DNA from: a virus
Lineage: Duplodnaviria > Caudoviricetes
Strand: one strand, 5' to 3'
Virus record (IMG/VR): IMGVR_UViG_3300023218_000040
Span: 140,015-204,014 of that record
Length of the DNA stretch: 64,000 nt
Shown piece by piece: positions 1 through 64,000 of the stretch. The notes under the pieces are model-generated. The model did no database searches. It was not told the origin of the DNA and saw only the letters and a list, made by a program, of their open reading frames with translations. The position numbers were made by a program, and so were the translations under genes. Position 1 is the first letter of the stretch, and each line of letters starts with the position of its first letter.

Positions 1-2
1 AG

Positions 3-209
3 AACCGATGGAAGGGCTGGGAATGTGCTGCTGGAGTTGAACAGGTAGTCGTAACCGTAGAAGGTGATGTGTTCATTGGCAGATGTCGTGTCGGTGGATC
101 AATCGGCAACCTCAATACCGGAGTGAATTTTCCTGACAAAAATGTAATCTGTACGAAAGATGAGTGTTGGTGTTTGACTGACATGTTGACTACGAAGGTA
201 AGGCGATGA
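3..209 (+). CDS. C-terminal SPASM/twitch-like Fe-S domain of a radical SAM protein (5' truncated by window)
   Basis: Manual translation NRWKGWECAAG...GDVFIGRCRVGGSIGNL...CTKDECWCLTD; the stop overlaps the next ATG (ATGA). Confidence 0.75.
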   Translation, partial: NRWKGWECAAGVEQVVVTVEGDVFIGRCRVGGSIGNLNTGVNFPDKNVICTKDECWCLTDMLTTKVRR

Positions 210-1117
210 TTTACATCAGGGTGTATGACGAGGATGGTGATTGGAATGTCGAAGATCCAATCAATTTGAAGGCTACGGGCAGAAACCGGTTTGAGGGTTG
301 GAAGTGTTCTGTGGGTCAAAGGAACCTGTATATCGATTGGGATGGTAACATTTTTCGTGGTACGTGTCGAGTAGGTGGCAAGGTTGGGAATGTATACGAG
401 GAAGACTTTCCGATGCCCGATGGTTGGGTCACTTGTGATAAGAAAACCTGCAACTGCGTGACTGAAGTTCAGCTACCGAAGGCAAAGGATTTACAAGACC
501 CAGAAAGAAACAGCATTATCCCCATGCAAGACTTCCCTGTCTATGTTCAGTGGGATGTAGGTCGTCGGTGCAATTTTGATTGCAGCTACTGTCCTTCCTT
601 TGTCCACAACGATCACGAGGAACATCAGAATCTTGATATCCTAAAGGACGTAGTGGTTCGACTTCATGATTCTTTTCGTGAGCCAATCACATTCAACTTC
701 GCTGGTGGTGAACCAACCACTCATCCGGACTTTATCGAGTGGTGCGAGTTCATCAAGAAGCTAGGGCACACAATCAATGTTCAGACGAATGGTGCTCAGG
801 TTGCAAGCTACTGGAAGAAACTGGCTGAAGTTGTCAATCACATCTCGATATCAGTGCATTTGGAGTTTATGACAGAAAAAAGATTGATGCAAACCATCAA
901 TGCCATCATGGAGACTTCTTGTCTAATAGAAGTGAAAATCATGGCACACCCTGACCATTGGGACAAAGCCATGCGTTTTAAGTCGCTGATGGAACAAATT
1001 CCGTTGAATAAGGGGGTGATGCTTCCGCTTCGAACGAGCCTTGGCCGCAACACAGAATTGATGGAATATACACCAGAGCAGATGAAGGAGATGGGAACGA
1101 TAAATACTCCTGATTAG
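206..1117 (+). CDS. Radical SAM protein with N-terminal SPASM-like domain
   Basis: CxxxCxxC (CNFDCSYC), GGEPT and TNG motifs; N-terminal Cys-rich domain resembles the upstream ORF's C-terminus. Confidence 0.85.
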   Translation: MIYIRVYDEDGDWNVEDPINLKATGRNRFEGWKCSVGQRNLYIDWDGNIFRGTCRVGGKVGNVYEEDFPMPDGWVTCDKKTCNCVTEVQLPKAKDLQDPERNSIIPMQDFPVYVQWDVGRRCNFDCSYCPSFVHNDHEEHQNLDILKDVVVRLHDSFREPITFNFAGGEPTTHPDFIEWCEFIKKLGHTINVQTNGAQVASYWKKLAEVVNHISISVHLEFMTEKRLMQTINAIMETSCLIEVKIMAHPDHWDKAMRFKSLMEQIPLNKGVMLPLRTSLGRNTELMEYTPEQMKEMGTINTPD

Positions 1118-1127
1118 GAGGTTTCCC

Positions 1128-1919
1128 ATGTCCGATATTGACCTACAATACACTTTGATGCTTGAAGGTAGATTAAATCTGATGCATCTGCCACCAGGAG
1201 CAATCGCATGGCTGTGGGATCGCCCTAGCAAGCAGGTAGATGCCGCTGAATCTTTGGCTATTGCGGCACGAGCTTACGATAATCCGATCACTGACGCTTC
1301 CCTACTTCGTACTGACCAGAATATCCTCATCTTGAAGTGTGAGGGTGGCGAGTGTTTCCGTATCTATCCTGATGGCGGATACAGCTATGATAACACTCCA
1401 ATGGACATGGGTGGCTGTTCGTCTGTGCTACGTGGTGACTGGTGTGGTTGTCCACACAAGGCTACTGAGACCAATCCACTTGCAGATCGTGAACATGATA
1501 GCATGGAAGAGAAGATGGGTAACGATGAGCACCTGGATGATGAAGATCCAATGGCTGCACAGGATGTGATTCATAATATTACCAACCTTGATGCTGAGCC
1601 ATATATGGATGAGGACGTAGGTAATGAAGAACACCTGGATGACGAAGACCCAGAAGCCGGATGGTCACCACACAATATCACCAATCTGGCTGGTGAGCCA
1701 ACCCGTGATGTAGATGAAGATCAGGGTGGAGATTGGGGTGGCCCAGGAACTGGTGATGGGATGGGAACTGGAACTCCGTATATCGGAGTAACCTTCATTC
1801 CGGATGAGGAGCTTGAGGCTGCTATGAACTATGAAGGCGATGATGAGTTCGCTAAGGAATGTGGTAATTATTCGGATGACGAGCTTGAGGAGCTAGCAAG
1901 GGTCACCGGGACGTATTAA
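1128..1919 (+). CDS. Acidic protein with two 34-aa tandem repeats, probably late/virion
   Basis: RBS GGAGG; TAAATA just upstream (~1101); repeated GN(D/E)EHLDDEDP...HNITNL. Confidence 0.6.
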   Translation: MSDIDLQYTLMLEGRLNLMHLPPGAIAWLWDRPSKQVDAAESLAIAARAYDNPITDASLLRTDQNILILKCEGGECFRIYPDGGYSYDNTPMDMGGCSSVLRGDWCGCPHKATETNPLADREHDSMEEKMGNDEHLDDEDPMAAQDVIHNITNLDAEPYMDEDVGNEEHLDDEDPEAGWSPHNITNLAGEPTRDVDEDQGGDWGGPGTGDGMGTGTPYIGVTFIPDEELEAAMNYEGDDEFAKECGNYSDDELEELARVTGTY

Positions 1920-2554
1920 GTTACGTATTCGATTTTCACACCAACCTCGTCTAGCATTTCTTTAGAAATTTTGAAGTCTTCTTTCCATCTATCAGGGATT
2001 GCAGTTTCTAGAATATAGACTGTTTCAATTTGAGATTGAATAATTGCCCTCGTACATCTTGTACACGGGTGTAAGGTGGTATAGATATCGCTACCAGTAA
2101 CTTTAGCACCTATTTTTGCTGCGTTAAGTATGGCGTTCTCTTCTGCATGACTAGTATATTCGTACTTCAGTGGTCTAACATGTCTTTCTTCTATATCGTC
2201 ATTGATACCACGAGGGAACCCATTATAACCGGTCGAAACGATAACTCGATCACGGACAATCAGAGCACCAACTTTTGTTGAACGATCCTTAGATCTGCTA
2301 GAAGCTAGTATCGCCATATTCATGAAATATTGATGCCATGATAAATTGGCACTCGCCATTAGATAACGTGTGGCATGTATTGTGCTGTCATCAAGCAAAC
2401 CTATACCTTGACTGCATTTATGACATAGAAGCCCACGAACTATTCCAGTAGAATGATTGTGATCTACACAAAGCGGATGTCCTCTATTTTCCGTTGTACC
2501 ACAAATAGCACATTTGTGACCCTGCTTTTCTAGTAATTCATCATATTGTTTCAT
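1916..2554 (-). CDS. Endonuclease VII-like domain fused to dCMP deaminase
   Basis: CAICG..VDHNH.TGIVRGLLCxxC then SWHQYFM..S.D.STKVGA..GYNG..HAEENA..PCTRC. Confidence 0.85.
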   Translation of the reverse strand: MKQYDELLEKQGHKCAICGTTENRGHPLCVDHNHSTGIVRGLLCHKCSQGIGLLDDSTIHATRYLMASANLSWHQYFMNMAILASSRSKDRSTKVGALIVRDRVIVSTGYNGFPRGINDDIEERHVRPLKYEYTSHAEENAILNAAKIGAKVTGSDIYTTLHPCTRCTRAIIQSQIETVYILETAIPDRWKEDFKISKEMLDEVGVKIEYVT

Positions 2555-2729
2555 GGTTAATCCGTAATAGTTTTCGAGTCGCCATTGCCTAATTTTGTCC
2601 GAATACTTTCCTGAATTTCGAACATGTCAATTCATACCTTTTGTTTGGTTTCCTAGTCATAAGCCGAAGATAGGGCTGGACAAACCACTCGTCAAATGCT
2701 ATACTTGCCTCACGAAATTGGAGAACCCC

Positions 2730-4028
2730 ATGAAGATCATTCCCATCGGACCATCGTTGGTTGTGCTGGTCGGCCCGTCTGGGTCGGGCAAGAGCACGTT
2801 TTGCGAGCGTCATTTTAACGCTCGTGAGGTCGTGTCGTCCGATGCCATCCGGGAGGAATTTACCGGGGATAAGCGCCGTCAGGACAAGAACGACGTAGTG
2901 TTCGCCGAATTCCATCGTCGAATCGCTGTTAAGATTCAGGCGGGTCAGCGGGTGGTGGCGGATGCCACGCATCTGCGGGACAAGGACCGCCGTGCGACTG
3001 CCGAGGTTGGGCTGGTACTCAATGTTCCGGTGACTTACGTTGTGATCGACCGTCCTGTGGAACAGAAGCTCCACACGGGCGGGTGGCGACTGGATGTCCG
3101 GATGAAGGGAGGAATCGGTCTCATTGAGGCTCACAGCGAGACCTTCAAGGCCAATGAGAACAAGATTCTCGCTGGCGACAACATCAAGGGAGTACAGGTC
3201 GTGGATACCCGTATCGACAACTTCGAAGTTGCACAGCCGATGGCTCGTGACGGGGCGGTCACGGCTCTGGCTTCCCGTGGCTTCAAGAACGTGCGGGTGA
3301 TCGGTGACGTTCACGGAAACGTGGAGGGTTTTGATCAGGCGACCGACGCTTCTTCGGACACGTTCTTCCTGTTCCTGGGTGACCTTCTGGACTACGATCC
3401 GAGGGGCATTCATGTAGTGTGTGAGGTTGTGTCCATGATGCGTCAGGGTCACGCCATCAACATTCGAGGTAACCACGAGAAGAAGATCACCAATTGGGTA
3501 ATCGGTGAGCGTGGCGACGGGTTCCGTGGTCGCATCTCGCATGGCAACGATGCCACCACGAATGTTGTCAAGGCGATGTCCCCGAGCCAGCGTGCCAAAT
3601 GGGAAGCTGATTTCCTGGCTCTGGTGGAGATGTCTCCGGACTGGATCCAGCTTGGTGAGTGGCTGTTTACGCACGGTGCGGTGCACCCGGATATGTGGGA
3701 CAACTCCATGTTCCGGGCGCACAAGAACTCCAAGCTGGAGTCCTTCGCCATGTTTGGTGAGACGACTGGTGAGGTCGTGAATGGCTTTCCGGTGCGGAAG
3801 TACGATTGGGTTGACCTGATCCCGGCACAGCACCATGCTGTGGTGGGTCACGCAATCCTCTCGGTCGATGACCCGGTTATCAAGACTGGAACGTTGGGTG
3901 GCGAGGCTGTATTCCTCGACACGGGTTCTTCCAAGGATCTCGATGGTGCCCCTGGCCATCTGTCCTGGATGGATTTCAGCATCAACCACAACCAACTGGT
4001 TTTCCAGGGCTTCGGTCGTCAGCAGTGA
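2730..4028 (+). CDS. pnkp: Polynucleotide kinase-phosphatase (P-loop kinase + metallophosphoesterase), no ligase domain
   Basis: GPSGSGKST, VADATH, RxxR; GDVHG, GDLLD, GNHE, GH; RBS GGAGA before ATG 2730. Confidence 0.85.
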   Translation: MKIIPIGPSLVVLVGPSGSGKSTFCERHFNAREVVSSDAIREEFTGDKRRQDKNDVVFAEFHRRIAVKIQAGQRVVADATHLRDKDRRATAEVGLVLNVPVTYVVIDRPVEQKLHTGGWRLDVRMKGGIGLIEAHSETFKANENKILAGDNIKGVQVVDTRIDNFEVAQPMARDGAVTALASRGFKNVRVIGDVHGNVEGFDQATDASSDTFFLFLGDLLDYDPRGIHVVCEVVSMMRQGHAINIRGNHEKKITNWVIGERGDGFRGRISHGNDATTNVVKAMSPSQRAKWEADFLALVEMSPDWIQLGEWLFTHGAVHPDMWDNSMFRAHKNSKLESFAMFGETTGEVVNGFPVRKYDWVDLIPAQHHAVVGHAILSVDDPVIKTGTLGGEAVFLDTGSSKDLDGAPGHLSWMDFSINHNQLVFQGFGRQQ

Positions 4029-4121
4029 TGCAATGCCGGGTGGGTGCTCCCACCCGGCGGTTGATTTCCTCTTTCCTTACCGTCATATTCATATAACGGT
4101 TCATGGAACCTAAATAAGTTC

Positions 4122-5606
4122 ATGAGGAAATCTAATATGTCTGTGATATCTCGGTTGCCTATTATAACAGCATGCACAGGAATCTTTTTGCTCATGCTAT
4201 CTGCTTTACTTTTCATACATGAAAAGTATTCTACTCCTACTATTCCCATTATTCCTTCTTCTGTAAACCTGGAAACAGATATTGCTTCTGCTCTGGATGA
4301 AGTCATACAACATCTGGAGAAAGAATTCGTTAACGAGACTCCCCTGAAACGAGAAGAGATGCATCAAATTGCAGTAGATGCAATTTTGAAAAAGATAGGA
4401 GACCAACACGGTAAATTTCTTACTAACGATGAATATGGTCGGTTAAAGGATCGGATGACACCGACACATTATGGTGGATTAAACATCCGAGTTGCAAAGC
4501 ACCTAAGTGGTAATGATAAAGCTGAGATATTGATCCTTGAAATATTTGATGGTTCTCCGGTAGGTACATTCGGAGTGCGCCCTGGAGATACTATTAGTCA
4601 TGTAAATGGGATTATGGTAACACCGGACAATTGGGAGGATATGGTCAAGAGTGTTCGTGGCCCAATTGGTTCAGATGTCCGTATCACTGTGAAACGTGAT
4701 AGTAGGGTGAAATTGGGAGAACTAACTTTTCAGCGAGTTCGTTCGAAGCTACAAACCATATTTGCTCATCATGAAAATTGCTACATGCATTTGCGTATTA
4801 GTTTGTTTATTAATAGCCCAGAACAACAGGTATTTGATGCGGTTGAACCCATTCTAAAGGAATGTGATGGTGGTGTTCGTGGTATCGTTCTTGATGTCAG
4901 AAATAATCCTGGTGGATCGTTGCTCGGAGCCATCAAGTTAGTTGACATGTTTCTTGATCCGGATGATGTGGTTGTTAAGACCATAGGTCGTGCAGCAGAG
5001 AACAATATGACCTATAAAGCCGAACATGAAGCTGTGTTCCCAAAATCAATTCCAATGGTTGCTTTGATAAATGGACGTTCAGCATCAGCATCTGAAATTC
5101 TTGTTGGTGCGTTGAAGAAGTATAGAACGCTTTTTGCTGTGCTAGGCGAGAAATCATATGGAAAGGGATCTGTGCAAACTGTGTTTCCAGTGAATGGTGG
5201 CACGTCGGCGGTGAAGATAACGACCGCCATATATCTGGCCGGTGGTACCATCGAAATCGATGGAGTAGGCATCAAGCCAAACGTAGAAGTGAAACAGACA
5301 ATCACTCCTGGTCAAACGGATATGCAGCGTGTAGTAAACACTACCTTGATTTTGAATTCCATGAACCCGGCAGTGGATCACCAACTGCGCATGGGATACC
5401 ATTTTGTTGCTCATCTGGCAAATAACAAAGCAGTAGTTTCCATATCACCTGACCGTGGTGTTCTTCAGGCGTTGGAGTCCGTCGAGGCTCAAAAGCCTGT
5501 GGTAGTTACCGGATCGTTGTGCAGGGAAGCTGGCTTGAGGGGATGCCCCCGACCAAGAGAGGTCTTGCAGGTTCCCTCCTTCGGGACACCAGGAAACCCT
5601 CCCTGA
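4122..5606 (+). CDS. S41 family C-terminal processing protease (CtpA/Prc/Tsp-like) with N-terminal TM helix and PDZ domain
   Basis: PDZ (GGLNIRV..PGD.I), LDVRNNPGG, SASASE catalytic Ser, GKGSVQ catalytic Lys, GIKPN. Confidence 0.9.
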   Translation: MRKSNMSVISRLPIITACTGIFLLMLSALLFIHEKYSTPTIPIIPSSVNLETDIASALDEVIQHLEKEFVNETPLKREEMHQIAVDAILKKIGDQHGKFLTNDEYGRLKDRMTPTHYGGLNIRVAKHLSGNDKAEILILEIFDGSPVGTFGVRPGDTISHVNGIMVTPDNWEDMVKSVRGPIGSDVRITVKRDSRVKLGELTFQRVRSKLQTIFAHHENCYMHLRISLFINSPEQQVFDAVEPILKECDGGVRGIVLDVRNNPGGSLLGAIKLVDMFLDPDDVVVKTIGRAAENNMTYKAEHEAVFPKSIPMVALINGRSASASEILVGALKKYRTLFAVLGEKSYGKGSVQTVFPVNGGTSAVKITTAIYLAGGTIEIDGVGIKPNVEVKQTITPGQTDMQRVVNTTLILNSMNPAVDHQLRMGYHFVAHLANNKAVVSISPDRGVLQALESVEAQKPVVVTGSLCREAGLRGCPRPREVLQVPSFGTPGNPP

Positions 5607-5740
5607 GTGCGTAATGCAATGTCCTGCGTCGATAGAAACGGAAGCTATGGTTACATGTTTATGCGTGATGGACACTCTTGACTAAAAATGTCTGCGGGTT
5701 TATACTACCCTTCCGACATAGCTTCCGTCTGGAGAATTCA

Positions 5741-7006
5741 GTGCGTTACTACAAGTTCCCGGAGATCGAAACCATCGATGATGTGCTTCCGGCCATTAAG
5801 GACCGGGATGAATTTGTCGTGGCCGAGCGAGATTGGGGAACGGTGATCGACTACCAGATCACCCTGCCGGATTCGTTCCCGTGTCCGGTTCGGGAGGCGC
5901 ATACCGCCAAGCAGCAATACAATTACATGGTGCGCCGTGAGTGCCGTGGCCTGAAGTTCGGCCTGAACGGCAAGCTGATCGCTCGTCCGTATCATAAGTT
6001 TTTCAATCTGGGCGAGCGTCCGGAGACCACCGACGACGAGCTTTCGTCTTTGGGTGCGTTCCATAAGAACTTCGTGATCATGCCGAAGCTGGATGGTTCA
6101 ATGATCCATCCGATCACTTGGAATGACACCATGTACTTTTGCACCCGTATGGGTATCACCGATGTTGCGAATCAGGCATACGAGTTCGCTGGAAACAACG
6201 GGATGTACGAGCGCTTTTCCTATGATATGTGCCAGCGTGGACTGACCCCAATCTTCGAGTGGTGCTCTCGCAAGCAACGCATCGTGCTGGACTATCCGCA
6301 GGACTCGTTAATCTTGACTGCCATTCGTGTGAATCGCACGGGTGAGTACCTGACCCGTGGCAAGATGCAGGCTTTGGCTGTTCCGTACGGGGTTCCGATG
6401 GTGGATCTGTACGACGGCTCATGGGACGGCATTGAGAAGTTTAGCAAACACGTTCGTGACATCGAAAACGCCGAGGGCTACGTCATTCGCTGGGATGACG
6501 GCAACATGATCAAGATGAAGGGTGAGTGGTACGTGGCGATCCATCGTGCCAAGGATTCCATCATGCACGAGAAGCGCATCATAGCTTTGATCTTGAACGA
6601 CAGTCTGGATGATGTGATGCCGCACCTGTTGCCGCAGGACTACGACCGTCTGGACCGGTACCGCAATGACTTCTGGCGTACCGTGGACCATGTGGAGAAA
6701 ACCCTGGACACCAAGGTTTCGATCTGTCGTTCGTTCACTGATGCCACTGGCATGGAAGAGAACGAGGCGAAGGGTTGGTTCGCACGTCAGGACGTGTCGC
6801 AGTACAAGGGGGTTCTGGCTCCGTGGAAGGGTCTTTTGTTCGCTACGTGGGACAAGAAGGATAAGACTCGGAACCTGTTCATCGATTACCTGCGCAAGCG
6901 GTTCTCGTTGGATGTAGATAACTCTAAGGCCAATGGCTCGCAGGCTGTAGTGGATGAGCTTCGTGACGCTTTCATGCTTCCGGAAAAGAAGTGGGAGGAT
7001 TACTGA
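5741..7006 (+). CDS. T4 Rnl1-like RNA ligase
   Basis: RPYHKFFNLGE, motif I KLDGS, FEW, EGYVI, KMKGEWY; GTG start after GGAGA. Confidence 0.85.
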   Translation: MRYYKFPEIETIDDVLPAIKDRDEFVVAERDWGTVIDYQITLPDSFPCPVREAHTAKQQYNYMVRRECRGLKFGLNGKLIARPYHKFFNLGERPETTDDELSSLGAFHKNFVIMPKLDGSMIHPITWNDTMYFCTRMGITDVANQAYEFAGNNGMYERFSYDMCQRGLTPIFEWCSRKQRIVLDYPQDSLILTAIRVNRTGEYLTRGKMQALAVPYGVPMVDLYDGSWDGIEKFSKHVRDIENAEGYVIRWDDGNMIKMKGEWYVAIHRAKDSIMHEKRIIALILNDSLDDVMPHLLPQDYDRLDRYRNDFWRTVDHVEKTLDTKVSICRSFTDATGMEENEAKGWFARQDVSQYKGVLAPWKGLLFATWDKKDKTRNLFIDYLRKRFSLDVDNSKANGSQAVVDELRDAFMLPEKKWEDY

Positions 7007-7007
7007 A

Positions 7008-7259
7008 ATGGATCATTCTGAATTCAGAGAGAAGGTTGAATGTGGCCATTTGACGGTTGCTGGTGTGAGCCAGTACATCATGCTGAACGTCGCAACGAGG
7101 AAGGAGCTTGACAAGCTTCGTGATGCTCGCATCTTCAGTGCCGTCGAGATCATCGAGGGTCGTTATCATGCCGAGCAGGTTCCAGTCGTCCGAGAAGTGG
7201 TCGAGGCGTGGAACAAGCGGCTGGGTTTTGAGTGCATCTACGAGGATTTTTTCCGATGA
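7008..7259 (+). CDS. Hypothetical protein
   Basis: ATG after GGAGG; co-oriented, C-ending codon bias. Confidence 0.6.
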   Translation: MDHSEFREKVECGHLTVAGVSQYIMLNVATRKELDKLRDARIFSAVEIIEGRYHAEQVPVVREVVEAWNKRLGFECIYEDFFR

Positions 7260-7585
7260 GCCACATCATGGACAACAACGACCATGTGATCTTCCGTGAG
7301 AAGTGCCAGAAGATTCTGGACGTTCTAGGTACGCCCAGCAACATGGGTCGTAAGTACGAGGACGAGAAGGTCACCATATCTTCCGGACAGTGGGCGCAAG
7401 GTCTAAGCTTGGAGGTCACGATCATGCCAAAGGCGCATCCCTACAACCTACACAACCCGTGCGTAATGGTTACCGAGAATGGTGAATGCATTCGTCATCA
7501 AGGCGAGTGGACCTACATCGAGGAACACATCGGTGACGTATACGAGGAAGCTCAGCGAGAAGCTATCAGCTTGGGCCTGGGGTAA
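7256..7585 (+). CDS. Hypothetical protein
   Basis: ATGA overlap with the upstream stop; codon bias. Confidence 0.6.
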   Translation: MSHIMDNNDHVIFREKCQKILDVLGTPSNMGRKYEDEKVTISSGQWAQGLSLEVTIMPKAHPYNLHNPCVMVTENGECIRHQGEWTYIEEHIGDVYEEAQREAISLGLG

Positions 7586-7600
7586 CAACATCCGAGAACA

Positions 7601-7921
7601 ATGCTAAAAGAAGAATTGGGTCCATGCCCGCTGTGCGGAATGGAGATGATTAAAGGTCAATCAATAGACCGCCATCATCTAATTCCAAAATGTAAAAAGG
7701 GAACTGAGGCAGAGTTGTGTCACGTCGTGTGCCACAGGAAGATCCACTCGACCTTATCTGAGGCCGAGCTTGATCATCATTGGCATACCTGGAGTCGGTT
7801 AAAGCAGCATCCGGAAATTCATAAATATATTCGATGGGTCAAGAAAAAGTTTCAGAAGAACCCGGAATACACCGACGTACATCGAGACACGAAAGACAGA
7901 AATAGGAGGCGTAGACGGTGA
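7601..7921 (+). CDS. Small HNH endonuclease
   Basis: CPLCG...HHLIPK...CHVVCHRKIH. Confidence 0.75.
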   Translation: MLKEELGPCPLCGMEMIKGQSIDRHHLIPKCKKGTEAELCHVVCHRKIHSTLSEAELDHHWHTWSRLKQHPEIHKYIRWVKKKFQKNPEYTDVHRDTKDRNRRRRR

Positions 7922-8106
7922 ACAGTGATGAAGGTCTTATTTACTGCATTGGATACTGCATTGGATTGATTATCCTCGCAGTGTCAATCGGTAACTACCT
8001 AAGTTCTGCATCGATTGGATTCATGGTTTTGGGTGGTGGAATCATCACCCCACCCATACTGTTATCGATTTTGCGATATCTCAATCGGGAGCGGACTGTC
8101 GAATAA
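7918..8106 (+). CDS. Small two-TM membrane protein
   Basis: GTG start overlapping the upstream stop after AGGAGG; two hydrophobic stretches. Confidence 0.55.
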   Translation: MNSDEGLIYCIGYCIGLIILAVSIGNYLSSASIGFMVLGGGIITPPILLSILRYLNRERTVE

Positions 8107-8404
8107 GCTTAGCTACGTGGCACATGAGAGCATCCTGAGCTTTTCTCAGTTCGCCCTTAGACCATTCGTCTGGTCCTTTCTGGAATACACCGAGGCGATA
8201 CAGGAACATCTTCATAAGCCTTTCTGCTTCGTCGTCCCATAGGTTATTATCCTGTAGAAAAGAAACCGAGGCACCGACATCACGACCAGGGATGCGTTCT
8301 ATCTCGTCGTTTAGATCAGGACGAAATTTCTTGAGTGTGTTGTAGATGGCGCACTTGGTTTCATTCAGAATAAAGTGTGCCTCCATCAGTTGTTGTATTC
8401 TCAT
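8081..8404 (-). CDS. Hypothetical protein, possible head-associated protein
   Basis: MRIQQLME-type N-terminus shared with other late genes. Confidence 0.55.
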   Translation of the reverse strand: MRIQQLMEAHFILNETKCAIYNTLKKFRPDLNDEIERIPGRDVGASVSFLQDNNLWDDEAERLMKMFLYRLGVFQKGPDEWSKGELRKAQDALMCHVAKLIRQSAPD

Positions 8405-8568
8405 TATGGTGTCATTGTGGTCGGGCGAACAACTGGGAAGTGTAACACCGTTGTTCCAGCAGGAACAACCATAGCGTTAACCCCTGGTAGACTGACAATA
8501 GTCCCGCCGTTAAATTGGGGCCATAACACTTCTTTCCAAAACTCTTCTTGTGCCATGTGTTGCTACTC

Positions 8569-9396
8569 TTACTGTGAGTCAAGGACCACTGGCCAACCAT
8601 GCCATGTAGTTCCACCGTCACGAGTCCAGAACTTCAAGATGTCAGTACCTGCTGCCGTTAGAGTAGGTGGAGTTCCACCAGCCCATTGAACTTCGGATCC
8701 CCAAGTTAATGTTCCCTGACCACCATTGGTTATTTCAACGGTCATTTCTGAACCGAATCCGGTCTTCATAGAACCGAGGGAAATTTGTGCGGTAGCAGCA
8801 GCACCAAACGTAAAAAAATGAGCCATGCCATCTGCTGGATCAAGCGTAATGTTGCCGGTTACTGTTCCGCTGTCATTAGTTTCAAATCCAAAAGCACCCT
8901 CTATATTAACGACACCCTCATCACCAGAAGTAACATCACCACCAGCTATTGTTACATCAGCACCATCACCAGAAGTCGATCCACCAATACCTCCAATGAG
9001 GGTTATTGCACCACCGGTACCAGTTGTTCCACCAGTACCAGCATTAACAACAAAGTTACCACCAGTTCCATTACCGTCACCATCACCAGTAGTAATTGTT
9101 ATGTTGCCACCAAGAGCCGCAGCACCAATCCCCGAACTACCAGAAGTGATGTTGATAGACCCACCAACACCTACTCCGGAACCGCCATCTCCTCCATCTC
9201 CAGCGGTGATATTAACGTCGGCACCGGGAGACGCACCATCGGATATGCCGGGTTGAATATTGATGGTACCTCCAGCAAATCCGGTGCCACCATCACCAGT
9301 TGTGATGGTAAGATTTCCACCGGCTGCGCTACTACCATCTTGCGTGGTAACGTCACTCGGTGTGCCAAGCAAGGTAAGTGAACCGTTTACATCCAT
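8569..9396 (-). CDS. Gly/Thr-rich tail fibre-like protein
   Basis: Repeats GG.I.ITAG.G; C-terminal LTW...W.GGTPPTLT..GTDIL.F.T.DGGTTW typical of phage fibre tips; late promoter TAAATA on the minus strand (~9427-9432). Confidence 0.75.
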   Translation of the reverse strand: MDVNGSLTLLGTPSDVTTQDGSSAAGGNLTITTGDGGTGFAGGTINIQPGISDGASPGADVNITAGDGGDGGSGVGVGGSINITSGSSGIGAAALGGNITITTGDGDGNGTGGNFVVNAGTGGTTGTGGAITLIGGIGGSTSGDGADVTIAGGDVTSGDEGVVNIEGAFGFETNDSGTVTGNITLDPADGMAHFFTFGAAATAQISLGSMKTGFGSEMTVEITNGGQGTLTWGSEVQWAGGTPPTLTAAGTDILKFWTRDGGTTWHGWPVVLDSQ

Positions 9397-9440
9397 TGGT
9401 TAAATCCTCGAACGTGATGAACTTAAGTATTTATCAATCC

Positions 9441-9471
9441 TTGACTTATTCACTTATATGGGATATAAATA
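9441..9471 (+). promoter_or_regulatory. Overlapping sigma70 and T4-like late promoter for tmRNA
   Basis: TTGACT(9441)-17 bp-TATAAATA(9464). Confidence 0.8.
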
Positions 9472-9476
9472 AAAGT

Positions 9477-9836
9477 ACAGTTGCTTGAGCGAACACTTGA
9501 AGCTCTACGGACGGCGGTTCGATTCCGCCCATCTCCACTAAACGATGGACATAGAGTAGCAGTGAGTGTACACCGGTACTCTATTTTCATTAGCGGCAGA
9601 TAACGCACAACTGCCACATCTCTGGGGATGCCCTGGTTTTGACGTGGTGATGGATGGCTAGTAGTGAGACTGTCGGGTTAGACTACCCCCGTAAAGGTTC
9701 ACCCAAAGTATCTGCAAACGATGCTGTATATGACGAGGAGGTTCTTCCTCTCGCTGCATAAGCGGGAGCCAAGAATTCCTACTGCGGCTTAACAACCCGC
9801 AACGTCCGGGGTCTAACGAGCCTTGTTACCAAAATC
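9477..9836 (+). ncRNA. ssrA: Circularly permuted two-piece tmRNA; tag (A)ANDAVYDEEVLPLAA* at 9714-9761
   Basis: T-arm GGCGG-TTCGATT-CCGCC and acceptor 3' strand CATCTCC-A (9530-9537) precede the 5' strand GGGGATG (9624); G3.U70 Ala identity; CTGGTTTTGAC; tag reading frame ending AA-stop. Confidence 0.93.
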
Positions 9837-9840
9837 CTAG

Positions 9841-9867
9841 AAAGGGGAGCCTGTGTGCTCCCCTTTT
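9841..9867 (+). terminator. Intrinsic terminator after tmRNA
   Basis: GGGGAGC/GCTCCCC stem followed by TTTT. Confidence 0.8.
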
Positions 9868-9972
9868 GCTTTCCGTAATATTACTCGTCAATCATTTCAC
9901 CAAGAAACTTTTATGCATAGTGAGTTTCAGGGATATATACTTTATGAAAAAATTAACGAGGAGACTCTAATA

Positions 9973-10293
9973 ATGGATACAAATAGCAAGATGAGCTATG
10001 CGACTGGTCGAAAGCTCAGAATTATTGAAGAAAACATTGGAGAGGATTGGCGAAATCTTCATCCGGGGAAGTCTATTGATGCTGTGTATAATATGATTAC
10101 CGGAGACAGTCGTAAGAACTTGTTCTGCAAGATCGACCCGGATATAAAGTGCAAGCTGGATGAGATGGTGGATTTCCATGATACAAAGATGGCCGAGCTT
10201 GTTGAAAAGCTGATCGAAGAGGAATATGATAGGTTTGTTATGATGCGCAATGCCAAAGTGAACGAGATGGCATCGCAGTTTGCCATTGGTTAA
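9973..10293 (+). CDS. Hypothetical protein, possible ribbon-helix-helix DNA-binding C-terminus
   Basis: RBS GAGGAG; KIDPDIKCKLDEMV...KMAELVEKLI pattern. Confidence 0.55.
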   Translation: MDTNSKMSYATGRKLRIIEENIGEDWRNLHPGKSIDAVYNMITGDSRKNLFCKIDPDIKCKLDEMVDFHDTKMAELVEKLIEEEYDRFVMMRNAKVNEMASQFAIG

Positions 10294-10307
10294 CATAGGA
10301 ATCAACC

Positions 10308-10553
10308 ATGTACGACATTGAGCTTTGCCCCTTTTGCGGTTCAAAAGCGTACCCAGAATTTTGTCAAGACCTGATGTTCTCATTTGTGGTGGAATGTATC
10401 AACCACAAGTGTAAGGCCCACGGCCCACGAGTGCGGGTGCCGATGGAAAAACAAGGTAGAAAGCGATGGGAGGAGTTCGCTTCTCCGTATAGAGAAGAAT
10501 CAGTCTTTCGTTGGAATGATCGTGTCTCTTGTGTAGCAAAGGCAGATTGTTGA
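10308..10553 (+). CDS. Lar-like (restriction alleviation family) Zn-finger protein
   Basis: LCPFCGSKA...VEC...C.A.GP...A..RWN.R. Confidence 0.65.
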   Translation: MYDIELCPFCGSKAYPEFCQDLMFSFVVECINHKCKAHGPRVRVPMEKQGRKRWEEFASPYREESVFRWNDRVSCVAKADC

Positions 10554-10584
10554 ACTTTAGCACACTGATACCTACATTCGAGTT

Positions 10585-10983
10585 ATGGAACAACTGGTGA
10601 CAGTATTTGAAGTGGATAAGCCCACGTACAACAACGTGGTCTACCCCCGTAAAGTTATCATGGCGGCTATAGAACAGTTTCAGACTCGTCTCAAAGAAAA
10701 TAACGATGCGATCCCTGGTGAATGCCAGATGGTTAATGTTGATGAAATGAACCCGGGGGCGATAATGAATATCAACCTAGGTAACGTGAGCCATGTCGTG
10801 AAATATATTTGGATGGATGGTAACAAGGTTGTAGCCAAGATCATGTTGGTAGGAAAATACGCCGAGCTGGCTAAAGCGGGCGTGAAGTTTTCAGTTATTC
10901 CAAGAGCGTTAGGTAGCCTATCACGTGATGATGTGTGTGATTCCTACTCTTTGATTACACTCGATCTTCACTACACGGAATGA
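10585..10983 (+). CDS. T4 gp21-like prohead protease homologue, probably catalytically degenerate
   Basis: N.VVYPR.V...GE...INL.NVSH.V..IW.DGN.V..K...GVKF.V.PRALGSL follows the U9 peptidase pattern. Confidence 0.6.
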   Translation: MEQLVTVFEVDKPTYNNVVYPRKVIMAAIEQFQTRLKENNDAIPGECQMVNVDEMNPGAIMNINLGNVSHVVKYIWMDGNKVVAKIMLVGKYAELAKAGVKFSVIPRALGSLSRDDVCDSYSLITLDLHYTE

Positions 10984-10987
10984 AAGC

Positions 10988-13150
10988 ATGCACATCAAAG
11001 AAGATATCAAGTTGGACTACTCGGACGTTCTTATTTGTCCCAAAAGGTCAACTCTTGGTAGTCGTTCTGCCGTAGAACTAATCCGAACCTACAAATTCCG
11101 TCACGGCAAGAAATATTGGAGTGGCGTGCCTATTATGGCAGCCAACATGGATGGCGTCGGTACTTTCTCCATGGCCAAGGTGCTTCAGAAGCATGGCATG
11201 ATGACAGTCATTCGAAAGCACTACACGTTGAACGATTGGCAGAAGAATGCTAATGATTTGGATTGGAACTACATTGTGGCATGCACGGGCAGCAATGCGA
11301 TCTTTGATAACGATGCAACCGACTATAAACTCCTTCATCAAGTATGCGAGCGTTGGCCAGTACGGCATATATGCATCGATGTTGCGAACGGTTACCAGGA
11401 GAACTTTGTCGAATTCGTTGAGCAAGTTCGCAACGACTTCCCTGAACATACTCTGATTGCTGGAAATGTCTGCACGCCCGAAATCACCGAGCAGTTGATC
11501 CTGAGCGGTGCCGACATTGTGAAGGTGGGTATTGGTCCAGGATGTCTTGCTGCTGGCAGTAGAATCCTCATGTCGAATGGGTTGTACAAAAACATTGAGG
11601 ATGTACAAGCGGGTGATCGGGTAATAGTACAAAGTGGTAATGCCGCTACAGTTAACCGGCAATTCTCTACCGGATATCGACAGGTCACTTCAGTGACAAA
11701 TGGTTCTTTTCATCGACCTTTGATTCTGACGCCAGATCATCGATGTTTCTTAGGAGACCTATCATCCACTTCGAAATCTACTGTTCAGTCTCGTGGCTAT
11801 CGAAAGATCTTAGAAAAGCCCACCAGAACCGGAGAATCCAAACTGCGATGGATGCCCATCGAAGATGCGGAACATACTGTAGCATTGATGCCTAAAACAA
11901 TCGAATTCGAATTGCCTGATTCTTTCGATGTAGACATTTCTGAACACTTTACTCGAAACCATGAGTATAAAACTTGTGTCGAGTCTAATTATGACTTCGG
12001 ATATGTACTTGGTTTCTTTCTTGGTGACGGAAATGCCAATGTTCGCACAAATCATACTGTGGATGGTGATTCCACATCCGGACAACTGCGTTGGTATCTG
12101 AATGCCAACGACACGGTGATGATTCAGAAGCTAGTGCAAGCAATCGGCAATGTAACCGGAAAGGAACCAGTATTGGAAACGAGTGGTTCGGTTACACATG
12201 TCGTTCTGTATTCCAAACAGTGGACTGAATTCTTTGCCACATTTGGGAAGCAAGAGAAAAAGCACATCCGAGAAGAATTCATGTGTCTGAACAAAGAATA
12301 CAATACCGGTCTTCTGGATGGATTGGTTGATTCTGATGGATTCACCAGTAATGATGGTCGCATCGGATTTACTAACACATCAGAATCATTGATTGAGTTG
12401 TTCGATGTGGTTTGCTATCTGGTGCATGGTAGCTTCCCGACATCTTCGTCTAAAGGAATCTGTCATTCTGCCCTTATACCGAATACTACGAAAGAAGCCT
12501 TCGTTAGTCGATTGAATGTTTCCCATGAGGCCCGACTGTTAGATGATTACGGTGTTGTAAAAATTCTAAACCGTACCGAACATAACATTGAGGTTGAGGT
12601 TTTTGATTTGGAAATCGATGACCCATCACATAGTTTCATTGCTAACAATATGATTGTTCATAATTCGGTCTGTACGACTCGCATCGTGACTGGCGTTGGC
12701 TATCCGCAGCTATCTGCGGTAATCGAGTGCGCTGACATTGCTCACCAACACAAAGGCATGGTCATCGCTGATGGTGGATGCACTGTTCCTGGTGACGTTG
12801 CCAAGGCTTTTGGTGGCGGTGCTGATTTCGTGATGCTTGGTGGTATGCTCGCTTTCCATGACGAGTCTGAAGAAGTTGATGAGTCTGATGGTACGGTGAA
12901 GTTCTACGGAATGAGCAGCAACGATGCAATGGGTCGTCATGGTGCTCGAAAGGATGGATATCGTACAGCCGAAGGTAAGGCTGTAGAGATGGAGTCCCGT
13001 GGTCCTGTGAACAACACTGTCGAGGAAATCTTGGGCGGTCTCAAGTCTACCTGCACGTATGTTGGTGCGGAGTCACTGAAGGAGCTAAGTAAGCGTACCA
13101 CATTCGTACGAGTCAACCGAACTCACAACAGAGTATTTGGAGACGGGTAA
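10988..13150 (+). CDS. guaC: GMP reductase interrupted by an intein
   Basis: LDYSDVLICPKRSTLGSRS, PIMAANMDGVGT, DVANGY, KVGIGPG|SVCTTR, ADGGC, AEGK; the exteins total 346 aa. Confidence 0.93.
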   Translation: MHIKEDIKLDYSDVLICPKRSTLGSRSAVELIRTYKFRHGKKYWSGVPIMAANMDGVGTFSMAKVLQKHGMMTVIRKHYTLNDWQKNANDLDWNYIVACTGSNAIFDNDATDYKLLHQVCERWPVRHICIDVANGYQENFVEFVEQVRNDFPEHTLIAGNVCTPEITEQLILSGADIVKVGIGPGCLAAGSRILMSNGLYKNIEDVQAGDRVIVQSGNAATVNRQFSTGYRQVTSVTNGSFHRPLILTPDHRCFLGDLSSTSKSTVQSRGYRKILEKPTRTGESKLRWMPIEDAEHTVALMPKTIEFELPDSFDVDISEHFTRNHEYKTCVESNYDFGYVLGFFLGDGNANVRTNHTVDGDSTSGQLRWYLNANDTVMIQKLVQAIGNVTGKEPVLETSGSVTHVVLYSKQWTEFFATFGKQEKKHIREEFMCLNKEYNTGLLDGLVDSDGFTSNDGRIGFTNTSESLIELFDVVCYLVHGSFPTSSSKGICHSALIPNTTKEAFVSRLNVSHEARLLDDYGVVKILNRTEHNIEVEVFDLEIDDPSHSFIANNMIVHNSVCTTRIVTGVGYPQLSAVIECADIAHQHKGMVIADGGCTVPGDVAKAFGGGADFVMLGGMLAFHDESEEVDESDGTVKFYGMSSNDAMGRHGARKDGYRTAEGKAVEMESRGPVNNTVEEILGGLKSTCTYVGAESLKELSKRTTFVRVNRTHNRVFGDG
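11543..12664 (+). mobile_element. Intein (374 aa) with LAGLIDADG homing endonuclease
   Basis: Starts CLAAGSRI, ends FIANNMIVHN before Ser+1; GFFLGDG and GLVDSDG blocks. Confidence 0.92.
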
Positions 13151-13157
13151 TGCCCGT

Positions 13158-13357
13158 TTGAAAGATGCTTGTCCCCTTTGTGGTAATGAGAAAGATAAGC
13201 GGTCACGGCGCTGTAAAAAGTGTTTCATGACAAAAATCAAACCAAGAAGTGGAACAGGAAACGGATGGGTGTTGCATTCCACTGGTTACATTACTGCATG
13301 ATATGGATAGCGAAACAGCTAAAGAACTAAGCAAACTAGGTCATTTGGAAAGATAGG
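13158..13357 (+). pseudogene. Probable HNH homing endonuclease remnant
   Basis: Fragment LKDACPLCGNEKDKRSRRCKKC...GNGWVLHSTGYITA* followed by a short MDSETAKELSKLGHLER*. Confidence 0.4.
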
Positions 13358-13360
13358 GTT

Positions 13361-13576
13361 ATGTGTCCAATTTATGAATACCGGTGTACTGTCTGTGGCC
13401 ATGAGCTAGAGGAGATACAGAAATTCAGTGATGATCCACTTGTGAAGTGCCCCAAGTGCAACAAGCCAAAGTTGGAAAAGCAGATCTCACTGAGTACCTT
13501 CCACCTGAAAGGTAGCGGTTGGTACAAGAAAAAGAACACCATTGAAATCAAGAAGCACGAATCGCTCAAAGATTGA
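13361..13576 (+). CDS. FmdB-family zinc-ribbon protein
   Basis: PIYEYRCTVCGH..E...CPKC...S...FHLKGSGWY. Confidence 0.85.
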   Translation: MCPIYEYRCTVCGHELEEIQKFSDDPLVKCPKCNKPKLEKQISLSTFHLKGSGWYKKKNTIEIKKHESLKD

Positions 13577-13630
13577 TTTCTGAATATTCGGTGTATACAT
13601 TCATAGTGGTCAATAACGAGGACCACTATC

Positions 13631-14140
13631 ATGCGTTGGTTTCATGTTGTAGCAAAAATTTGTAAGTCTCTAGGTCTCTACCATCTTATTCTGGATAGGG
13701 AGAATAATGAGCCATATCTTCACAGATACTACTTGTTGAATACCCGTTGGCTTGATCCAATTTTTCCCAAGCTGTCCTATCGACTAGTTCTTCACAACTG
13801 TGTGAAGTCTGATATTGATGGACTGCATGATCATCCGTGGGATTGGAAATCTATGATCCTGGAGGGTGGATATTGGGAGACCCTTCCGATAGTCAACAAT
13901 GACTCGATGACTGAAGATATTAAACCCCAGAAGGTTCGAAGGATTTGGCGTGGTCCGGGTAATGGTTGGCGTTCGTGCAAATCTACTGATTATCACCGAT
14001 TAGAGCTTCCGCATGAAGGTGCTGAATGTTGGTCTCTGTTCCTGATGGGTCCACGGAAGAAGGATTGGGGCTTTCAGGACCGTAATGGAAACTGGGTTCG
14101 GTGGGATGAATACATCAACAACCGAGAGAAGTATATCTGA
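13631..14140 (+). CDS. Conserved phage cupin-like protein
   Basis: YLHRYYL..LH...D...HDHPW..S.IL.GGY.E...H..E..WSLF.MG. Confidence 0.65.
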   Translation: MRWFHVVAKICKSLGLYHLILDRENNEPYLHRYYLLNTRWLDPIFPKLSYRLVLHNCVKSDIDGLHDHPWDWKSMILEGGYWETLPIVNNDSMTEDIKPQKVRRIWRGPGNGWRSCKSTDYHRLELPHEGAECWSLFLMGPRKKDWGFQDRNGNWVRWDEYINNREKYI

Positions 14141-14416
14141 CATCGTTCTACTAAAGTCCCAGAAAACTCCACATCATCCAGATGAGGATTTGAGAAAACC
14201 GATTAAATACCATCGGGAGCAACTGGATAGGGTATCAAAGAGTTTGGATTCGACAGTAGCATTGGCGACGTTAGCCGTAGGTTGGAGTATTCTGAGAATA
14301 AAAAGACTAAATTCTACAGTTTCCTGGGGAAAACCTAGACAATCGCCCAACGCTGTGTTATAGTATGCCTCACGCTGACAAAATGTTTCCCGTAACAGCA
14401 CACGAGGGCAGAACCA

Positions 14417-15820
14417 ATGAATGATGACAATACACCGGAGGTCGGGACCGACGGTCTAAAGGCTGCGATGGACCATGCCGTCACCCCTTCCGGGCTACTG
14501 ACTTGTCTGGAGCACCTTCTGAGTAGCCGAACCACTGACGGCGGATCCAAAGAGCAGGCAGCCGTGATGGTTTGGGGTGCCATGGGCATCGGCAAGACCG
14601 ACGTGGTTCGCAGCGTCGGCAAGCTGTGGGGCATGCGAATCGTGGCTCTCCACCTTCCGCAGTTCGATCCCACCGACATCAAGGGCATCCCCGTCAAGAT
14701 GGAGGACGACAAGGTGGTTTGGGTTCCGTCGAGCTACCTCCCGCAGTTCGTCACCCGGCGCATCACCGAGTCGAAGACCGCTGAGACCATCGATTTCCAC
14801 TGGCCCGCCGCCGATGGAGTCATGGTGCACGTTCGCAAGGACGGCAAGACCGTGGGTCGCTTCAACGACCAGATGAACGGCGACCTGAACAAGCTCGAAC
14901 TCAATGTCGAGATCAACGAGGGTGAAGTCACGGTCAGCGGTAAGGATCTTCAGGGTCTGGAGATCGAGGTCGTGGACAAGGCCATTATCTTCCTGGACGA
15001 GTTGAGCGCTGCGGTGCCCGAGGTCCAGAACGCTGCCCTCCAGCTTGTGCTGGACCGCCGGGTGGGCGAGTACGACGTGCCGCCCTTCACGCCCATCGTC
15101 GCCGCCGGTAACCGGGAGTCGGACGCTGCGTTCGTAAGCCCGATGTCGGCTCCGCTGTGCAACCGCTTCGTCCACCTTCGCCTCGTGCCGAGCCTGGACG
15201 ACTGGTTGGAGTGGGCGATGCTCAACCGGGTCCACCACGAAATCCTGGGCTACCTTCAGTGGAAGAAGAGCGGTCGCCTCTTTCAGTTCAACGCCGACTC
15301 GATGACCGAGGGTGACTGCGGATTCCCGACGCCCCGTTCGTGGTCGAAGCTCTCCGAGCAGATGCACGGCATCCACAGGTTGCCCAAGGCAGTGCAGGAT
15401 TCCATCATCACCGGCTTCGTCGGAAAGGCTGTCGGTCACGAGTTCATCCAGTATCGTGAGGTCTGCGAGCTACTGCCGAGCACTGACGATATTCTTCAGG
15501 GTAAGAACGTGGAAATCTCGGATGCTCTCGACGTGGGTGCGAAGTACGGTCTGGCGACGGCACTGTGCTACGCCATCAAGGAATACTTTGACAAATACTA
15601 CGACGAGAGCATCAGTGACGTAGAAAAGCAGCCTGATGAGTGGCGCACGGCGACCAAGGCGTTCTGTAACTTCATCGACCAGCACCTGGGTCGGGAGATG
15701 ACGGTGCTCTGCGTGCACATCGTGTCGAAGCACCTGGGTATCTCCTTCACCACGTTCCGTGGCACGGAGTTCCAGGGCTTCGCCAAGAAGTACCGCACCA
15801 TCCTCCGCAAGACCGTTTAA
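14417..15820 (+). CDS. MoxR-like AAA+ ATPase with an internal insertion
   Basis: Walker A GAMGIGKT, Walker B IIFLDE, VAAGNR, PLCNRF, PTPRSW. Confidence 0.85.
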   Translation: MNDDNTPEVGTDGLKAAMDHAVTPSGLLTCLEHLLSSRTTDGGSKEQAAVMVWGAMGIGKTDVVRSVGKLWGMRIVALHLPQFDPTDIKGIPVKMEDDKVVWVPSSYLPQFVTRRITESKTAETIDFHWPAADGVMVHVRKDGKTVGRFNDQMNGDLNKLELNVEINEGEVTVSGKDLQGLEIEVVDKAIIFLDELSAAVPEVQNAALQLVLDRRVGEYDVPPFTPIVAAGNRESDAAFVSPMSAPLCNRFVHLRLVPSLDDWLEWAMLNRVHHEILGYLQWKKSGRLFQFNADSMTEGDCGFPTPRSWSKLSEQMHGIHRLPKAVQDSIITGFVGKAVGHEFIQYREVCELLPSTDDILQGKNVEISDALDVGAKYGLATALCYAIKEYFDKYYDESISDVEKQPDEWRTATKAFCNFIDQHLGREMTVLCVHIVSKHLGISFTTFRGTEFQGFAKKYRTILRKTV

Positions 15821-15834
15821 CGAGAGATCATCTC

Positions 15835-17310
15835 ATGGTATACCCAATGGCAATGTCTGGCAGTATCGTGGACTCTCGGGGCAACCCGTTCTTCGGAGCG
15901 GGTAGCCCCGGCACTCCCGATGATGTCCACAAGTTCCAGGCGAAGCTCGCCAACCGAATGGGTAAGGCGTATCGCAAGGACGACTTCAAGGATGAGGATG
16001 CCTACAACGAGATGATCGTGGCAAAGGCCAGGATGCTCAAGGATCTGCCTTTCTGGGGCATCCTGGCCTTGACGGTCAAGCTGGTGGAAGTGGATGAGAT
16101 CCCAACACTGGCAACGGACGGCATTCACGTTTACTACAATGCCGAGTTCGTGAAGAAGCTCACCCGTGGCGAGCGTGTGTTCGCCATGGCCCACGAGATC
16201 TATCACTGTCTGTACGAACATGCAGGCAAGAACACTCGTGCCATGTCATACATTGGCTTCAATCCCAGTGAGCGTGACCCGGCAAAAGTCGCTGACATTC
16301 GAGATAAACTGGCACTGTGGAACTACGCTGCGGACTTCATCGTGAATGATGGTCTGGTGGAGGCACGTGTCGGTGAGTTCATCAAATCCATCGGAATCCT
16401 TCACGATGAGAAGTTTCGTGGATGGGCAGTGGAGGAGGTCTATGAACACCTTCAGCAGAACCCGAATGAGGTACCGAAGAACGCTCAGACGATGGACACA
16501 CATATCGAAGTTGAGGTCGTGCCTGATGATGAGATGGGCGAAGGTGACGGTGAACAGCCGCAGCCGGGTGATGGCAATGGTCCCATGAAGGTGCGAATCA
16601 AGCAGTCCGATTTCGAGAAGATGCAGAAAGACTGGCAAGACAACATGGTTTCGGCTGCGGCGGCTCAGAGGGAGCACGAGCAGCGCACTCGTTCCGCCGG
16701 TTGCATCCCGACCGGAGTACAGAGGCTCATCGATCAGCTTTCCAAGCCGAAAGTGGACTGGAAGCGTGCGCTGCGCCGCTACGTGATGGCGGTGACGCAT
16801 CATCGCTACAGCTTCAGCCGTCCGAACAAGTCTCTGTTTAGTAACGGCTGGACTCTACCTGGGTTCCGTGATCGAGTGCATGAGCTTGATATCGTGGTCA
16901 TGGTGGATACCAGTGGGTCCATCGGTCAGGAAGAATTGACAGCATTCGTGTCCGAACTTCAGGGTATCATGAATTCATGGAAGCGATACAAGATTCACGC
17001 ATGGTGCTTTGACGGCGCTGTCATCGAGGACAGCAAGGTCGAATTGGTCAAAGGCAGCCATGGTGCCTGGGACGACGTGAAGAAGTTCGCAGAGCGCATT
17101 GGTGGTGGCGGCGGTACTAACTTCGAAGTCAATTGGGATTATATGAAGGAGAACCGCATCAAGCCTCGGCTGGCTCTAATGCTCACGGACGGCATGCCGT
17201 TCGGTAGCTGGGGTGACGTGAGCTACTGCCCGACTATGTACATGATTATCGGGAATCCCCGAGCCGAGGGTCCGAAGGGTGCAATCACTATGCACTACGA
17301 GGATGCCTAA
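15835..17310 (+). CDS. DUF2201-type metallopeptidase + vWA domain protein
   Basis: TLATDG, HEIYH (HExxH), A.D..VN; MIDAS DTSGS, GGGGT.F, LTDG. Confidence 0.85.
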   Translation: MVYPMAMSGSIVDSRGNPFFGAGSPGTPDDVHKFQAKLANRMGKAYRKDDFKDEDAYNEMIVAKARMLKDLPFWGILALTVKLVEVDEIPTLATDGIHVYYNAEFVKKLTRGERVFAMAHEIYHCLYEHAGKNTRAMSYIGFNPSERDPAKVADIRDKLALWNYAADFIVNDGLVEARVGEFIKSIGILHDEKFRGWAVEEVYEHLQQNPNEVPKNAQTMDTHIEVEVVPDDEMGEGDGEQPQPGDGNGPMKVRIKQSDFEKMQKDWQDNMVSAAAAQREHEQRTRSAGCIPTGVQRLIDQLSKPKVDWKRALRRYVMAVTHHRYSFSRPNKSLFSNGWTLPGFRDRVHELDIVVMVDTSGSIGQEELTAFVSELQGIMNSWKRYKIHAWCFDGAVIEDSKVELVKGSHGAWDDVKKFAERIGGGGGTNFEVNWDYMKENRIKPRLALMLTDGMPFGSWGDVSYCPTMYMIIGNPRAEGPKGAITMHYEDA

Positions 17311-18281
17311 TGTTTGCCAAAGGCGCATCTGCTATTACGCATGAGCTAGGCAAAGCCCGCATCACTGATCACGGACTGTACATGGAAGTACTGTTCCGTG
17401 ATCGTGAGTTAATTGGTGACGTTATGGGGATAGGCGTCAGTACTGGTTTTCCCAAGCCAGTGAAGTTTGTAACCATCAAGAATTCCCCAACATCATACAG
17501 AATAGAATGGTGGACAAGAGGCAAGTGCCACAATCCCTTTGGCGGTCCATCTGTATACGTCCAATCACTAACGAATTTGAATGAGTATTACACTCAGCCA
17601 AATGGGACATATGGGAGGGACAACGGCCCCTGTATAATCGAACATCAGTATGGTGTTTCATATCGAGAAGAATGGGCAAACAAGCATGGCAAATTACATA
17701 GAGTTGGTGGTTCGTGCTATACCAATATTCGGTACGAAAAGGCGAACACCGAATTTGGTGAGTATCTGAAACATGTAGGTCATGATCCGGAATTCATAAT
17801 GTACATGCCGCCGATCACCAAGATTGATATCCTTCGTGATCAGACTTTCGAATGGAAACAGAATGGACAGTTCGTGGACAGCGATGATCATTGGAGCCAA
17901 CAAAGCGATCACAATGTTGCTGAAAGCATCCAAGTAACACCGGATCTTGATATTATTAAGACTTCAATAGTTGGCTCTCGTGAACTTCGTTGGTACAATT
18001 CCAATGGTGAACTAAATCGGTTGAACGGTCCTGCTGTGATCAAGTTCACTAATGTCAAGGAAGTATCTAAGAACGATAAATCCATGCCATGGCAATTCTC
18101 CGCCTGGAGAACCGAGTGGTTTATTAACGGAAAATTCATACCGTTTCTCAGAATAAACGATTGGGTGAAACGTAATGGGTTTCGAATTAACAACCATCCA
18201 TGTCATGACCGTAGAGCTTTCACTACGGATGAAGCTGAAGTTTGTTTCCTGGCTGATTTCGTGGGTGGTCATCCAAACTGA
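17310..18281 (+). CDS. Hypothetical protein with GxLHR/LNR.GPAVI-type repeats
   Basis: GKLHRVGG and GELNRLNGPAVI motifs; coupled start (TAATG). Confidence 0.6.
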   Translation: MFAKGASAITHELGKARITDHGLYMEVLFRDRELIGDVMGIGVSTGFPKPVKFVTIKNSPTSYRIEWWTRGKCHNPFGGPSVYVQSLTNLNEYYTQPNGTYGRDNGPCIIEHQYGVSYREEWANKHGKLHRVGGSCYTNIRYEKANTEFGEYLKHVGHDPEFIMYMPPITKIDILRDQTFEWKQNGQFVDSDDHWSQQSDHNVAESIQVTPDLDIIKTSIVGSRELRWYNSNGELNRLNGPAVIKFTNVKEVSKNDKSMPWQFSAWRTEWFINGKFIPFLRINDWVKRNGFRINNHPCHDRRAFTTDEAEVCFLADFVGGHPN

Positions 18282-18904
18282 CTTTTCAGTTCTCTGGCAA
18301 TCGCTGCGTTATTGAACGGCAACACACGCAGGGTTCGATTCAAATGCTTGCACACGATACCACGCTCGCCTGGATTTCTAATGCGTGGATATCTCTCTTC
18401 CGGATAGATCGCAGCATCTAGTACAGTACAAATGTACTGATATCCCCAATACAAAAATGATGGACATGTGCAGTGAAGTCTAATATTCCCGACCCACAGC
18501 AATAAACGTGCTCTTTCATTGTAATCAAAATCGGGGTCAGAGCCGATATTATCCCATTCTTCAAACATGAAGCTGTTAATGTAGTTGATACGGTTCTTCT
18601 CGAACTCGGATGATGGTACCCGAAAGTTCATCGTGTTTCTTGGCTTGAAACCAATAAAGAATGCTCCCTGAAGTTCATCAGACCGAATTTTCTGATTTAA
18701 GAATCCACCATCGATTTGCTGAGCCAACTGCTTGTACGTTGCTTCGTTGATCTGAGCAACTTCAGGCATAGACACCTGGACGTATGGAGAGAAATGCTCA
18801 CATACATCACGCTCACTATTCCAATTAAGGGATCCCAGGCCATGTTCATGATCTTGGAATCCCCATTGGTATGTTGGCTCTTTCCTCAGTTCACCAAGGT
18901 TCAT
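18269..18904 (-). CDS. SWIM-like Zn-finger protein of large phages
   Basis: HCTCPSFLYWG...VCKHL. Confidence 0.6.
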   Translation of the reverse strand: MNLGELRKEPTYQWGFQDHEHGLGSLNWNSERDVCEHFSPYVQVSMPEVAQINEATYKQLAQQIDGGFLNQKIRSDELQGAFFIGFKPRNTMNFRVPSSEFEKNRINYINSFMFEEWDNIGSDPDFDYNERARLLLWVGNIRLHCTCPSFLYWGYQYICTVLDAAIYPEERYPRIRNPGERGIVCKHLNRTLRVLPFNNAAIARELKSQFG

Positions 18905-18907
18905 ACT

Positions 18908-19435
18908 TTATACCGGCAGTCTGAAAGATTCCGCTCTACGTAGCCACCCCTTCAAGAACACTTTCTGGGATGGGTTGCCACTCACAATGGCAAGATAGAA
19001 CTTGATACGTTCTTCGACTAAAGCATTCTGTAGGTAGTTACCCATTTCAGCCTGTGCTTTTTCGCATGCACTGATAGTTTTGGGACCAATTACGCCGTCT
19101 GGATGACCGGATGGGAAACCCGCTTGGTTCAAGATCTTCTGTAACATTTTGATAGCACGACGTGGCCCACTGTTTACACCAATATCAAATACCTTGATAC
19201 CAGGGTTAGGCCAAGGTAGCTTATCAATCTTAGGACCGGTCAGGTACTTCTGACTGTAAATGGAACGAGCCTCTTCCTCAGTCATGTCACGCACTTCGTT
19301 AACCGAAACTGCGTATCCACGCCACTGAGAAAGAGTGTCCTGGGTGATACCGAAGTTCGTTGGACCGCCCCTATCGACCGAATTATTAACAAAGCCCCCT
19401 TCATGTTCTAATATGATGTCTATTGGATTTTTCAT
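18908..19435 (-). CDS. GH108 N-acetylmuramidase (endolysin-like) with peptidoglycan-binding domain
   Basis: HEGGFVN...DRGGPTNFGIT; DGVIGPKT; FLKGWLRRA. Confidence 0.9.
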   Translation of the reverse strand: MKNPIDIILEHEGGFVNNSVDRGGPTNFGITQDTLSQWRGYAVSVNEVRDMTEEEARSIYSQKYLTGPKIDKLPWPNPGIKVFDIGVNSGPRRAIKMLQKILNQAGFPSGHPDGVIGPKTISACEKAQAEMGNYLQNALVEERIKFYLAIVSGNPSQKVFLKGWLRRAESFRLPV

Positions 19436-19492
19436 GTAACCGCCCCTATATCAGTAAATATGATGAACTATCTACGTAGGAGTATTTATAGG

Positions 19493-21364
19493 ATGGGTGG
19501 CAAGGCGTTTACATTGGAAGTTTTTTTGGAGAGAGCTAGAAAAATACATGGACTAACATATGATTACGGTTTGGTTAATTTTTCTTCCAGATTAGAAAAG
19601 GTATGCATTAAGTGTCCTATTCATGGAATTTTTGAACAAACTCCTGCAATGCACGTTCATTCTACTAAAGCAACTGGATGCCCAGAGTGTGGCAAAAATA
19701 GATTAAAGGAAGACAAGAAAGACTGGTGTTTGGATGAGATAAAAGAGTCTGCCAGATTAGTTCACGGTGACAAGTATGAATATCTTTCCATTATCAGGTC
19801 ATCGCAGAAGCGTTTATTGATTAGATGCAAGAAACACGGAGAATTCGAGCAAACGGTACATTCTCACTTAAAGGGGCACGGTTGTTTCAAATGCAGTAGA
19901 GCTAAGGTATCTGAGAAGTTGAAGGATTCTTATTTAGATATCATTAAGAAAGCCAGACTTGTGCATGGAACAATATTTGATTACCTGTCTTACGATAGAA
20001 CTACTGGAAAATTGCTTTTGGTTTGCAAGAAGCACGGTAAATTTCAGCAAAACAAAGGAGATCATCTGAACGGAGCAGGATGTCCGGAATGCGCCAAAAT
20101 CAAAAAATCAAGCGCACATAAGAAATCATACGAAGAGCTAATTGAACGGTTTAATACCATTCATGATGGCAAATATGAGTATGGATATTTTGATGATGTA
20201 TTATCCAAGGATGTAATCGATATCGTTTGTAAAACACACGGAACATTTCAACAAACCGTGAAATATCATTTACAAGGTCAAGGGTGTCCTAGGTGTGCTG
20301 GCAAGTACATGACCACGAATGATTTTATTGAAAAATCAAAACAGGTTCATGGAACAAAGTATGATTATTCTCTTGCGTCATACACTAAATCTACAGAAAG
20401 GGTAAAAATCATTTGTAAGAACCATGGAGAATTCTGGAGAACTCCGGGACAACACCTTTATAATAAAGCTGGTTGCCCAACCTGTATGCGCAAAGGCGCA
20501 GAAAAGGAGATATCTCTGTTTTTAATGGAATACGGCATACAGTTCAAAAGGAATAGTAGAAAGATTGTACCTCCATATGAATTGGACATTTATATACCGA
20601 AAAAGAAAATAGCCATAGAGTTTAATGGACTGTGGTGGCATACCGAGACTTTTGGTAAAAAATCCCGCACTTACCATTTGAACAAAACTGAGTTATGCAG
20701 AAAAAAAGGCATCAGGTTGATTCATATATTTGAAGACGAATGGGTGTTCAAGAAGGAGATATGCAAAAGCAGATTATTAAACCTATTAGGATTGTCGGTT
20801 CGTGGTGCTGGTGCGAGGAAACATGATATCAAGAGAATAGAATGGAAAGAAGCTAGCAAATTCCTGGAGGCGTATCATTTACAAAGTAAAGGGACCAGCG
20901 GCGGCATCAATTATGGTTCTTATTTGGATGGTCAACTAGTATCCGTCATGACCTTCGGAAAAAGACGATTAGCATTGGGAGTCTCCAAGGATACGACGGG
21001 TTCTTATGAGTTATTGCGCTTTGCTAGCAATGGGATTGTGTACCCTGGTATAGCATCCCGGTTATTATTCCGATTCATCACAGAACATGAAGTAACATCG
21101 ATAGTCAGTTATTCCGACAACAGGTGGAGCGACGGAAATCTATATCAAAAATTGGGATTCATTTACTCACATGAATCACCACCTAGTTACTTCTATGTCA
21201 AACAACACGACCATGAACGGTTTCATCGTTTCAATTTCAGAAAGCAAATCGTGGTCGAAAAGTTAGGCGGGAACCCTGCGCTCACAGAATACCAAAATAT
21301 GCTCAACTTTGGCTACGACAGAATATGGGACTGCGGAACTAAAGTCTGGGTATACACCCAATGA
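19493..21364 (+). CDS. Putative free-standing homing endonuclease: five DUF723-like Zn repeats + PD-(D/E)xK nuclease + GNAT-like C-terminus
   Basis: 5x H....YDY...C..HG.F.Q....H..G.GCP.C; ELDIYIP..IAIEFNGLWWH; LLRFAS...SYSDNRWS.GNLYQKLGF; AT-rich. Confidence 0.75.
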   Translation: MGGKAFTLEVFLERARKIHGLTYDYGLVNFSSRLEKVCIKCPIHGIFEQTPAMHVHSTKATGCPECGKNRLKEDKKDWCLDEIKESARLVHGDKYEYLSIIRSSQKRLLIRCKKHGEFEQTVHSHLKGHGCFKCSRAKVSEKLKDSYLDIIKKARLVHGTIFDYLSYDRTTGKLLLVCKKHGKFQQNKGDHLNGAGCPECAKIKKSSAHKKSYEELIERFNTIHDGKYEYGYFDDVLSKDVIDIVCKTHGTFQQTVKYHLQGQGCPRCAGKYMTTNDFIEKSKQVHGTKYDYSLASYTKSTERVKIICKNHGEFWRTPGQHLYNKAGCPTCMRKGAEKEISLFLMEYGIQFKRNSRKIVPPYELDIYIPKKKIAIEFNGLWWHTETFGKKSRTYHLNKTELCRKKGIRLIHIFEDEWVFKKEICKSRLLNLLGLSVRGAGARKHDIKRIEWKEASKFLEAYHLQSKGTSGGINYGSYLDGQLVSVMTFGKRRLALGVSKDTTGSYELLRFASNGIVYPGIASRLLFRFITEHEVTSIVSYSDNRWSDGNLYQKLGFIYSHESPPSYFYVKQHDHERFHRFNFRKQIVVEKLGGNPALTEYQNMLNFGYDRIWDCGTKVWVYTQ

Positions 21365-21437
21365 AATTTCATTATGCGCTCTGATGCACGGCTTTTTCTT
21401 GGAGAAAAAGTATACTGCAATTTGTTTTCAGAAACCC

Positions 21438-21466
21438 TTGACCAAGGTATGCTAGTCGTCTACATT
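21438..21466 (+). promoter_or_regulatory. sigma70-type promoter for the secreted-protein pair
   Basis: TTGACC-17 bp-TACATT. Confidence 0.55.
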
Positions 21467-21548
21467 GAGCACTCAACCCAATATCGGGTTTCCGAGGGTA
21501 GCCAAGAAGGCTACAATTTAGTAACTGTTAACAGGAGTAATTCCAACA

Positions 21549-22268
21549 ATGCGTAAGACAATTATCGCAACAATCGCCACCTTGGCGCTGTCCGGTCCCG
21601 CTCTGGCAGCAAACGACGGCGTGATCGGTGGTGCCGTGGGCGGTGCCCAGGTTTCCAGCGGTGCATATGCCTCTTCTTCCGGCAACGGCTCGGCTTCCAC
21701 CGTGACCGGTGGCTCGCAGACTGCCATTCATGGCTTCAGCGGCTCATCTGGGGCCTCTTTCATCCGCCGGGAAGGTGAGGTCAATCTGGGTGGTGTCGCT
21801 GGTGCTCATGGCAATGCCTACTCGCACACCAAGACGACTGGTTCCGGTGTTGCCGGTTCCGGCACCAATGGCAAGAGCTTCGCCGTGACCGGTGGTAACG
21901 GCTACTTCGATACCCACGGTAAGAACCCCGAGGGTAAGGCTGATGGCTTCGCCAAGGCGTTCAACCGTAACGAGGCAGGGTCGGCCTCTGTGTATTACGG
22001 CAAGGCTGGCAAGTGGAACGAGTCGGGTACGACCAGCACGTTCCGTGCGTCTGCATCGGGTAACCGTGACGGGCACGGAACGTACCGTCACCCACACGTC
22101 GATACCGTCGCAACCGAGGCGCAGGCTACTTCCGATTCCTACGAGAACGGTGGTAGTTACCGCCACGGCTACTCCACCCGTTCGGGTGGTGCGGATACAT
22201 ACGGAGCTGCTGGTGCCAAGGCGACTGCGAAAGTCGGTAACAGGTACCGCCACAGCCTAAGCCGATGA
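21549..22268 (+). CDS. Secreted Gly/Ser/Ala-rich protein
   Basis: Signal peptide MRKTIIATIATLALSGPALA; RBS AGGAG. Confidence 0.75.
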   Translation: MRKTIIATIATLALSGPALAANDGVIGGAVGGAQVSSGAYASSSGNGSASTVTGGSQTAIHGFSGSSGASFIRREGEVNLGGVAGAHGNAYSHTKTTGSGVAGSGTNGKSFAVTGGNGYFDTHGKNPEGKADGFAKAFNRNEAGSASVYYGKAGKWNESGTTSTFRASASGNRDGHGTYRHPHVDTVATEAQATSDSYENGGSYRHGYSTRSGGADTYGAAGAKATAKVGNRYRHSLSR

Positions 22269-22337
22269 GGATCGGCGGGGAGGGATTTCCCTCCCCGACT
22301 CTCTCTAACTAACACACTCAAAAGGAGTAACAAACCA

Positions 22338-22982
22338 ATGAACGCAACTTTCAAGACAACCGCCGCTCTCGTCCTGGGTCTGGCTCTGACCGGTCCCGTG
22401 ATGGCCAATGGCGGTGCGACCGCAGTGGTCGGTGGTGTTGGCGCAACCTCGCACTCCACTCAGGGCAACAGCCAGGGTGTCAACATCACCACCAACAACG
22501 AGGCTGCTGATCTGGGCGATGCGGTTCCTACCGCCGTCGCTCCCGCCCTGACCACGACTCTCTCCGAGACGTGCATGGGCTCCACCAGCGCTGGAGCGTC
22601 GGGTTCGGGCTTCGGTCTGAGCTTCGGCTCCACCTGGACCGATGACGAGTGCGTACGTCGCCTGAACGCTCGTGAAGTCCGTTCGATGGGCTTCGCTCTG
22701 GCTGCCAAGGAACTAATGTGCGACAACGACGACGTTCGTGCGGCTTTCGAGCGTACTGCCAAGATGACTGGTAACGCTGATCTGCTGTGCCAGTCCACGG
22801 CTGACACGCAGGAGAAGACCGCTGGTAAGATCGACACCAATCGTTACGTCGAGACCGAGAACACCAGTCGCATCGGTGGCGAGCGCAGCACCTTCGTCGC
22901 CAATACCAGGGTCGAGACCACCCAGGTGGCCGAGGTCGAAGAGGCTCCAGTGGTTCGTCGGAATTCAGCCGACCTTAACTAA
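22338..22982 (+). CDS. Secreted protein with Cys-containing PTA.AP...C...G.S.G.T..D..C.R..L.C domain
   Basis: Signal peptide ending PVMA; RBS AAGGAG. Confidence 0.75.
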   Translation: MNATFKTTAALVLGLALTGPVMANGGATAVVGGVGATSHSTQGNSQGVNITTNNEAADLGDAVPTAVAPALTTTLSETCMGSTSAGASGSGFGLSFGSTWTDDECVRRLNAREVRSMGFALAAKELMCDNDDVRAAFERTAKMTGNADLLCQSTADTQEKTAGKIDTNRYVETENTSRIGGERSTFVANTRVETTQVAEVEEAPVVRRNSADLN

Positions 22983-23020
22983 TCCACGACGACTCTAGTT
23001 GCCTTCCGGCGACTATCTTT

Positions 23021-23059
23021 GGGGGGCTCTTGGCTTCGGCTTTGAGCCCCCTTGTTTTT
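23021..23059 (+). terminator. Intrinsic terminator
   Basis: GGGGGCTC/GAGCCCCC stem then TTGTTTTT. Confidence 0.7.
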
Positions 23060-23108
23060 CCTGGCAAACATGGTATGATACATACTATGACTGGCTAGGA
23101 GAAATTCC

Positions 23109-24014
23109 ATGAAATTTGATCTTATCAGTGATTTCCATGTCGAGATGAATACTCGATACGATGAGTCCCGGTTCTGGACCGAGGGCGAGCCAGAGCTTTA
23201 CGCCTGGAACAAGGACAGCAAATCCGACGTACTGGTAATCGCTGGTGACTCTGCCAACCACCACGAGGACGCTCTGGCTGTAGTCTTCGAGGCTGCGAAG
23301 CATTACAAGCACGTCGTGTGGACCGATGGCAACCACGAGCACTACAGCAACTACATGAACGGTTGGAACGTGATGCATGACATGGAATACTTCAACACCA
23401 TGTGCAATCACCGCAACAAGATTGCTGATAATATCACGTACCTGAACGGCGAGCAGACGTGGCAGAAGGACGGTACGCTGTTCATTGGTGCCAACGGTTG
23501 GTACGACTTCAGTTTCGCTTATGGAATCCCCGAGAAGCAGCAAATGCAAAACTGGCGACAAAGATCTAATGACTCAGCATGCATCAGGTTCGGTAAGAAA
23601 AACCGTCCTGAAAAGCTTGCAGAGCGCCAGTCAAGACAGCTAACTGAACTGGTCCAGGAGGCTCAGGACGACGACACCGTGCAGGAGATCGTGGTGGTGA
23701 CCCATACCCTTCCGATTGGTACTGCCTTCGGTCAGTTCAACAACCCGGCGCACCCGTTCTTTCCATTGAACGGTGCATACGGTAATGCTTTCATGCGCTA
23801 CGTGTGGGCTGCTGATAAGAAGGGCAAGATCAAGACGTGGTGCTTCGGTCACACACATGATCGCCGTGACTTCTTCGAGGAGGGAATCCACTTCGTGTGT
23901 AACCCACGTGGTTACAGGGGTGAGAATAAGATGTCTGGTGGGTTCGGAGGTATCCTCCAGGTGGACACCGAGGAAGTTGAGATCCAGTCCGCATTCGGTG
24001 AAGTCGAGGCTTGA
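23109..24014 (+). CDS. Calcineurin-like metallophosphoesterase
   Basis: SDFH, AGD, GNHEHY, THT.P, FGHTH, NPRGY. Confidence 0.85.
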   Translation: MKFDLISDFHVEMNTRYDESRFWTEGEPELYAWNKDSKSDVLVIAGDSANHHEDALAVVFEAAKHYKHVVWTDGNHEHYSNYMNGWNVMHDMEYFNTMCNHRNKIADNITYLNGEQTWQKDGTLFIGANGWYDFSFAYGIPEKQQMQNWRQRSNDSACIRFGKKNRPEKLAERQSRQLTELVQEAQDDDTVQEIVVVTHTLPIGTAFGQFNNPAHPFFPLNGAYGNAFMRYVWAADKKGKIKTWCFGHTHDRRDFFEEGIHFVCNPRGYRGENKMSGGFGGILQVDTEEVEIQSAFGEVEA

Positions 24015-24070
24015 TTTTTCCTTGCGAATATGGGATAATGCTCTCATCGGTTAAAGATGGAGAGCATCCT

Positions 24071-24388
24071 ATGAGCAGACGTGCCACAATCGTGAACGAC
24101 ATTGCCGAGTCCCTTCTGGTCCTTGGTCTGAGCGAGGTCCACGGCATCATGACCGGTACGAACCATGGATACCACTACGCCGACTTCGGCACTGCCCACA
24201 CCTTGGACGGTCAGGTTCGATACTACGACGACAAATTCGTCTGCGTGCAGTGGAAGACTGCCTACCGTGCGATGCCTCAGTACGGCAATCGGGTGTTCTC
24301 TAGCGTGGAAGATGCGCTTAAGTTCATCGAGCTTGCCTTCGTGAAGCACGAGTACGAGGCTGCATTCGAGGTTCCGATCAAGCCATGA
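24071..24388 (+). CDS. Hypothetical early protein
   Basis: RBS GGAG; strong C-ending codon bias. Confidence 0.6.
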   Translation: MSRRATIVNDIAESLLVLGLSEVHGIMTGTNHGYHYADFGTAHTLDGQVRYYDDKFVCVQWKTAYRAMPQYGNRVFSSVEDALKFIELAFVKHEYEAAFEVPIKP

Positions 24389-24469
24389 TCTTCATTGAGG
24401 AAGTAATGAGTGATTGACTTTTCGTGAGGAAAATGCGATACTACCGTGGACACGAACTGGAGAGACTAC

Positions 24470-24964
24470 ATGACCGTTAGCGGCTCCCGATACGTCGAGA
24501 TTGACGAGACCGAGATGCGTGATCTTTTGGAGTCCGAGATGGGCTTCACCCAGGTTCGCATCGACGGAACCTATGAGCTTGTCTTCGAGCGTCAGGTGGA
24601 GACCAAGGGCGGCAAGACCTTCCCCTATAAGGTCCGTGTTTATTCCAGCATCTTCGGTGGTGCCTCTCGTGGTTGCGGAGAGGATGCCATTCGGGTCGTC
24701 CTGGTGGACATGGAGACCGACCGCCCCATGAAGATCATGGGTGAAGGCAAGAAGGGCAAGGCCGGTCGTCGTATTTATCGCACCAAGTCCGCTCTCACCA
24801 ATTTGCGTGATCGTTGCCGTGACTACTTCCGCCACGTCATGTTGAATTCCTGCCCGAAGTGTGGTAAGGTGATGGCAATTCGCAAGGGTAAGAATGGAGA
24901 CTTCCTGGGATGCACTGGATACCCCGAGTGCAACGGGACCAAGCAATTAAAGAACGCAGCATAA
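24470..24964 (+). CDS. Protein with C-terminal topoisomerase-type C4 zinc ribbon
   Basis: CPKCGKVMAIRKGKNGDFLGCTGYPEC; upstream TTGACT-type promoter. Confidence 0.75.
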   Translation: MTVSGSRYVEIDETEMRDLLESEMGFTQVRIDGTYELVFERQVETKGGKTFPYKVRVYSSIFGGASRGCGEDAIRVVLVDMETDRPMKIMGEGKKGKAGRRIYRTKSALTNLRDRCRDYFRHVMLNSCPKCGKVMAIRKGKNGDFLGCTGYPECNGTKQLKNAA

Positions 24965-25022
24965 AAATCATAACGGATTGGATACAGGAGAATATCAACC
25001 TACTGGCCGATGGAGAAGCAGC

Positions 25023-25220
25023 ATGAACGATTACGATTTTCAGGAAGACCTTCAGTCCGTGCTTCAGGGAGACGACTACGACTGCCTGTTCGGTAGAGGC
25101 AAAAGCATCGAGTCGGTCGTGACCTACGATGACGCTGGAGTCTTGACGAGGGACAGAGGTCTGGTGGTTCGCATGGGAGATGGTTCCGTGTTCATGATTA
25201 CCATCGTGCAGGTGAAGTAA
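25023..25220 (+). CDS. Hypothetical protein
   Basis: RBS GGAG; codon bias. Confidence 0.55.
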   Translation: MNDYDFQEDLQSVLQGDDYDCLFGRGKSIESVVTYDDAGVLTRDRGLVVRMGDGSVFMITIVQVK

Positions 25221-25224
25221 ACCC

Positions 25225-25521
25225 GTGGCTAAGCTTACCGTCCCAACTCGTGCTATCGGCTTCAAGAAGGGCAAGCCGGGTAAGCGGAAGATGCCCAAGA
25301 CCGGCAAGTACCATCTTTTGAAGCATGGTAATGATCCGAACGGTGAAGGTTTTACGGTGTGCAATGCGATTGTCTGGGGCGAGGACAGGTTCCAACCTGA
25401 CGAGCATGGTTTTCGCATCAACGGAAAGAGAGAGGAATCGTACGAGATTGTTGACATTTCATCCATCACTACCGAGAAGCTTTGCAAGAAGTGCCTCGGT
25501 CCAATGAAAGCAGAGGACTAA
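25225..25521 (+). CDS. Hypothetical basic Zn-binding protein
   Basis: H...C...CKKC; GTG start. Confidence 0.55.
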   Translation: MAKLTVPTRAIGFKKGKPGKRKMPKTGKYHLLKHGNDPNGEGFTVCNAIVWGEDRFQPDEHGFRINGKREESYEIVDISSITTEKLCKKCLGPMKAED

Positions 25522-25525
25522 ACAC

Positions 25526-25774
25526 ATGAAGACCTTGATTCGAATGATTCGTGCCAATCCCAAGTTGGCCATTGCGGCTGCGTCCGCTGACGTTCTCCTG
25601 GGTAGCATCGCTGCCATCGTGGTGTATCTGGTTCTCAACGCCACGATGGCTCCAGTTCATATCCTGGGGATCCTGGTGCTGGCTGGAGTGTTCATCATCG
25701 GTATCGTCATGGTCGCCGCCGTCAAGGCCATGAAGAAAGCCATGATCTATGTTCCTCCGGTCGAGTCAGATTAA
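25526..25774 (+). CDS. Two-TM membrane protein
   Basis: Two hydrophobic helices; RBS GAGGA. Confidence 0.6.
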   Translation: MKTLIRMIRANPKLAIAAASADVLLGSIAAIVVYLVLNATMAPVHILGILVLAGVFIIGIVMVAAVKAMKKAMIYVPPVESD

Positions 25775-26031
25775 TGGAACCCGCATCAGTACTCGATGAG
25801 CTACGCTCGCTGCATCCCGACACCTTTAAGGGGTGGGATGATTTCGAAGTAACCATGAGCGCACGGGACCGCAAGGGAAACAAATGCGTCCTGATTCTCC
25901 TCTATAACAAGGGGAAACAACACGTGGTCGATCTCCATGCTTCCTTCCTCATCACCGATGATGACCAGATCAGAATCGGTGGTGAGGAACTGGTGGCCGA
26001 GTTCAACGAGGCATACGTCGTCAAGAAGTAA
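25774..26031 (+). CDS. Hypothetical protein
   Basis: TAATG coupling. Confidence 0.55.
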   Translation: MEPASVLDELRSLHPDTFKGWDDFEVTMSARDRKGNKCVLILLYNKGKQHVVDLHASFLITDDDQIRIGGEELVAEFNEAYVVKK

Positions 26032-26039
26032 GTACGGTT

Positions 26040-26234
26040 ATGTCTAATCCAAGATTTGAATTCAAGACAGGACCGTATCTGTTTGGTGATGTCACTGCGA
26101 CCCGACACGGAGCAATATGGCATATTGAGACCAAGCCTTCCTTGTGGTATCGAGTGTACTGTGTTAGTTTATTGACTTGTATGAAAATGTACTCACCGTC
26201 GAGGGATATTAGTGGTAGCAATCAACCAGAATGA
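26040..26234 (+). CDS. Hypothetical protein
   Basis: Co-oriented ORF filling the operon. Confidence 0.4.
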   Translation: MSNPRFEFKTGPYLFGDVTATRHGAIWHIETKPSLWYRVYCVSLLTCMKMYSPSRDISGSNQPE

Positions 26235-26871
26235 TTTAGATCTGAACCAGATAAGCGATGCTGCTCTTCGTCTTGCGCTCGCCCGAGCGCTGGAGCGTAA
26301 TGCGTTCATCGAGGGTTTGCTGGTTGACATCAATCGAGCAATCAGACATAGTGAGGAATGGGTTTTGCCCATTCAAGAAGAAACCTACGTCATGATCGCC
26401 GTGAATGCTGGTGCCGAGTACGAGTCTGTAAGCGAGTATCGTCAGTATTATAGCTACGTCGAGGAAGATAAGCAGAAGCATGAGGAAGAGCGCATCGGAT
26501 ACAAGTATCCTCATGAGTGCCCGTTTTTCTCTGAGATGTTCCTGTACGATCTCTTTGGTAAGGATGAAGCTCGAACCATTCTTTCACTGTTTAACAGCAT
26601 TCGTCGCCTTTCATCGGAAGAGACTGGTGAGATTCATGACCGTGCAAACCGGCAGAATAGTTTGGTCATCCAAGCTCAAAATGTATCGCACTACGAGAAG
26701 CAGATAGAGAAAGCGAAAAGATATCTCGATGCGTTCGATGACCCCAAGTCCTGGATCACTCCAAAAAAGACCAAGGAGGAGTACCAGAGTGACTTGGAAG
26801 AAGCACAGAAGAGGCTTATTCAAAGCGCTACAGACCTCGCACATTCGGTTCAGTGGCACTTCGAGAATTGA
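26212..26871 (+). CDS. Hypothetical coiled-coil protein
   Basis: Long ORF, RBS GAGGG. Confidence 0.55.
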   Translation: MVAINQNDLDLNQISDAALRLALARALERNAFIEGLLVDINRAIRHSEEWVLPIQEETYVMIAVNAGAEYESVSEYRQYYSYVEEDKQKHEEERIGYKYPHECPFFSEMFLYDLFGKDEARTILSLFNSIRRLSSEETGEIHDRANRQNSLVIQAQNVSHYEKQIEKAKRYLDAFDDPKSWITPKKTKEEYQSDLEEAQKRLIQSATDLAHSVQWHFEN

Positions 26872-26925
26872 TATAACACAACGGTTCGCCCATATAGGCA
26901 TTCTCGGTAAATATGATTATACCGA

Positions 26926-28221
26926 ATGCCTAAATGGGAGGCTGTTGGAACAATGTCACTAGCAACACAGCTAATAAAGAGAGTTCTTGAAGAAAAGAAG
27001 AAAACTGCTCAGGACGAAATGGGCGTACCGAAGTATGATAATTTTGACACTCCTGATAATCACGTCAAGGGCAAGCCTGGAACCAAGCCAGTATCAAATC
27101 CTGCCGCTGGTTTAGGAGATCGCAAGGACAAGAAGCCTACCGCCAATGTCGGTTCCGCCCATAAGGAGAAGGGACGTGACATGGAGGGCACCAAGACCAA
27201 GCCTAAGAAGGTAACCGAGCAGAGTGTTGGTAGACATCCTGCTATGAAGGCTCTTGGTATCAACATTAGCAATGGACTACTTCAGTTCCATCACCCAGGC
27301 AATCCAGATAAGATTTATACCATTGAGTATGGTCCTGAGTCTCATCAGTTTGTAGTTCGCACCATGGCACGCCATCAGGATGTCAGCACGGTGTTTGATA
27401 TGCTTTTAGATTACGCAGAGAGTGGTGCTGGATACGATCCAAGGAACACTGCTATTGGTGAAAATAGGGGTAAAATGGCTGAAGCTCTTGGTGAGCCAGA
27501 CGATGGTAAGTTCCTGATTGTTTGGAAAGGAGAGGTTATCGATTCGTTTGATGATAAGGATGAAGCCGAAGCTATGGTTAGCGAGTACAACATGGCTTTT
27601 GGTGACGGCGCTCGTGTCGCACGCAATCGCAACTGGAAGTCATCTACAAAGATGGGTGAGGCTCCAGACCAAGATCCATATCCTTTCCACAAGGATCGTC
27701 AGCAGGCACAGATGGGACGCCAGACTATGGGTCCACAAGGAAGCACGAATGTGCGTAGTAATGTAGGTGCTGGAATAAAGTCACAATTTGGCGGCGGTAA
27801 CGTTGGCAGAACTACCATGGATCTACGCAACAGAGTGGGTGAGAGCGCACACAAAACCGCTGATGGCGAAATGGACAAAGGTGCATACAGCACTGCAAAG
27901 AATGACCCGGCTCGTACCGCCAAGACACGTACGAACCAAAATGATGAGCCCGTTAACAAGGGCAATCCAGGCACGCCCAAGAAGGGAGAGAAACGTGCCT
28001 CGCAGGGTGGGCACATGGACCCGAACCCGACTACCGTTAAAGACTTCAAAGGGGGTGAAAACGAGCATAAATCCATGAAAAAGATGCACGAGACTGTACA
28101 AAGTCTTGAAAGTCTGCTGGGTCGTAAGTTACACTTCGAGATGAAACTGAATCAGTACGTGGACAAATCCGATAAGAAGCGGTTTAACAAGCATATGTCT
28201 GGTACAATGAAAGCTCGCTAA
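26926..28221 (+). CDS. Low-complexity late protein, probable internal head protein (start may be 26953)
   Basis: TAAATA late promoter (~26909); Lys/Gly-rich with repeated hydrophobic-x-E motifs. Confidence 0.65.
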   Translation: MPKWEAVGTMSLATQLIKRVLEEKKKTAQDEMGVPKYDNFDTPDNHVKGKPGTKPVSNPAAGLGDRKDKKPTANVGSAHKEKGRDMEGTKTKPKKVTEQSVGRHPAMKALGINISNGLLQFHHPGNPDKIYTIEYGPESHQFVVRTMARHQDVSTVFDMLLDYAESGAGYDPRNTAIGENRGKMAEALGEPDDGKFLIVWKGEVIDSFDDKDEAEAMVSEYNMAFGDGARVARNRNWKSSTKMGEAPDQDPYPFHKDRQQAQMGRQTMGPQGSTNVRSNVGAGIKSQFGGGNVGRTTMDLRNRVGESAHKTADGEMDKGAYSTAKNDPARTAKTRTNQNDEPVNKGNPGTPKKGEKRASQGGHMDPNPTTVKDFKGGENEHKSMKKMHETVQSLESLLGRKLHFEMKLNQYVDKSDKKRFNKHMSGTMKAR

Positions 28222-28247
28222 AGACATCGCAACAGGTAAGTGATAAA

Positions 28248-30002
28248 ATGAAACTCCTGGAGTTCCTGGACATCATTCGGGAGGATGACACCAGCGAACC
28301 CGGAAAGTTTGTTGGAGCCCGCCTTACCCGAGAATCTGAACGCAATCTCATGCACTGGATGCGTGAGACGGGCTTGCGTAAGCGTGTCCCACGTGCTCGT
28401 CTCCACATCACCGTCATTGGCGATAAGACTAGGAATTTCGATTGGACTCCCGCTGTATTTGATCCACCCCTAGAAGTCGATGCTTCTACGTATAAGCTTC
28501 AACGCTTCGGGGGTGAGAATGAGTGCGTCGTTCTGACGTTTTCCTGCCCTGAGCTAGAGAAACGTCATAACAAGGCACGTAAAGAACATGGTATCCATTA
28601 TGACCATGACCACTATCAGCCACACATTACTGTTAGTGTCGATCCCAAAGAACTGAATAACCTGGAGAGCCTCCTTCTTCCTACCTTCCCGCTGTATATC
28701 GACCGAGAATACGAGCAGCCTTGGGAACACAAATTCAATGAGAGTTCCGAGCGTCGTCGTAAAGAACGTACTAACGAAGATATTCTATTCGAGCGCAACC
28801 TGCTGAATCCTGAAATGGCGATAGATGCTGCTGATCGTTTCTCTGACTCTTTTGCTCAGTTCGGTGTGCATGTCGCTGAATGGGCAAAGAGATCCATGCG
28901 AAAGTATGTCATCAACAATTTCCCTGCTAAGAAAATCATACAGTACGAGTTGATGGATATCATCCCTCCTGACGCAGACAAACAGAAGATTGTTCAGGGT
29001 GCTGCTGTCATTCAATATCCAAACGACCCTGAAACATTCGGTATCCTGAGTGGACGCACTCAAGAGCAAACTCTGTCATTGCCAATCTGGGCTGCAAATG
29101 CTCTCCAACGGGGCGAAGAGATATACTTCCTGGACAGCAAAGCCATTTTTGGAAGGGGAGGACTGGATTATCAAACACGGATGGTTGCAGACTGGTTCAG
29201 AAATTTGTCACGTACTAATCCACAGTTGCTTGAGCCACATCGACTCAACAGAATGTCTTGGGCTCAAGCTCTTCAAGGTACCGAGAAATATCACGAAGAA
29301 CTCAAACGTAGAAAAGAAGCAGACATTGAGGAAGAGGGAGACAAAGAACTGTACCTGGACCTCGGACAGAATGGTCAATGGTGGAAGCTAACGGGACCAT
29401 CATGCCTTGACCGTGAAGGTAACTTGATGGGTCACTGTGTTGCAGATTACATCGATGATGTAGAAAGCGATGAAGCAATCATTCTGTCACTTCGTGACTC
29501 TAAAAACAATCCACATGTTACTGTGGAACTTCGTCCGTTTGAGATGAAGGATGCACAGGGTATTGCAATCGAACAAATCAAGGGTAAAGAAAACGAGCCC
29601 CCTGTGAAGAAGTATTGGCCGCAGGTTGAAGAATTACTCAAACACTTGAAGAGTGAGACCACCATCACGGCTGGTGATGGCATGGGAGAAGAAGACCTCT
29701 TAGCAATGGGTATCATCATTGTTCCATTTGATGACAACGCAATCATTCGAGTGTCAGCAACGGGAGATCCCGGTGACCCATTAGATTGGAGTATTGAAAT
29801 CAAGGGCGTGATTATCGACATGGGCAAGGAGATGGACTACGAGGAAGAAAGCACAGTGGAAGAATTCTCCAACGACAACAATTTGAATCCTCAAGAACTC
29901 ATCTACAACTTAGCCAAGACCGGTGAATATCGAATCGAGGGGTTTGATTCGGATCTCGTAGTCTATCCAACGTATTCATGGTCGATGAAAAAGATTGGTT
30001 AA
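28248..30002 (+). CDS. Fusion of an Acb1/gp57B-like 2H phosphoesterase and a PcfJ-like domain, probable virion protein
   Basis: VPRARLHITV and YQPHITVS HxT motifs and IDREYEQP match T4 gp57B as I recall it; EG..MGHCV..Y..SLRD..N.PHVT.E..QIKGK.N. Confidence 0.8.
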   Translation: MKLLEFLDIIREDDTSEPGKFVGARLTRESERNLMHWMRETGLRKRVPRARLHITVIGDKTRNFDWTPAVFDPPLEVDASTYKLQRFGGENECVVLTFSCPELEKRHNKARKEHGIHYDHDHYQPHITVSVDPKELNNLESLLLPTFPLYIDREYEQPWEHKFNESSERRRKERTNEDILFERNLLNPEMAIDAADRFSDSFAQFGVHVAEWAKRSMRKYVINNFPAKKIIQYELMDIIPPDADKQKIVQGAAVIQYPNDPETFGILSGRTQEQTLSLPIWAANALQRGEEIYFLDSKAIFGRGGLDYQTRMVADWFRNLSRTNPQLLEPHRLNRMSWAQALQGTEKYHEELKRRKEADIEEEGDKELYLDLGQNGQWWKLTGPSCLDREGNLMGHCVADYIDDVESDEAIILSLRDSKNNPHVTVELRPFEMKDAQGIAIEQIKGKENEPPVKKYWPQVEELLKHLKSETTITAGDGMGEEDLLAMGIIIVPFDDNAIIRVSATGDPGDPLDWSIEIKGVIIDMGKEMDYEEESTVEEFSNDNNLNPQELIYNLAKTGEYRIEGFDSDLVVYPTYSWSMKKIG

Positions 30003-30289
30003 GGTCCAGCGAATACGTCTGGTGAACCTTCAGCTACCGATGTGCATGCAGTGATAGCATCACCCACACGACCAGCACCCAGATTGTTCACAAATACTGT
30101 CGTGCTGCCAATAGCAATTGGAGCGGTGTGGGTAGGACATGGGACTGGTGGGAGCAAATGTGGAGTGTTGACATCGCTTTCACGGCTCCACGGAATTCCA
30201 TTGACAAACACATCGGGTGATCCTTCTGCCCTAACCATAGGCGAGCAGTGCGGAACGTCATCGTCACCAATTCTAGTTGCTGCTGGCAC
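29999..30289 (-). CDS. PAAR spike-tip protein (gp5.4-like)
   Basis: PAATRIGD..HC...GSPDVFVNG...H...GS.TVFVN...R.GD..C...GSPDVFAG; GTG start. Confidence 0.92.
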   Translation of the reverse strand: MPAATRIGDDDVPHCSPMVRAEGSPDVFVNGIPWSRESDVNTPHLLPPVPCPTHTAPIAIGSTTVFVNNLGAGRVGDAITACTSVAEGSPDVFAGP

Positions 30290-30479
30290 GCTCAATTTCC
30301 ATCAGTTGTTGTAGCTTATCATTGAAGGTAGCCATCTGTGCATGTTCTTCCTCCGTGTGAGGTTCAGACGGATACTCCGGAGCAAACTTGATTACATGCT
30401 CAAAATCGTGAGGAATGTCGTCGTATTCCGAATACGTCTCTAATTCCCCATTTCTAAGAATCACAAATTCACCTTTCAT
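30273..30479 (-). CDS. Small protein upstream of PAAR
   Basis: MKGEFVIL.NGEL.TY..Y.DIP..F.HVIKF.P..P.EPHTEE.H; TAAATA late promoter upstream. Confidence 0.65.
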   Translation of the reverse strand: MKGEFVILRNGELETYSEYDDIPHDFEHVIKFAPEYPSEPHTEEEHAQMATFNDKLQQLMEIERASSN

Positions 30480-30589
30480 ACTATTATTTACTGGTGACCG
30501 ATCCCACACTATTCCCAAATAGTTATTGACGAATAATCCTGTCTCCTGTATACTTCTTTCATAAACTTCGGAGACCAATCACGAACGCT

Positions 30590-30763
30590 ATGCAGATCGA
30601 AGACATTATCATCAAGGGCAAGTACAGCGTCGAGACCACAAACACCAACAACAATCCTCGTGAACTTCTTCGTCAGGCGGCTCTATTGGAACTTGAGCGT
30701 GGTAACTTCAGTGCCGCCAAGGACATCACCAGCATCCCGAACAACCACTACACCCGCCAGTAA
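30590..30763 (+). CDS. Hypothetical early protein (57 aa, not in ORF track)
   Basis: MQIEDIIIKGKYSVET...; upstream TTGACG..TATACT promoter and GGAG. Confidence 0.55.
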   Translation: MQIEDIIIKGKYSVETTNTNNNPRELLRQAALLELERGNFSAAKDITSIPNNHYTRQ

Positions 30764-30774
30764 GGAGAACTATC

Positions 30775-31191
30775 ATGGGATACCACTACGCAGAATACTC
30801 CTGCATCGGTCGGGGTCAGCACAACGGCGAGAACGTCACCTTGTGGCTCATCGGCACCAAGTGGCACGAAAGCGAGTCGCTGAACGAGGGTGTCGCTTAC
30901 ACCCGAGAGGACGAACACAACAAGATTCTGCGCTGGCAGTCCAACGATGCCGTCGTGCCCGCTGACATCATGGAGGTCGCCACCGGTCTCTTTGAAGAGA
31001 ACTGGCCCTTCCGTGCAGAGATGAATGAGGCTCGTGATGCTCAGATGGCTGCTACCATTGCTGCCTACAAGCAGGGTCGTGCCAACATGACCTCCGATCA
31101 GCGTGCCGAGGAAGCCTTCGAGCGACTTGCAGCCTTTGGACCCGGAAAGGAAGTAGTGAACGTCATTACAGGTGAGCGCTTCAATACTTGA
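30775..31191 (+). CDS. Hypothetical early protein
   Basis: RBS AAGGAG; codon bias. Confidence 0.65.
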   Translation: MGYHYAEYSCIGRGQHNGENVTLWLIGTKWHESESLNEGVAYTREDEHNKILRWQSNDAVVPADIMEVATGLFEENWPFRAEMNEARDAQMAATIAAYKQGRANMTSDQRAEEAFERLAAFGPGKEVVNVITGERFNT

Positions 31192-31240
31192 TTCTTCATG
31201 AAATTCGTGTAAGATATTTCATCAATCAAGGAAATCACTC

Positions 31241-31444
31241 ATGCGCTACGACACAGTAACCGTTTCCGCCCAGGTTCTTCAGGATCTCGTCTACAACGTC
31301 GAGCTTTTGACCGCTGGTCAAGGGCATACCACCATCGAGGCACAATGCCGTAAGCTCCAGGGTTACCTGGACGAGTCGGCTTCCGAGTACACCGGTCACA
31401 TCAATCGTGGCAACGTCACGTTCGCAGCATTCGGAGGAAAGTAA
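31241..31444 (+). CDS. Hypothetical early protein
   Basis: RBS AAGGA; codon bias. Confidence 0.6.
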   Translation: MRYDTVTVSAQVLQDLVYNVELLTAGQGHTTIEAQCRKLQGYLDESASEYTGHINRGNVTFAAFGGK

Positions 31445-31639
31445 ATGAGCAACAGTGAATACATCCTTATCAACGCCGCTGGGGTAAATCGAGTCACCAA
31501 GAAGCGATTCAACGCCAAGAGCGCCCTGGACATGGTTCCTCTCACACAATGGAGTCAGATCATCAAAAGGTCCGCTGCGGTGGACAGAATGATCGACGCC
31601 TTGCGAAGAAAGGAACGAACCATCACCGGACTGAAATGA
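31445..31639 (+). CDS. Hypothetical early protein
   Basis: Abuts the upstream stop; RBS GGAGG. Confidence 0.55.
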   Translation: MSNSEYILINAAGVNRVTKKRFNAKSALDMVPLTQWSQIIKRSAAVDRMIDALRRKERTITGLK

Positions 31640-31640
31640 A

Positions 31641-31666
31641 AAAGGGGGCCAAATGGCCCCCTTTTT
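31641..31666. terminator. Bidirectional intrinsic terminator
   Basis: AAA-GGGGGCC-aaat-GGCCCCC-TTTTT between convergent genes. Confidence 0.85.
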
Positions 31667-31688
31667 CTGTTTGGATTAAGCGTCAAGC

Positions 31689-34600
31689 TTAATCTTGGTT
31701 CACACCCATGATGGAAACTTGACCAGCAGTTGCTACTGCGAAGTTGATGGTTACCTGAGTTGCGCTGTTGGCAATAATTGTGGCCGGGATAACAACTTCA
31801 TCGTTGTCATCGTAAACCGTGATAACCGGATACTGCTGATTCAGGTTGTGTGTAACAACCCACTGCGTGGAAGAAGTGAAGGCTTCCGTATGGAAGATCT
31901 TCTTGGCTTCCCACGTCGATGCGGTTGCATCGAATACCAGAGCAAATCCAGCAGCCTCAGCCGTCGTGTCAACATCGTTGAGGTCACCAAGAGTTGTGGC
32001 ACCTTGAATTGCGCTAGCAAGCTGAGCAACTGTAACCTTCTTAACGTTGTTAGAGTCGTCAACGTCAGCGATTGCAATTTCATCACCAGTTGCTGGAGCA
32101 ACACCAAGAGCGGTTAGACTGTTGATGTTAACGTTGAAGGTGATAGTATCACTACCCGGGGTACCAACAGTGTCGATACCCGTTCCACCAACGAGGGTTA
32201 GAGTATCAGAATTGGTGTCGGCAACAATGTCACCACCACTGTCTGGAGTGATAGTGGTGAACGCTAGGCTACTAGCAGTCTCCCACGTTAGCACACCAGA
32301 ACCATCAGTCCGTAGGAATTGACCAACATCACCGTCATCGGCAGGTAGCGTCAGAGTAAAGCTTGTGGTGATTGTAGCAGGAGCCTGTAGTCCGACGAAT
32401 TCACCACCAGTATTATCCTCAAGACGAATGGCACCAGAAGAACCAGTAGTTGGTCCAATGATTCGGACAACACCGTTTTCACCAGTACCGTCACCAGCAC
32501 CAGGACGAAGCTCGATATCGCCACCACTTTCGTCACCACCACCAGCATCACCAGCAGTGATTACAACTGCACCACCATCACCATCAGTACCACCAGTACC
32601 GGCACTCAGATTGATAGCACCACCAGCACCAGTTGTGTTACCAGTTCCAGCAGTGAAGCTGATTGGAGCACCAGCAGTAGCAGCCGTATCGGCAGTACCC
32701 ATCGAAGCCGTCCAGCCAGAAGAGGCTAGAGTCATGATGTCTGCTACAGCACCGTATCCGGCAGGAGAATCACCAACATCGAAGCGGATGATGTCTTCAT
32801 CAGCATTTTCTTCGACCTGAATCTGAGTGTCACTATCAGCATCCGATAGCAGCACAGCAGAGTCTAGGCTAGACCAGGAGAGAACTCCAGCACCGTTGGA
32901 GACAAGAGCCTGAGTTCCGGTAGAGTCGGAATCAGGAAGCGTCCAGATTACGTTCGAAGTGATTGCATCAGGAGCCTTGAAACCAACATAGTTGTTTCCG
33001 CTGGCTACTAGTTCGAAGAATCGGAGTTCAGTAGTATCACCAGAATCCGTTCCGATAGGAAGAAGGTTTACGGAACCTTTATTACTACTAGCATTACCAG
33101 GAGTCAGGTTAATGTCACCACCGTCAGCCGCACCTGAAGAACCAGCAGTAAGATTAATGGAGCCACCTACTCCAGAGGAATTACCACCAGAGATGTCTAC
33201 ATTACCACCAGCACCGGTGCTGGAAGAAAAACCACCAGCCAGGACAAGATCACCAGCGTCAGCACCGGTGATACCAGTTCCAGCAGTGATTACAACATCA
33301 CCACCAACAGCACCACCATCGTTACCACCACCAGCACCAGCAGTCAGGTTGATAGCACCACCAACACCAGTACCATTACCATCACCAGCAGTAATGTCAA
33401 TAGAACCAGCATTACCCTCAGCCGTCTTATTACCAGTAGAAATACTGATCGCACCGGTATCAACGCCAGCAAGACCATTGCTTGGGGTACTGATAGTGAT
33501 TGTTCCAGCGGTACCGCTAGTAGCAGTATTGCTACCAGTAGAGATCGTTACTGAACCACTACTAGTATTACCATCACCACCAATAACAGAAACATCACCA
33601 CCATTTGCAGCGCTAGAATTACCACAACGCATAGTAACAAGACCACCATCACCACCAAGTAAACCACCAACACCACCTTGGACAGTAGTAGAGTGCCCGG
33701 CTAACGGAGTGCCGAGCATAGTAGTGTGACCAATCTGAATGGCAGTGTTGGAAATCGTTACGATGTCCTGACGAGCCACTCCGCCTGTGTCACCAACGTC
33801 GAAGCGGATGATGTCTTCATCAGCATTTTCTTCGACCTCAACCCTCGTGTCACCATCAGCATCAACCAACAATGTATTGTCAATTGACAGTTCGGTAGAA
33901 ACACCAGCAGCAACTTCGGCCAGAGTGAAGGTTTGGTTAGCTGTAGCCGAAACGTTGTACAACAGGAAGAGGTCACCCGTAGCAACATCTTCACCAGCCA
34001 ATGCGTTTCCAACAATATCCAAACCAATTGTTGGGTTACCAGCAACACCGTCACCATTGGTGACAGTCAGACCATCTTCGTTACCAGGACCAGAAACGGC
34101 AATGGAACGATTGACATAAGTTCCAGCAGCAGTCTGAACCGCAATACCGTTACCACCAAGAGAGTTAACGATATCCAGGTCACTCAGGAAGTCGGAGACC
34201 AAACGCTTACGGGAACCATTGTCAACACCACTATCGACAACCGATACATCATGGAACGTAATTTCGTCAGTTGTGGTAATAGCAGTATCTGTTAGGTCAC
34301 CGGTATCGAGGAAGATTGTGGAACCAGACTGTGCAAGACCAGCACCAGCAGTAAAGGAACCAGCACCAGCGAACTGAACCCAATTGATGTTATCGGTCTC
34401 AACCGTTAGTTGACCATCTCCAATGACCACCCATCCGCTATCAGCGTTGGTAGTACCTTCTTCAACGAACGTGAAGTTACCACCGGATACCTCGTTGGAT
34501 GGAGAACCGTCCTGGTCAGCAGCACGAGTAAGCTCAAGTGCAGTAGTACCATCAGATAGAACTGAAACAGTATAGATACCATTGTGAGTCGCATCAGCCT

Positions 34601-35246
34601 CGTTCTTGACAAGGATACGATCTCCAACAGCAAAACCGTTTGCGGCTGTGATATCCTCACCGTCAATGGTGACAACACCAACAGCGTCCATTGTCAGCGT
34701 AGCGCCAACGCCAGAACCATTCTGCGTATTAGCAGGTAGAGCAGCAGTGGTAGCTACACGAACCGATTCCTTCGGATCAAGACCAGCAGCCAGACTGTCA
34801 ACGTAGGACTTCGAAACAGCAGCCGTTGCTCCAGATGGAATTGCTGGAAGACCCAGAAGTTCACCACCACCAGACAGAGTAATGTCTACTCCGGAAGCAG
34901 CCGTGATTCCAGTAGTGTCAAAGCAAATTACTTCAGCACCGCCAGCAGAAACACAGATTTGATCTGCGCCACCAGAATATACACCACTATCAAGGTCACC
35001 CGTGAAAGTGACCGATGGAGCAACAGCAGTACCCGTCGGATGTACTATTGGGAGGGTGGAAGTTACAGCAGTCGTGCTAATAGAGACTCGCTCTGTACCA
35101 CCAGTAGAGATTCCGATGGTATCAGCAGCGCTACGATACAAACCAGTATCCGTATCACCGTTAAACGAAATTGATGGTGTAGCAGCCGTATTCAGTGCAT
35201 CATCAAATATCGCTTGTCCTCGGGCGTCAATCAAACCTATACGCAT
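31689..35246 (-). CDS. Long Gly/Thr/Asp-rich tail fibre-like protein (1185 aa)
   Basis: TPSISFNGDTDTGLY and ATKxYVD-like fibre motifs, LDPKESVRVATT, G-rich repeats, C-terminal VTHNLNQQYP. Confidence 0.8.
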   Translation of the reverse strand: MRIGLIDARGQAIFDDALNTAATPSISFNGDTDTGLYRSAADTIGISTGGTERVSISTTAVTSTLPIVHPTGTAVAPSVTFTGDLDSGVYSGGADQICVSAGGAEVICFDTTGITAASGVDITLSGGGELLGLPAIPSGATAAVSKSYVDSLAAGLDPKESVRVATTAALPANTQNGSGVGATLTMDAVGVVTIDGEDITAANGFAVGDRILVKNEADATHNGIYTVSVLSDGTTALELTRAADQDGSPSNEVSGGNFTFVEEGTTNADSGWVVIGDGQLTVETDNINWVQFAGAGSFTAGAGLAQSGSTIFLDTGDLTDTAITTTDEITFHDVSVVDSGVDNGSRKRLVSDFLSDLDIVNSLGGNGIAVQTAAGTYVNRSIAVSGPGNEDGLTVTNGDGVAGNPTIGLDIVGNALAGEDVATGDLFLLYNVSATANQTFTLAEVAAGVSTELSIDNTLLVDADGDTRVEVEENADEDIIRFDVGDTGGVARQDIVTISNTAIQIGHTTMLGTPLAGHSTTVQGGVGGLLGGDGGLVTMRCGNSSAANGGDVSVIGGDGNTSSGSVTISTGSNTATSGTAGTITISTPSNGLAGVDTGAISISTGNKTAEGNAGSIDITAGDGNGTGVGGAINLTAGAGGGNDGGAVGGDVVITAGTGITGADAGDLVLAGGFSSSTGAGGNVDISGGNSSGVGGSINLTAGSSGAADGGDINLTPGNASSNKGSVNLLPIGTDSGDTTELRFFELVASGNNYVGFKAPDAITSNVIWTLPDSDSTGTQALVSNGAGVLSWSSLDSAVLLSDADSDTQIQVEENADEDIIRFDVGDSPAGYGAVADIMTLASSGWTASMGTADTAATAGAPISFTAGTGNTTGAGGAINLSAGTGGTDGDGGAVVITAGDAGGGDESGGDIELRPGAGDGTGENGVVRIIGPTTGSSGAIRLEDNTGGEFVGLQAPATITTSFTLTLPADDGDVGQFLRTDGSGVLTWETASSLAFTTITPDSGGDIVADTNSDTLTLVGGTGIDTVGTPGSDTITFNVNINSLTALGVAPATGDEIAIADVDDSNNVKKVTVAQLASAIQGATTLGDLNDVDTTAEAAGFALVFDATASTWEAKKIFHTEAFTSSTQWVVTHNLNQQYPVITVYDDNDEVVIPATIIANSATQVTINFAVATAGQVSIMGVNQD
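32770..33838. repeat. Two near-identical 49-bp copies (32770-32818, 33790-33838) encoding VEENADEDIIRFDVGD
   Basis: One mismatch in 49 bp, 1020 bp apart. Confidence 0.85.
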
Positions 35247-35587
35247 TGTAATTTTCCTCGGTTATTTTTTATTTTTATGGCTCTGTAGGATCTATTTGAA
35301 GCCACAATACTTGCCCTTTTATTTAGTCGTTAGCTTCATACATAAGCACTGGAACCCAAAATCGTTGACTAATACTATTTCATTACGTAAACTCTATTAA
35401 ACCACGTTGAAAGGATGTGAGAGGTTTGGGATTTTTGTGCTTCAGAAGAACTGTCAACACTTCTGATGTAGAATCTAGCACATGGGAAGCCAGTCAATGA
35501 TGAGCACGGTGTTGCCACGGGGGAAAAGGAGGTCTACGATTACTTCGGGGGGTTGACTTCACTCCTGTCGAGTAGTACATTTCAATC

Positions 35588-36295
35588 ATGAAAAAGATCC
35601 AAGTGAAAAACGATGCGCTGAATGTTGGTCTACCAAAATGGCCAGCGTTGATTGTTGCTGGAGAAAAAGTCAGCGAGGATTTGGCTTCGGAGATCTTGAT
35701 TCGCACAGACTCAAATCTTCCTGATTACGAGTACGTTCTAAATGACACCGACTACGCCAACCAAATCATGTCTCTGTTTGGTATGCCTTCACGTTTCCGT
35801 GGTGCCAAGCGTGATGATTTCATGGCTCATTACGACAAGGTCGATGCTATTCGTAAAAAGCTAGGTATACTCGGATTGGACTATCTAAAGAATAGCCGCA
35901 TCGGATCTTCCTACATCGGTGGCCCGCATGGTTGGTGCGATTGGAGCGGAAACATCTTTTGCAACACGTACAATATCGGCAAGTGGCCAGAGGCCGATAC
36001 CGTGGCGAATGAGTGGGCTAAAATTGCATCAGTATTCCCTACCCTCAAGCTTCGTTGCCAGCTTTTGGATGCTGAGCAATGCGAGGACCATGGTGTACCC
36101 GCCGTAGAGTACATGGTTGCAAATGGAAAGGTGATCGTTGACAAGCCAAAGGGACAACTTCTTCCGGTTGTTAATGACATTACAGGCAATGTGATGGGTA
36201 TATTCAATCCCAGTCGTGAGCGAGGCATTCCTATCAATACGCTTGAAAATAAGCTGAAGAGTCTCTACGGGAAGATTCCGCAGTACAATGACTGA
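35588..36295 (+). CDS. Hypothetical protein
   Basis: 235-aa ORF; GGPHGWCDWSG motif. Confidence 0.6.
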   Translation: MKKIQVKNDALNVGLPKWPALIVAGEKVSEDLASEILIRTDSNLPDYEYVLNDTDYANQIMSLFGMPSRFRGAKRDDFMAHYDKVDAIRKKLGILGLDYLKNSRIGSSYIGGPHGWCDWSGNIFCNTYNIGKWPEADTVANEWAKIASVFPTLKLRCQLLDAEQCEDHGVPAVEYMVANGKVIVDKPKGQLLPVVNDITGNVMGIFNPSRERGIPINTLENKLKSLYGKIPQYND

Positions 36296-36458
36296 AGGAC
36301 GAGGCTTTCCGGGCGGCACTCGGTAAAGCCCTATACCGGTCGTAAGAACAAGAAAGGAAGTTCTTGATGTGCGAAGCAACCTTCGGAAACCATACTGTAA
36401 TCATGTAGCAAGGAGATCATTACACGAAAGGTTCCAGAAATGAGCGTAGTATGAAGAA

Positions 36459-37058
36459 ATGAATGACCGATTATTAAGTGAAGTCTTTTTCTCCGTGGAT
36501 GGAGAATTCGATGGACCATTTCCACCGAACCATTCCATGTTGTCAATTGGCTCTGTAGCGTTCACGTTGTCTGATGGCGTCATCGGTGAGTTCAGCGTAA
36601 ATATCAAACCACTTTCTGGAGCTACCATGGACCCCGTAGTCAAGCGGGAGTTCTGGGATAAGCATCCGGAAGCTTTGGCATCCACACTGGTCGATCAGCA
36701 GTCCCCAAAAGTTGCAATGCAGCAATTCAGGAATTTCTATAACCAGTATGCCAAGCCACGGGAGGGAGTTTTTCTGGAGTATCCTGGAGCAATCGATTAC
36801 TTCTGGTGTCATTGGTATTTTCTGAACTTCCTGGGTGAAGATCCCTTCGGACACTCGGGGCAGTTTGGAGTGAAAACATACGCCTCAGCAGCGCTCAAAC
36901 GCCCCCTACGCCATTCCACCAAGCGGAACATGCCCAAGCGTTGGTTTGCCTCGAAGTTGCCTCACACACACGTAGCGCTTGATGACGCAAGACAACAGGC
37001 CCATTTGGCCATTCGAATGATGTGTGATAATCTGGATATCGAGCTACCCCCTCTCTAA
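36459..37058 (+). CDS. DEDDh 3'-5' exonuclease
   Basis: SVDGEFDGP..SMLSIG...D..F...H.ALDDA. Confidence 0.8.
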   Translation: MNDRLLSEVFFSVDGEFDGPFPPNHSMLSIGSVAFTLSDGVIGEFSVNIKPLSGATMDPVVKREFWDKHPEALASTLVDQQSPKVAMQQFRNFYNQYAKPREGVFLEYPGAIDYFWCHWYFLNFLGEDPFGHSGQFGVKTYASAALKRPLRHSTKRNMPKRWFASKLPHTHVALDDARQQAHLAIRMMCDNLDIELPPL

Positions 37059-37281
37059 ATATCGATATAAACAAGTATGCTGCCAGATTGGAACTTAGAA
37101 ATGGTTTACCCTCATTTGATTTTCTTTCTCTATTACTAGGATGGTTTATGATGGATAAGGAAGAAAGACATTCTTGAAGAAATTGATAGACTAGAGAGGG
37201 AAGATCAGCCGACACTCAGGTAGAATCCGTTGACATATCGTCGGCACGGGGTTACAATAAAGAAAGCCGAGGGTATAACCA

Positions 37282-37926
37282 ATGGATAATGCAGAGCTTC
37301 AATATGTAAACGGATTGGGAAGCAAGGAGACCGGATCGCATTTGGACAGGTTCCGTGTGCTCCGTTTGAACGCTGACTTCCGTCCGATGTCTTATTATCC
37401 GCTGTCCACTTGGAACTGGCAGCAGGTAATGTTTTTGCTCGTCAAGGGCATGAACACTGGTACTCCTCGCATCAAGGTCGTGGAGGAGTACGATGATGTC
37501 TACGTCCGTGGTGCCCACAATAAGTTTCGGCTGCCGTCCGTCGTAGCTCACTTGGACTACGTTCCGCCGCCGACTAGAGTTCCGTACACGAAGTTCAACA
37601 TCTTCCTTCGTGACGACTTTACGTGCCAATATACTGGCGAGCGTTGCCGTCCGAGCGACCTGACGTTCGATCACGTGGTACCCCGTGCCAAGGGTGGACA
37701 GTCAACCTGGAACAACATCGTTGCGGCTCGACGTGATATCAACGAGCTAAAGGACCACATGTCGGCTGCGGAGTTTGCAAAGCGACATGGATACCATCTG
37801 ATTCGTAAGCCATACGAACCATCGTACCATGAGCTTCAAAACAAGGGGCGCAAGTACCCACCGCAATACCTGCATGATTCCTGGGAAGATTATCTTTACT
37901 GGAGTTCTGAACTAGAACAGGGTTAA
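37282..37926 (+). CDS. HNH endonuclease (McrA/HNH_5-like)
   Basis: VLRLNADFRPMSYYPLS, NIFLRDDFTCQY, TFDHVVPRAKGG.STWNNIV. Confidence 0.85.
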   Translation: MDNAELQYVNGLGSKETGSHLDRFRVLRLNADFRPMSYYPLSTWNWQQVMFLLVKGMNTGTPRIKVVEEYDDVYVRGAHNKFRLPSVVAHLDYVPPPTRVPYTKFNIFLRDDFTCQYTGERCRPSDLTFDHVVPRAKGGQSTWNNIVAARRDINELKDHMSAAEFAKRHGYHLIRKPYEPSYHELQNKGRKYPPQYLHDSWEDYLYWSSELEQG

Positions 37927-37947
37927 AGTGATTGAAGGTTAAAACCT

Positions 37948-38349
37948 ATGACACCGAGGTTCGCAAGAGATGTAAGGAGAGCACTACCGAAACTCTTGGT
38001 GGTGCTTTTCTTTATTGGTATAGTCTCTTTGTTCTGGAAGATCGCTTACGGTGGCGGTCTAACTATTGGACCGCTTTTTCCGAAAGAAGAGCCTGTAGCT
38101 GAGGTTGTACCGGTAGAACCACAACTAGAATGGATGGTGGTCAATGCCAACAACACTTTGGTGTGGCCATTCAAGAGAGGAACTTGTCAGAAGAACAAGG
38201 CGCACTCTCAGTGGCACAAAGGAGAAGTGGTTTTGGTAATCAGTCGCCAGGATAACTACATCGAAGTCGAATCAGATAAAGACCGTGGCCCGCTGAGCCG
38301 TGGTTGTATCAACGAGAAGCTACTGGACCCTTACCATAATAAGGATTGA
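37948..38349 (+). CDS. Membrane-anchored hypothetical protein
   Basis: N-terminal TM helix, small beta-rich C-terminus. Confidence 0.55.
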   Translation: MTPRFARDVRRALPKLLVVLFFIGIVSLFWKIAYGGGLTIGPLFPKEEPVAEVVPVEPQLEWMVVNANNTLVWPFKRGTCQKNKAHSQWHKGEVVLVISRQDNYIEVESDKDRGPLSRGCINEKLLDPYHNKD

Positions 38350-38358
38350 AATTTTCTC

Positions 38359-38500
38359 CATAAACATTTTAAAGTTTGGTACTGCCGGATCGGCAGGAAA
38401 TAACGCCTTTGGAGAGGACATAAGACCAAAGAAATCTAATAATTTCGGAGGCATCCTCGTTGAATTAGGAAGCTCCGCCCTTTAAGGGCGGGGTAGATCA
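38359..38500 (+). mobile_element. IS200/IS605-family remnant: tnpB 3' tail / omegaRNA region and right-end hairpin
   Basis: Reads INILKFGTAGSAGNNAFGEDIRP (TnpB C-terminal-like), then GAAGCT-CCGCCCT-TTA-AGGGCGG-GTAGATCAC. Confidence 0.7.
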
Positions 38501-38728
38501 CGACGGATTTGTTAGGCGCTCGTACAACTCAGGATCTATTTCTTTGACTTTATCCAAGAAGTTTATGAGTTCTCCAGCGCTGTAGAAAACTTCGGTTTTG
38601 TCTTGGGTACGGAAGGCCAACACGGTTTTCTTTCGAATACCACGAAAAGTCACAGGTTTTTGTCCGTTGAGTTCACGAATGTGATCAACGGTGTCTATTA
38701 AAGTATCGTTTGAATATTTGGTGCTCAT
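38498..38728 (-). CDS. Hypothetical protein
   Basis: RBS GGAGA; its TGA stop coincides with the element end TCAC. Confidence 0.6.
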   Translation of the reverse strand: MSTKYSNDTLIDTVDHIRELNGQKPVTFRGIRKKTVLAFRTQDKTEVFYSAGELINFLDKVKEIDPELYERLTNPS

Positions 38729-38851
38729 GAGGATCTGTCTCTCCAGATTGTCACGCCCGCTAATTTAATACTGTTGCTTGTCTGTCAAATCTCTACGGAT
38801 AGGACGACAGACTCATACTGGTCACGTTGACGTTTAGACCGCTGCTCGTTT

Positions 38852-38936
38852 TGGTGCCCCTGGAGGGAGTCGAACCCCCATGCCTTTCGGCGGCGGCTTT
38901 TGAGACCGCTGTGTCTGCCAATTCCACCACAAGGGC
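38852..38936 (-). tRNA. tRNA-Leu(CAA)
   Basis: Cloverleaf with long variable arm, GCGGT-CTCAAAA-GCCGC, encoded CCA. Confidence 0.93.
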
Positions 38937-39058
38937 ATTCAATTAGATTGTCCTACACAATCGTCCTTTACAACCTCGGACCTTTTCAGGTATCCATACC
39001 ATCTATCGGCTAAAGCTACGCTACCCATCGGATCTCTCCTATGGACGTAGCAATCGAT

Positions 39059-39144
39059 TGGTGCGGATGAAAGGACTCGAACCTTCACGGGGTTTCCCCC
39101 ACTAGCCCCTCAAGCTAGCGTGTCTACCATTTCACCACATCCGC
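39059..39144 (-). tRNA. tRNA-Leu(GAG)
   Basis: CTAGC-TTGAGGG-GCTAG, long variable arm, CCA. Confidence 0.93.
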
Positions 39145-39316
39145 ATGGTTTAGTATTTATCATAGTAGCATCATTAACTTCTAAATTCAAGAGCCTGTTT
39201 CAGAATAGCAATAGACTTCTCGTATCTCCTGAGCAATTCTATCCGGTGCTCCCAGTCGCATGTTGTCTGTCATCTTTACCGTAAGTCTTCCCTAGTTTCT
39301 TCGAAGATGAGAATGG

Positions 39317-39667
39317 TTATGCCCTTGTTGATAGTGTTGATCTAGTTTCAGATGAAGCAGCATCGGTGTCGGCGTATGCATCAGCAGCACGTTGCTGCTC
39401 TGCGTTTACTTTCTGAGCACGTTGTTGCTGTTGACGACCCATCTGTGTTAACTGCTGATTACGCTGACGAAGCACACCAATCATCTGAGCACGACGATCT
39501 ACAGGAAGAATTTGACTTAGAACTTGCATCATGCGATTGTTGAAATCGATATCTCCATTTACCAACTTCATCATTTGATCGTGCGTAGCCGTATCAAACG
39601 TCTCGCCTTGCTCTTTCAGCTTGCGCTTCTCGGGATAGCTGGTTTCGTAGATGACTTTCTTGCTCAT
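39317..39667 (-). CDS. Hypothetical Gln-rich late protein
   Basis: TAAATA just upstream. Confidence 0.6.
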   Translation of the reverse strand: MSKKVIYETSYPEKRKLKEQGETFDTATHDQMMKLVNGDIDFNNRMMQVLSQILPVDRRAQMIGVLRQRNQQLTQMGRQQQQRAQKVNAEQQRAADAYADTDAASSETRSTLSTRA

Positions 39668-39675
39668 ACAAGTAT

Positions 39676-39849
39676 TTATTCGTCAGCTTCTACTTCCACC
39701 ACGACGCCTGCCGGAAGATCCAAAACTTCCTGTAGAGTAGCGTCTATTAGCTGAAGGTGTTCAGCACTCAAAGTTCCTTCTACATCCTCATTATTTCTCA
39801 CCAGACGACTAAACTTCACCGTCACTCTTTCTTCCACAATCTTTGCCAT
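39676..39849 (-). CDS. Hypothetical 57-aa protein (not in ORF track)
   Basis: MAKIVEERVTVKFSRLV...GVVVEVEADE; RBS GAGGA. Confidence 0.6.
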   Translation of the reverse strand: MAKIVEERVTVKFSRLVRNNEDVEGTLSAEHLQLIDATLQEVLDLPAGVVVEVEADE

Positions 39850-39877
39850 GATGATTCCTCATTAAACAACAAGAATT

Positions 39878-40397
39878 CCTAGTAGAAATTGCTTGACATT
39901 TGCTTTTTACGCTGTATAATGTGTACCGTTGAGTTAGAGAAAGCAAGAGGAATTCGTAATGAGCAACACCCTTACTCGCAACGATGTCCTTGACCTGATT
40001 GGTGACGGCACCTTCTTCAGTGTCGAGTTCACCAAGCGTCCGAAGCCCCTTGGCAAGCGTGCCCTTGCCCGAGGCGAGGTCCAGCCGACCGAGGGTGAGT
40101 ACCGGGTCTATCCTACGTGTCGCACGGGCGTCAAGAAGTACGTTACAGGCGTCGGCAAGAAGTTCGATGATGGCGACAAGAACATCGTCACGGTGTTCGT
40201 GTTCAAGGAGGGCATCAAGGTCGATGACCGTACCGAGATGACCGCCGAGACCGGTGCCTACCGCTCCATCCCCTGCGAGAACGTGAAGGTTCTCAGGACG
40301 CACAGCAAGACCTTCGAGGTCGTGGACGGTTCCCTAGTAGAAATTGCTTGACATTTGCTTTTTACGCTGTATAATGTGTACCGTTGAGTTAGAGAAA
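39878..40397 (+). repeat. 65-bp perfect direct repeat (39878-39942, 40333-40397) containing an early promoter
   Basis: Identical copies with TTGACA-16 bp-TATAAT; extends to the RBS with one mismatch. Confidence 0.92.
39959..40351 (+). CDS. Phage SH3/WYL-like beta-barrel protein
   Basis: FFSVEFTK...RTGVKKYVTG...TV..F...YRSI. Confidence 0.6.
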   Translation: MSNTLTRNDVLDLIGDGTFFSVEFTKRPKPLGKRALARGEVQPTEGEYRVYPTCRTGVKKYVTGVGKKFDDGDKNIVTVFVFKEGIKVDDRTEMTAETGAYRSIPCENVKVLRTHSKTFEVVDGSLVEIA

Positions 40398-40413
40398 ACA
40401 AGAGGAAGATGAA

Positions 40414-40689
40414 ATGAACAAGTCCAAAGAGCTTTACATCGAGCCCGGTGCCAAGAATGGCTGGTTCGAGCCCAGACTGTCCAAGAAGGGGCAGTCCGGT
40501 ATTGTCACGACCATCAGCTATCAGGGTCTCGTAGACATTTTGAAGGAGGCTGGTGTCATCGGTAGCGACCAAGAGGCAGAGCGCCTCCGCATCACCCAGC
40601 AGGGCATCGATGTGTTCCTGGATGGCCCTCCACGCACCGTGGGTGAAGCCATAACCCAGCGCACTCGTAATCGAGAGTTCCGGCGATGA
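40414..40689 (+). CDS. Hypothetical early protein
   Basis: RBS GAGGA behind the repeated promoter. Confidence 0.6.
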   Translation: MNKSKELYIEPGAKNGWFEPRLSKKGQSGIVTTISYQGLVDILKEAGVIGSDQEAERLRITQQGIDVFLDGPPRTVGEAITQRTRNREFRR

Positions 40690-40818
40690 GCGACAAGACC
40701 ATCCTTCTGGAGCCGAACGAGCGAGATAACTGACTCTATCCTCGCAAAGATATTCGGCAGAATATGGACTAAATCTATTGACTTCCAATTCAAGGAGTGA
40801 TAAATATACAAAACACAT

Positions 40819-40907
40819 GGGTGTTTTTCCCCACTCTGGTCTGTAAAACCAGCGTCAAAAAACCGTGGGGTGGTAGACGGGAGGTTCGATTCCTTGAACA
40901 CCCACCA
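40819..40907 (+). ncRNA. Non-canonical tRNA-like RNA with GTA (Tyr) anticodon and no D-arm in the normal position
   Basis: GGGTGTT/AACACCC acceptor, A73, CCA; CTGGT-CTGTAAA-ACCAG; T-loop TTCGATT; own TAAATA promoter and terminator. Confidence 0.75.
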
Positions 40908-40910
40908 AAT

Positions 40911-40936
40911 AAAAAGGCTCCTTCGGGAGCCTTTTT
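40911..40936. terminator. Intrinsic terminator
   Basis: AAAAAGGCTCC-TTCG-GGAGCCTTTTT. Confidence 0.88.
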
Positions 40937-41018
40937 CATTTGTGACACAGTTCACAGACATTTCCTGAAGAATAGTGTAGGATACATCTATCGACCCAAC
41001 AACCATGAGGAGATAGAG

Positions 41019-41246
41019 ATGTACAAGGACGCTTACGCAATTCTGGAGGAGGAGTCGCCGTGCGACACGTGCGAGAACTTCATGCAGTGCCGTTACGAGC
41101 CGCTCGCCTGCAAGGACTTCCTGGACTACACGAACGACGGCAAACTGGTCCGCTACGACGACGAGGGCAACGAGATCGAGGGCAACAAGGAGCCGAAGCG
41201 ACGCTACTACAAAGTGCTCTTCCCGAATGACCAGATCACCGCCTGA
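41019..41246 (+). CDS. Small Cys-rich hypothetical protein
   Basis: RBS GAGGAG; PCDTC...C...C. Confidence 0.65.
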   Translation: MYKDAYAILEEESPCDTCENFMQCRYEPLACKDFLDYTNDGKLVRYDDEGNEIEGNKEPKRRYYKVLFPNDQITA

Positions 41247-41252
41247 AAACAC

Positions 41253-41281
41253 TTGACAAACGGGATAGAGGAGAGTATAGT
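41253..41281 (+). promoter_or_regulatory. Near-consensus sigma70 promoter driving the long non-coding region
   Basis: TTGACA-17 bp-TATAGT. Confidence 0.8.
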
Positions 41282-41287
41282 ACACAC

Positions 41288-41922
41288 CATAGCAGAGAAT
41301 ACTATACAAAGAACCACGGATTCACAGGGATTAATAGGGTTGCGTTCGAATAATACACGCACCCGGCGACCTGGGGTAACGTCGCCATTCAAAGACCCCC
41401 TTGACATTTGGGTGGCTCTACGGACCTACCCGGCGACCTGAGCACGTCGCCTGACGAATAAAAGGCTCCCCGAATTTTTGAATTCGGTGGCATCTTCGAC
41501 TGAGACGGTACCGTGATACAGCACGGGGAAAGTGGAGAATAACTGTACGCCAACGTAGTCGAACCTCTGCCACCGACTTACAATCGGAGACGTACATCGT
41601 TTCCGGGCGACCTCGGCAAGTCGCCTGACGAAAAAACTGCCCTTTGAACACGGTCTTTTGTTTCTGGATTCGCCCATGGGATGACCGGGAAATCATAACC
41701 GGGTGTTAGCGAGCCTTGGGAAGAGACATCGAATGTAATGGAGTCCGACTAGCCATACAGTGTCGGTGACAGGCTGGAAAGACAGCGGTTTGAGACAAGT
41801 CGGGCCAAGAGCGGCCAACCTGACAGCCGGTGTGAGTCCGGGCAGCCCGACGACTTGAATTGCAGGGTGCCGCACCTGGGAACAGGTGGCCGCTGGAGGC
41901 TCGATCCCTCAACTCTGCTCCA
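41288..41922 (+). ncRNA. Candidate long structured ncRNA with three pseudoknot modules and a 3' tRNA-like CCA domain
   Basis: ~660 bp with no credible CDS; 3x GGCGAC/GTCGCC stems with covarying loop-downstream pairing; multiple long helices. Confidence 0.65.
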
Positions 41923-41951
41923 ATCAACGCCAAATTCGGAGATAAGACCTA

Positions 41952-42281
41952 ATGGCAACAAAGACAACCAAACTGGCTGGACCCGATAGCAAAGGCAACT
42001 ACAAGGTGCTCTCGGTCACCAATCATCTCGGCGTGAAGCCCGGTGAGGTTTACACCGAACGCTATGTTCGAAACCACATCATGCACTCCAACGGTCCCAA
42101 CGTGACCATCGTCCAGCCGAAGTACGAGGGCATGGTCGAGAAGCAGCGGAAGTGCTTCACGGATAAGCCCGTCAACCATGACTTCTGGTCGAGCCCATTC
42201 GCTGAGGAAGTAGATGGCAGCCAAGAGAGTCTGGATGCAGCTTACGCAAAGTTCGCTGCTTTTCTGAAAGAAAATTCTTGA
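41952..42281 (+). CDS. Hypothetical early protein
   Basis: RBS GGAGA; codon bias. Confidence 0.65.
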   Translation: MATKTTKLAGPDSKGNYKVLSVTNHLGVKPGEVYTERYVRNHIMHSNGPNVTIVQPKYEGMVEKQRKCFTDKPVNHDFWSSPFAEEVDGSQESLDAAYAKFAAFLKENS

Positions 42282-42312
42282 TAAAAAGAAGATATCTTGA
42301 TAGGATGTCAGT

Positions 42313-42642
42313 ATGATTCTAGTATTCACCATCGCCAACGGACGGACTCGCATTATCACTGGTGTGACGAATTTCTATGCGTTTGGTGATACTTTCGTCT
42401 TCAACCGTGAGGGTCAGAAGCAGCCCGTCAATGTACCGAACAACTACAATTTCGGTCTTGCGCTGGATATTTCATTTTTACTGAAGCGGTACTCAGCGAT
42501 CTACGCCATTTGTGGTTTGGACGATTGCAACAAGTTTGGTGTTGGGAATGGTTTGATCAAGTGGATCGCTTGGGGTGGTGAATTCATCGCAGGCATGACC
42601 GAGGATGAGGCACACAAGTTCCTCAAGGAGAACCCGTTATGA
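42313..42642 (+). CDS. Hypothetical protein
   Basis: Co-oriented ORF with RBS AGGA. Confidence 0.55.
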   Translation: MILVFTIANGRTRIITGVTNFYAFGDTFVFNREGQKQPVNVPNNYNFGLALDISFLLKRYSAIYAICGLDDCNKFGVGNGLIKWIAWGGEFIAGMTEDEAHKFLKENPL

Positions 42643-42866
42643 ACGTGACAACGACCGCTGAGGAGACATTCACCCTTGAGGACAGCCAGGACATGGCGCT
42701 TATGGTCTACCGTCGATTCGGCTACGATCTGTGCGCCGCCACGGCTGCCTGGAGGCGCATGCTTCAGAACAATGCCACTCGTGGGGATTATCTGGATCTC
42801 CTAATCGGTGCTGCGGCTCGTCAACCGGCAAATCGTGACATCGCTTCTATTCTCAGAAAGGATTAA
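42639..42866 (+). CDS. Hypothetical protein
   Basis: ATGA overlap, RBS AAGGAG. Confidence 0.55.
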   Translation: MNVTTTAEETFTLEDSQDMALMVYRRFGYDLCAATAAWRRMLQNNATRGDYLDLLIGAAARQPANRDIASILRKD

Positions 42867-43954
42867 ACCACAACCAGTCCGTGCGAGGGCAGTAGCTCTC
42901 GCAGGACGTAATGACGATAGTAGCTGGCTGCTTTCATGAATCGGTAGACCGGTAAGTTTAGAATATCGGAACTGGTCTTCATATTCTTGAAGTTGTTCCA
43001 CTGCTTATGCCAGTGAACTGAATTATACTCTGGCATTCCATCCTGAAACCCAAATTCGAACCTACGTGCTGCTTTCTTCCAGGCTTCGGCTCTGGTTTTT
43101 TTGTTACCCACGGTAGCCAAGATCCTCTCGATGCGCTGCTTGTGTCCCAAGAACCGCATCTTGCTCTTGCGATCATAAACCTCGGGATGAACATCTACAT
43201 ATTCAACTAGCTTGTCATAAACTGTCTCACACGCTTGCATGTATGTCTGTGGATTATTTCTCCAAATGCGTTCTGCATTCTTTGGATATTCTGGAATATA
43301 GCTCCACTCCAAGAATGGGATATCGGGATACGTAGATACTCCACCGTGGCCTAGTGCTCCACTATAGATTTCACTGACACCACTAATCACGGAACGAATA
43401 TTAGACAGCAGACCACCTTGGTAGCCGTATTCGTTGAACCATTCTGAAATAGTACGACCCAAAGCCATACGTACTACTTCTTCTGATTGTCTTAGCTTGA
43501 AGGAATCTCCACGAACACGATTTCGACGGGAAGACACTCCAGAGAATCTATAATGAGCGAAGGTATCCTGGAATGTATGAAGACTGATGCCCATCAATTC
43601 TGCATGGTAGTCAGCTTGGCAGTTGATACTGTTTTGTATCATCTCTTGTGCGATAAGAGAATTCTTTCTACAGAGGAGACGTTCGGTCCACGCTTCGCCC
43701 TGATTACCTGGAATGAAATGAAATGGAACCCAGATGAAACGTTGGTCATCCTCATCTCTATTTCTTAGATTGCCAGGGTGATGAGCGGTCGGGATAGCGA
43801 CTATTTTTCCGCCATCCTCGTGATCACCGATTTCACGAGCGGTATTATCATCAACGTACTGGGTCGAGTACGCTATGATGTGTGAAGTTTCAGCATTGAT
43901 CCCAGCGATACGTGATAAACAATACGTACCGTAATAATGCATGTCTACCTGCAT
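42863..43954 (-). CDS. DUF6765-like His-rich protein (possible Zn-dependent phospholipase C/P1 nuclease fold)
   Basis: MQ.DMHYYGTY, SQYVDD-like, TAHH, PFHFIPG, LHTFQDTFAH, LGHG. Confidence 0.6.
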   Translation of the reverse strand: MQVDMHYYGTYCLSRIAGINAETSHIIAYSTQYVDDNTAREIGDHEDGGKIVAIPTAHHPGNLRNRDEDDQRFIWVPFHFIPGNQGEAWTERLLCRKNSLIAQEMIQNSINCQADYHAELMGISLHTFQDTFAHYRFSGVSSRRNRVRGDSFKLRQSEEVVRMALGRTISEWFNEYGYQGGLLSNIRSVISGVSEIYSGALGHGGVSTYPDIPFLEWSYIPEYPKNAERIWRNNPQTYMQACETVYDKLVEYVDVHPEVYDRKSKMRFLGHKQRIERILATVGNKKTRAEAWKKAARRFEFGFQDGMPEYNSVHWHKQWNNFKNMKTSSDILNLPVYRFMKAASYYRHYVLRELLPSHGLVVV

Positions 43955-44001
43955 GGGCCTTTTTCTTGTTATTTGCCGTGGCTCTATGGCCACACAGGTA
44001 T

Positions 44002-44742
44002 TTAGTCTAAGAAGTTGCTGGAGAACTCCACTGCGTTTTCACTCTGGGCCTTGGTGTATTTGGTAAGTCCGGTCCAGTCGCCATCAAAGATCTCATCAGC
44101 CAATCCCCAATCCACTGTTTCCTTGGCAGTCAGAAATACATCGTCTTTTCGGCGCATCTGTTCCATGAGCATGTCAGCAATCCATTCTGATTTTTTCTTG
44201 GAGAACTTTCCACCTTGCTTCATGCGACGGACATAGATTTCCAACATCAGGCGGTTAGTATCTTTGTAGAACTCCATCCCGGACATGACAGTACGCATGT
44301 TTCCTTCATCCCCATAGGTTCCCTCATGAAACATGAAGTGCGAATTGGGCATCATGACTCTCTTAGTCACAGCCTGGAAAATGATGGAAGACATCGACCG
44401 GGCGTGAGAATAGTTCAGGATCGTGGTATCATGAGGATAGGAGATGAGCATATCGAACATGGCCATGCCTTCGATCCAATCTCCACCGTTGGTCTTCATG
44501 TGGATCACGACTGGACTTTGAGAGGTCTTCATACACAGATGCATATTCAAAACAAAGCGATTGGCCATCGTGAAATTGACACCGGGTTCAGCATCTCCAT
44601 AAGCATCAGTTCCGGCCAGATTGTGATCACCGAACAGATAGATGTGGTTGTTTTGAATATCCAGATGATATTCTTGCATGCGATAAACCGGATCTTCCGC
44701 CTTATTCAATTTCACCTTATCGGTATTGTCAAATTTAGCCAT
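44002..44742 (-). CDS. clpP: ClpP-like protease
   Basis: TNGGD, ARSMSS (Ser), FMFHEG (His), DVFLTAKE..WGLADEI. Confidence 0.8.
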   Translation of the reverse strand: MAKFDNTDKVKLNKAEDPVYRMQEYHLDIQNNHIYLFGDHNLAGTDAYGDAEPGVNFTMANRFVLNMHLCMKTSQSPVVIHMKTNGGDWIEGMAMFDMLISYPHDTTILNYSHARSMSSIIFQAVTKRVMMPNSHFMFHEGTYGDEGNMRTVMSGMEFYKDTNRLMLEIYVRRMKQGGKFSKKKSEWIADMLMEQMRRKDDVFLTAKETVDWGLADEIFDGDWTGLTKYTKAQSENAVEFSSNFLD

Positions 44743-44821
44743 CGAAATGCCTCCTATGTGGTGTCTGAAATATATGGCTACCCGATCCGGCTGTCAAACA
44801 TCAAATTCCTCAAGAAAAAGC

Positions 44822-44850
44822 TTGACATTGGATCGTGAATTTGATAAGAT
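44822..44850 (+). promoter_or_regulatory. sigma70 promoter
   Basis: TTGACA-17 bp-TAAGAT. Confidence 0.7.
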
Positions 44851-44856
44851 ACTTGT

Positions 44857-45050
44857 GTTGTGGGAGGCGACTCCCTTGCGGATGCCCACACCAAAGGTTG
44901 GTAGAAGCCTGTTCCTTTCGCCTGGAACTAATAGCACGCTCATCCTTAATTGGATGTGAAGACCGGGATCTGGTGGGTATTAACCTCACCAGTCATGGGT
45001 AGGCTCCACCGGGTTGTGGCTGACCGTCGCATCGAGTGTTGACCAACCGG
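44857..45050 (+). ncRNA. Candidate multi-helix ncRNA
   Basis: GGTTGGT/ACCAACC closing stem, AGCCT/AGGCT, three internal hairpins, GNRA-capped 5' hairpin. Confidence 0.5.
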
Positions 45051-45098
45051 TTTCTCTTGACTTTCGAGTCGAGTCGATATAAATATACTGTACGCAAC

Positions 45099-45177
45099 GC
45101 TCCGTTGGACTAGTCTGGTTTAGGTCGTCACCCTCTCAAGGTGAAGGTCGTGGGTTCGAATCCCACACGGAGTGCCA
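45099..45177 (+). tRNA. tRNA-Glu(CTC)
   Basis: TCACC-CTCTCAA-GGTGA, cloverleaf, CCA. Confidence 0.9.
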
Positions 45178-45179
45178 AT

Positions 45180-45256
45180 GCACCGTTCGTCTAGTGGCCT
45201 AGGATGCCTGCCTTTCAAGCAGGAAGACGCCGGTTCGAATCCGGCACGGTGTACCA
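45180..45256 (+). tRNA. tRNA-Glu(TTC)
   Basis: CCTGC-CTTTCAA-GCAGG, cloverleaf, CCA. Confidence 0.93.
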
Positions 45257-45264
45257 AATTCTCT

Positions 45265-45344
45265 GCCCCTGTATCCCCTCGGGTTTCTACCCCGATGAAA
45301 GGGTAATTGGACACATGCGGGTTCGAATCCTGTCTGGGGCTCCA
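45265..45344 (+). ncRNA. Non-canonical tRNA-like RNA with TCT (Arg) anticodon and no D-arm in the normal position
   Basis: GCCCCTG/CTGGGGC acceptor + TCCA; TCGGG-TTTCTAC-CCCGA; GCGGG-TTCGAAT-CCTGT; D-loop-like AATTGGA lies after the anticodon arm. Confidence 0.75.
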
Positions 45345-45451
45345 CGCCATTGATCCCACCAAAAGGATGGAAACATCCGAAATTGACACTGGACAAACGA
45401 CCGTTCTGTGTGATACTATATACTCCCTGATATTTTTGGAGAGCTAGAGTC

Positions 45452-46663
45452 ATGGCCACATTTTCAGTTCCAGTCGTCCGTATCGACGCCATCGAGGACC
45501 ATCCCAATGCCGACGCCTTGGAGATCGCCAAGGTGCGTGACTTCGATTGCATCACCCGCATCGGTGAGTACAAGGCTGGTGATATCGCTGTGTACATCCC
45601 CGAGGCTGCGGTCATGCCCGAGTGGCTGCTGAAGCGCATGGGTCTGTGGGATGAGGAGAAAGGCAAAGGCAAGCTGGCAGGCAAAGAAGGCAATCGTGTC
45701 AAGGCTGTCAAGCTGCGTGGCGTCGTGAGTCAGGGTCTGTTGTACCCGGTGTCTTGGGATGACCCAGATCTGTCTCAGGGAGAGACTGTCGGTCTGCCTC
45801 GTGTCGATCTGAGCGACGGCGAAAGCTACCTGCTGTATGACTGGAACGACGTGGACATCGAGACCATCAAGTCTCGTTGCATCGACGTGGACGTGGGAGA
45901 CGTGCTTGGCATCACCAAGTGGGAGCCTCCCATTCCGACGCACATGGCTGGTGAGGTCTGCAACATCTTCGGCCACACTCTGAAGTTCGACATCGAGAAC
46001 ATCCAGAAGCACAACGAGGTTCTGGTTTCGGGCGAGGAGGTCGTGATCACCGAGAAGCTTCACGGCACCTGGACGTGCTTTGGCTTCGATCCGGACCTGG
46101 ATCACGAGGAACTTCTTCACGGTGGCACCATCATCAACTCTAAGGGTCTGAGCGAGCAGGGTTTGGCATTCAAGTGGAACGACGCCAATGACAAGAACCT
46201 GTACGTTCGGATGTTCAAGCAGTACATGCTGGATACTGGTAGATGGAACAAGGTGATGGACATGGCCGTTCGTCGTGGCGAGCCCGTGTTCATCCTGGGT
46301 GAGACCTTCGGTCCTGGTGTACAAGATCTGCACTACGGTCTGAAGGAGAAGAGTTTTCTGGTGTTCGGCATCTACGTCGGCAAGCCGGGTCAGGGTCAAT
46401 ACCTCGATCACGTGGAGTTCAAGCAGACGTGCTCCTGGCTAGAGGTTTCCACGGTACCGGTCCTGTACCATGGTCCGTTCAGCATGGATACTGCCAAGAG
46501 CTTTCGTGACGGAAAGGATACCATCACCGGAGCCAACATTCGGGAGGGTATCGTGATTACTCCGGTTAAAGAACGAAACGATTTCGTGCTGGGTCGGGTG
46601 ACTCTCAAGATGATCAGCCCGGACTACCTGCTGCGGAAGGGCAATGCCACGGAATTCAACTGA
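45452..46663 (+). CDS. RNA ligase, DRB0094/Rnl2-like family with N-terminal OB-like domain
   Basis: HPNADALE, VYIPEAAV, VKAVKLRGVVSQGL, TEKLHGT, GETFG, REGIV, LK.ISPDYL. Confidence 0.88.
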   Translation: MATFSVPVVRIDAIEDHPNADALEIAKVRDFDCITRIGEYKAGDIAVYIPEAAVMPEWLLKRMGLWDEEKGKGKLAGKEGNRVKAVKLRGVVSQGLLYPVSWDDPDLSQGETVGLPRVDLSDGESYLLYDWNDVDIETIKSRCIDVDVGDVLGITKWEPPIPTHMAGEVCNIFGHTLKFDIENIQKHNEVLVSGEEVVITEKLHGTWTCFGFDPDLDHEELLHGGTIINSKGLSEQGLAFKWNDANDKNLYVRMFKQYMLDTGRWNKVMDMAVRRGEPVFILGETFGPGVQDLHYGLKEKSFLVFGIYVGKPGQGQYLDHVEFKQTCSWLEVSTVPVLYHGPFSMDTAKSFRDGKDTITGANIREGIVITPVKERNDFVLGRVTLKMISPDYLLRKGNATEFN

Positions 46664-46819
46664 AATGTGATGTGGTCACGTACATGATGGGGGTGTTCTG
46701 CGAACACCCCATCAGTTGAGGCAATGCTGGAGACACCGCATGATCGACCTACACACCGCTGCTATCGTTAACCTCAAGATGGTCGCTACCTGGGAGCCTC
46801 GTCCTCTCCCGGATGCGAA

Positions 46820-47002
46820 GTGAGCATCCTTATCCCGACCTTAGTGAGCCTGGGGTTCGGGATTTTCGGAATGATGCAACATCATCGAGGGGATTTCTAC
46901 TGGTTTCAGTGTGGGTGGATGTGGGTAGGGATCATTTCCATCATCGGAGCCGTCACGGGACTCGGTGTGTTTTGTGTCACAAAACTGATCGGAATCTCTT
47001 GA
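46820..47002 (+). CDS. Small membrane protein
   Basis: Two hydrophobic segments; GTG start. Confidence 0.45.
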   Translation: MSILIPTLVSLGFGIFGMMQHHRGDFYWFQCGWMWVGIISIIGAVTGLGVFCVTKLIGIS

Positions 47003-47368
47003 CGAGATTAGGGTACCTCTGTATACTACTTCCATCAGTTGAGGCAATCCCAGGAAATTCACATGACCGCATTCACGAAGTGGTTCGCAGAGAGGGTAAA
47101 TCGGATAGCGTAATGCGAAACAGCACAAAACGGTTCATGGTCACTTTCACGGTCGAAGGTGTCCCCGGTGATCCCATCACCCAAACCTTCATGGACTGGA
47201 TAGGGACCACCCGCAAGGATTTGAAATCCCGTCTCACGAGGCAGTACGGTGGGAGAAAGGTGACAATCATCGAATTCAAACAAACCCCGTGATTTAGGCC
47301 ACATTCCACGAGAAAGTTCTTGACGAATAAGTTGGAGTAGCGTATACTACTTCCATCAGTTGAGGCAA
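46999..47368 (+). promoter_or_regulatory. Two early promoters sharing a 26-nt -10/leader motif
   Basis: TTGACG-17-TATACTACTTCCATCAGTTGAGGCAA at 46999 and 47320. Confidence 0.8.
47113..47292 (+). CDS. Hypothetical early protein, coupled to a 16-aa uORF (47063-47113)
   Basis: TAATG overlap; the uORF carries the RBS. Confidence 0.5.
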   Translation: MRNSTKRFMVTFTVEGVPGDPITQTFMDWIGTTRKDLKSRLTRQYGGRKVTIIEFKQTP

Positions 47369-47385
47369 CCACCCCGGAGAGACAC

Positions 47386-47688
47386 ATGGCCAAGACCACC
47401 CCCGAGTTCGACACCGCCTTGGAAACCTTCCTGACCCGCTGCCGGGAGATCGTGGAGGCGAACGACGGCAAGCTGGTGCCCCAGCCCGGTCGCCGCTACA
47501 TCCGCATCGTCAAGAGGCAGCACGGTCAGGAGCACGGCAGCGCCTGGGCTTTCATCGACACTACCAACGGCGACGTGCTCAAGCCCGCCAGCTACAAGGC
47601 TCCCGCCAAGCATGCTCGTGGCAACATCTTCAACAACGACAACGGGCTCGGCTGCATGGGCAAGTACGGTGTGGCTTATCTGCGCTGA
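47386..47688 (+). CDS. Conserved phage hypothetical protein
   Basis: RYIRIV...SAWAFID..NGDVLKPASYKAPAKHARGNIF. Confidence 0.75.
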   Translation: MAKTTPEFDTALETFLTRCREIVEANDGKLVPQPGRRYIRIVKRQHGQEHGSAWAFIDTTNGDVLKPASYKAPAKHARGNIFNNDNGLGCMGKYGVAYLR

Positions 47689-47698
47689 GAAAAACATC

Positions 47699-48019
47699 AT
47701 GAAGCTCATCACCAAGGAAATCGAGAAGAAGCTGGAGAAGACCCCTATCGGAACGACCGATGGGATGGGCAAGGATGCACCGGTCATCGTCAAGTTCTTC
47801 GATCTCTACGGCGTCAGCAAGTGGTTGATCGTGGAGGCCGAGAAGCAAGAGGACGGCGACTGGCTCCTCTATGGTGCTGCCGATATCGGCCACGGCTACG
47901 AGTGGGGTTACACGATGCTTAGCGATCTTAAGAGCATCCGGAAATTCGGCAGGCCAGTTATCGAGCGTGAGTTGTACTGCCCGCCCAAGACTGTGAATGA
48001 GGAGTGGAAGGACGCATGA
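47699..48019 (+). CDS. DUF2958-like protein
   Basis: MKLITKEI..L...VKFF....W...E...G...G.GY.EWGY..L.DL..IERE.Y. Confidence 0.7.
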   Translation: MKLITKEIEKKLEKTPIGTTDGMGKDAPVIVKFFDLYGVSKWLIVEAEKQEDGDWLLYGAADIGHGYEWGYTMLSDLKSIRKFGRPVIERELYCPPKTVNEEWKDA

Positions 48020-48198
48020 CCGTCTACAAGTTCAAGGCTCTCCATGTACCGACTGGAACCGTCCACGAAAAAATGGGTGAGTTCCAGTCGGCCCTGGCTT
48101 TCTATCAAGCTCTGGAGGAATACAATAGACTGGCGGCGCTCCAGTCCTGTCGCCGGGAAGATCGAAGACTGTGGGTTTACTATTCTGACGGAAACTGA
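48016..48198 (+). CDS. Hypothetical early protein
   Basis: ATGA overlap. Confidence 0.55.
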   Translation: MTVYKFKALHVPTGTVHEKMGEFQSALAFYQALEEYNRLAALQSCRREDRRLWVYYSDGN

Positions 48199-48265
48199 TA
48201 CGTAGATCACAGACTTTCTGTACGAACTAATATATAATATCTTCATCAATTGAGGAGATACCACG

Positions 48266-48547
48266 ATGGGCCGAGTCACCACCCCGAAGTACCGTGCCGA
48301 GTTCCGCACCAACGCCAAGACCTACTTGACCCCAGCGTGTTGGAACTGCCGCACCATGGGTCGCCCCACGGCTGAGAACGCCGAGAAGTATCGGCAGCGT
48401 CTCAACGCAAGCTTCCAGCCGGGTGGCGTCAACGGACCACGCTATCCCGGAGATGTGATCGTCCACGTCAACCGAGTTCTCATCGTGAATCAGTTCACCA
48501 ATCAGGTCGTGGCCGAGGCCAACGCCCCCATGTTCGAGGTCGTCTGA
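48266..48547 (+). CDS. Hypothetical early protein
   Basis: RBS GAGGAG after TATAAT; codon bias. Confidence 0.65.
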   Translation: MGRVTTPKYRAEFRTNAKTYLTPACWNCRTMGRPTAENAEKYRQRLNASFQPGGVNGPRYPGDVIVHVNRVLIVNQFTNQVVAEANAPMFEVV

Positions 48548-48753
48548 GATGTTCAAGAACAACTATGAGCATCTTCAAAGATCAGTGGAAAGCACTCTCT
48601 GAATCTTCTTAATCTGTGAGTTGATCTTTCTATTCTCATTCAAATCATGATAATACTTACAAACTATGAACCATGCATCATTTTGTGTTCTTGACTAAAA
48701 CTATAGGTCTGGTAGGCTAGTTCTAACGTTAATCAGACTTGATGGGGGGCAAG

Positions 48754-49038
48754 ATGACCAATCAACAGGATTATGAGTCCGGTGTCGCAAGAATCGTAAG
48801 TGCTCTGCGCCATCGCAGCACTCTGGATTTGATGGCATACCGTGAGTCGCTTCGGAATCGTAAACTCTCCCATCCTCGGATGTTGCGGGAGACCGACGAG
48901 AAGCTCATCGTGCCCACCACCAAAATCTGGGATCTGAGCTGCCCGAGTTTCTACGAAATCGTCGGCACTCACGAACAGGCAATCAATCATCACATCGCCA
49001 CGAACTACGTGCTTCGTGAGCGTAACGTCAACACCTGA
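48754..49038 (+). CDS. Hypothetical protein
   Basis: RBS GGGGG; codon bias. Confidence 0.55.
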   Translation: MTNQQDYESGVARIVSALRHRSTLDLMAYRESLRNRKLSHPRMLRETDEKLIVPTTKIWDLSCPSFYEIVGTHEQAINHHIATNYVLRERNVNT

Positions 49039-49058
49039 GCACAAGGAAGATCATCACC

Positions 49059-49493
49059 ATGAAAGTTGTACAGAAAATGATTCTTCGAGTTCGTCTGGCC
49101 CTCAGCCCCAAGGCTCGCAAGCGATACAATGACCTTCAGGAGCAACTGGAGCGAGATCGTATTCTACTCAAAGCCACGAGAAACTGGGAGGAGAAGCAGC
49201 GAGTCATTGCCGAGGCCGGGGCGACCCATCTCGTGGAAGCGGGTGATGCACGCCTGATGGGTGACCGCATCCTCATGCACCGGGAGTGTCTTCCCCCAAA
49301 TCCGAAACATGACTTTCTGGCGGATACGCTGAGCAGCATTCATGTTTCCGACCTGGAAATGACGGAGGAGGAAGCTGTCTGGTTGTTACGTCATCATTCC
49401 GAGGCCAGGAACAACCGCCGGATGAAAACTCTTCAGCCCTCCGATATGGTATCCAAGGATGCCGATCCGTGGATGAAGTTTCACCTTCGATGA
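49059..49493 (+). CDS. Hypothetical protein
   Basis: RBS AAGGA. Confidence 0.6.
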   Translation: MKVVQKMILRVRLALSPKARKRYNDLQEQLERDRILLKATRNWEEKQRVIAEAGATHLVEAGDARLMGDRILMHRECLPPNPKHDFLADTLSSIHVSDLEMTEEEAVWLLRHHSEARNNRRMKTLQPSDMVSKDADPWMKFHLR

Positions 49494-49756
49494 AATACCA
49501 AACGGCAAGCGGACTTCAACTGGAGGATGCCTACATCGTGGGCATCCTCCAGTATTCCTTTCGTGCTGGTGGAGAAGCAGCGAAAATCATCAATGTAATG
49601 TATGCAACTCCTTTGAACATTAGCGGTCGTGCATGCTTCGTTGTTAGATTTGATGATGGTGCGGAAGAATACATTGCAGTAGAGGATTACGCACACTATC
49701 GAATTATTTCCGAGGAGGATTACAAGCAGGGTCATCTACCTCCTGTAACTGAGTAA
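49490..49756 (+). CDS. Hypothetical protein
   Basis: ATGA overlap. Confidence 0.55.
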   Translation: MKYQTASGLQLEDAYIVGILQYSFRAGGEAAKIINVMYATPLNISGRACFVVRFDDGAEEYIAVEDYAHYRIISEEDYKQGHLPPVTE

Positions 49757-49783
49757 ATATTTCAATACCACGAGAGTTTGTAG

Positions 49784-50518
49784 ATGCCTAAAGAGAAGCC
49801 AGATTATGGCACCATTGCTGCCAAGACAGCGATGTCACGCCGAGCAGTGTCTGTTCCTACCAGAGAACTCATCTCTGGTGGTCGTATTCCTCCGAATGCT
49901 ACAGTCCTACATCACGGTCGTGGTCGTGCAGATGATGATGCACAAGCTCTAGCTTCTGCTGCCGCAGCATACGCCGAATACGATCCAAATTACGCCCCTG
50001 ACCGTACAGTCTTCGATGATCGCTATGATGTGGTAATCAGCAACTATGTCCTTAACGTCCTTCCACCTGACATTCGCAAGAATGCCTGGGAAGATATCGC
50101 TCGTGCCACGGGTGGTACCGCCTACATCACAGTCCGCAGCACTGGAGACAAGAGCATCCGTGGTAAGAAGTACAAGGATGGCGTGATCACTTCTTCTAAA
50201 ACTTTTCAAAAGTCATACACTGCTGAAGCTCTAATACGTGAAGCCAAACGTTACTTCAATAGTGTTGAAGTGATCATGGGTAGAAAGGGAGGCATTTACT
50301 GGACAATCGCTGCATCAGGGTCTAAGTTAGCTGGTGACGGAGAGCCAAAACGACCGAAGGCAAAGCCTGCACCACGCAAGTCTGCATCAAAAACTAAAAA
50401 GCATGCAGCACCAAAAGCGAATAGAGTAACACCAAGAAAGGCTGTACAGCCAGAGGTAGATAATGACTTCGAATCAGAAATCACCGACATTAAGCGTCGT
50501 GCAGGAATCGATATCTGA
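49784..50518 (+). CDS. Class I SAM-dependent methyltransferase-like protein with basic C-terminal tail
   Basis: VLHHGRGRADD (motif I variant), YDPNY, YDVVISNYVLNV, TFQKSY; TAAATA late promoter upstream. Confidence 0.65.
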   Translation: MPKEKPDYGTIAAKTAMSRRAVSVPTRELISGGRIPPNATVLHHGRGRADDDAQALASAAAAYAEYDPNYAPDRTVFDDRYDVVISNYVLNVLPPDIRKNAWEDIARATGGTAYITVRSTGDKSIRGKKYKDGVITSSKTFQKSYTAEALIREAKRYFNSVEVIMGRKGGIYWTIAASGSKLAGDGEPKRPKAKPAPRKSASKTKKHAAPKANRVTPRKAVQPEVDNDFESEITDIKRRAGIDI

Positions 50519-50918
50519 TGTTTTTCCGCTGGAAAAGAAACTACCACCAGTCACAGTTGCCGTGACCCCAGACAGGGTAGATGCCTTCGGGTACATTAGC
50601 ACTGACCAGAATCCTCTCCACTTCGTTGAGTCTTTCGCAGCTAAAACCATGTTTGGCAAACGCATTGCTCATGGGATGCTGTCAGCTTCTTTCATCTCTG
50701 CAATTTTCGGTAACATCGAGGGTGCCGTGTATCTCAAGCAATCTCTGGAGTTCATGAAGCCGGTATACATTGGTGATATTATCACGGCAACCGCAATCGT
50801 TCAGGGATATGGAAAGAAGAAAGCCACCGTGGATTTCTTTACTGTATGCAAGAACAGCGATGGTGATGTTGTCATCAGGGGTGAAGCCCTCATTTGGTTT
50901 CCGTCCTTGACTTCTTAA
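50499..50918 (+). CDS. MaoC/PhaJ-like hot-dog-fold dehydratase (start uncertain)
   Basis: DQNPLH...FGKRIAHGML...YLKQSLEFMKPVYIGD. Confidence 0.85.
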   Translation: MQESISDVFPLEKKLPPVTVAVTPDRVDAFGYISTDQNPLHFVESFAAKTMFGKRIAHGMLSASFISAIFGNIEGAVYLKQSLEFMKPVYIGDIITATAIVQGYGKKKATVDFFTVCKNSDGDVVIRGEALIWFPSLTS

Positions 50919-50953
50919 TGTCCAGTTGCTATATATACATAGGAAGACTCTTG

Positions 50954-51028
50954 GGCCGGGTGGCAGAGTCTGGTTATGCGGTGGCCTGCAAAGCCATGTC
51001 AACGTCGGTTCAAATCCGACTCCGGCCT
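50954..51028 (+). tRNA. tRNA-Cys(GCA), CCA not encoded
   Basis: GTGGC-CTGCAAA-GCCAT, U73. Confidence 0.9.
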
Positions 51029-51032
51029 CAAA

Positions 51033-51194
51033 ATGGAATTAGTACTAGTCCTCGCCTTTTTCATATTTGTCGTTGTTCTAACGACTCTGTCCAATCGTCC
51101 TCGAAGAACAGAATCCAATCCCATTTATCACAAGAAGTTCTGGCGTGAAGTTAGGGAGGATGACGATTACTACCCTGGACCTATACCAATGTAA
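51033..51194 (+). CDS. Small membrane protein
   Basis: N-terminal TM helix. Confidence 0.45.
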   Translation: MELVLVLAFFIFVVVLTTLSNRPRRTESNPIYHKKFWREVREDDDYYPGPIPM

Positions 51195-51210
51195 GACCTA
51201 CATTGGTTGA

Positions 51211-51438
51211 ATGAAATCCTCATTCGAAATTACCTCCGAAGGAACCTTGCACGAGATCTTGTGTAATGGTAGAGTATCCTATCGATTCCGTGGCGATGAC
51301 GACGCTTACATGTTTATCATCACGAATAATGAGCCATCGGTCGATGGTACAGTCGTTGCTAAGTACAGAAAAGCCAAGATCCAGGTTATCATCGACTATG
51401 ACGATCAACATGCAGACTACGAAGGAATCGAAACATGA
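51211..51438 (+). CDS. Hypothetical protein
   Basis: Co-oriented ORF. Confidence 0.5.
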   Translation: MKSSFEITSEGTLHEILCNGRVSYRFRGDDDAYMFIITNNEPSVDGTVVAKYRKAKIQVIIDYDDQHADYEGIET

Positions 51439-51529
51439 ACATTCATCCTAGATTGGTAGCAGAACTCGCCCTACTAGTCGTGTGCATTCTTCTATGGGCA
51501 GGGGTTACCACACTGTAAGTAGTCTATAA

Positions 51530-51620
51530 GGAAAGGCTACCGGATTGGCGACCGGCGCTGCCTCGAAAGCAGTTTGAGCCAGCAATGGCTTTGTGGGTTC
51601 GAATCCCACCCCTTCCGCCA
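51530..51620 (+). tRNA. tRNA-Ser(CGA)
   Basis: GCTGC-CTCGAAA-GCAGT, long variable arm, G73, CCA; A5.C68 mismatch. Confidence 0.85.
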
Positions 51621-51706
51621 CTTCTTGACATTTACCCCGAGATCCCTAAATATAGTGTAAGACCAAGGGATAGACCTTTGGCAATCACAACATTGGAGGA
51701 TTTCCA

Positions 51707-52627
51707 ATGGCTACATTAATCTTAGCCCATTATTACGCTCCCATCGAAGTACAGCGTATCGCTGACCACACGGGCGATAGCCTGGAACTAGCCCGAGTAG
51801 CACAAGAAGAGAAAGCAGACCGCATTGTGTTTGCTGGTGTTCGCTTCATGGCTGAAACAGCTAAGGTGCTCAACCCGGAATCCGAAGTCATCCTACCAGA
51901 TTGGGGATCTACCTGTTCCTTGGTCGAACAGACCGATACCAACGATCTCCAGAGATGGAGGGATGAACATTCGGACCACACCCATGTGATGTACATCAAT
52001 TCCAGCGTAGCTCAGAAGGCTATGGCGGACTGGATCGTGACCTCACGTAACGTGGAACCAATTATTACAAGCTTACTCAACGAGGGTAAAAAGGTGATGT
52101 TTTCACCTGACCGAAACATGGGAGCATACTACAGACGTAAACTTGATATCGATATGCCTATCTGGTTTGCTGTCTGTGAGGTCCATGACCGATTTGATAT
52201 CGAGATGTTACAAGAACGATTCGAGCAACATCCAAATCGATTCTTGATTGCTCACCCAGAAAGTCCAATGGCTATCTTGGACGAGTCGGACTTCATCGCA
52301 TCCACCAAGGGCATGCTTGAATGGGTCAAAATGTATGATGGTCCATCCGATGCAACGATCTTTGTGGCAACGGAATACGAGCTTCTGGAAATCATGAAGG
52401 AAGAGCGTCCAGACCTGAAGATTTCCCAGGTACCAGAGTTCTTGGGATGTCGTTGTGTAAAGTGTCCGTACATGAAGCTCAACACGATGCAGAAGGTTCA
52501 GGATGCCATCAACGGAAAGTCTGGTGTTCCAATTGACTACATTACCGATGAGCAAGCAGAACGTGCGAGGACACCAATCGAAAGGATGGTGTCCTTTAAG
52601 GAGACTGTGCCAGTCATGGGTATCTAA
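51707..52627 (+). CDS. nadA: Quinolinate synthase
   Basis: ILAHYY, GDSL.LA, GVRFMAETAK.LNP, three Fe-S Cys (TCSL, CEVH, CPYM), AHPE, ST.GM. Confidence 0.93.
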   Translation: MATLILAHYYAPIEVQRIADHTGDSLELARVAQEEKADRIVFAGVRFMAETAKVLNPESEVILPDWGSTCSLVEQTDTNDLQRWRDEHSDHTHVMYINSSVAQKAMADWIVTSRNVEPIITSLLNEGKKVMFSPDRNMGAYYRRKLDIDMPIWFAVCEVHDRFDIEMLQERFEQHPNRFLIAHPESPMAILDESDFIASTKGMLEWVKMYDGPSDATIFVATEYELLEIMKEERPDLKISQVPEFLGCRCVKCPYMKLNTMQKVQDAINGKSGVPIDYITDEQAERARTPIERMVSFKETVPVMGI

Positions 52628-52635
52628 ATACATGC

Positions 52636-53529
52636 ATGAAATTAGCATCCAAGACCCGTCGCTTAATTGAATTGCTCCGTGACTGCGTTCGTGCAGAAGA
52701 TGGCACATGCAAGGATCTTGTGCAAACTCTGTCTCGACTTCCTGATTTTCAGGATTCGACAGTAACTTCCGGGTTCTTTGTAACACGTAACGGTCGAATT
52801 GAGGATGGTCATATCTGGCTAGTGATGCCAGATATGACCATCGTGGACCCGTGGCAGGATGCCTTTGGTGAAGAAGGGTTTGGTGATGTAGTTTCTGCAT
52901 CGGAGAAAGACCCCAAGGCTCAACACTATTTTCCGTATACCGGTGAGCCCGGTATTCCTATGGAAGTGCTGAACTCCGCTGACAAGGCACAAGCCCGTGT
53001 ACGTACTCAGAAGAACCGTAGAAGCTTCAGAGAGATGATTGAGGATACCGGTCCATCCATTGACCCCAACCCGTACAGAGACTCTTGGGAAAGCCTGGAT
53101 GACGTATTGGAGGATTGGGGTGGTCGCCCTGTTGGCGATCCGAACGCCCAACAGGCAGACACCATGCCAGACTACCTAACTGTAGGTGGTCACGAGGGAG
53201 TTCCGCAAGAGGAAGAGGATAAAGAGTTCAAGCCAGAGGAATTCGGTGAGCTTCTACATCGCATGGAACTTGACAATAACGGTTCCCCATCTGAGGTTGA
53301 CCACGTTGGTGAAGATCCAACGATGTTAAATATGGACGATTTGTCTGATACAATTGATGATGACGAGTTATCGCTATCCGATTTGGAGGATGATGACGAC
53401 TTGAAAGAAGTAGATCATCCGGAATTCATGCCGGGTGGCGAAGAGAGCCCAAGATACGATCCAGAGGTAGACCTTGGACGTGCTGGGCAACGTAATCCAA
53501 CCTACAACAGAGGACATCCAGAACCATGA
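52636..53529 (+). CDS. Hypothetical late protein with acidic C-terminus
   Basis: TAAATA just upstream; GHIW...IVDP motif. Confidence 0.6.
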   Translation: MKLASKTRRLIELLRDCVRAEDGTCKDLVQTLSRLPDFQDSTVTSGFFVTRNGRIEDGHIWLVMPDMTIVDPWQDAFGEEGFGDVVSASEKDPKAQHYFPYTGEPGIPMEVLNSADKAQARVRTQKNRRSFREMIEDTGPSIDPNPYRDSWESLDDVLEDWGGRPVGDPNAQQADTMPDYLTVGGHEGVPQEEEDKEFKPEEFGELLHRMELDNNGSPSEVDHVGEDPTMLNMDDLSDTIDDDELSLSDLEDDDDLKEVDHPEFMPGGEESPRYDPEVDLGRAGQRNPTYNRGHPEP

Positions 53530-53591
53530 TACGAAAGACTAGTTAGGCTACCACTCTTCGGGGCGGTAGCCGCCAACAAAGGAGAAGTATC

Positions 53592-53849
53592 ATGCGTCGA
53601 GCATCTCTCGAACGTGCCCGTGCGCTCCGCACATGGCGTGAACATAATCATATCATACATGGAAACGAGGATACTGGTTGCGTCTGCGAACAGCAGCCTA
53701 ATCGGTTTCGTAAGGGTCAAAAACGTGGAGGCTGTGGTAAGCCCCGCTGCTATATATGCCATGGCGAAAAACTACTCGGGATTCCTACCCATAAGGATCG
53801 TATCGCTGATGAAATTTTCTCATATGAACTTGAGGAAATCTCACGGTAA
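53592..53849 (+). CDS. Small basic Cys/His-rich protein
   Basis: RBS AAGGAG; C.C...CGKPRCYICH. Confidence 0.6.
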   Translation: MRRASLERARALRTWREHNHIIHGNEDTGCVCEQQPNRFRKGQKRGGCGKPRCYICHGEKLLGIPTHKDRIADEIFSYELEEISR

Positions 53850-53930
53850 AATCACTGTAATACAGGTATCCTTGACGAATGGTGCAGTGCAATATATATT
53901 GCGGTAATCTAAACAATCGAGGTAATAGAA

Positions 53931-54062
53931 ATGACTAGTATTGCACAAATCAAGGACGTGATTTTCATGAAGATCCTACCGCCAATTATTGCGTTGATCG
54001 TAATGATTGGTATGTTGGCTGGCATAATGTTTCTAAGCATCTTGCCTTACATGCCGAAGTAA
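53931..54062 (+). CDS. 43-aa single-TM protein (not in ORF track)
   Basis: RBS GAGG; hydrophobic core. Confidence 0.5.
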   Translation: MTSIAQIKDVIFMKILPPIIALIVMIGMLAGIMFLSILPYMPK

Positions 54063-54076
54063 GCTATATTAAGTAT

Positions 54077-54444
54077 GTGCAGGTATTCAAGCTATCGCTC
54101 GGCCCATTTTATTGGGAGAGAGGAAGTTCGGGACACCATAGTGCAGACCAGTGGGGAAATCCCACCCGGCGTAATGCTGAGGACAAGTGCCATAGAGACA
54201 GACAGCCGATGGCTCACCCTTCGGGTAGGTTGAGCACAGGCAATAGGTGGAACGGTGGTGTAAGAGACCACACGTAGCATGGCGACATGTTGCGGAAGCA
54301 AACTCTGGTCGGTGCAACTCCAGACAGCTCTGATGACTCGGCACGACGAGGGGCGGGTAGGGGGCGAAGAGGGGTGCTGAAAAGCATACCCCAAGATGAA
54401 TGATAGCTCTTGACAGAATCCCGGCTATAGATATCGTAAAGCAC
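54077..54444 (+). ncRNA. rnpB: RNase P RNA, bacterial type A
   Basis: P2 AGCTATC/GATAGCT, GAGGAAGTTCGGG, AGTGCCATAGAGA, CGATGGC, GGTAAGAG-like, AGATGAATGA, ACAGAATCCCGGCTATA. Confidence 0.92.
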
Positions 54445-54470
54445 CTTTAACTACTATAAGACAACATCAT

Positions 54471-54665
54471 ATGAAACTTCTAAGCGACAAGGAACTCAAC
54501 ATCATCCGTGGCAAGGCATCAGTGGGTCATGCCACTACCGATGAAATCATGAGTGTTTTTGGACACCTGGATGCTTTGGAAATGAAACTGGACGAATACG
54601 AGATGGAGGATATCTTCGGCACTGAAGGATGGCGTCATTCATTCGGGCATCCGGATTCGGACTGA
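54471..54665 (+). CDS. Hypothetical protein
   Basis: LSD.EL..IRGK...FG.EGWR. Confidence 0.6.
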   Translation: MKLLSDKELNIIRGKASVGHATTDEIMSVFGHLDALEMKLDEYEMEDIFGTEGWRHSFGHPDSD

Positions 54666-55195
54666 TGGATTGCATGGTAGACATCGAAACGCTCGATACT
54701 GAGCCCACTTCAGCGGTGCTTAGTATCGGTGCGGTGTTATTCAATATTGATAGAGAGGGAACGATTGACGCTCCCTTCCATCAGAACATTACATTCGAGT
54801 CTGCCTTGACCTATGGCACCTTCTCAGAGTCCACAGTATCGTGGTGGGAGAAGCAAGGGGATGATGCTAAAGCATCGTTGTTTGATCCAGAGCCAGTAGA
54901 ATTGAAGGCTGCTCTTGACGACTTCTATAAGTGGTGCAAGCAGATGAAGGCAAAGAGGGTGTGGGCAAACAGTCCATCATTTGATGTCATCATACTGAGA
55001 AACGCCTGTAAGGAAGTTGGCTCCAAATGGCCTTTTTCTCCATGGGTTGAAATGGATGTGAGAACAATCAAGAATTTGATGCCGGAAGCTAAGAAGAAAA
55101 CATTTAAGGGTACAGTTCACCATCCAGTTGACGATGCGGTAAATCAAGTTGAAATCGTTCAAGCGTTCCATCGTTGGGTTTATAGTGACCGCTAG
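54665..55195 (+). CDS. DEDDh 3'-5' exoribonuclease (Rv2179c/DUF5051-like)
   Basis: MVDIETL...VLSIGAV, WANSPSFD, DVRT, H.PVDDA..Q. Confidence 0.85.
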   Translation: MDCMVDIETLDTEPTSAVLSIGAVLFNIDREGTIDAPFHQNITFESALTYGTFSESTVSWWEKQGDDAKASLFDPEPVELKAALDDFYKWCKQMKAKRVWANSPSFDVIILRNACKEVGSKWPFSPWVEMDVRTIKNLMPEAKKKTFKGTVHHPVDDAVNQVEIVQAFHRWVYSDR

Positions 55196-55424
55196 TCTGT
55201 CATTTCCGGCAGTCGCAAGAGATCCAAACCCACATATTTGGCGTATCTGTGTTTACTATGAGGAGACGCAGGAGACCCGATGTGGAGTTCATCTATTCAC
55301 TGAGCTTCAGTCTTGTGAAAAGGCAAAGGAATGGTTTGAGAAACGGTCGGAATGGCATGAAAAGAATGTCTTCGAGTGCAATACCTTGACTGAAATTTCG
55401 AAACTACCTATATTTGGAAGATGA
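55149..55424 (+). CDS. Hypothetical, possibly secreted Cys protein
   Basis: Signal-like N-terminus, four Cys. Confidence 0.45.
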   Translation: MKSFKRSIVGFIVTASLSFPAVARDPNPHIWRICVYYEETQETRCGVHLFTELQSCEKAKEWFEKRSEWHEKNVFECNTLTEISKLPIFGR

Positions 55425-55615
55425 AACCGAAGACTCTAACAGTAGGACGAACGATGACGATCAATCTCGGCAACTACGAGAGTGACCGTCCGCACGCCGA
55501 AATCACCGTGGAACTGGAGGAGGGCGATGACATTGCTCGTTGCACAGCCAGTCTCATAGATCAAGTTAACGCAACCTTGATGGCAATCCATGAATCAGAA
55601 TCCCCAAGCTCTTAG
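55421..55615 (+). CDS. Hypothetical protein
   Basis: ATGA overlap; TINLGNYES motif. Confidence 0.6.
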   Translation: MKPKTLTVGRTMTINLGNYESDRPHAEITVELEEGDDIARCTASLIDQVNATLMAIHESESPSS

Positions 55616-56183
55616 CAGTTATATTTCAACTAGTCACCTGAAAAGCTCCACCCTACTTCTTCGTCAAGTGTTAGCATCCAGGTACGTACATGATTGTGAT
55701 CATGTAATAGAGATTGGTGGTGGTGATTTGCCAATTGCCCCTTATCTTTTAGAGTTTTCTAAAAGACCCATGAGCTATGTTACGGTAGACTTACGATACC
55801 GTGATGATTCTAAGCTACCCGGAATGAAAGGAGAATACACGTTAATACCTTTCCCTAAAATGGGTGATGAACAACGAGCGATTTGTGGTAGGCATGATGA
55901 TGTCGGTCTAGAAGAACTGGCACGTTGCAAGGGACAAGGCGAAACAATCGGGTTAGTCATCCTGGGATGCTCCATTCGTACCGGATACGATGTCTTACTT
56001 GATATGGCGTTGCAAAGCACTAGAGTTGTTTTCGAGTATCGCAAGGGGAAATCCATAGAGAGCAACAGAAGATTGGAAAACGATCTCACTGCCCAGGGGT
56101 TCAAAGCATTAGTAGAACTGAGTTATGTTTGCCCTGACCCGATGCATAAGAGACGTTTGGTAATACTTGACAAATCCAAGTGA
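55590..56183 (+). CDS. Hypothetical, possible degenerate methyltransferase fold
   Basis: VIEIGGG...TVD. Confidence 0.45.
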   Translation: MNQNPQALSSYISTSHLKSSTLLLRQVLASRYVHDCDHVIEIGGGDLPIAPYLLEFSKRPMSYVTVDLRYRDDSKLPGMKGEYTLIPFPKMGDEQRAICGRHDDVGLEELARCKGQGETIGLVILGCSIRTGYDVLLDMALQSTRVVFEYRKGKSIESNRRLENDLTAQGFKALVELSYVCPDPMHKRRLVILDKSK

Positions 56184-56197
56184 TGGTTCTATAAATA
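56167..56197 (+). promoter_or_regulatory. Dual sigma70/late promoter for tRNA pair
   Basis: TTGACA-17-TATAAATA. Confidence 0.8.
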
Positions 56198-56206
56198 AGG
56201 TTTTAT

Positions 56207-56280
56207 GCCCTTGTAGCTCAACTGGACAGAGCACTCGGCTCCTACCCGAAAGGTTACAGGTTCGACTCCTGTCAAGGGCG
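56207..56280 (+). tRNA. tRNA-Arg(CCT), CCA not encoded
   Basis: GCTC-AACTGGACA-GAGC, TCGG-CTCCTAC-CCGA. Confidence 0.88.
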
Positions 56281-56286
56281 CAAAAT

Positions 56287-56362
56287 GCTGCCGTAGCTCA
56301 GTTGGCAGAGTACTTCATTGGTAATGAAGAGGTCGTGAGTTCGAATCTCACCGGTAGCACCA
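56287..56362 (+). tRNA. tRNA-Thr(GGT)
   Basis: CTTCA-TTGGTAA-TGAAG, CCA. Confidence 0.93.
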
Positions 56363-56442
56363 AATTTGTTACATTGTCTTGACTCATGTTTTATCCCCTA
56401 TAAATATAGGGGAAATCGTTCCCAATAATGGAGGAAAAAATC

Positions 56443-56574
56443 ATGGGTTTTGACAAAAAGTGGATTCTATACGGCGCACTAGCCGTTGTTGTGCTTCTAG
56501 CCGTACTAGGTTTTTCTGGATTCCTACCGGGACCAGATAGCCTTGGTGGCGAGGCACCAGGATCGCTCAACTAA
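56443..56574 (+). CDS. 43-aa single-TM protein (not in ORF track)
   Basis: RBS GGAGG; TATAAATA upstream. Confidence 0.55.
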   Translation: MGFDKKWILYGALAVVVLLAVLGFSGFLPGPDSLGGEAPGSLN

Positions 56575-56604
56575 GCGAGTCGGGGGCATCAGTTGCCCCC
56601 AAAT

Positions 56605-56678
56605 GCGGGATTGGTATAGAGGTTGTGCCTCAGCCTTCCAAGCTGAAGAGGCGGGTTCGAGTCCCGCATCCCGCTCCA
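56605..56678 (+). tRNA. tRNA-Gly(TCC)
   Basis: TCAGC-CTTCCAA-GCTGA, U73, CCA. Confidence 0.92.
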
Positions 56679-56700
56679 ATCTATTTCAGTGAATACCTTC

Positions 56701-57069
56701 ATGAGAGAGTATTACAAGCCCCGAGACAACAGAACCCCACCGATTTCGTTCACTACGGATGGATGCTCAGGTGGTATGTCTTGGTTCTGGCAGACATTCG
56801 TCAAGCCTTTTACAAAGACCGATCTTCCCTGGCATGGTTGTTGTGTTGAGCACGACCGTAAATACTGGAGAGGAGGAACTTGGGCAGATCGGGTTCAAGC
56901 AGATCTAGATCTCTATAAGTGCGTGAAGGACAATGGTTATCCAATTTGGGCGTACTTGATGTATCACGGTGTTCGATTTGGTGGGAGCCCATTCTACCCG
57001 TTCGGATGGAGATGGGGGTACGGATACGAATACCCACTGTGGAAAAAATGGTTCAGTGGCATGAATTGA
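56701..57069 (+). CDS. Prokaryotic phospholipase A2-like protein
   Basis: FTTDGCS...CCVEHD..YW.GG...R..AD..L..CV. Confidence 0.6.
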   Translation: MREYYKPRDNRTPPISFTTDGCSGGMSWFWQTFVKPFTKTDLPWHGCCVEHDRKYWRGGTWADRVQADLDLYKCVKDNGYPIWAYLMYHGVRFGGSPFYPFGWRWGYGYEYPLWKKWFSGMN

Positions 57070-57144
57070 GGAAATTGCCTGTTGACGTTTGTGTTGCCAC
57101 TACCTATATATTAGGATACGAAACACTAAAAGAGGTAACTCAAC

Positions 57145-57735
57145 ATGTTATCAACTCGTGGTAATGACGCCATTCTCTCAAAATGGGTTATCGTTAACAC
57201 ACTTTGGACTTCGCTGGTGGCAGCGGCTTGGCACCAAGGGTGGATTTCGTATATTTTCGAGAAGGACATCACCTATATCTCCCATGGTATTGCAGTTAGT
57301 TTTCTTCTTGTTCTAGCTGTAAGCGCTTACCGAGCAGTTCAGCTTCGTAATTTCTTCAGGATTTCGGATAGTATCCGAGAAGCATATCTCAAAGCGTCAA
57401 ACCGAGAAGGTTCCGACCGTTCAGAATCTCGTGATGCTCTCAAGACCGAACTCATAAGCAACGCATCTTTCATCGACTTCTTCGCAACCGCTGCTTTGGC
57501 AGTAGGTGTCATGGGCACGGTTGTAGGACTGATTTTCGGATTTTCGCATGTCAATCCGGAAGACATCTCCAACGCAGCGAATGCTGGTGCGGTAGTGGGT
57601 GGTCTCCTGAAAGGACTATCCGTAGCATTCCATACTACTCTGGTTGGTGGCGTAGTGAACTTGTGGCTTCGAACCAATCATTACATTTTAATGCAAGGCA
57701 ACGCATACTTGTACTCCAAGGTACTCGGAGGATAA
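57145..57735 (+). CDS. MotA/TolQ/ExbB-like membrane protein
   Basis: Four TM segments; GVMGTVVGL and AFHTTLVG. Confidence 0.75.
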   Translation: MLSTRGNDAILSKWVIVNTLWTSLVAAAWHQGWISYIFEKDITYISHGIAVSFLLVLAVSAYRAVQLRNFFRISDSIREAYLKASNREGSDRSESRDALKTELISNASFIDFFATAALAVGVMGTVVGLIFGFSHVNPEDISNAANAGAVVGGLLKGLSVAFHTTLVGGVVNLWLRTNHYILMQGNAYLYSKVLGG

Positions 57736-57739
57736 CATC

Positions 57740-58381
57740 ATGCTGGACAATTCCTGGTTCAGCGGATCTTTTGGTGACGAACGCACCACCAATACCCTAT
57801 TTCGAGATTTGATTTTGGGCGCTTTGGGTGGTGTCATGGTGGCATTGCTCATTCTGATCTTCCACATCAACCCACCAAAAGAGAACGACGCTGAGAAAGA
57901 GCGGTCTCGTGGTAATATTCGAGTTGAGATCATTTGGCCACAAGACCTAAACGTAGACATTGATCTATGGTCCAAAGCTCCTGGTGATACTCCAGTAGGA
58001 TATTCAAACCTCACGGGTGTAGTGTTCAACCTAGTTCGTGATGACCTGGGTAATTACGCCGACCTATCTGAAATGAACTACGAGGTTTCATTCTCCCGTG
58101 GCATTCCGCCGGGAGAATACATTATCAATCTCCATTGGTTTAGTAACGCTCATGGCGCAACATCGGTGCCTGTGAAGGTTTTGATCACTATGAGGAAGGA
58201 TGACACCGAATCATCTACATCTTCTTCGATCAAGGTGTTAAGTAAGATCGTTACACTAAATCATGTAACCGAAGAAGTTACAGCAATACGGTTCAAGATT
58301 GATGATAACAGAAATCTTGTGAAGGATAGTTTCTCAACCGTATTCAAGTCTATCAGAACTGGTGATAAATATGGAAATTGA
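57740..58381 (+). CDS. MotB/ExbD-like single-TM partner with beta-sandwich periplasmic domain
   Basis: TM with Asp (LFRDLIL), then VEIIWP..VDIDLW...DDLG..NYE...GEYIINLH. Confidence 0.6.
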   Translation: MLDNSWFSGSFGDERTTNTLFRDLILGALGGVMVALLILIFHINPPKENDAEKERSRGNIRVEIIWPQDLNVDIDLWSKAPGDTPVGYSNLTGVVFNLVRDDLGNYADLSEMNYEVSFSRGIPPGEYIINLHWFSNAHGATSVPVKVLITMRKDDTESSTSSSIKVLSKIVTLNHVTEEVTAIRFKIDDNRNLVKDSFSTVFKSIRTGDKYGN

Positions 58382-58925
58382 AACATTAACGTTATTCAGC
58401 GAACGAACCGATATGACGCTATACACACTGTTTGCATCATTAGGCATTGCAGTGTTCTTGGTGTCGATACTTGGAATATTCGATAAGTTTCCACTCCGAC
58501 GTTCAATCATTTCGGTTTTCTTCATGGTGGCACTAGGTGTCGGGTATGTCGCCATGGGAGAACTATTAAGTAGACCAAAACCGGTGGACATTCTAACCTG
58601 GGAGCGTCCCGACGTTGAGGACGCTACAATCTTGGCACAATTTCTACAAGAAGGTAAAGCTATCTATCTTCTGTTGATGTATGAAGGCATCATTGTACCG
58701 AGGTACTATCAGTTTCCTTGGAATCAAGAGATGGCTGAGAAGTTGCAACGTGGTCAACGTGCTACTGCGCTGGGTGATATACAGGGTATGATGTTGAAAT
58801 TCCCGTTTCAAAATTCTTTGGAAGGACGAGAGCATCCAGAAGTATATGAGCTTCCATGGCCCAAACCTCCTGAAAAGAGAGATCCTAACGAGCGAGAAGT
58901 TATAGATTTGGATAAGATGGTTTAA
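58371..58925 (+). CDS. Two-TM membrane protein, third gene of the triad
   Basis: Two TM helices, LLSRPKP, IYL....PRYY..PW. Confidence 0.6.
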   Translation: MEIETLTLFSERTDMTLYTLFASLGIAVFLVSILGIFDKFPLRRSIISVFFMVALGVGYVAMGELLSRPKPVDILTWERPDVEDATILAQFLQEGKAIYLLLMYEGIIVPRYYQFPWNQEMAEKLQRGQRATALGDIQGMMLKFPFQNSLEGREHPEVYELPWPKPPEKRDPNEREVIDLDKMV

Positions 58926-59254
58926 GCAGAACCGTCTGCCAGTTCTGAAAACTTTTTCTTTGGCTTCGGAAGAGGGTGCTTTTGTCCAGCACGTAGGAAG
59001 CGGTTGAGGCTTTCCCCACGAAGAAGAGCCACAACCCTGGAATTTTTTGCTGCGCTGTAGATGACAGTATCCACTGAACCAATCTTCTTTTCGACAATCA
59101 ATCTAGCCAAGTATCTGGATGCGATCTCTTGTTTTGAACAAATGATACGAACGATATGACGATCAACGTCACACCGCACCTGAACCTTGTGATTCAGAAA
59201 CTTCGCTGATTCAAACTTCTTGGTTGCGCCCATGTAATGTTTTCCTGTGGTCAT
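58922..59254 (-). CDS. Hypothetical basic protein
   Basis: TAAATA late promoter upstream on the minus strand. Confidence 0.55.
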   Translation of the reverse strand: MTTGKHYMGATKKFESAKFLNHKVQVRCDVDRHIVRIICSKQEIASRYLARLIVEKKIGSVDTVIYSAAKNSRVVALLRGESLNRFLRAGQKHPLPKPKKKFSELADGSA

Positions 59255-59412
59255 TACACAACGTATTTACAAAATTAAGCCCCGAAGGGATGAACCCAGC
59301 GGGGCTTATGGCGAAATCCGCCGAATCTTGTCAGGAGACAAGAACAATGACCATGACCAATGTAAATACTAGGAGCTTGTAAATCAAGCGTTGTGTGATT
59401 ACTATTGCTGAC

Positions 59413-60102
59413 ATGAGCACCATAGAAGTCCTGAAAAACGTCTATGTAGACGACAGCGTTACACAACTCTTCGATAATCCAATAAAATGGATTGAAGGAA
59501 GAGAGAATTTCATCGTCCGTACGGTTGGTGGAATTCATAATCTTAGTCACCATGACAAAGAAGCCTGGGCCAAGAACGAAGGAAATCCAATCCGAATGGT
59601 CGAATTAGAAACCGGTCGTGAAGAAATTTGGTTTCCTTCTATTATGTCGGGTGCGCCATCCTACATTTCTCTGAACGTTGATGGTGAGATTCAGTCTCAC
59701 GTGAAATACAGTCGCATCATGCCTGCTGTATCTTTGGACAATTTCAACATGTCGGTGAAGATGTGGTACGAAAACGGTGTCATCTCTCGTGACGACCAGA
59801 ACCCCTCTTTGGAAGCCAATCGACTCATGCTTAGTATACAAGACGAAGATTTGAAAGATTTCGTCACTGCTATCATCTTCAAGAAATTCTCCGAGACTTG
59901 GGAAGATGGAAAATGGAAGAGAACCGAAACCTACGACATGGAATTCGTGTTTTCTGATTCTGCTTTGAACAGACCGAAGATAAAGGAAAAAGCCACCAAG
60001 TGGATCTCTGATCACTGCAAAGGGGGCTTTTTCCCATTATCGAAGAATTTGTTTCGAGAGAAGGATGAAGAATTTATGTTCATCTCTGACTTTTCTTCTT
60101 GA
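59413..60102 (+). CDS. Hypothetical protein
   Basis: Long ORF. Confidence 0.55.
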   Translation: MSTIEVLKNVYVDDSVTQLFDNPIKWIEGRENFIVRTVGGIHNLSHHDKEAWAKNEGNPIRMVELETGREEIWFPSIMSGAPSYISLNVDGEIQSHVKYSRIMPAVSLDNFNMSVKMWYENGVISRDDQNPSLEANRLMLSIQDEDLKDFVTAIIFKKFSETWEDGKWKRTETYDMEFVFSDSALNRPKIKEKATKWISDHCKGGFFPLSKNLFREKDEEFMFISDFSS

Positions 60103-60156
60103 CAATTGTAATCCATCCTTATACATTGCTTCTGTAATTCAACGAGGGAGTTCCCC

Positions 60157-60489
60157 GTGCGTAAAGACATCATCGATTGGTTCGCAAACGGCGAGACCGG
60201 TCTATCATCTTCGGCTATGGCTGCCGCAGTGGCAGGTATCACCCCTAAGCGTCCGTTGTTTCCGCTGGATCCCGCTGACCTTCGCCGTTGTGTTTGGTTT
60301 TTGGAGGCTGTACCCCAGGCTCGTCGGCATCTCAACAAGGTGCGAAAACTCGGTCCCGTGTGGAACGACCTCATCGACAACTGGCAGGAACTGGAGACAC
60401 TTCTGCGTGAGGAGATGGCAACGGGCAACAAAGCTCCTCGCACGTACGAGCGCATGAAGGAAATCATCGGAGACCGGCCATGGATTTGA
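60157..60489 (+). CDS. Conserved phage hypothetical protein
   Basis: W..NGETGLSS..M...P.DPAD..RC..L..VP; early promoter upstream. Confidence 0.7.
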   Translation: MRKDIIDWFANGETGLSSSAMAAAVAGITPKRPLFPLDPADLRRCVWFLEAVPQARRHLNKVRKLGPVWNDLIDNWQELETLLREEMATGNKAPRTYERMKEIIGDRPWI

Positions 60490-60908
60490 TGAAAGAGCCA
60501 AACCCGTATCTGTACATCCTGATGCGGTCGGACCTGGACAGCATGAACCCTGGCAAGAAGGTTGCTCAGGGCGCACATGCTGCCAACCAGTTCGTGTTCG
60601 AGTTCATGCGGGATACCGAAAAACCAAACTATCCCAATCGCATGATCATGATGTTTGAGCAGTGGCAGACTTCCACTCCACAAGGTTTCGGTGTGACCAT
60701 CACCCTGGACATCGACGGCAACAAGCTTCCGCTGGTGTACAAGGCTGCCAAGAAGATGGGCTTCCCGGCTGGTGTGACACATGATCCGAGCTACCCCATC
60801 ACCGATGGTCTGGTCACTCACCTGATTCCGCTGGATACCTGTGGTTACGTTTTCGGTGACAAGGACGATCTGAAGATCCTTCTAGGCCAGTTGAACCTGC
60901 TCCCGTAA
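60480..60908 (+). CDS. Peptidyl-tRNA hydrolase type 2-like protein
   Basis: YILMRSDL.SMNPGK..AQ.AHA, V.DPSY, TCGYVFG. Confidence 0.7.
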   Translation: MDLMKEPNPYLYILMRSDLDSMNPGKKVAQGAHAANQFVFEFMRDTEKPNYPNRMIMMFEQWQTSTPQGFGVTITLDIDGNKLPLVYKAAKKMGFPAGVTHDPSYPITDGLVTHLIPLDTCGYVFGDKDDLKILLGQLNLLP

Positions 60909-60960
60909 GGAGGGTATCATGACGGCACAAAATCGAAGACGGAATTAAGGAAATTATGGT

Positions 60961-61503
60961 ATGATCTATCCGGAAGTACAGAAGTTCATTGATGCAGTTC
61001 GTCCGAAGCTCAATCTTTTTGACGAGACCGCAGACGATAAGATCAAGGATGATATCCATCAAGCCATTGAGGTCGCATACGAGAAGCATATCTCCGATGC
61101 GATGCTGAGTAAAGATTCTTTCCTCTCCATGGTGCACCAGGAAGACTCGGAGGTCTTCACATGGACTGTAAACCACTTGTTCGCTCCAATCAATTGGAGT
61201 CGGGTGACGATGCACAAACTGTGGGGTGTCAAGAATACAACCACGGGGAACCTTGTTTCTCTCGGCGTCAGCAAGCAAGACGATGGAACCTTCGTTCTTC
61301 GTGATGGTGGAAGTGAGATGAGCTTTTCACCAATGACCAGTGGCAATCAACAGCACATCGTAGAATTCTTGAAGTTACTACAGCAAAATCCACGGGGAGA
61401 GAATATGCCAGTGGCTTCATCCAATGAGGTTTTGGTGGCAATCGACTTTGAGGGAGTCAATCCTATGAACCTGGAAGTCGTGGAAATCAAGGTCATTTTC
61501 TGA
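60961..61503 (+). CDS. Hypothetical protein
   Basis: RBS AAGGA. Confidence 0.55.
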   Translation: MIYPEVQKFIDAVRPKLNLFDETADDKIKDDIHQAIEVAYEKHISDAMLSKDSFLSMVHQEDSEVFTWTVNHLFAPINWSRVTMHKLWGVKNTTTGNLVSLGVSKQDDGTFVLRDGGSEMSFSPMTSGNQQHIVEFLKLLQQNPRGENMPVASSNEVLVAIDFEGVNPMNLEVVEIKVIF

Positions 61504-61621
61504 TGGAAGCAACCATTCTAATTTTGATGTGGTCATTCGGCATTGCCTTGGTTTTGGTTCCGGAACTGGAAAACCCCGTGGCAGGTAGCTAAGAGGTTCT
61601 GGAAAGAATTCCGTGGAAACC

Positions 61622-61652
61622 TTGACAACAAAAGATAAAAGAACTATAAATA
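61622..61652 (+). promoter_or_regulatory. Dual sigma70/late promoter for the tRNA-Ala pair
   Basis: TTGACA-17-TATAAATA. Confidence 0.8.
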
Positions 61653-61733
61653 CATTATAGAGACGCTCCGTAGCCCCAACATAGAATAGTACCTTAGTGC
61701 AGCGTGTGTGGAGGCGGGTCGGTTTCGGTAATT

Positions 61734-61809
61734 GGGGAGTTCATATAACCTGGGATTATGCTGCCTTTGCACGGCAGTCATGCGGGTTCAAATCCCGCAC
61801 TCTCCACCA
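61734..61809 (+). tRNA. tRNA-Ala(TGC)
   Basis: G3.U70, CTGCC-TTTGCAC-GGCAG, CCA. Confidence 0.9.
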
Positions 61810-61814
61810 AATTT

Positions 61815-61887
<73 letters not shown>

Positions 61888-62041
61888 CAAAAGGTTTCTT
61901 GCTTCCTTAAAAAGCAGTCGTGTCCCCCCAAATTTTACCAAGAAGCGACCCTTGGTCTAACTCTTCGATTGACTTCTTGACTTCTTGACTTCTCTCAAGA
62001 AAACCGCTATCATCAAGTAAATAATCACATTAGAGGGCATG

Positions 62042-62440
62042 AACATGAATACCACCTATTTCAAGACAGCTTTCCGAGTGCTGATGGGCATTTTCATCGC
62101 CATCTCTCTCTACGCCGTTGTTATGAAAGATGCCAGCGCACACCACGTCGGTCGTGTTATCGTGGAGCATCACTACCCGTACGGTGTGACTCGTCATAGT
62201 GGGCGACATGGCAGCCGCCATTACCATCACGGTGGTCACTACGGCCCGAATACGTGCTACCGAGAGTGCTTCCATCAGCCCCGCTACGGTCATGGGTATG
62301 GACATTACAAGCACCGTAAGTATGGACATTACAAGCACCGTAAGTATGGACATCACCGTGGTTCCAGCGTGCAGTTCGGTTTCTCGGTGGGTGGTCATGG
62401 TCACCATGGCTTTAGATTCGGATTCAGCCAGCGTCGATGA
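62042..62440 (+). CDS. Exported His/Gly/Tyr-rich protein
   Basis: Signal peptide ending DASA; YGHYKHRK x2 from a 24-bp tandem repeat (62297-62344). Confidence 0.7.
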   Translation, partial: NMNTTYFKTAFRVLMGIFIAISLYAVVMKDASAHHVGRVIVEHHYPYGVTRHSGRHGSRHYHHGGHYGPNTCYRECFHQPRYGHGYGHYKHRKYGHYKHRKYGHHRGSSVQFGFSVGGHGHHGFRFGFSQRR

Positions 62441-62593
62441 TCATCCGGGACAAATTGGGATGGCCGGTGGTTCGTATCAAAATCGGCCAGTCCTGACTGC
62501 AATTAGATACATACTGATAGGCGATATCTACCAGACCTAGAGACTTCGCCACGAAGGCTGTCCACAACAGGAACCAGATCAAAACGTACAGCA

Positions 62594-62668
62594 GGGTCCG
62601 TAACTCAGAGGCAGAGTGCTACCGTGACATGGTAGAAGTCGTAGGTTCGATTCCTACCGGACCCACCA
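62594..62668 (+). tRNA. tRNA-Val(GAC)
   Basis: CTACC-GTGACAT-GGTAG, CCA. Confidence 0.93.
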
Positions 62669-62682
62669 TACAGGATAGTTGA

Positions 62683-63444
62683 ATGAGACTAGCGATCTTC
62701 GGTGTACCAAGAAACGGAACATCACTTCTGTATACTACCATTCGACCCCACTTTCGATACTCTATCAACGAGCCCTTCCCACCGAAGTCTGAAAACATTT
62801 TGGTTGAGGAGGGTGGTCAGTTAGTCAATCATTATACCAGTGACAAAGCTCTTAAAAGCCTAGAGCAAAGCCGTGATGAGCGTCTATTGCTGATGATGAA
62901 ATATCAGCATCACGATTATTTCACTAAGGTTTTCCCTCATGACGTTGCTCATCGTCCTATTTTCGAATGGTTGATGAGAGAGGGTTATGAATTCATCGCA
63001 GTGGAAAGAAAACGGCCAATCGATGCAGTGATTTCGGCGGTGATTGCATATGAAACTGAAGTATGGACTGTTCGTCAAGAAGATAACATTGAGCCTGTTG
63101 ACAAAGCTATTCCTTTCACTATTGCTATGGGTAATTACATGCGGGAATCATACCGCATCTATTATGAATTCGTAGACCGAGGTCCAGTGCGAGCCATTCG
63201 AAAGGTTCTCTACTATGAAGATTTGTCCAAATTAAAGACTCGTGGTGAAATTATGCAAGCCACGGGACTAAGTAGGGGTACGGATGATACTCAGTTGCCG
63301 AGACTCAAAAAGCCAAGAACGGAACATCAGAAACGCAAGTTGATACCCAATATGCCTGAACTGGTTAAATGGTACAAGCGTGACATGCTGCCGATTTTGC
63401 CGGAACGGGCAAAGCAGTTCAACATTGATGAATACACGAGTTAA
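62683..63444 (+). CDS. Sulfotransferase-like protein
   Basis: 5'-PSB loop GVPRNGTSLL, NEPF, ER.RP.D...S..IA, YYED. Confidence 0.7.
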   Translation: MRLAIFGVPRNGTSLLYTTIRPHFRYSINEPFPPKSENILVEEGGQLVNHYTSDKALKSLEQSRDERLLLMMKYQHHDYFTKVFPHDVAHRPIFEWLMREGYEFIAVERKRPIDAVISAVIAYETEVWTVRQEDNIEPVDKAIPFTIAMGNYMRESYRIYYEFVDRGPVRAIRKVLYYEDLSKLKTRGEIMQATGLSRGTDDTQLPRLKKPRTEHQKRKLIPNMPELVKWYKRDMLPILPERAKQFNIDEYTS

Positions 63445-63637
63445 ATATCATCGCCTTCGAGATGTTCACGGACATATGTGGGCTATGATGAAAAGCGAAC
63501 GGCCATTTCCTCATCCACTAGCAATTTATGAGGAAATTACTGAAACTGAGTTTGAAGCAATGCGTCCCTTCGCAACATACGAGCGAGATATGTGTGACGG
63601 TGGGATTTGGGTTTCATTTGATGAACACAAGACATGA
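63428..63637 (+). CDS. Hypothetical protein
   Basis: Overlapping co-oriented ORF. Confidence 0.45.
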   Translation: MNTRVKYHRLRDVHGHMWAMMKSERPFPHPLAIYEEITETEFEAMRPFATYERDMCDGGIWVSFDEHKT

Positions 63638-63697
63638 ATCACTACAGAGAGGACATCGATCATTTCTTTTAGGTTAATCACCTAAAGGAGATGATCA

Positions 63698-64000
63698 ATG
63701 AAACATTACACTCGTACCTGGAAGGGCGGTCTTCGCTGGCTACCCTTTGAATATCGTTACGATCCCGTTCCACATACCCACTGTTGGCGTGGCGGTGGTT
63801 ACGGTTCCATTCTACGAAATCCACGCACCACACAAGAACGCCGAGCCTCTTACCTCACCGAAGATGAAATTTACTACGGTGTGAATATTCGTGGTCGTCG
63901 TAAGTCACACAGCCTACCCAACGCTTGGGATGATTACGTTCGTTCCGACTTCAACTGCAAAAACTGGAAGAAACACCGTCGAACTCAGTGGAAACCTTCT
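63698..64000 (+). CDS. Conserved basic phage protein (3' truncated by window)
   Basis: RBS AAGGAG; RT.QERR...IRGRR..LPNAWDD...WKKHR.TQWK. Confidence 0.65.
   Translation, partial: MKHYTRTWKGGLRWLPFEYRYDPVPHTHCWRGGGYGSILRNPRTTQERRASYLTEDEIYYGVNIRGRRKSHSLPNAWDDYVRSDFNCKNWKKHRRTQWKPS

Follow-up and report, generated by a model that had tools for sequence, protein, structure and literature searches.

Ornate phage RNAs of 0.5-1.1 kb from a tRNA gene island: a candidate family with pseudoknot modules and a tRNA-Gly-like 3' end

What does a jumbo phage encode in a ~630-nt region between its tRNA genes, and what might the product do? We addressed this question for a 204-kb uncultured jumbo myovirus (IMG/VR record IMGVR_UViG_3300023218_000040), of which a stretch of 64,000 nucleotides, hereafter the window, was analysed. 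The region lies inside an island of tRNA, tmRNA and RNase P genes, with flanking tRNA genes at 38.9-39.1 kb and 45.1 kb, and all of the Rfam-detectable RNA genes of the 204-kb record fall within the window. Besides an RNase P RNA and a canonical tmRNA (Table 1), the phage has at least three genes of the RNA-ligase family and a ClpP gene 2 kb from the region; its permuted tmRNA, being of the beta type, may point to a betaproteobacterial host. Few structured non-coding RNAs of bacteria and phages exceed 500 nt, and work on those that are known (OLE, GOLLD, ROOL, HEARO and raiA) has been fruitful, lately in the form of RNA-only cages. Our best reading is that the region specifies a member of a new family of ornate phage RNAs, 0.5-1.1 kb long, in the tRNA island, set apart from the Rfam families by model scans.

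Transcript, coding status and relatives

An earlier note on this DNA had proposed a promoter-driven, non-coding structured RNA. Indeed, the promoter that it placed upstream of the region matches the sigma-70 consensus at 11 of the 12 positions, and promoters occupy the same place in the homologues (TTGACA-17-TATAAT in L019, TTGACT-17-TATAAT in L025, TTGCAT-17-TATACT in L014 and TTGACA-17-TAGGAT in L061). Judging from the promoter position, transcription would start at about 41288-41289, and the RNA would be ~634 nt long (41289-41922). The absence of a credible coding sequence was likewise upheld, as a translated-match test against the homologues gave no conserved reading frame within the RNA. 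Translated matches arose in each of the six frames and were confined to the module and the tRNA-like element, so it is the nucleotide sequence that is conserved. Furthermore, the plus strand folded better than shuffled sequence (z = -3.4), whereas the minus strand did not (z = -1.45). The promoter, the missing conserved ORF and the strand-specific folding together bear out the proposal of a structured non-coding RNA. In the near-identical contigs L012 and L013, four of the four substitutions within the RNA fall at positions unpaired in our model, and the two in the central domain relative to L012 (41532 and 41536) both lie in the A-rich linker. The phage or these near-identical contigs occur in the samples JGI 3300023214 and SRR23862439.

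The homologues are diverged metagenomic contigs (L014, L019, L025, L026, L027 and L061), and family members range from 480 to 1120 nt, with gain and loss of modules. A match to a known Rfam family had been named beforehand as a finding that would count against the proposal; in scans with 4227 Rfam models, the window RNA was unmatched both at gathering thresholds and at E <= 10, as were the corresponding gaps in L014 and L019 at E <= 1. The GOLLD, ROOL, OLE, HEARO and raiA models, in particular, matched neither the window region (E <= 10) nor these gaps (E <= 1). With its thresholds lowered, ARAGORN made only implausible calls, whether set to find tmRNAs or tRNAs with introns allowed. When 50,697 GenBank phages were searched, neither blastn with the RNA nor tblastn with the downstream small protein and DUF6765 gave a match, and IMG/VR scans with a flanking protein, DUF6765, the small-protein alignment, a T-arm pattern and a module pattern returned no homologue. 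A species-genome scan with a module 18-mer gave 32 matches, about the number expected by chance, none of which forms a module: 31 have no upstream GGCGAC partner, and the one in L049 has a nearby GGCGAC but a 3-nt loop. The covariance model of the 3' minihelix (R1) matched neither the DUF6765- and ClpP-containing contigs L060 and L062 nor the cultured jumbo relatives Phosso, Atu_ph07, SCTP-2 and XaC1, a set of cultured genomes without a positive control.

Table 1. Features of the RNA locus and associated genes (positions in the window)
Feature	Position	Strand	Details
Canonical permuted tmRNA	9427-9867		9477-9761 scoring 95 bits; G3.U70; ...LPLAA tag
Sigma-70-type promoter	41253-41281	+	TTGACA 41253-58, 17-nt spacer, TATAGT 41276-81
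5' leader	41289-41336	+	GCAGAGA 41292-98, able to pair with 3' acceptor strand 41912-18
Module 1	41337-41399	+	H0 41337-64; S1 GGCGAC 41365-70 / GUCGCC 41381-86
Module 1, S2 and linker		+	GGGGU 41373-77 / ACCCC 41395-99; linker AUUCAAAG
Module 2	41410-41468	+	H0 41410-31; S1 41432-37 / 41446-51
Module 2, S2 and linker		+	GAGC 41440-43 / GCUC 41465-68; linker UGACGAAUAAAAG
Central domain (predicted, single sequence)	41469-41584	+	hairpin 41470-87; long-range stem GGUGGCA 41486-92 / UGCCACC 41568-74
Predicted fourth H-type pseudoknot (single sequence)	41511-41547	+	CCGUG-AUACAG-CACGG, A-rich linker, CUGUA
Module 3	41585-41641	+	H0 41585-605; S1 41606-11 / 41620-25
Module 3, S2 and linker		+	GGCA 41615-18 / UGCC 41638-41; linker UGACGAAAAAAC
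CUGGAUUCGCCC motif	41664-41675	+	also in L014 and L019; variant in L025
Predicted fifth pseudoknot	41745-41776	+	CCGAC / GUCGG; loop UAGCC pairs with GGCUG
Element X (three-part, conserved)	41799-41851	+	outer stem GUCGGGC / GCCCGAC; inner hairpin CCGG-UGUGAGU-CCGG
Element X, internal loop		+	conserved 21-nt, AAGAGCGRCCANCCUKACAG
tRNA-like minihelix	41862-41922	+	61 nt; acceptor 7 bp, 41862-68 / 41912-18; covariance model R1
Minihelix body	41869-93	+	10-bp hairpin, GGAA loop, replacing D arm and anticodon arm
Minihelix T arm	41895-911	+	loop CUCGAUC; T stem 4-5 bp
Minihelix 3' end		+	U73 41919; CCA 41920-22, genome-encoded
Small ORFan protein (MATKTTKLAGPD...)	41952-42281	+	109 aa; RBS GGAGA 41938-42
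Type-A RNase P RNA, full-length	54082-54439		Rfam scan

Hairpin-pseudoknot modules and other internal elements

The stem GGCGAC/GTCGCC had been reported three times, at 41365, 41432 and 41606. A search for GGCGAC-N6-12-GTCGCC returned exactly these three matches in the window, against 0.02 expected by chance, and they are the only ones in the 204-kb record. Each stem (S1) belongs to a repeated module in which a variable hairpin (H0) adjoins an H-type pseudoknot without a spacer. The hairpin previously described directly before each stem is indeed closed in all three copies, with zero spacer and RNAfold energies of -8.6 to -10.5 kcal/mol. The modules are irregularly spaced (67 and 174 nt), and each of the six diverged homologues has one module, which in L014, L025 and L061 sits towards the 3' end.

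Since MAFFT misaligned the minihelix of L019 as well as the modules, for which its alignment was structurally wrong, we counted the pseudoknot pairs with a custom script and used a model-guided alignment for the minihelix. The script recovered the pairing of each loop with the tail beyond the A-rich linker, which had been described with covarying pairs, in all three copies and in the diverged phages: with five distinct S2 sequences, the loop is complementary to the tail in eight of eight copies. Shuffled loops never matched in all eight (0 of 20000 trials), and loops compared with the tails of other copies matched nearly only when S2 was the same or similar, apart from two chance matches. S1 also shows double changes among the copies (G-C to C-G, A-U to U-A). 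H0 closes exactly at the base adjoining S1 in eight of nine copies, and the H0 sequences are unrelated. S2 and H0 are free to vary yet remain complementary. The sequence itself is conserved in S1 (GGCGAC / GUCGCC) and in the A-rich linker UGACGAAUAAAAG; the S1 and linker of Module 2 recur unchanged in L019, L026 and L027, and with compensatory changes in L014, L025 and L061.

The earlier note was right about the three modules and incomplete about the molecule, which also holds two further predicted pseudoknots, element X and the tRNA-like minihelix. Element X shows blastn similarity to L026 and L019, and its stems differ compensatorily there: in L026 the outer and inner stems read GUCACGCG / CGCGUGAC and CCAG / CCUGG, and L019 has GCUGCGG / CCGCAGC. 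The fifth pseudoknot is a tentative prediction; the relatives have a different pseudoknot at approximately the corresponding place (GUCC / GGAC with GGCUCC / GGAGCC). One might speculate that the CUGGAUUCGCCC motif is a D-loop-like partner of the T loop. Because 41289-41336, 41469-41584 and 41642-41798, which make up most of the RNA, have no alignable homologue, the structure given there is a prediction.

The 3' tRNA-like minihelix

The RNA ends in a tRNA-Gly-like acceptor/T-arm minihelix with UCCA. The region's end had been drawn at 41922, which proves to be the A of CCA, and the tRNA-like structure itself had been overlooked. Among the cloverleaf features, the D arm and the anticodon loop are absent; the features of mascRNA-type minihelices, namely an acceptor and T arm of ~12 bp, a 7-nt T loop and a 3' NCCA, are all present. 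The covariance model R1 found one copy per genome, and neither ARAGORN nor the Rfam tRNA model called the minihelix. The local acceptor pairing covaries across eight distinct sequences. In the model-guided alignment, which leans towards the model, 96.3% of the cells are paired and seven pairs show double changes, a result reached in none of 500 shuffles, against 41-54% paired in slid-partner controls; the covariation counts represent five to six independent lineages, with modest power, and are not phylogeny-aware.

The minihelix retains the glycine acceptor signature of bacteria, namely U73, G1-C72 and C2-G71, together with G3-C70 in L014 and L019, and the acceptor of L019, GCGGGGU...ACCCCGC-U-CCA, is close to that of the phage tRNA-Gly(tcc), GCGGGAU...AUCCCGC-U-CCA-AUC. 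Position 3:70 is A-U in the window RNA and G-C, C-G or U-A in the homologues, and never G.U. All eight sequence variants have an unusual C at T-loop position 54. The CCA is not universal, because L027 and L061 have no single-stranded NCCA and extend the acceptor helix to 10-11 bp instead. A distal stem closing the 5' and 3' ends (GCAGAG at 41292 with CTCTGC at 41913), present in the minimum free energy fold, was set aside, since the homologues have no equivalent 5' strand and this pairing is not conserved, whereas the local acceptor pairing covaries.

Possible functions and competing readings

We favour, at a probability of roughly 45%, a stand-alone ornate phage non-coding RNA of a non-Rfam family, with an RNase P-cut minihelix as its 3' handle and the modules as docking rods. 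Host RNA polymerase would transcribe the RNA from the near-consensus promoter, and the minihelix would act as a processing and stability handle. RNase P, for which a phage-encoded RNA lies ~12 kb downstream, would cut between 41861 and 41862, and the 3' end would be trimmed to CCA; these steps would free a ~573-nt pseudoknot-rich RNA and a 61-nt tRNA-like RNA from the downstream mRNA, in a manner resembling mitochondrial tRNA punctuation and MALAT1/mascRNA. More speculatively, the H0-S1-S2 stack might form a rigid rod, and its conserved face (S1 and the groove-lying linker) might serve as a repeated docking site, perhaps tripled in this phage, for a protein or for another copy of the RNA as in GOLLD/ROOL assemblies. 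A docking platform or a sponge would be compatible with the findings, and related phages, with one or three modules, provide a natural test of dosage for any partner that binds the RNA.

Known systems provide parallels for both halves of this reading. RNase P generates the 3' end of MALAT1 by cutting at a tRNA-like element, with help from an extended acceptor stem (PMC8457004); L027 and L061 likewise extend the acceptor by leader-trailer pairing. As in MALAT1/MEN-beta with mascRNA/menRNA, a long non-coding RNA is followed by a ~60-nt tRNA-like element with an acceptor, a T arm and a reduced body, and, as in MALAT1 and mitochondrial tRNA punctuation, downstream RNA continues on the same transcript. 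These eukaryotic nuclear and organellar systems are non-homologous, RNase P cleavage of the phage RNA is proposed by analogy, and, unlike MALAT1, the phage RNA has no ENE-type triple helix at the predicted new 3' end and a genome-encoded CCA. Whether a tRNA-type element can punctuate a long phage RNA is thereby open to a concrete test. In GOLLD and ROOL, phages have large pseudoknotted RNAs that lie near tRNA islands and in some cases carry linked tRNAs (bioRxiv 10.1101/2024.12.08.627333). Our RNA is of this general kind, with 634 nt and three supported plus two predicted pseudoknots in a phage tRNA island; it has a tRNA-like unit covalently attached, much as the GOLLD linker sometimes includes tRNAs, and its 3' part is more conserved than its variable 5' part, as in GOLLD/ROOL. 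It differs from GOLLD and ROOL as described in the repeated H0 and GGCGAC-pseudoknot module and the anticodon-less CCA minihelix, and their models are unmatched. With its modular grammar of variable hairpin, conserved-face pseudoknot and tRNA-Gly-like CCA minihelix, beside RNase P RNA, tmRNA, tRNAs and RNA ligases, it offers a handle on the role of large RNAs in phage tRNA islands.

An anti-defence decoy is unlikely, although several features recommend it; the modules would mimic a type III antitoxin RNA, like the pseudo-ToxI of phage PhiTE, or the minihelix would soak up a host toxin or nuclease that reads tRNA acceptor stems. The tandem pseudoknots have A-rich linkers, their conserved sequence face implies a sequence-specific partner, amplification to three modules is confined to this phage, and its RNA-ligase-family genes are consistent with an RNA-damage arms race. 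However, type III antitoxins are near-identical direct repeats with a fixed unit of 34-45 nt, processed by the toxin itself, whereas the modules are irregularly spaced, differ in H0 and S2 among copies and occur singly in relatives; no ToxN/CptN-like gene lies nearby, and no antitoxin model matched. ToxI mimicry by a phage RNA is documented (PMC3475682), and the RNA shares with ToxI/CptI and phage pseudo-ToxI the repeated pseudoknots with A-rich segments, but its repeats are inexact, without a fixed period or a toxin partner. The toxin TacT reads U73 and G71 on tRNA-Gly (PMC9976931), and the U73, G1-C72 and C2-G71 of the minihelix match this signature.

Somewhat more doubtful is a working tRNA-Gly derivative, in which the minihelix would be cut by RNase P, possibly including the phage's own RNase P RNA, and charged or engaged by the tRNA machinery, and the body would be a multivalent scaffold or a GOLLD/ROOL-like assembly serving phage takeover of translation or RNA metabolism. 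If true, this would be the first MALAT1/mascRNA-type long RNA with an RNase P-made 3' end from a bacterial virus.

It is improbable that the RNA is an unreleased, giant structured 5' UTR acting in cis on the stability or translation of the small-protein operon. The next gene begins 29 nt after the CCA with no terminator in between, and all homologous loci keep the small-protein gene (MATKTTKL...) in synteny with the RNA, with a conserved spacer. In L019, however, another gene of 69 aa separates the two, and the small-protein gene has its own promoter (TTGACT-17-TAGGAT) and retains the conserved 5' UTR; the spacer thus belongs to that gene, and RNA and gene are separable. In addition, a tRNA-like end with an encoded CCA is a hallmark of a processed product, and a length range of 480-1120 nt with module gain and loss would be atypical of a leader. 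The small protein gave no lead in Pfam, PHROG, Foldseek (PDB, E <= 0.001) or the ESM Atlas and no hint of RNA binding; its AlphaFold model is mediocre (pLDDT 67), and it is not paralogous to the product of the next gene. The genes downstream of the RNA are ORFans without a family assignment.

The idea in the earlier note that the modules are exonuclease roadblocks giving nested sRNAs is very improbable. Compact stacked pseudoknots can stall exonucleases, and three copies lie on one transcript, but no xrRNA model matched, and nested products cannot be the conserved function because the relatives have a single module, which in L014, L025 and L061 is 3'-proximal. Moreover, the putative host is a betaproteobacterium, a group that to our knowledge generally has no RNase J.

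We give scarcely any credence to a divergent tmRNA-like molecule entering stalled ribosomes through its tRNA-like domain. This identity was raised by the pairing of the ends and by a GGAUUCG motif, which we take to recall the tmRNA D-loop analogue; as in tmRNA, the tRNA-like domain also has a T arm and CCA but no anticodon, A-rich third loops or linkers occur in several H-type pseudoknots, and the RNA is encoded among large-phage tRNA genes, with ClpP nearby. We rejected it since, unlike in tmRNA, the acceptor is closed locally rather than by the 5' and 3' ends, G3.U70 is never found, and no tag ORF, frame-specific conservation or conserved ORF is seen; GACGAAUAA has no conserved stop, its UAA being lost in window module 3, L027 and L061. 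Furthermore, no tmRNA model matched at E <= 10, ARAGORN found nothing, and the phage already encodes a separate, canonical permuted tmRNA, so that the RNA is not one itself.

Equally hard to credit is an array of ligand-binding, riboswitch-like aptamers, since the small H-type pseudoknots with conserved linker nucleotides, typical of preQ1, SAM-II and guanidine-III, lie in the middle of a long RNA that matches no riboswitch model, has no expression platform and is followed by neither metabolic nor transporter genes.

In its overall layout, the RNA resembles the 3' tRNA-like structures of TYMV, TMV and BMV, with a series of H-type pseudoknots before an aminoacylatable-looking tRNA mimic at the RNA end. 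Those belong to RNA genomes and have an acceptor arm that is itself a pseudoknot, whereas the element described here is part of a DNA-phage transcript in which the acceptor helix is of the ordinary type and the modules are internal.

A structured RNA and its relatives

A phage tRNA island in the window encodes, at 41289-41922 (+), a promoter-driven, non-coding RNA that is rich in pseudoknots and has a tRNA-like minihelix with CCA at its 3' end. The consensus sigma70 promoter proposed in the earlier note matches 11 of the 12 consensus positions at 41253-41281, and every full-length relative has a sigma-70-type promoter of its own. Compared with shuffled controls, folding is better for the plus strand (z = -3.4) but not for the minus strand (z = -1.45). 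The claim that no credible CDS lies within the region also held, as translated matches to relatives are equal in all six frames and confined to conserved RNA stretches, indicating that conservation acts at the RNA level and not at the protein level.

Since blastn gave no nucleotide match to the RNA in GenBank phages, we sought relatives via its neighbouring genes, the directly downstream 109-aa ORFan and the DUF6765 protein gene. The ORFan has relatives in metagenomic contigs that retain the local gene order, and a DUF6765 relative yielded one further locus. Two near-identical counterparts of the window, the contigs L012 and L013, show four substitutions in the RNA; all four, as compared with L012, fall at positions unpaired in the model. 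At the equivalent position, the contigs L014 (with L015-L018), L025, L019 and L061 contain a gene-free gap of 0.5-1.1 kb, and L026 and L027 carry partial 3' ends of the RNA. Nucleotide similarity between the window and its relatives is limited to three parts, namely the module, element X and the last 60 nt.

The relatives L014, L019, L025 and L061 start with a purine-rich strand, GAGAGAUGGACGAGG, paired around an inner hairpin with the anti-Shine-Dalgarno-like pyrimidine run CUCCUCUCCUCUCUCC, and the window's RNA lacks this 5' domain. The short homologue L061 has two hairpins with the common loop UAACCAAU and covarying stems (GUAGG/CCUAC and GUGGG/CCCAC), which look like another repeated motif. 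The RNA's promoter in L019 is immediately preceded by two tRNA genes and a terminator (within 845-1025).

The RNA might act in cis, as a leader of the downstream small-protein gene. This reading is weakened by L019, where a 69-aa gene intervenes between the RNA and the small-protein gene, which has a promoter of its own (TTGACT-17-TAGGAT, 2490-2550). We also considered tmRNA, on account of the end pairing in the MFE fold and a GGAUUCG motif reminiscent of tmRNA. In that fold, the 5' GCAGAG(A) at 41292-41298 is complementary to the acceptor strand 41912-41918 and rivals the local acceptor pairing; this pairing is not conserved among the homologues, and could be due to chance or a lineage-specific switch. 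The tmRNA reading is rejected, since in addition position 3:70 is never G.U, there is neither a conserved frame nor a tmRNA model match, and a genuine permuted tmRNA, with G3.U70 and a tag ending in ...LPLAA (ANDAVYDEEVLPLAA in the Rfam alignment), is already encoded by the phage. A ToxI-like repeat array is rejected, as the module copies are not exact, their spacing is irregular and the relatives have a single copy.

Features of the pseudoknot RNA, its relatives and the surrounding phage genome (window positions unless a contig is named)
Feature	Position	Strand	Details
Element X	41799-41851		common to window, L026 and L019; outer and inner stems differ compensatorily among them
Further H-type pseudoknots (two)	41511-41547; 41745-41776		predicted from the window sequence alone
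tRNA-like minihelix	41862-41922		7-bp acceptor stem, 41862-68 with 41912-18
Minihelix interior			10-bp hairpin, GGAA cap, then one linking U
Minihelix T arm	41895-41911		loop CUCGAUC; then U73 and CCA
Purine-pyrimidine 5' domain	L014:4950-5050; L019:1103-1190; L025:1047-1135; L061:8415-8340	- (L061)	
Hairpins with loop UAACCAAU	L061:8245-8225; 8115-8095 (approximate)	-	
tmRNA, circularly permuted (two-piece)	9427-9867	+	RF04321, 95 bits; beta-proteobacterial model, 69 bits
RNase P RNA, full-length bacterial type-A	54082-54439	+	168 bits, model positions 1-367
RNA-ligase-family genes (three)	5678-7006; 28248-30002; 45452-46663	+	
DUF6765 protein gene	42863-43993	-	adjacent to ClpP gene
ClpP protease gene	44002-44742	-	adjacent to DUF6765 gene

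The pseudoknot module

Each module consists of a hairpin (H0) followed by an H-type pseudoknot with stem 1, an A-rich linker and a loop-tail stem 2. The three GGCGAC...GTCGCC stems described in the earlier note, at 41365, 41432 and 41606, proved to be the only ones in the window, against 0.02 expected by chance; they are also the sole copies in the 204-kb record. The covarying pairing of 4-5 nt of each loop with the tail after the linker was likewise recovered (GGGGU/ACCCC, GAGC/GCUC and GGCA/UGCC), as was the closed hairpin directly before each stem, with no spacer and at exactly the positions proposed. Each relative carries one copy of the module.

Stem 1 is GGCGAC/GUCGCC in most copies, CGCGAC/GUCGCG in L014 and L025, and GGCGUC/GACGCC in L061, the two variants being double compensatory changes, and the linker is near-constant (UGACGAAUAAAAG and close variants). 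Stem 2 occurs as five distinct sequences, each complementary to its own tail, and the complement is present in all eight distinct module copies, whereas shuffled loops matched in all eight in none of 20000 trials. Cross-copy loop-tail matches occur almost solely between copies whose stem-2 sequences are identical or similar; two others, of the loops of window module 3 and L014 with the L027 tail, are chance matches. No two copies have the same H0 sequence, yet in 8 of 9 the hairpin closes at the base immediately 5' of stem 1, as predicted by a coaxial stack of H0, stem 1 and stem 2. These patterns indicate that pairing is the sole constraint on stem 2 and H0, while in stem 1 and the linker the sequence itself is constrained, and we infer that the latter two form a specific recognition surface. 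Window module 3, L027 and L061 lack the linker UAA, which is therefore not a tag-frame stop codon.

The tRNA-like minihelix and its predicted processing

The minihelix has neither a D arm nor an anticodon loop, and was not called by ARAGORN or the Rfam tRNA model. Four sequences were used to build a covariance model, which detected exactly one minihelix in the 204-kb record and one per relative. In the alignment, which was fitted to this model and is thus biased towards it, 96.3% of the cells are paired and both partners have changed in 7 of 20 pairs; none of 500 shuffles reached the observed values, and sliding the partners by 1-3 columns left 41-54% paired. The raw sequences show the acceptor changes directly, at position 2 (C-G, U-A, A-U) and position 3 (A-U, C-G, G-C, U-A). 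In L014 and L025, the acceptor has 8 bp and the interior is larger, and the L021/L022 minihelix ends in ACCA. Canonical T loops start with U/T (position 54); here (window loop 41900-41906), all eight sequence variants start with C instead (CUCGAUC, CUCGAAU, CUCGGAU). The acceptor is closely similar to that of the phage's own tRNA-Gly(tcc), and carries U73, G1-C72 and C2-G71, which together with G3-C70 constitute the bacterial glycine acceptor set (PMC9976931). L027:266-326 and L061:7937-7996 (-) lack a free NCCA, and leader-trailer pairing yields a 10-11 bp acceptor helix, resembling the MALAT1 leader-trailer interaction (PMC8457004).

From established tRNA biology, RNase P would be expected to cut between 41861 and 41862, since an acceptor/T-arm stack with a 3' NCCA is a minimal bacterial RNase P substrate, and 3' trimming would stop at CCA. 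Cleavage would release an RNA of ~573 nt, a 61-nt tRNA-like RNA and the downstream mRNA, following the logic of mitochondrial tRNA punctuation and MALAT1/mascRNA. In MALAT1, the extended acceptor stem assists cleavage (PMC8457004), and by analogy such an aid may account for the variants in L027 and L061. That the phage encodes an RNase P RNA of its own is consistent with this processing, but does not prove it. More tentatively, the modules may be rigid rods that present a conserved face to a partner. Candidates are proteins, perhaps a host factor or the small protein encoded in synteny, and further copies of the RNA, as in the cages formed by GOLLD and ROOL (bioRxiv 10.1101/2024.12.08.627333).

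The phage, its RNA island and the distribution of the RNA

The window is the final 64 kb of a 204-kb IMG/VR record with a completeness of ~55% (CheckV). The baseplate wedge protein shares 31-37% identity with its counterparts in 350-490 kb jumbo myoviruses, among them Atu_ph07, Phosso, SCTP-2, XaC1 and GAP32, indicating that the source is an uncultured jumbo phage. All Rfam-detectable RNA genes of the record (12 tRNAs, the tmRNA and the RNase P RNA) are confined to the window, with none found in the first 140 kb. The pseudoknot RNA sits in the middle of this island, with tRNAs on either side at 38.9-39.1 kb and 45.1 kb, and genes for ClpP, the DUF6765 protein and several RNA-ligase-family proteins nearby. 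The ClpP-DUF6765 pair is kept beside the RNA in related contigs, and is also present in contigs without it.

As a large ornate phage RNA encoded next to tRNA genes, the RNA belongs to a known kind, and its structure has solid computational support. The family itself has a distinct architecture; no Rfam family matched, including GOLLD, ROOL, OLE, riboswitch pseudoknots and xrRNAs. Finds of the family were limited to this phage lineage and a few metagenomic contigs; exact-pattern scans of IMG/VR and the species genomes, blastn and tblastn against the GenBank phages, and a model-based search of the four closest cultured jumbo phages gave no match.

A full-length RNase P RNA looks unusual for a phage: blastn gave no match among 50,697 GenBank phage records, and an Rfam model search found none in four cultured jumbo relatives. 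This gene is also relevant to the tRNA-like element of the pseudoknot RNA. The permuted tmRNA type hints at a betaproteobacterial host, and the tag peptide printed for it by ARAGORN is a mis-call. The record also contains several large HNH/homing-endonuclease-family genes (window 15835-17310 and 19460-21364; 12146-13633 of L007, another part of the record).

What the first reader, a model, noticed from the sequence alone, without database searches (positions are those of the whole stretch)
54077..54444. Phage-encoded RNase P ribozyme with an altered P4 catalytic helix
Seen: a full type-A layout, but the universal GAGGAAAGUCCGGG reads GAGGAAGUUCGGGA and ACAGAACCCGGCUUA reads ACAGAAUCCCGGCUAUA, shifting P4 by one pair. 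Inference: altered specificity, possibly tuned to the phage's D-armless tRNA-like RNAs and permuted tmRNA. No rnpA protein gene is visible in the window.
Basis: partly seen in the sequence, partly recalled or inferred. Interest (0 to 1): 0.65.

Follow-up and report, generated by a model that had tools for sequence, protein, structure and literature searches.

The report
Phage RNase P ribozyme, canonical P4 geometry
A giant uncultured phage carries a complete, well-conserved copy of the bacterial tRNA-trimming ribozyme RNase P; its catalytic helix P4 is not shifted, as first thought, but has four base pairs swapped in a way seen almost only in phages.

Summary
Window 54082-54439 (+) is a full bacterial type-A RNase P RNA (Rfam RF00010, 168 bits, cut-off 100) on a 204-kb IMG/VR phage contig. 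The "P4 shifted by one pair" reading is an alignment artefact. Aligned without gaps, P4 is the normal 3 bp + bulged U + 5 bp. It differs from the bacterial consensus by eight substitutions, which fall in four pairs and are all compensatory: 67/359 A-U>G-C, 68/358 G-C>U.G, 71/356 C-G>G-C, 74/353 G-C>A-U.

The substrate-reading elements look canonical, so nothing points to altered specificity. Six 79-82% identical relatives keep 98% of the modelled pairs, with 17 double changes.

This P4 signature recurs in 39 viral contigs, 36 of them beside at least three tRNA genes. They range from full-length RNAs to miniatures without the S-domain. Among 185,579 species genomes it appeared only twice, both times in tRNA arrays on MAG contigs separate from the cell's own canonical rnpB.

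No rnpA was found in this contig or in five related phage records, so I infer that host RnpA is used.

This scan has reported phage RNase P RNAs before on other DNA, and I found no paper describing them. New here: the P4 signature, and a conserved exonuclease gene immediately downstream.

The parts
54042..54070 (+). Weak sigma-70-like promoter (TTGCCT-17-TATATT) ending 12 nt before the RNA's first paired base
   Evidence: It matches 9 of 12 positions and is no more than shuffled sequence gives (3 sites found, 2.7 expected), so it is a hint only.
54082..54439 (+). RNase P RNA gene, bacterial type A, about 358 nt, with helices P1-P18 including P13, P14, P18 and the P6 pseudoknot
   Evidence: RF00010 168.3 bits (cut-off 100), model 1-367; in 7 related sequences 97.9% of 613 pair cells are standard pairs and 17 pairs carry compensatory double changes; slid controls give 33-42% and 0-4.
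54125..54133 (+). P4 5' strand (E. coli numbering A66 G67 U68 [U69 bulge, 54128] C70 G71 G72 G73 A74), part of CR-I
   Evidence: The alignment to the consensus is ungapped, with substitutions at positions 67, 68, 71 and 74.
54419..54426 (+). P4 3' strand (U353 C354 C355 C356 G357 G358 C359 U360), part of CR-V (ACAGAAUCCCGGCUA, 54413-54427)
   Evidence: Substitutions at 353, 356, 358 and 359 each complement a change in the 5' strand.
54141..54144 (+). P6 pseudoknot 5' strand (GUGC); it pairs with GCAC at 54341-54344 in loop L17
   Evidence: pair 62-261 (numbering from the first base of the RNA) is G-C in 3 sequences and A-U in 4, a clean covariation.
54146..54310 (+). Specificity (S) domain, P7-P14, with CR-II (AGAGA, 54194-54198) and CR-III (UGGAA, 54248-54252)
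54356..54358 (+). GGU in L15, the site that pairs with the tRNA 3' RCCA in type-A enzymes
   Evidence: CGGGUAGG matches the consensus; 9 of 12 tRNA genes in the window encode CCA.
54394..54401 (+). CR-IV / J18-2 (AGAUGAAU), part of the RnpA-binding surface
   Evidence: The RnpA contact with CR-IV is as stated in PMC13022451.
54629..55195 (+). DEDD 3'-5' exonuclease gene (188 aa), conserved directly downstream of the RNA gene
   Evidence: PF16473 Rv2179c-like exoribonuclease domain, E 2.7e-43; phrog_255 exonuclease; the same gene follows the RNase P RNA gene in L027, L235 and L232.
56207..56362 (+). Example of likely substrates: tRNA-Arg and tRNA-Thr genes 5 nt apart (12 standard tRNA genes in the window in all)
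9477..9761 (+). Permuted tmRNA gene, another likely RNase P substrate
   Evidence: RF04321 95.4 bits..

Best explanation
This is a working, selection-maintained RNase P ribozyme gene that belongs to the phage. It is a complete bacterial type-A RNA. Its P4 helix has normal geometry but carries a phage-lineage sequence signature: four compensatory pair swaps.

Proposed mechanism (inferred): after transcription the RNA folds like M1 RNA and binds the host's RnpA protein, since no phage rnpA is found and the CR-IV and P3 protein-contact regions are intact. The complex then removes the 5' leaders from the phage's own closely packed, mostly CCA-encoding pre-tRNAs and from the tmRNA precursor. This adds processing capacity, or replaces the host's, during infection. 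The conserved DEDD exonuclease gene just downstream may trim the short 3' tails left behind.

Shown: the fold, the conserved core, the covariation, the phage context, and the phage-restricted distribution of the signature.
Inferred: catalytic activity, use of host RnpA, the substrates, and the exonuclease's role.
For: - Identity: RF00010 168.3 bits over the full model.
- P4: both strands align to the consensus without gaps, and eight substitutions fall in four complementary pairs.
- Register: position 68 is U or C opposite G358 in signature-bearing viral and MAG loci. In one search's 3'-strand-selected set the 5' strand is GGAAGUUCGGGA in 35 loci, GGAAGCUCGGGA in 7 and GGAAGUUCGGGC in 1. Close relatives have G74 alongside a strand carrying C353.
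- Core: CR-I to CR-V are all present at the expected places.
- Fold: type-A helices are 97.9% paired, with 17 compensatory pairs, across 7 sequences that are 79-82% identical to the window; slid controls give 33-42% and 0-4. P6 covaries.
- Phage context: IMG/VR virus record; PHROG families in the window; a 10-kb contig from another sample of the same study spans the locus.
- Signature distribution: 39 viral loci, 36 with at least 3 tRNA genes nearby. Only 2 real hits in 185,579 species genomes, both on contigs separate from the MAG's own canonical rnpB. The canonical form of the same pattern hits 112 of 301 sampled genomes.
- Protein subunit: no PF00825 in this contig or in 5 related phage records, two of them at least 90% complete.
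- Substrates: 9 of 12 tRNA genes encode CCA.
Against: - No activity data.
- No RNA evidence for this phage. Only a roughly 90% identical relative appears as a 272-nt contig in one salt-marsh metatranscriptome, and that library could contain DNA.
- The contig is estimated to be only 55% complete, so a phage-encoded protein subunit cannot be excluded.
- Positions 67 and 68 lie at the P4 metal-binding site (own knowledge), so the swaps could change the kinetics.
- P4 is invariant within the window's subfamily. Support for the register therefore comes from comparison with the bacterial consensus and with more distant family members, some of which I retrieved using the P4 motifs themselves.
Confidence: 0.8

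Rival explanations
1. One reading: the P4 change alters substrate specificity, tuning the enzyme to the phage's rewired (D-arm-displaced) tRNAs and its permuted tmRNA.
For: The same genome carries non-cloverleaf tRNAs (earlier notes e1-5362876 and e1-5341740; not re-tested here) and a permuted tmRNA. The P4 sequence does differ from that of cellular rnpB.
Against: - P4 geometry is unchanged.
- P4 binds catalytic metal ions rather than the tRNA body (established knowledge).
- The S-domain, L15 GGU and J5/15 are consensus-like.
- The signature is shared by phages whose flanking tRNA genes score as ordinary tRNAs (about 50-76 bits under the Rfam tRNA model) and by S-domain-less miniatures.
- Bacterial RNase P needs only the acceptor/T-arm helix and CCA (own knowledge), so rewired D arms should not require a special enzyme.
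Confidence: 0.06
2. The signature is adaptive rather than neutral. It changes metal binding or kinetics, or it makes the phage ribozyme insensitive to some factor that recognises the invariant bacterial P4 sequence.
For: The signature is near-fixed across very divergent phage RNAs, from full-length to miniature, and is essentially absent from cellular rnpB. A U.G wobble sits next to the bulged U69.
Against: - Seven tRNA-array-embedded phage RNase P RNAs keep the canonical P4, so the signature is not required for life in a phage.
- Seven family members have C68-G358 instead of the wobble.
- No antisense match to the canonical P4 strand occurs in the 204-kb contig.
- Four fully compensated swaps are what neutral drift in a long-isolated lineage would also give.
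Confidence: 0.1
3. It is a catalytically dead decoy that soaks up host RnpA, or a decaying pseudogene.
For: No activity data. It scores lower against Rfam (168 bits) than cellular rnpB (210-278 bits).
Against: All five conserved regions are intact, as are the bulged U, L15 GGU, the GNRA loops and both pseudoknots. Compensatory changes occur throughout the molecule, including the S-domain, which a decoy for RnpA would not need.
Confidence: 0.03
4. It is a host rnpB captured by mis-assembly or by contamination of the viral contig.
For: Twenty IMG/VR contigs end in a host-like rnpB with 0-1 tRNA gene nearby, so such flanks do exist in the collection.
Against: - The gene lies about 10 kb from the contig end, between phage-type genes.
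- An independently assembled 10-kb contig covers it.
- Relatives share the flanking exonuclease gene.
- Its P4 signature was not found in cellular rnpB.
Confidence: 0.01

Closest known systems
Bacterial type-A RNase P RNA (rnpB; E. coli M1 RNA, Thermotoga maritima P RNA; Rfam RF00010)
   Same: Full architecture P1-P18 with the P4 and P6 pseudoknots, CR-I to CR-V, bulged U69, L15 GGU and GNRA loops L9, L14 and L18. It scores above the Rfam cut-off.
   Different: - It is encoded by a phage, with no rnpA gene on the contig.
- Four of the eight P4 pairs are swapped (67/359, 68/358, 71/356, 74/353). This combination was not found in cellular rnpB among 185,579 species genomes, using a pattern with about 37% sensitivity.
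- The A74-U353 pair on its own does occur in a Flavobacteriales rnpB.
Phage-encoded RNase P RNAs with canonical P4 (IMG/VR loci L206, L209, L214, L220, L223, L225)
   Same: Full type-A RNAs embedded in phage tRNA arrays.
   Different: They keep GAGGAAAGUCCGGGC / ACAGAACCCGGCU and score like cellular genes (182-277 bits). The window's lineage is more diverged (the signature-bearing full-length RNAs score 118-189 bits) and carries the signature.
Miniature S-domain-less phage RNase P RNAs
   Same: Identical P4 signature on both strands, the same CR-IV/J18-2 context, and a position inside tRNA arrays.
   Different: Only 139-185 nt separate their P4 strands, against 293 nt here. They lack P7-P14 and fall below the Rfam cut-off. 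The window's RNA is the complete form, with P13 and P14.
Archaeal type-T RNase P RNA (Pyrobaculum) and other naturally reduced RNase P RNAs
   Same: Relevant to the family only: natural loss of the S-domain with the catalytic core kept (own knowledge).
   Different: The window's RNA is not reduced, and it is bacterial in type.

Membership tests
Bacterial RNase P RNA class A (RF00010) | Covariance-model score above the curated gathering threshold over the full model | tested here: met
   168.3 bits against a cut-off of 100; model 1-367; E 1.6e-52.
Bacterial RNase P RNA class A (RF00010) | P4 helix formed by CR-I and CR-V: 3 bp, a bulged U, then 5 bp | tested here: met
   pairs 66-360, 67-359, 68-358, [U69], 70-357 to 74-353 are all standard pairs. 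Supported by U/C68 opposite G358 and by relatives that have G74 alongside a strand carrying C353.
Bacterial RNase P RNA class A (RF00010) | Universally conserved regions CR-I to CR-V | tested here: met
   regular-expression matches at the expected positions (41, 113, 167, 313, 332 of the RNA). The consensus strings come from my recollection of Chen & Pace 1997. The last base of CR-I is A instead of G, paired with U353.
Bacterial RNase P RNA class A (RF00010) | Type-A-specific elements: the P6 pseudoknot with L17, P13/P14, P16-P17 and P18 with a GNRA loop | tested here: met
   P6 covaries. P13 and P14 are present here but absent in L154, L137, L162 and L190. The L18 loop is GAAA.
Bacterial RNase P RNA class A (RF00010) | L15 GGU that pairs with the substrate's RCCA | tested here: met
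   (CGGGUAGG). 9 of 12 tRNA genes in the window encode CCA.
Bacterial RNase P RNA class A (RF00010) | Bacterial consensus sequence of P4 (A67-U359, G68-C358, C71-G356) | tested here: not met
   these three pairs are G-C, U.G and G-C instead. This is a difference in sequence, not in structure.
Bacterial RNase P holoenzyme | A cognate RnpA protein encoded by the same genome | tested here: not met
   no PF00825 in the 204-kb contig (55% complete) or in 5 related phage records (two at least 90% complete). Use of host RnpA is inferred.
Bacterial RNase P holoenzyme | Endonucleolytic removal of pre-tRNA 5' leaders | not testable with these tools
   Needs an in-vitro cleavage assay or complementation.

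The most novel reading that the evidence does not exclude
The four-pair P4 signature is not just a lineage marker. It makes the phage ribozyme orthogonal to the host's: insensitive to a phage or host factor that recognises the near-invariant bacterial P4/J3-4 sequence. The phage could then shut down or outlive host RNase P and take over tRNA 5' processing.

A milder and much likelier version (about 0.6): the signature marks one ancient phage-resident RNase P lineage, in which the window's RNA is the complete form and the S-domain-less miniatures are its reduced descendants. That would be a natural miniaturisation series of a bacterial ribozyme.
Probability: 0.07. Interest if true: 0.85.

Novelty: new variant of a known kind. 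Interest (0 to 1): 0.55.

Why it matters
RNase P RNA is one of the few universal ribozymes, and P4 is its most conserved helix. A virus-borne, apparently functional copy adds the ribozyme itself to the translation-related genes that giant phages are known to carry. Four literature searches found no description of this.

The P4 signature is a simple, searchable marker that separates phage RNase P RNAs from cellular ones. It also ties full-length forms to S-domain-less miniatures. That makes two questions directly testable:
- How far can a bacterial RNase P RNA be reduced in nature?
- How much P4 sequence change does the active site tolerate? The family supplies a natural set of compensatory P4 mutants.

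The linked exonuclease gene hints at a phage-borne module for maturing both tRNA ends.

Tried and rejected
- **Similarity to deposited phages.** blastn of the RNA and of two relatives against 50,697 GenBank phage records gave no phage match. Megablast of the 19 kb around it matched only a tRNA-Ala gene.
- **Literature.** Four full-text searches found no paper on a phage-encoded RNase P RNA. A 2024 review mentions phages only as a source of tRNA precursors.
- **Expression.** No RNA holder is listed for this phage. The one RNA run (X14) has a small share; when laid, it holds a 272-nt contig of a roughly 90% identical relative, and DNA carry-over is not excluded. I do not count this as evidence of expression.
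- **Exact longer motifs.** These found nothing, or only L027, in IMG/VR.
- **Antisense to the canonical P4 strand.** The own contig holds only 3-mismatch hits: 6, against 2 for the reversed control.
- **Rewired tRNAs in the held loci.** blastn with the window's two rewired tRNAs gave only partial T-arm matches, so co-occurrence could not be tested.
- **Automatic folding.** RNAalifold mis-paired P2 and P5 because it cannot draw the P4 and P6 pseudoknots. I set the helices from the Rfam alignment instead. P18 was left out of the control statistics because MAFFT misaligned it.
- **Exonuclease.** It has no sequence match among solved structures.
- **Human H1 RNA.** I considered likening the P4 signature to that of human H1 RNA, but dropped it because I could not verify the H1 pairs.

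Full report
**1. What is there**

Rfam's covariance model for bacterial class-A RNase P RNA matches window 54082-54439 (+) end to end: model positions 1-367, 168.3 bits against a gathering score of 100, E 1.6e-52. The window is the last 64 kb of a 204-kb IMG/VR virus record that CheckV rates 55% complete. It also holds 12 standard tRNA genes and a permuted tmRNA gene. Large ORFs in the window match phage protein families: RNA ligases, HNH endonucleases and head/tail-related families. The RNA gene lies between small + strand ORFs, about 10 kb from the contig end. A weak promoter-like site ends 12 nt upstream, but it is no better than chance.

**2. P4 is not shifted**

cmscan aligns both P4 strands to the consensus without a gap. 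In E. coli numbering the 5' strand reads A66 G67 U68 U69 C70 G71 G72 G73 A74 (54125-54133). The 3' strand reads U353 C354 C355 C356 G357 G358 C359 U360 (54419-54426). These give A66-U360, G67-C359, U68.G358, bulged U69, C70-G357, G71-C356, G72-C355, G73-C354 and A74-U353. That is three pairs, a bulged U and five pairs, as in M1 RNA.

Against the Rfam consensus (GAGGAAAGUCCGGgC / ACAGAACCCGGCUUA) there are four substitutions on each strand. All eight fall in four pairs, and all are compensatory:
- 67/359: A-U to G-C
- 68/358: G-C to U.G
- 71/356: C-G to G-C
- 74/353: G-C to A-U

The "shift" appears only if one assumes a deleted A and an inserted A.

Three further observations support this register:
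- Among 43 loci selected by the 3' strand and its J18/2 context, the 5' strand is GGAAGUUCGGGA in 35, GGAAGCUCGGGA in 7 and GGAAGUUCGGGC in 1. So position 68 alternates between U and C opposite G358, and U69 stays as the bulge.
- Close relatives in a marine-sediment DNA run have G74, and an overlapping contig of that run carries a 3' strand with C353.
- A Flavobacteriales cellular rnpB has the A74-U353 pair in an otherwise canonical P4.

The five universally conserved regions, as I recall them from Chen & Pace 1997, all match at the expected places.

**3. The rest of the molecule is canonical and under selection**

All type-A helices are present, including P13, P14, P18 with a GAAA loop, and the P6 pseudoknot. 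L15 carries the GGU that binds the tRNA 3' CCA, and 9 of the 12 tRNA genes encode CCA. CR-IV (AGAUGAAU), a contact surface for RnpA according to PMC13022451, is unchanged.

A metagenome scan with the 5' motif retrieved six more RNAs of the same full-length type, scoring 148-159 bits; IMG/VR held one, L027. They are 79-82% identical to the window's RNA. I set helices P1-P17 by hand from the Rfam alignment. On these, 97.9% of 613 pair cells are standard pairs and 17 pairs show double compensatory changes. Sliding the 3' partner by 1-3 columns gives 33-42% paired and 0-4 double changes. P6 covaries cleanly: G-C in three sequences, A-U in four.

**4. The P4 signature is a phage trait**

Scanning IMG/VR for either P4 strand found 33 loci that hold both exact motifs in the right order, and 36 when the motifs are slightly relaxed. 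The two P4 strands lie 139-573 nt apart (293 nt in the window). In the sixteen loci scanned with Rfam, 215 matches passed the gathering scores and almost all were tRNA genes. Rfam's cut-off passes only the four full-length RNase P RNAs among them.

Family members with 139-185 nt between the strands have no room for P7-P14, which takes 165 nt here. They correspond to the S-domain-less miniatures that this scan has reported several times on other DNA.

I then used one fixed pattern: J18/2, 7-25 nt, then the P4 3' strand.

| Pattern version | Collection | Result |
|---|---|---|
| Signature | IMG/VR viral contigs | 39 loci, 36 with at least 3 tRNA genes in the held flank |
| Canonical | IMG/VR viral contigs | 27 loci: 7 in tRNA arrays (six scanned: 182-277 bits, cell-like), 20 with 0-1 tRNA gene, many at contig ends and probably host flanks |
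| Signature | 185,579 species genomes | 7 hits, of which only 2 have an RNase P-like 5' partner strand |
| Canonical | 301 sampled Pseudomonadota genomes | 112 genomes hit, about 37% sensitivity |

The two real hits in species genomes both sit in tRNA arrays on MAG contigs. One of these contigs carries phage-family ORFs. Each of the two MAGs also holds its own canonical rnpB elsewhere, scoring 278 and 210 bits.

So the signature is common in phages and was not found in cellular rnpB. It is not obligatory for phage RNase P RNAs, because some keep the canonical P4.

**5. Protein partner and neighbours**

No RnpA domain (PF00825) is found in the 204-kb contig or in five related phage records, two of them at least 90% complete. 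Use of the host protein is therefore the simplest inference.

Directly downstream (54629-55195) lies a DEDD exonuclease with an Rv2179c-like exoribonuclease domain. The same gene follows the RNase P RNA gene in L027, L235 and L232. Several tRNA genes here are only 2-5 nt apart. RNase P cuts would therefore leave very short 3' tails after CCA, which an exonuclease could trim. That role is an inference; the enzyme's substrate is untested.

**6. Interpretation**

The best-supported reading is a functional phage RNase P ribozyme with ordinary substrate recognition, working on the phage's own tRNA and tmRNA precursors.

P4 geometry is unchanged. P4 binds the catalytic metals rather than the tRNA body. 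The substrate-reading elements are consensus-like. The signature is shared by phages with ordinary tRNA arrays and by RNAs with no S-domain. Whether the swaps, two of which lie at the P4 metal site, change the kinetics is open. Work on human H1 RNA shows that exchanging the P4/J19-4 element changes activity about two-fold (PMC13022451).

A neutral, long-isolated lineage marker is the most economical view. An adaptive "orthogonality" role is not excluded, but I found no antisense partner for the canonical P4 strand.

**7. Novelty**

Four literature searches and blastn against GenBank phage records found no description or annotated homologue. Earlier agents of this scan reached the same conclusion on other genomes; those notes are not independent evidence. 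What this report adds: the corrected reading of P4, the signature and its phage-restricted distribution, the link between full-length and miniature forms, and the conserved exonuclease neighbour.

Noticed in passing
window 54629-55195 (+); also L027 8973-9491, L235 1872-2276, L232 288-7 (-): A DEDD 3'-5' exonuclease gene (PF16473 Rv2179c-like; phrog_255) sits directly downstream of the RNase P RNA gene in four subfamily members (window, L027, L235, L232). It may form a two-gene module for maturing tRNA ends.
   Followed up: partly
L157 11626-12018 (-), inside the RNase P RNA gene at 11470-12119: In a 360-kb phage contig the signature-type RNase P RNA gene is interrupted in its S-domain by an insertion of about 350 nt that carries a 130-aa ORF with an HNH motif (CANCHRKEH). 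This could be a homing-endonuclease insertion or an intron. The gene still scores 118 bits in Rfam.
   Followed up: partly
L059 318-724 (-) and L183 5442-5849 (+): Two miniature RNase P RNAs carry an insertion of about 110 nt where the S-domain should be. It contains a T-arm-like GGTTCGAATCCCG followed by ...CCACCA. ARAGORN does not call it a tRNA.
   Followed up: no
L206 (463-kb contig), L220 (369-kb), L225, L214, L209, L223: Other large viral contigs carry cell-like type-A RNase P RNAs (182-277 bits) with canonical P4 inside arrays of 14-24 tRNA genes. Phages therefore hold at least two kinds of RNase P RNA.
   Followed up: partly
L201-L205, L207, L208, L210-L213, L215-L219, L221, L222, L226, L227: About twenty IMG/VR contigs hold a host-like rnpB with 0-1 tRNA gene nearby, many of them at a contig end, and several share the same rnpB sequence. 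They may be prophage calls that run into the host flank, or integration next to rnpB.
   Followed up: no
L190 (alphaproteobacterial MAG contig, 72.7 kb) and L195 (Flavobacteriales MAG contig, 11.4 kb): Two MAGs contain contigs with a tRNA array plus a signature-type RNase P RNA, in addition to their own rnpB. These are probably mis-binned phage contigs or prophages. L195 also carries a c-di-GMP-I-GGC riboswitch (417-497).
   Followed up: partly
window 28248-30002 (+), 45452-46663 (+), 51707-52627 (+): Two RNA-ligase-family genes (phrog_755; phrog_968), the second next to tRNA genes, and a quinolinate synthetase NadA gene. The region looks like an RNA repair and processing hub.
   Followed up: no
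window 45177-45180, 56281-56287, 61809-61815: Tandem tRNA genes are separated by only 2-5 nt, and most encode CCA, so one RNase P cut nearly completes both neighbouring ends.
   Followed up: no
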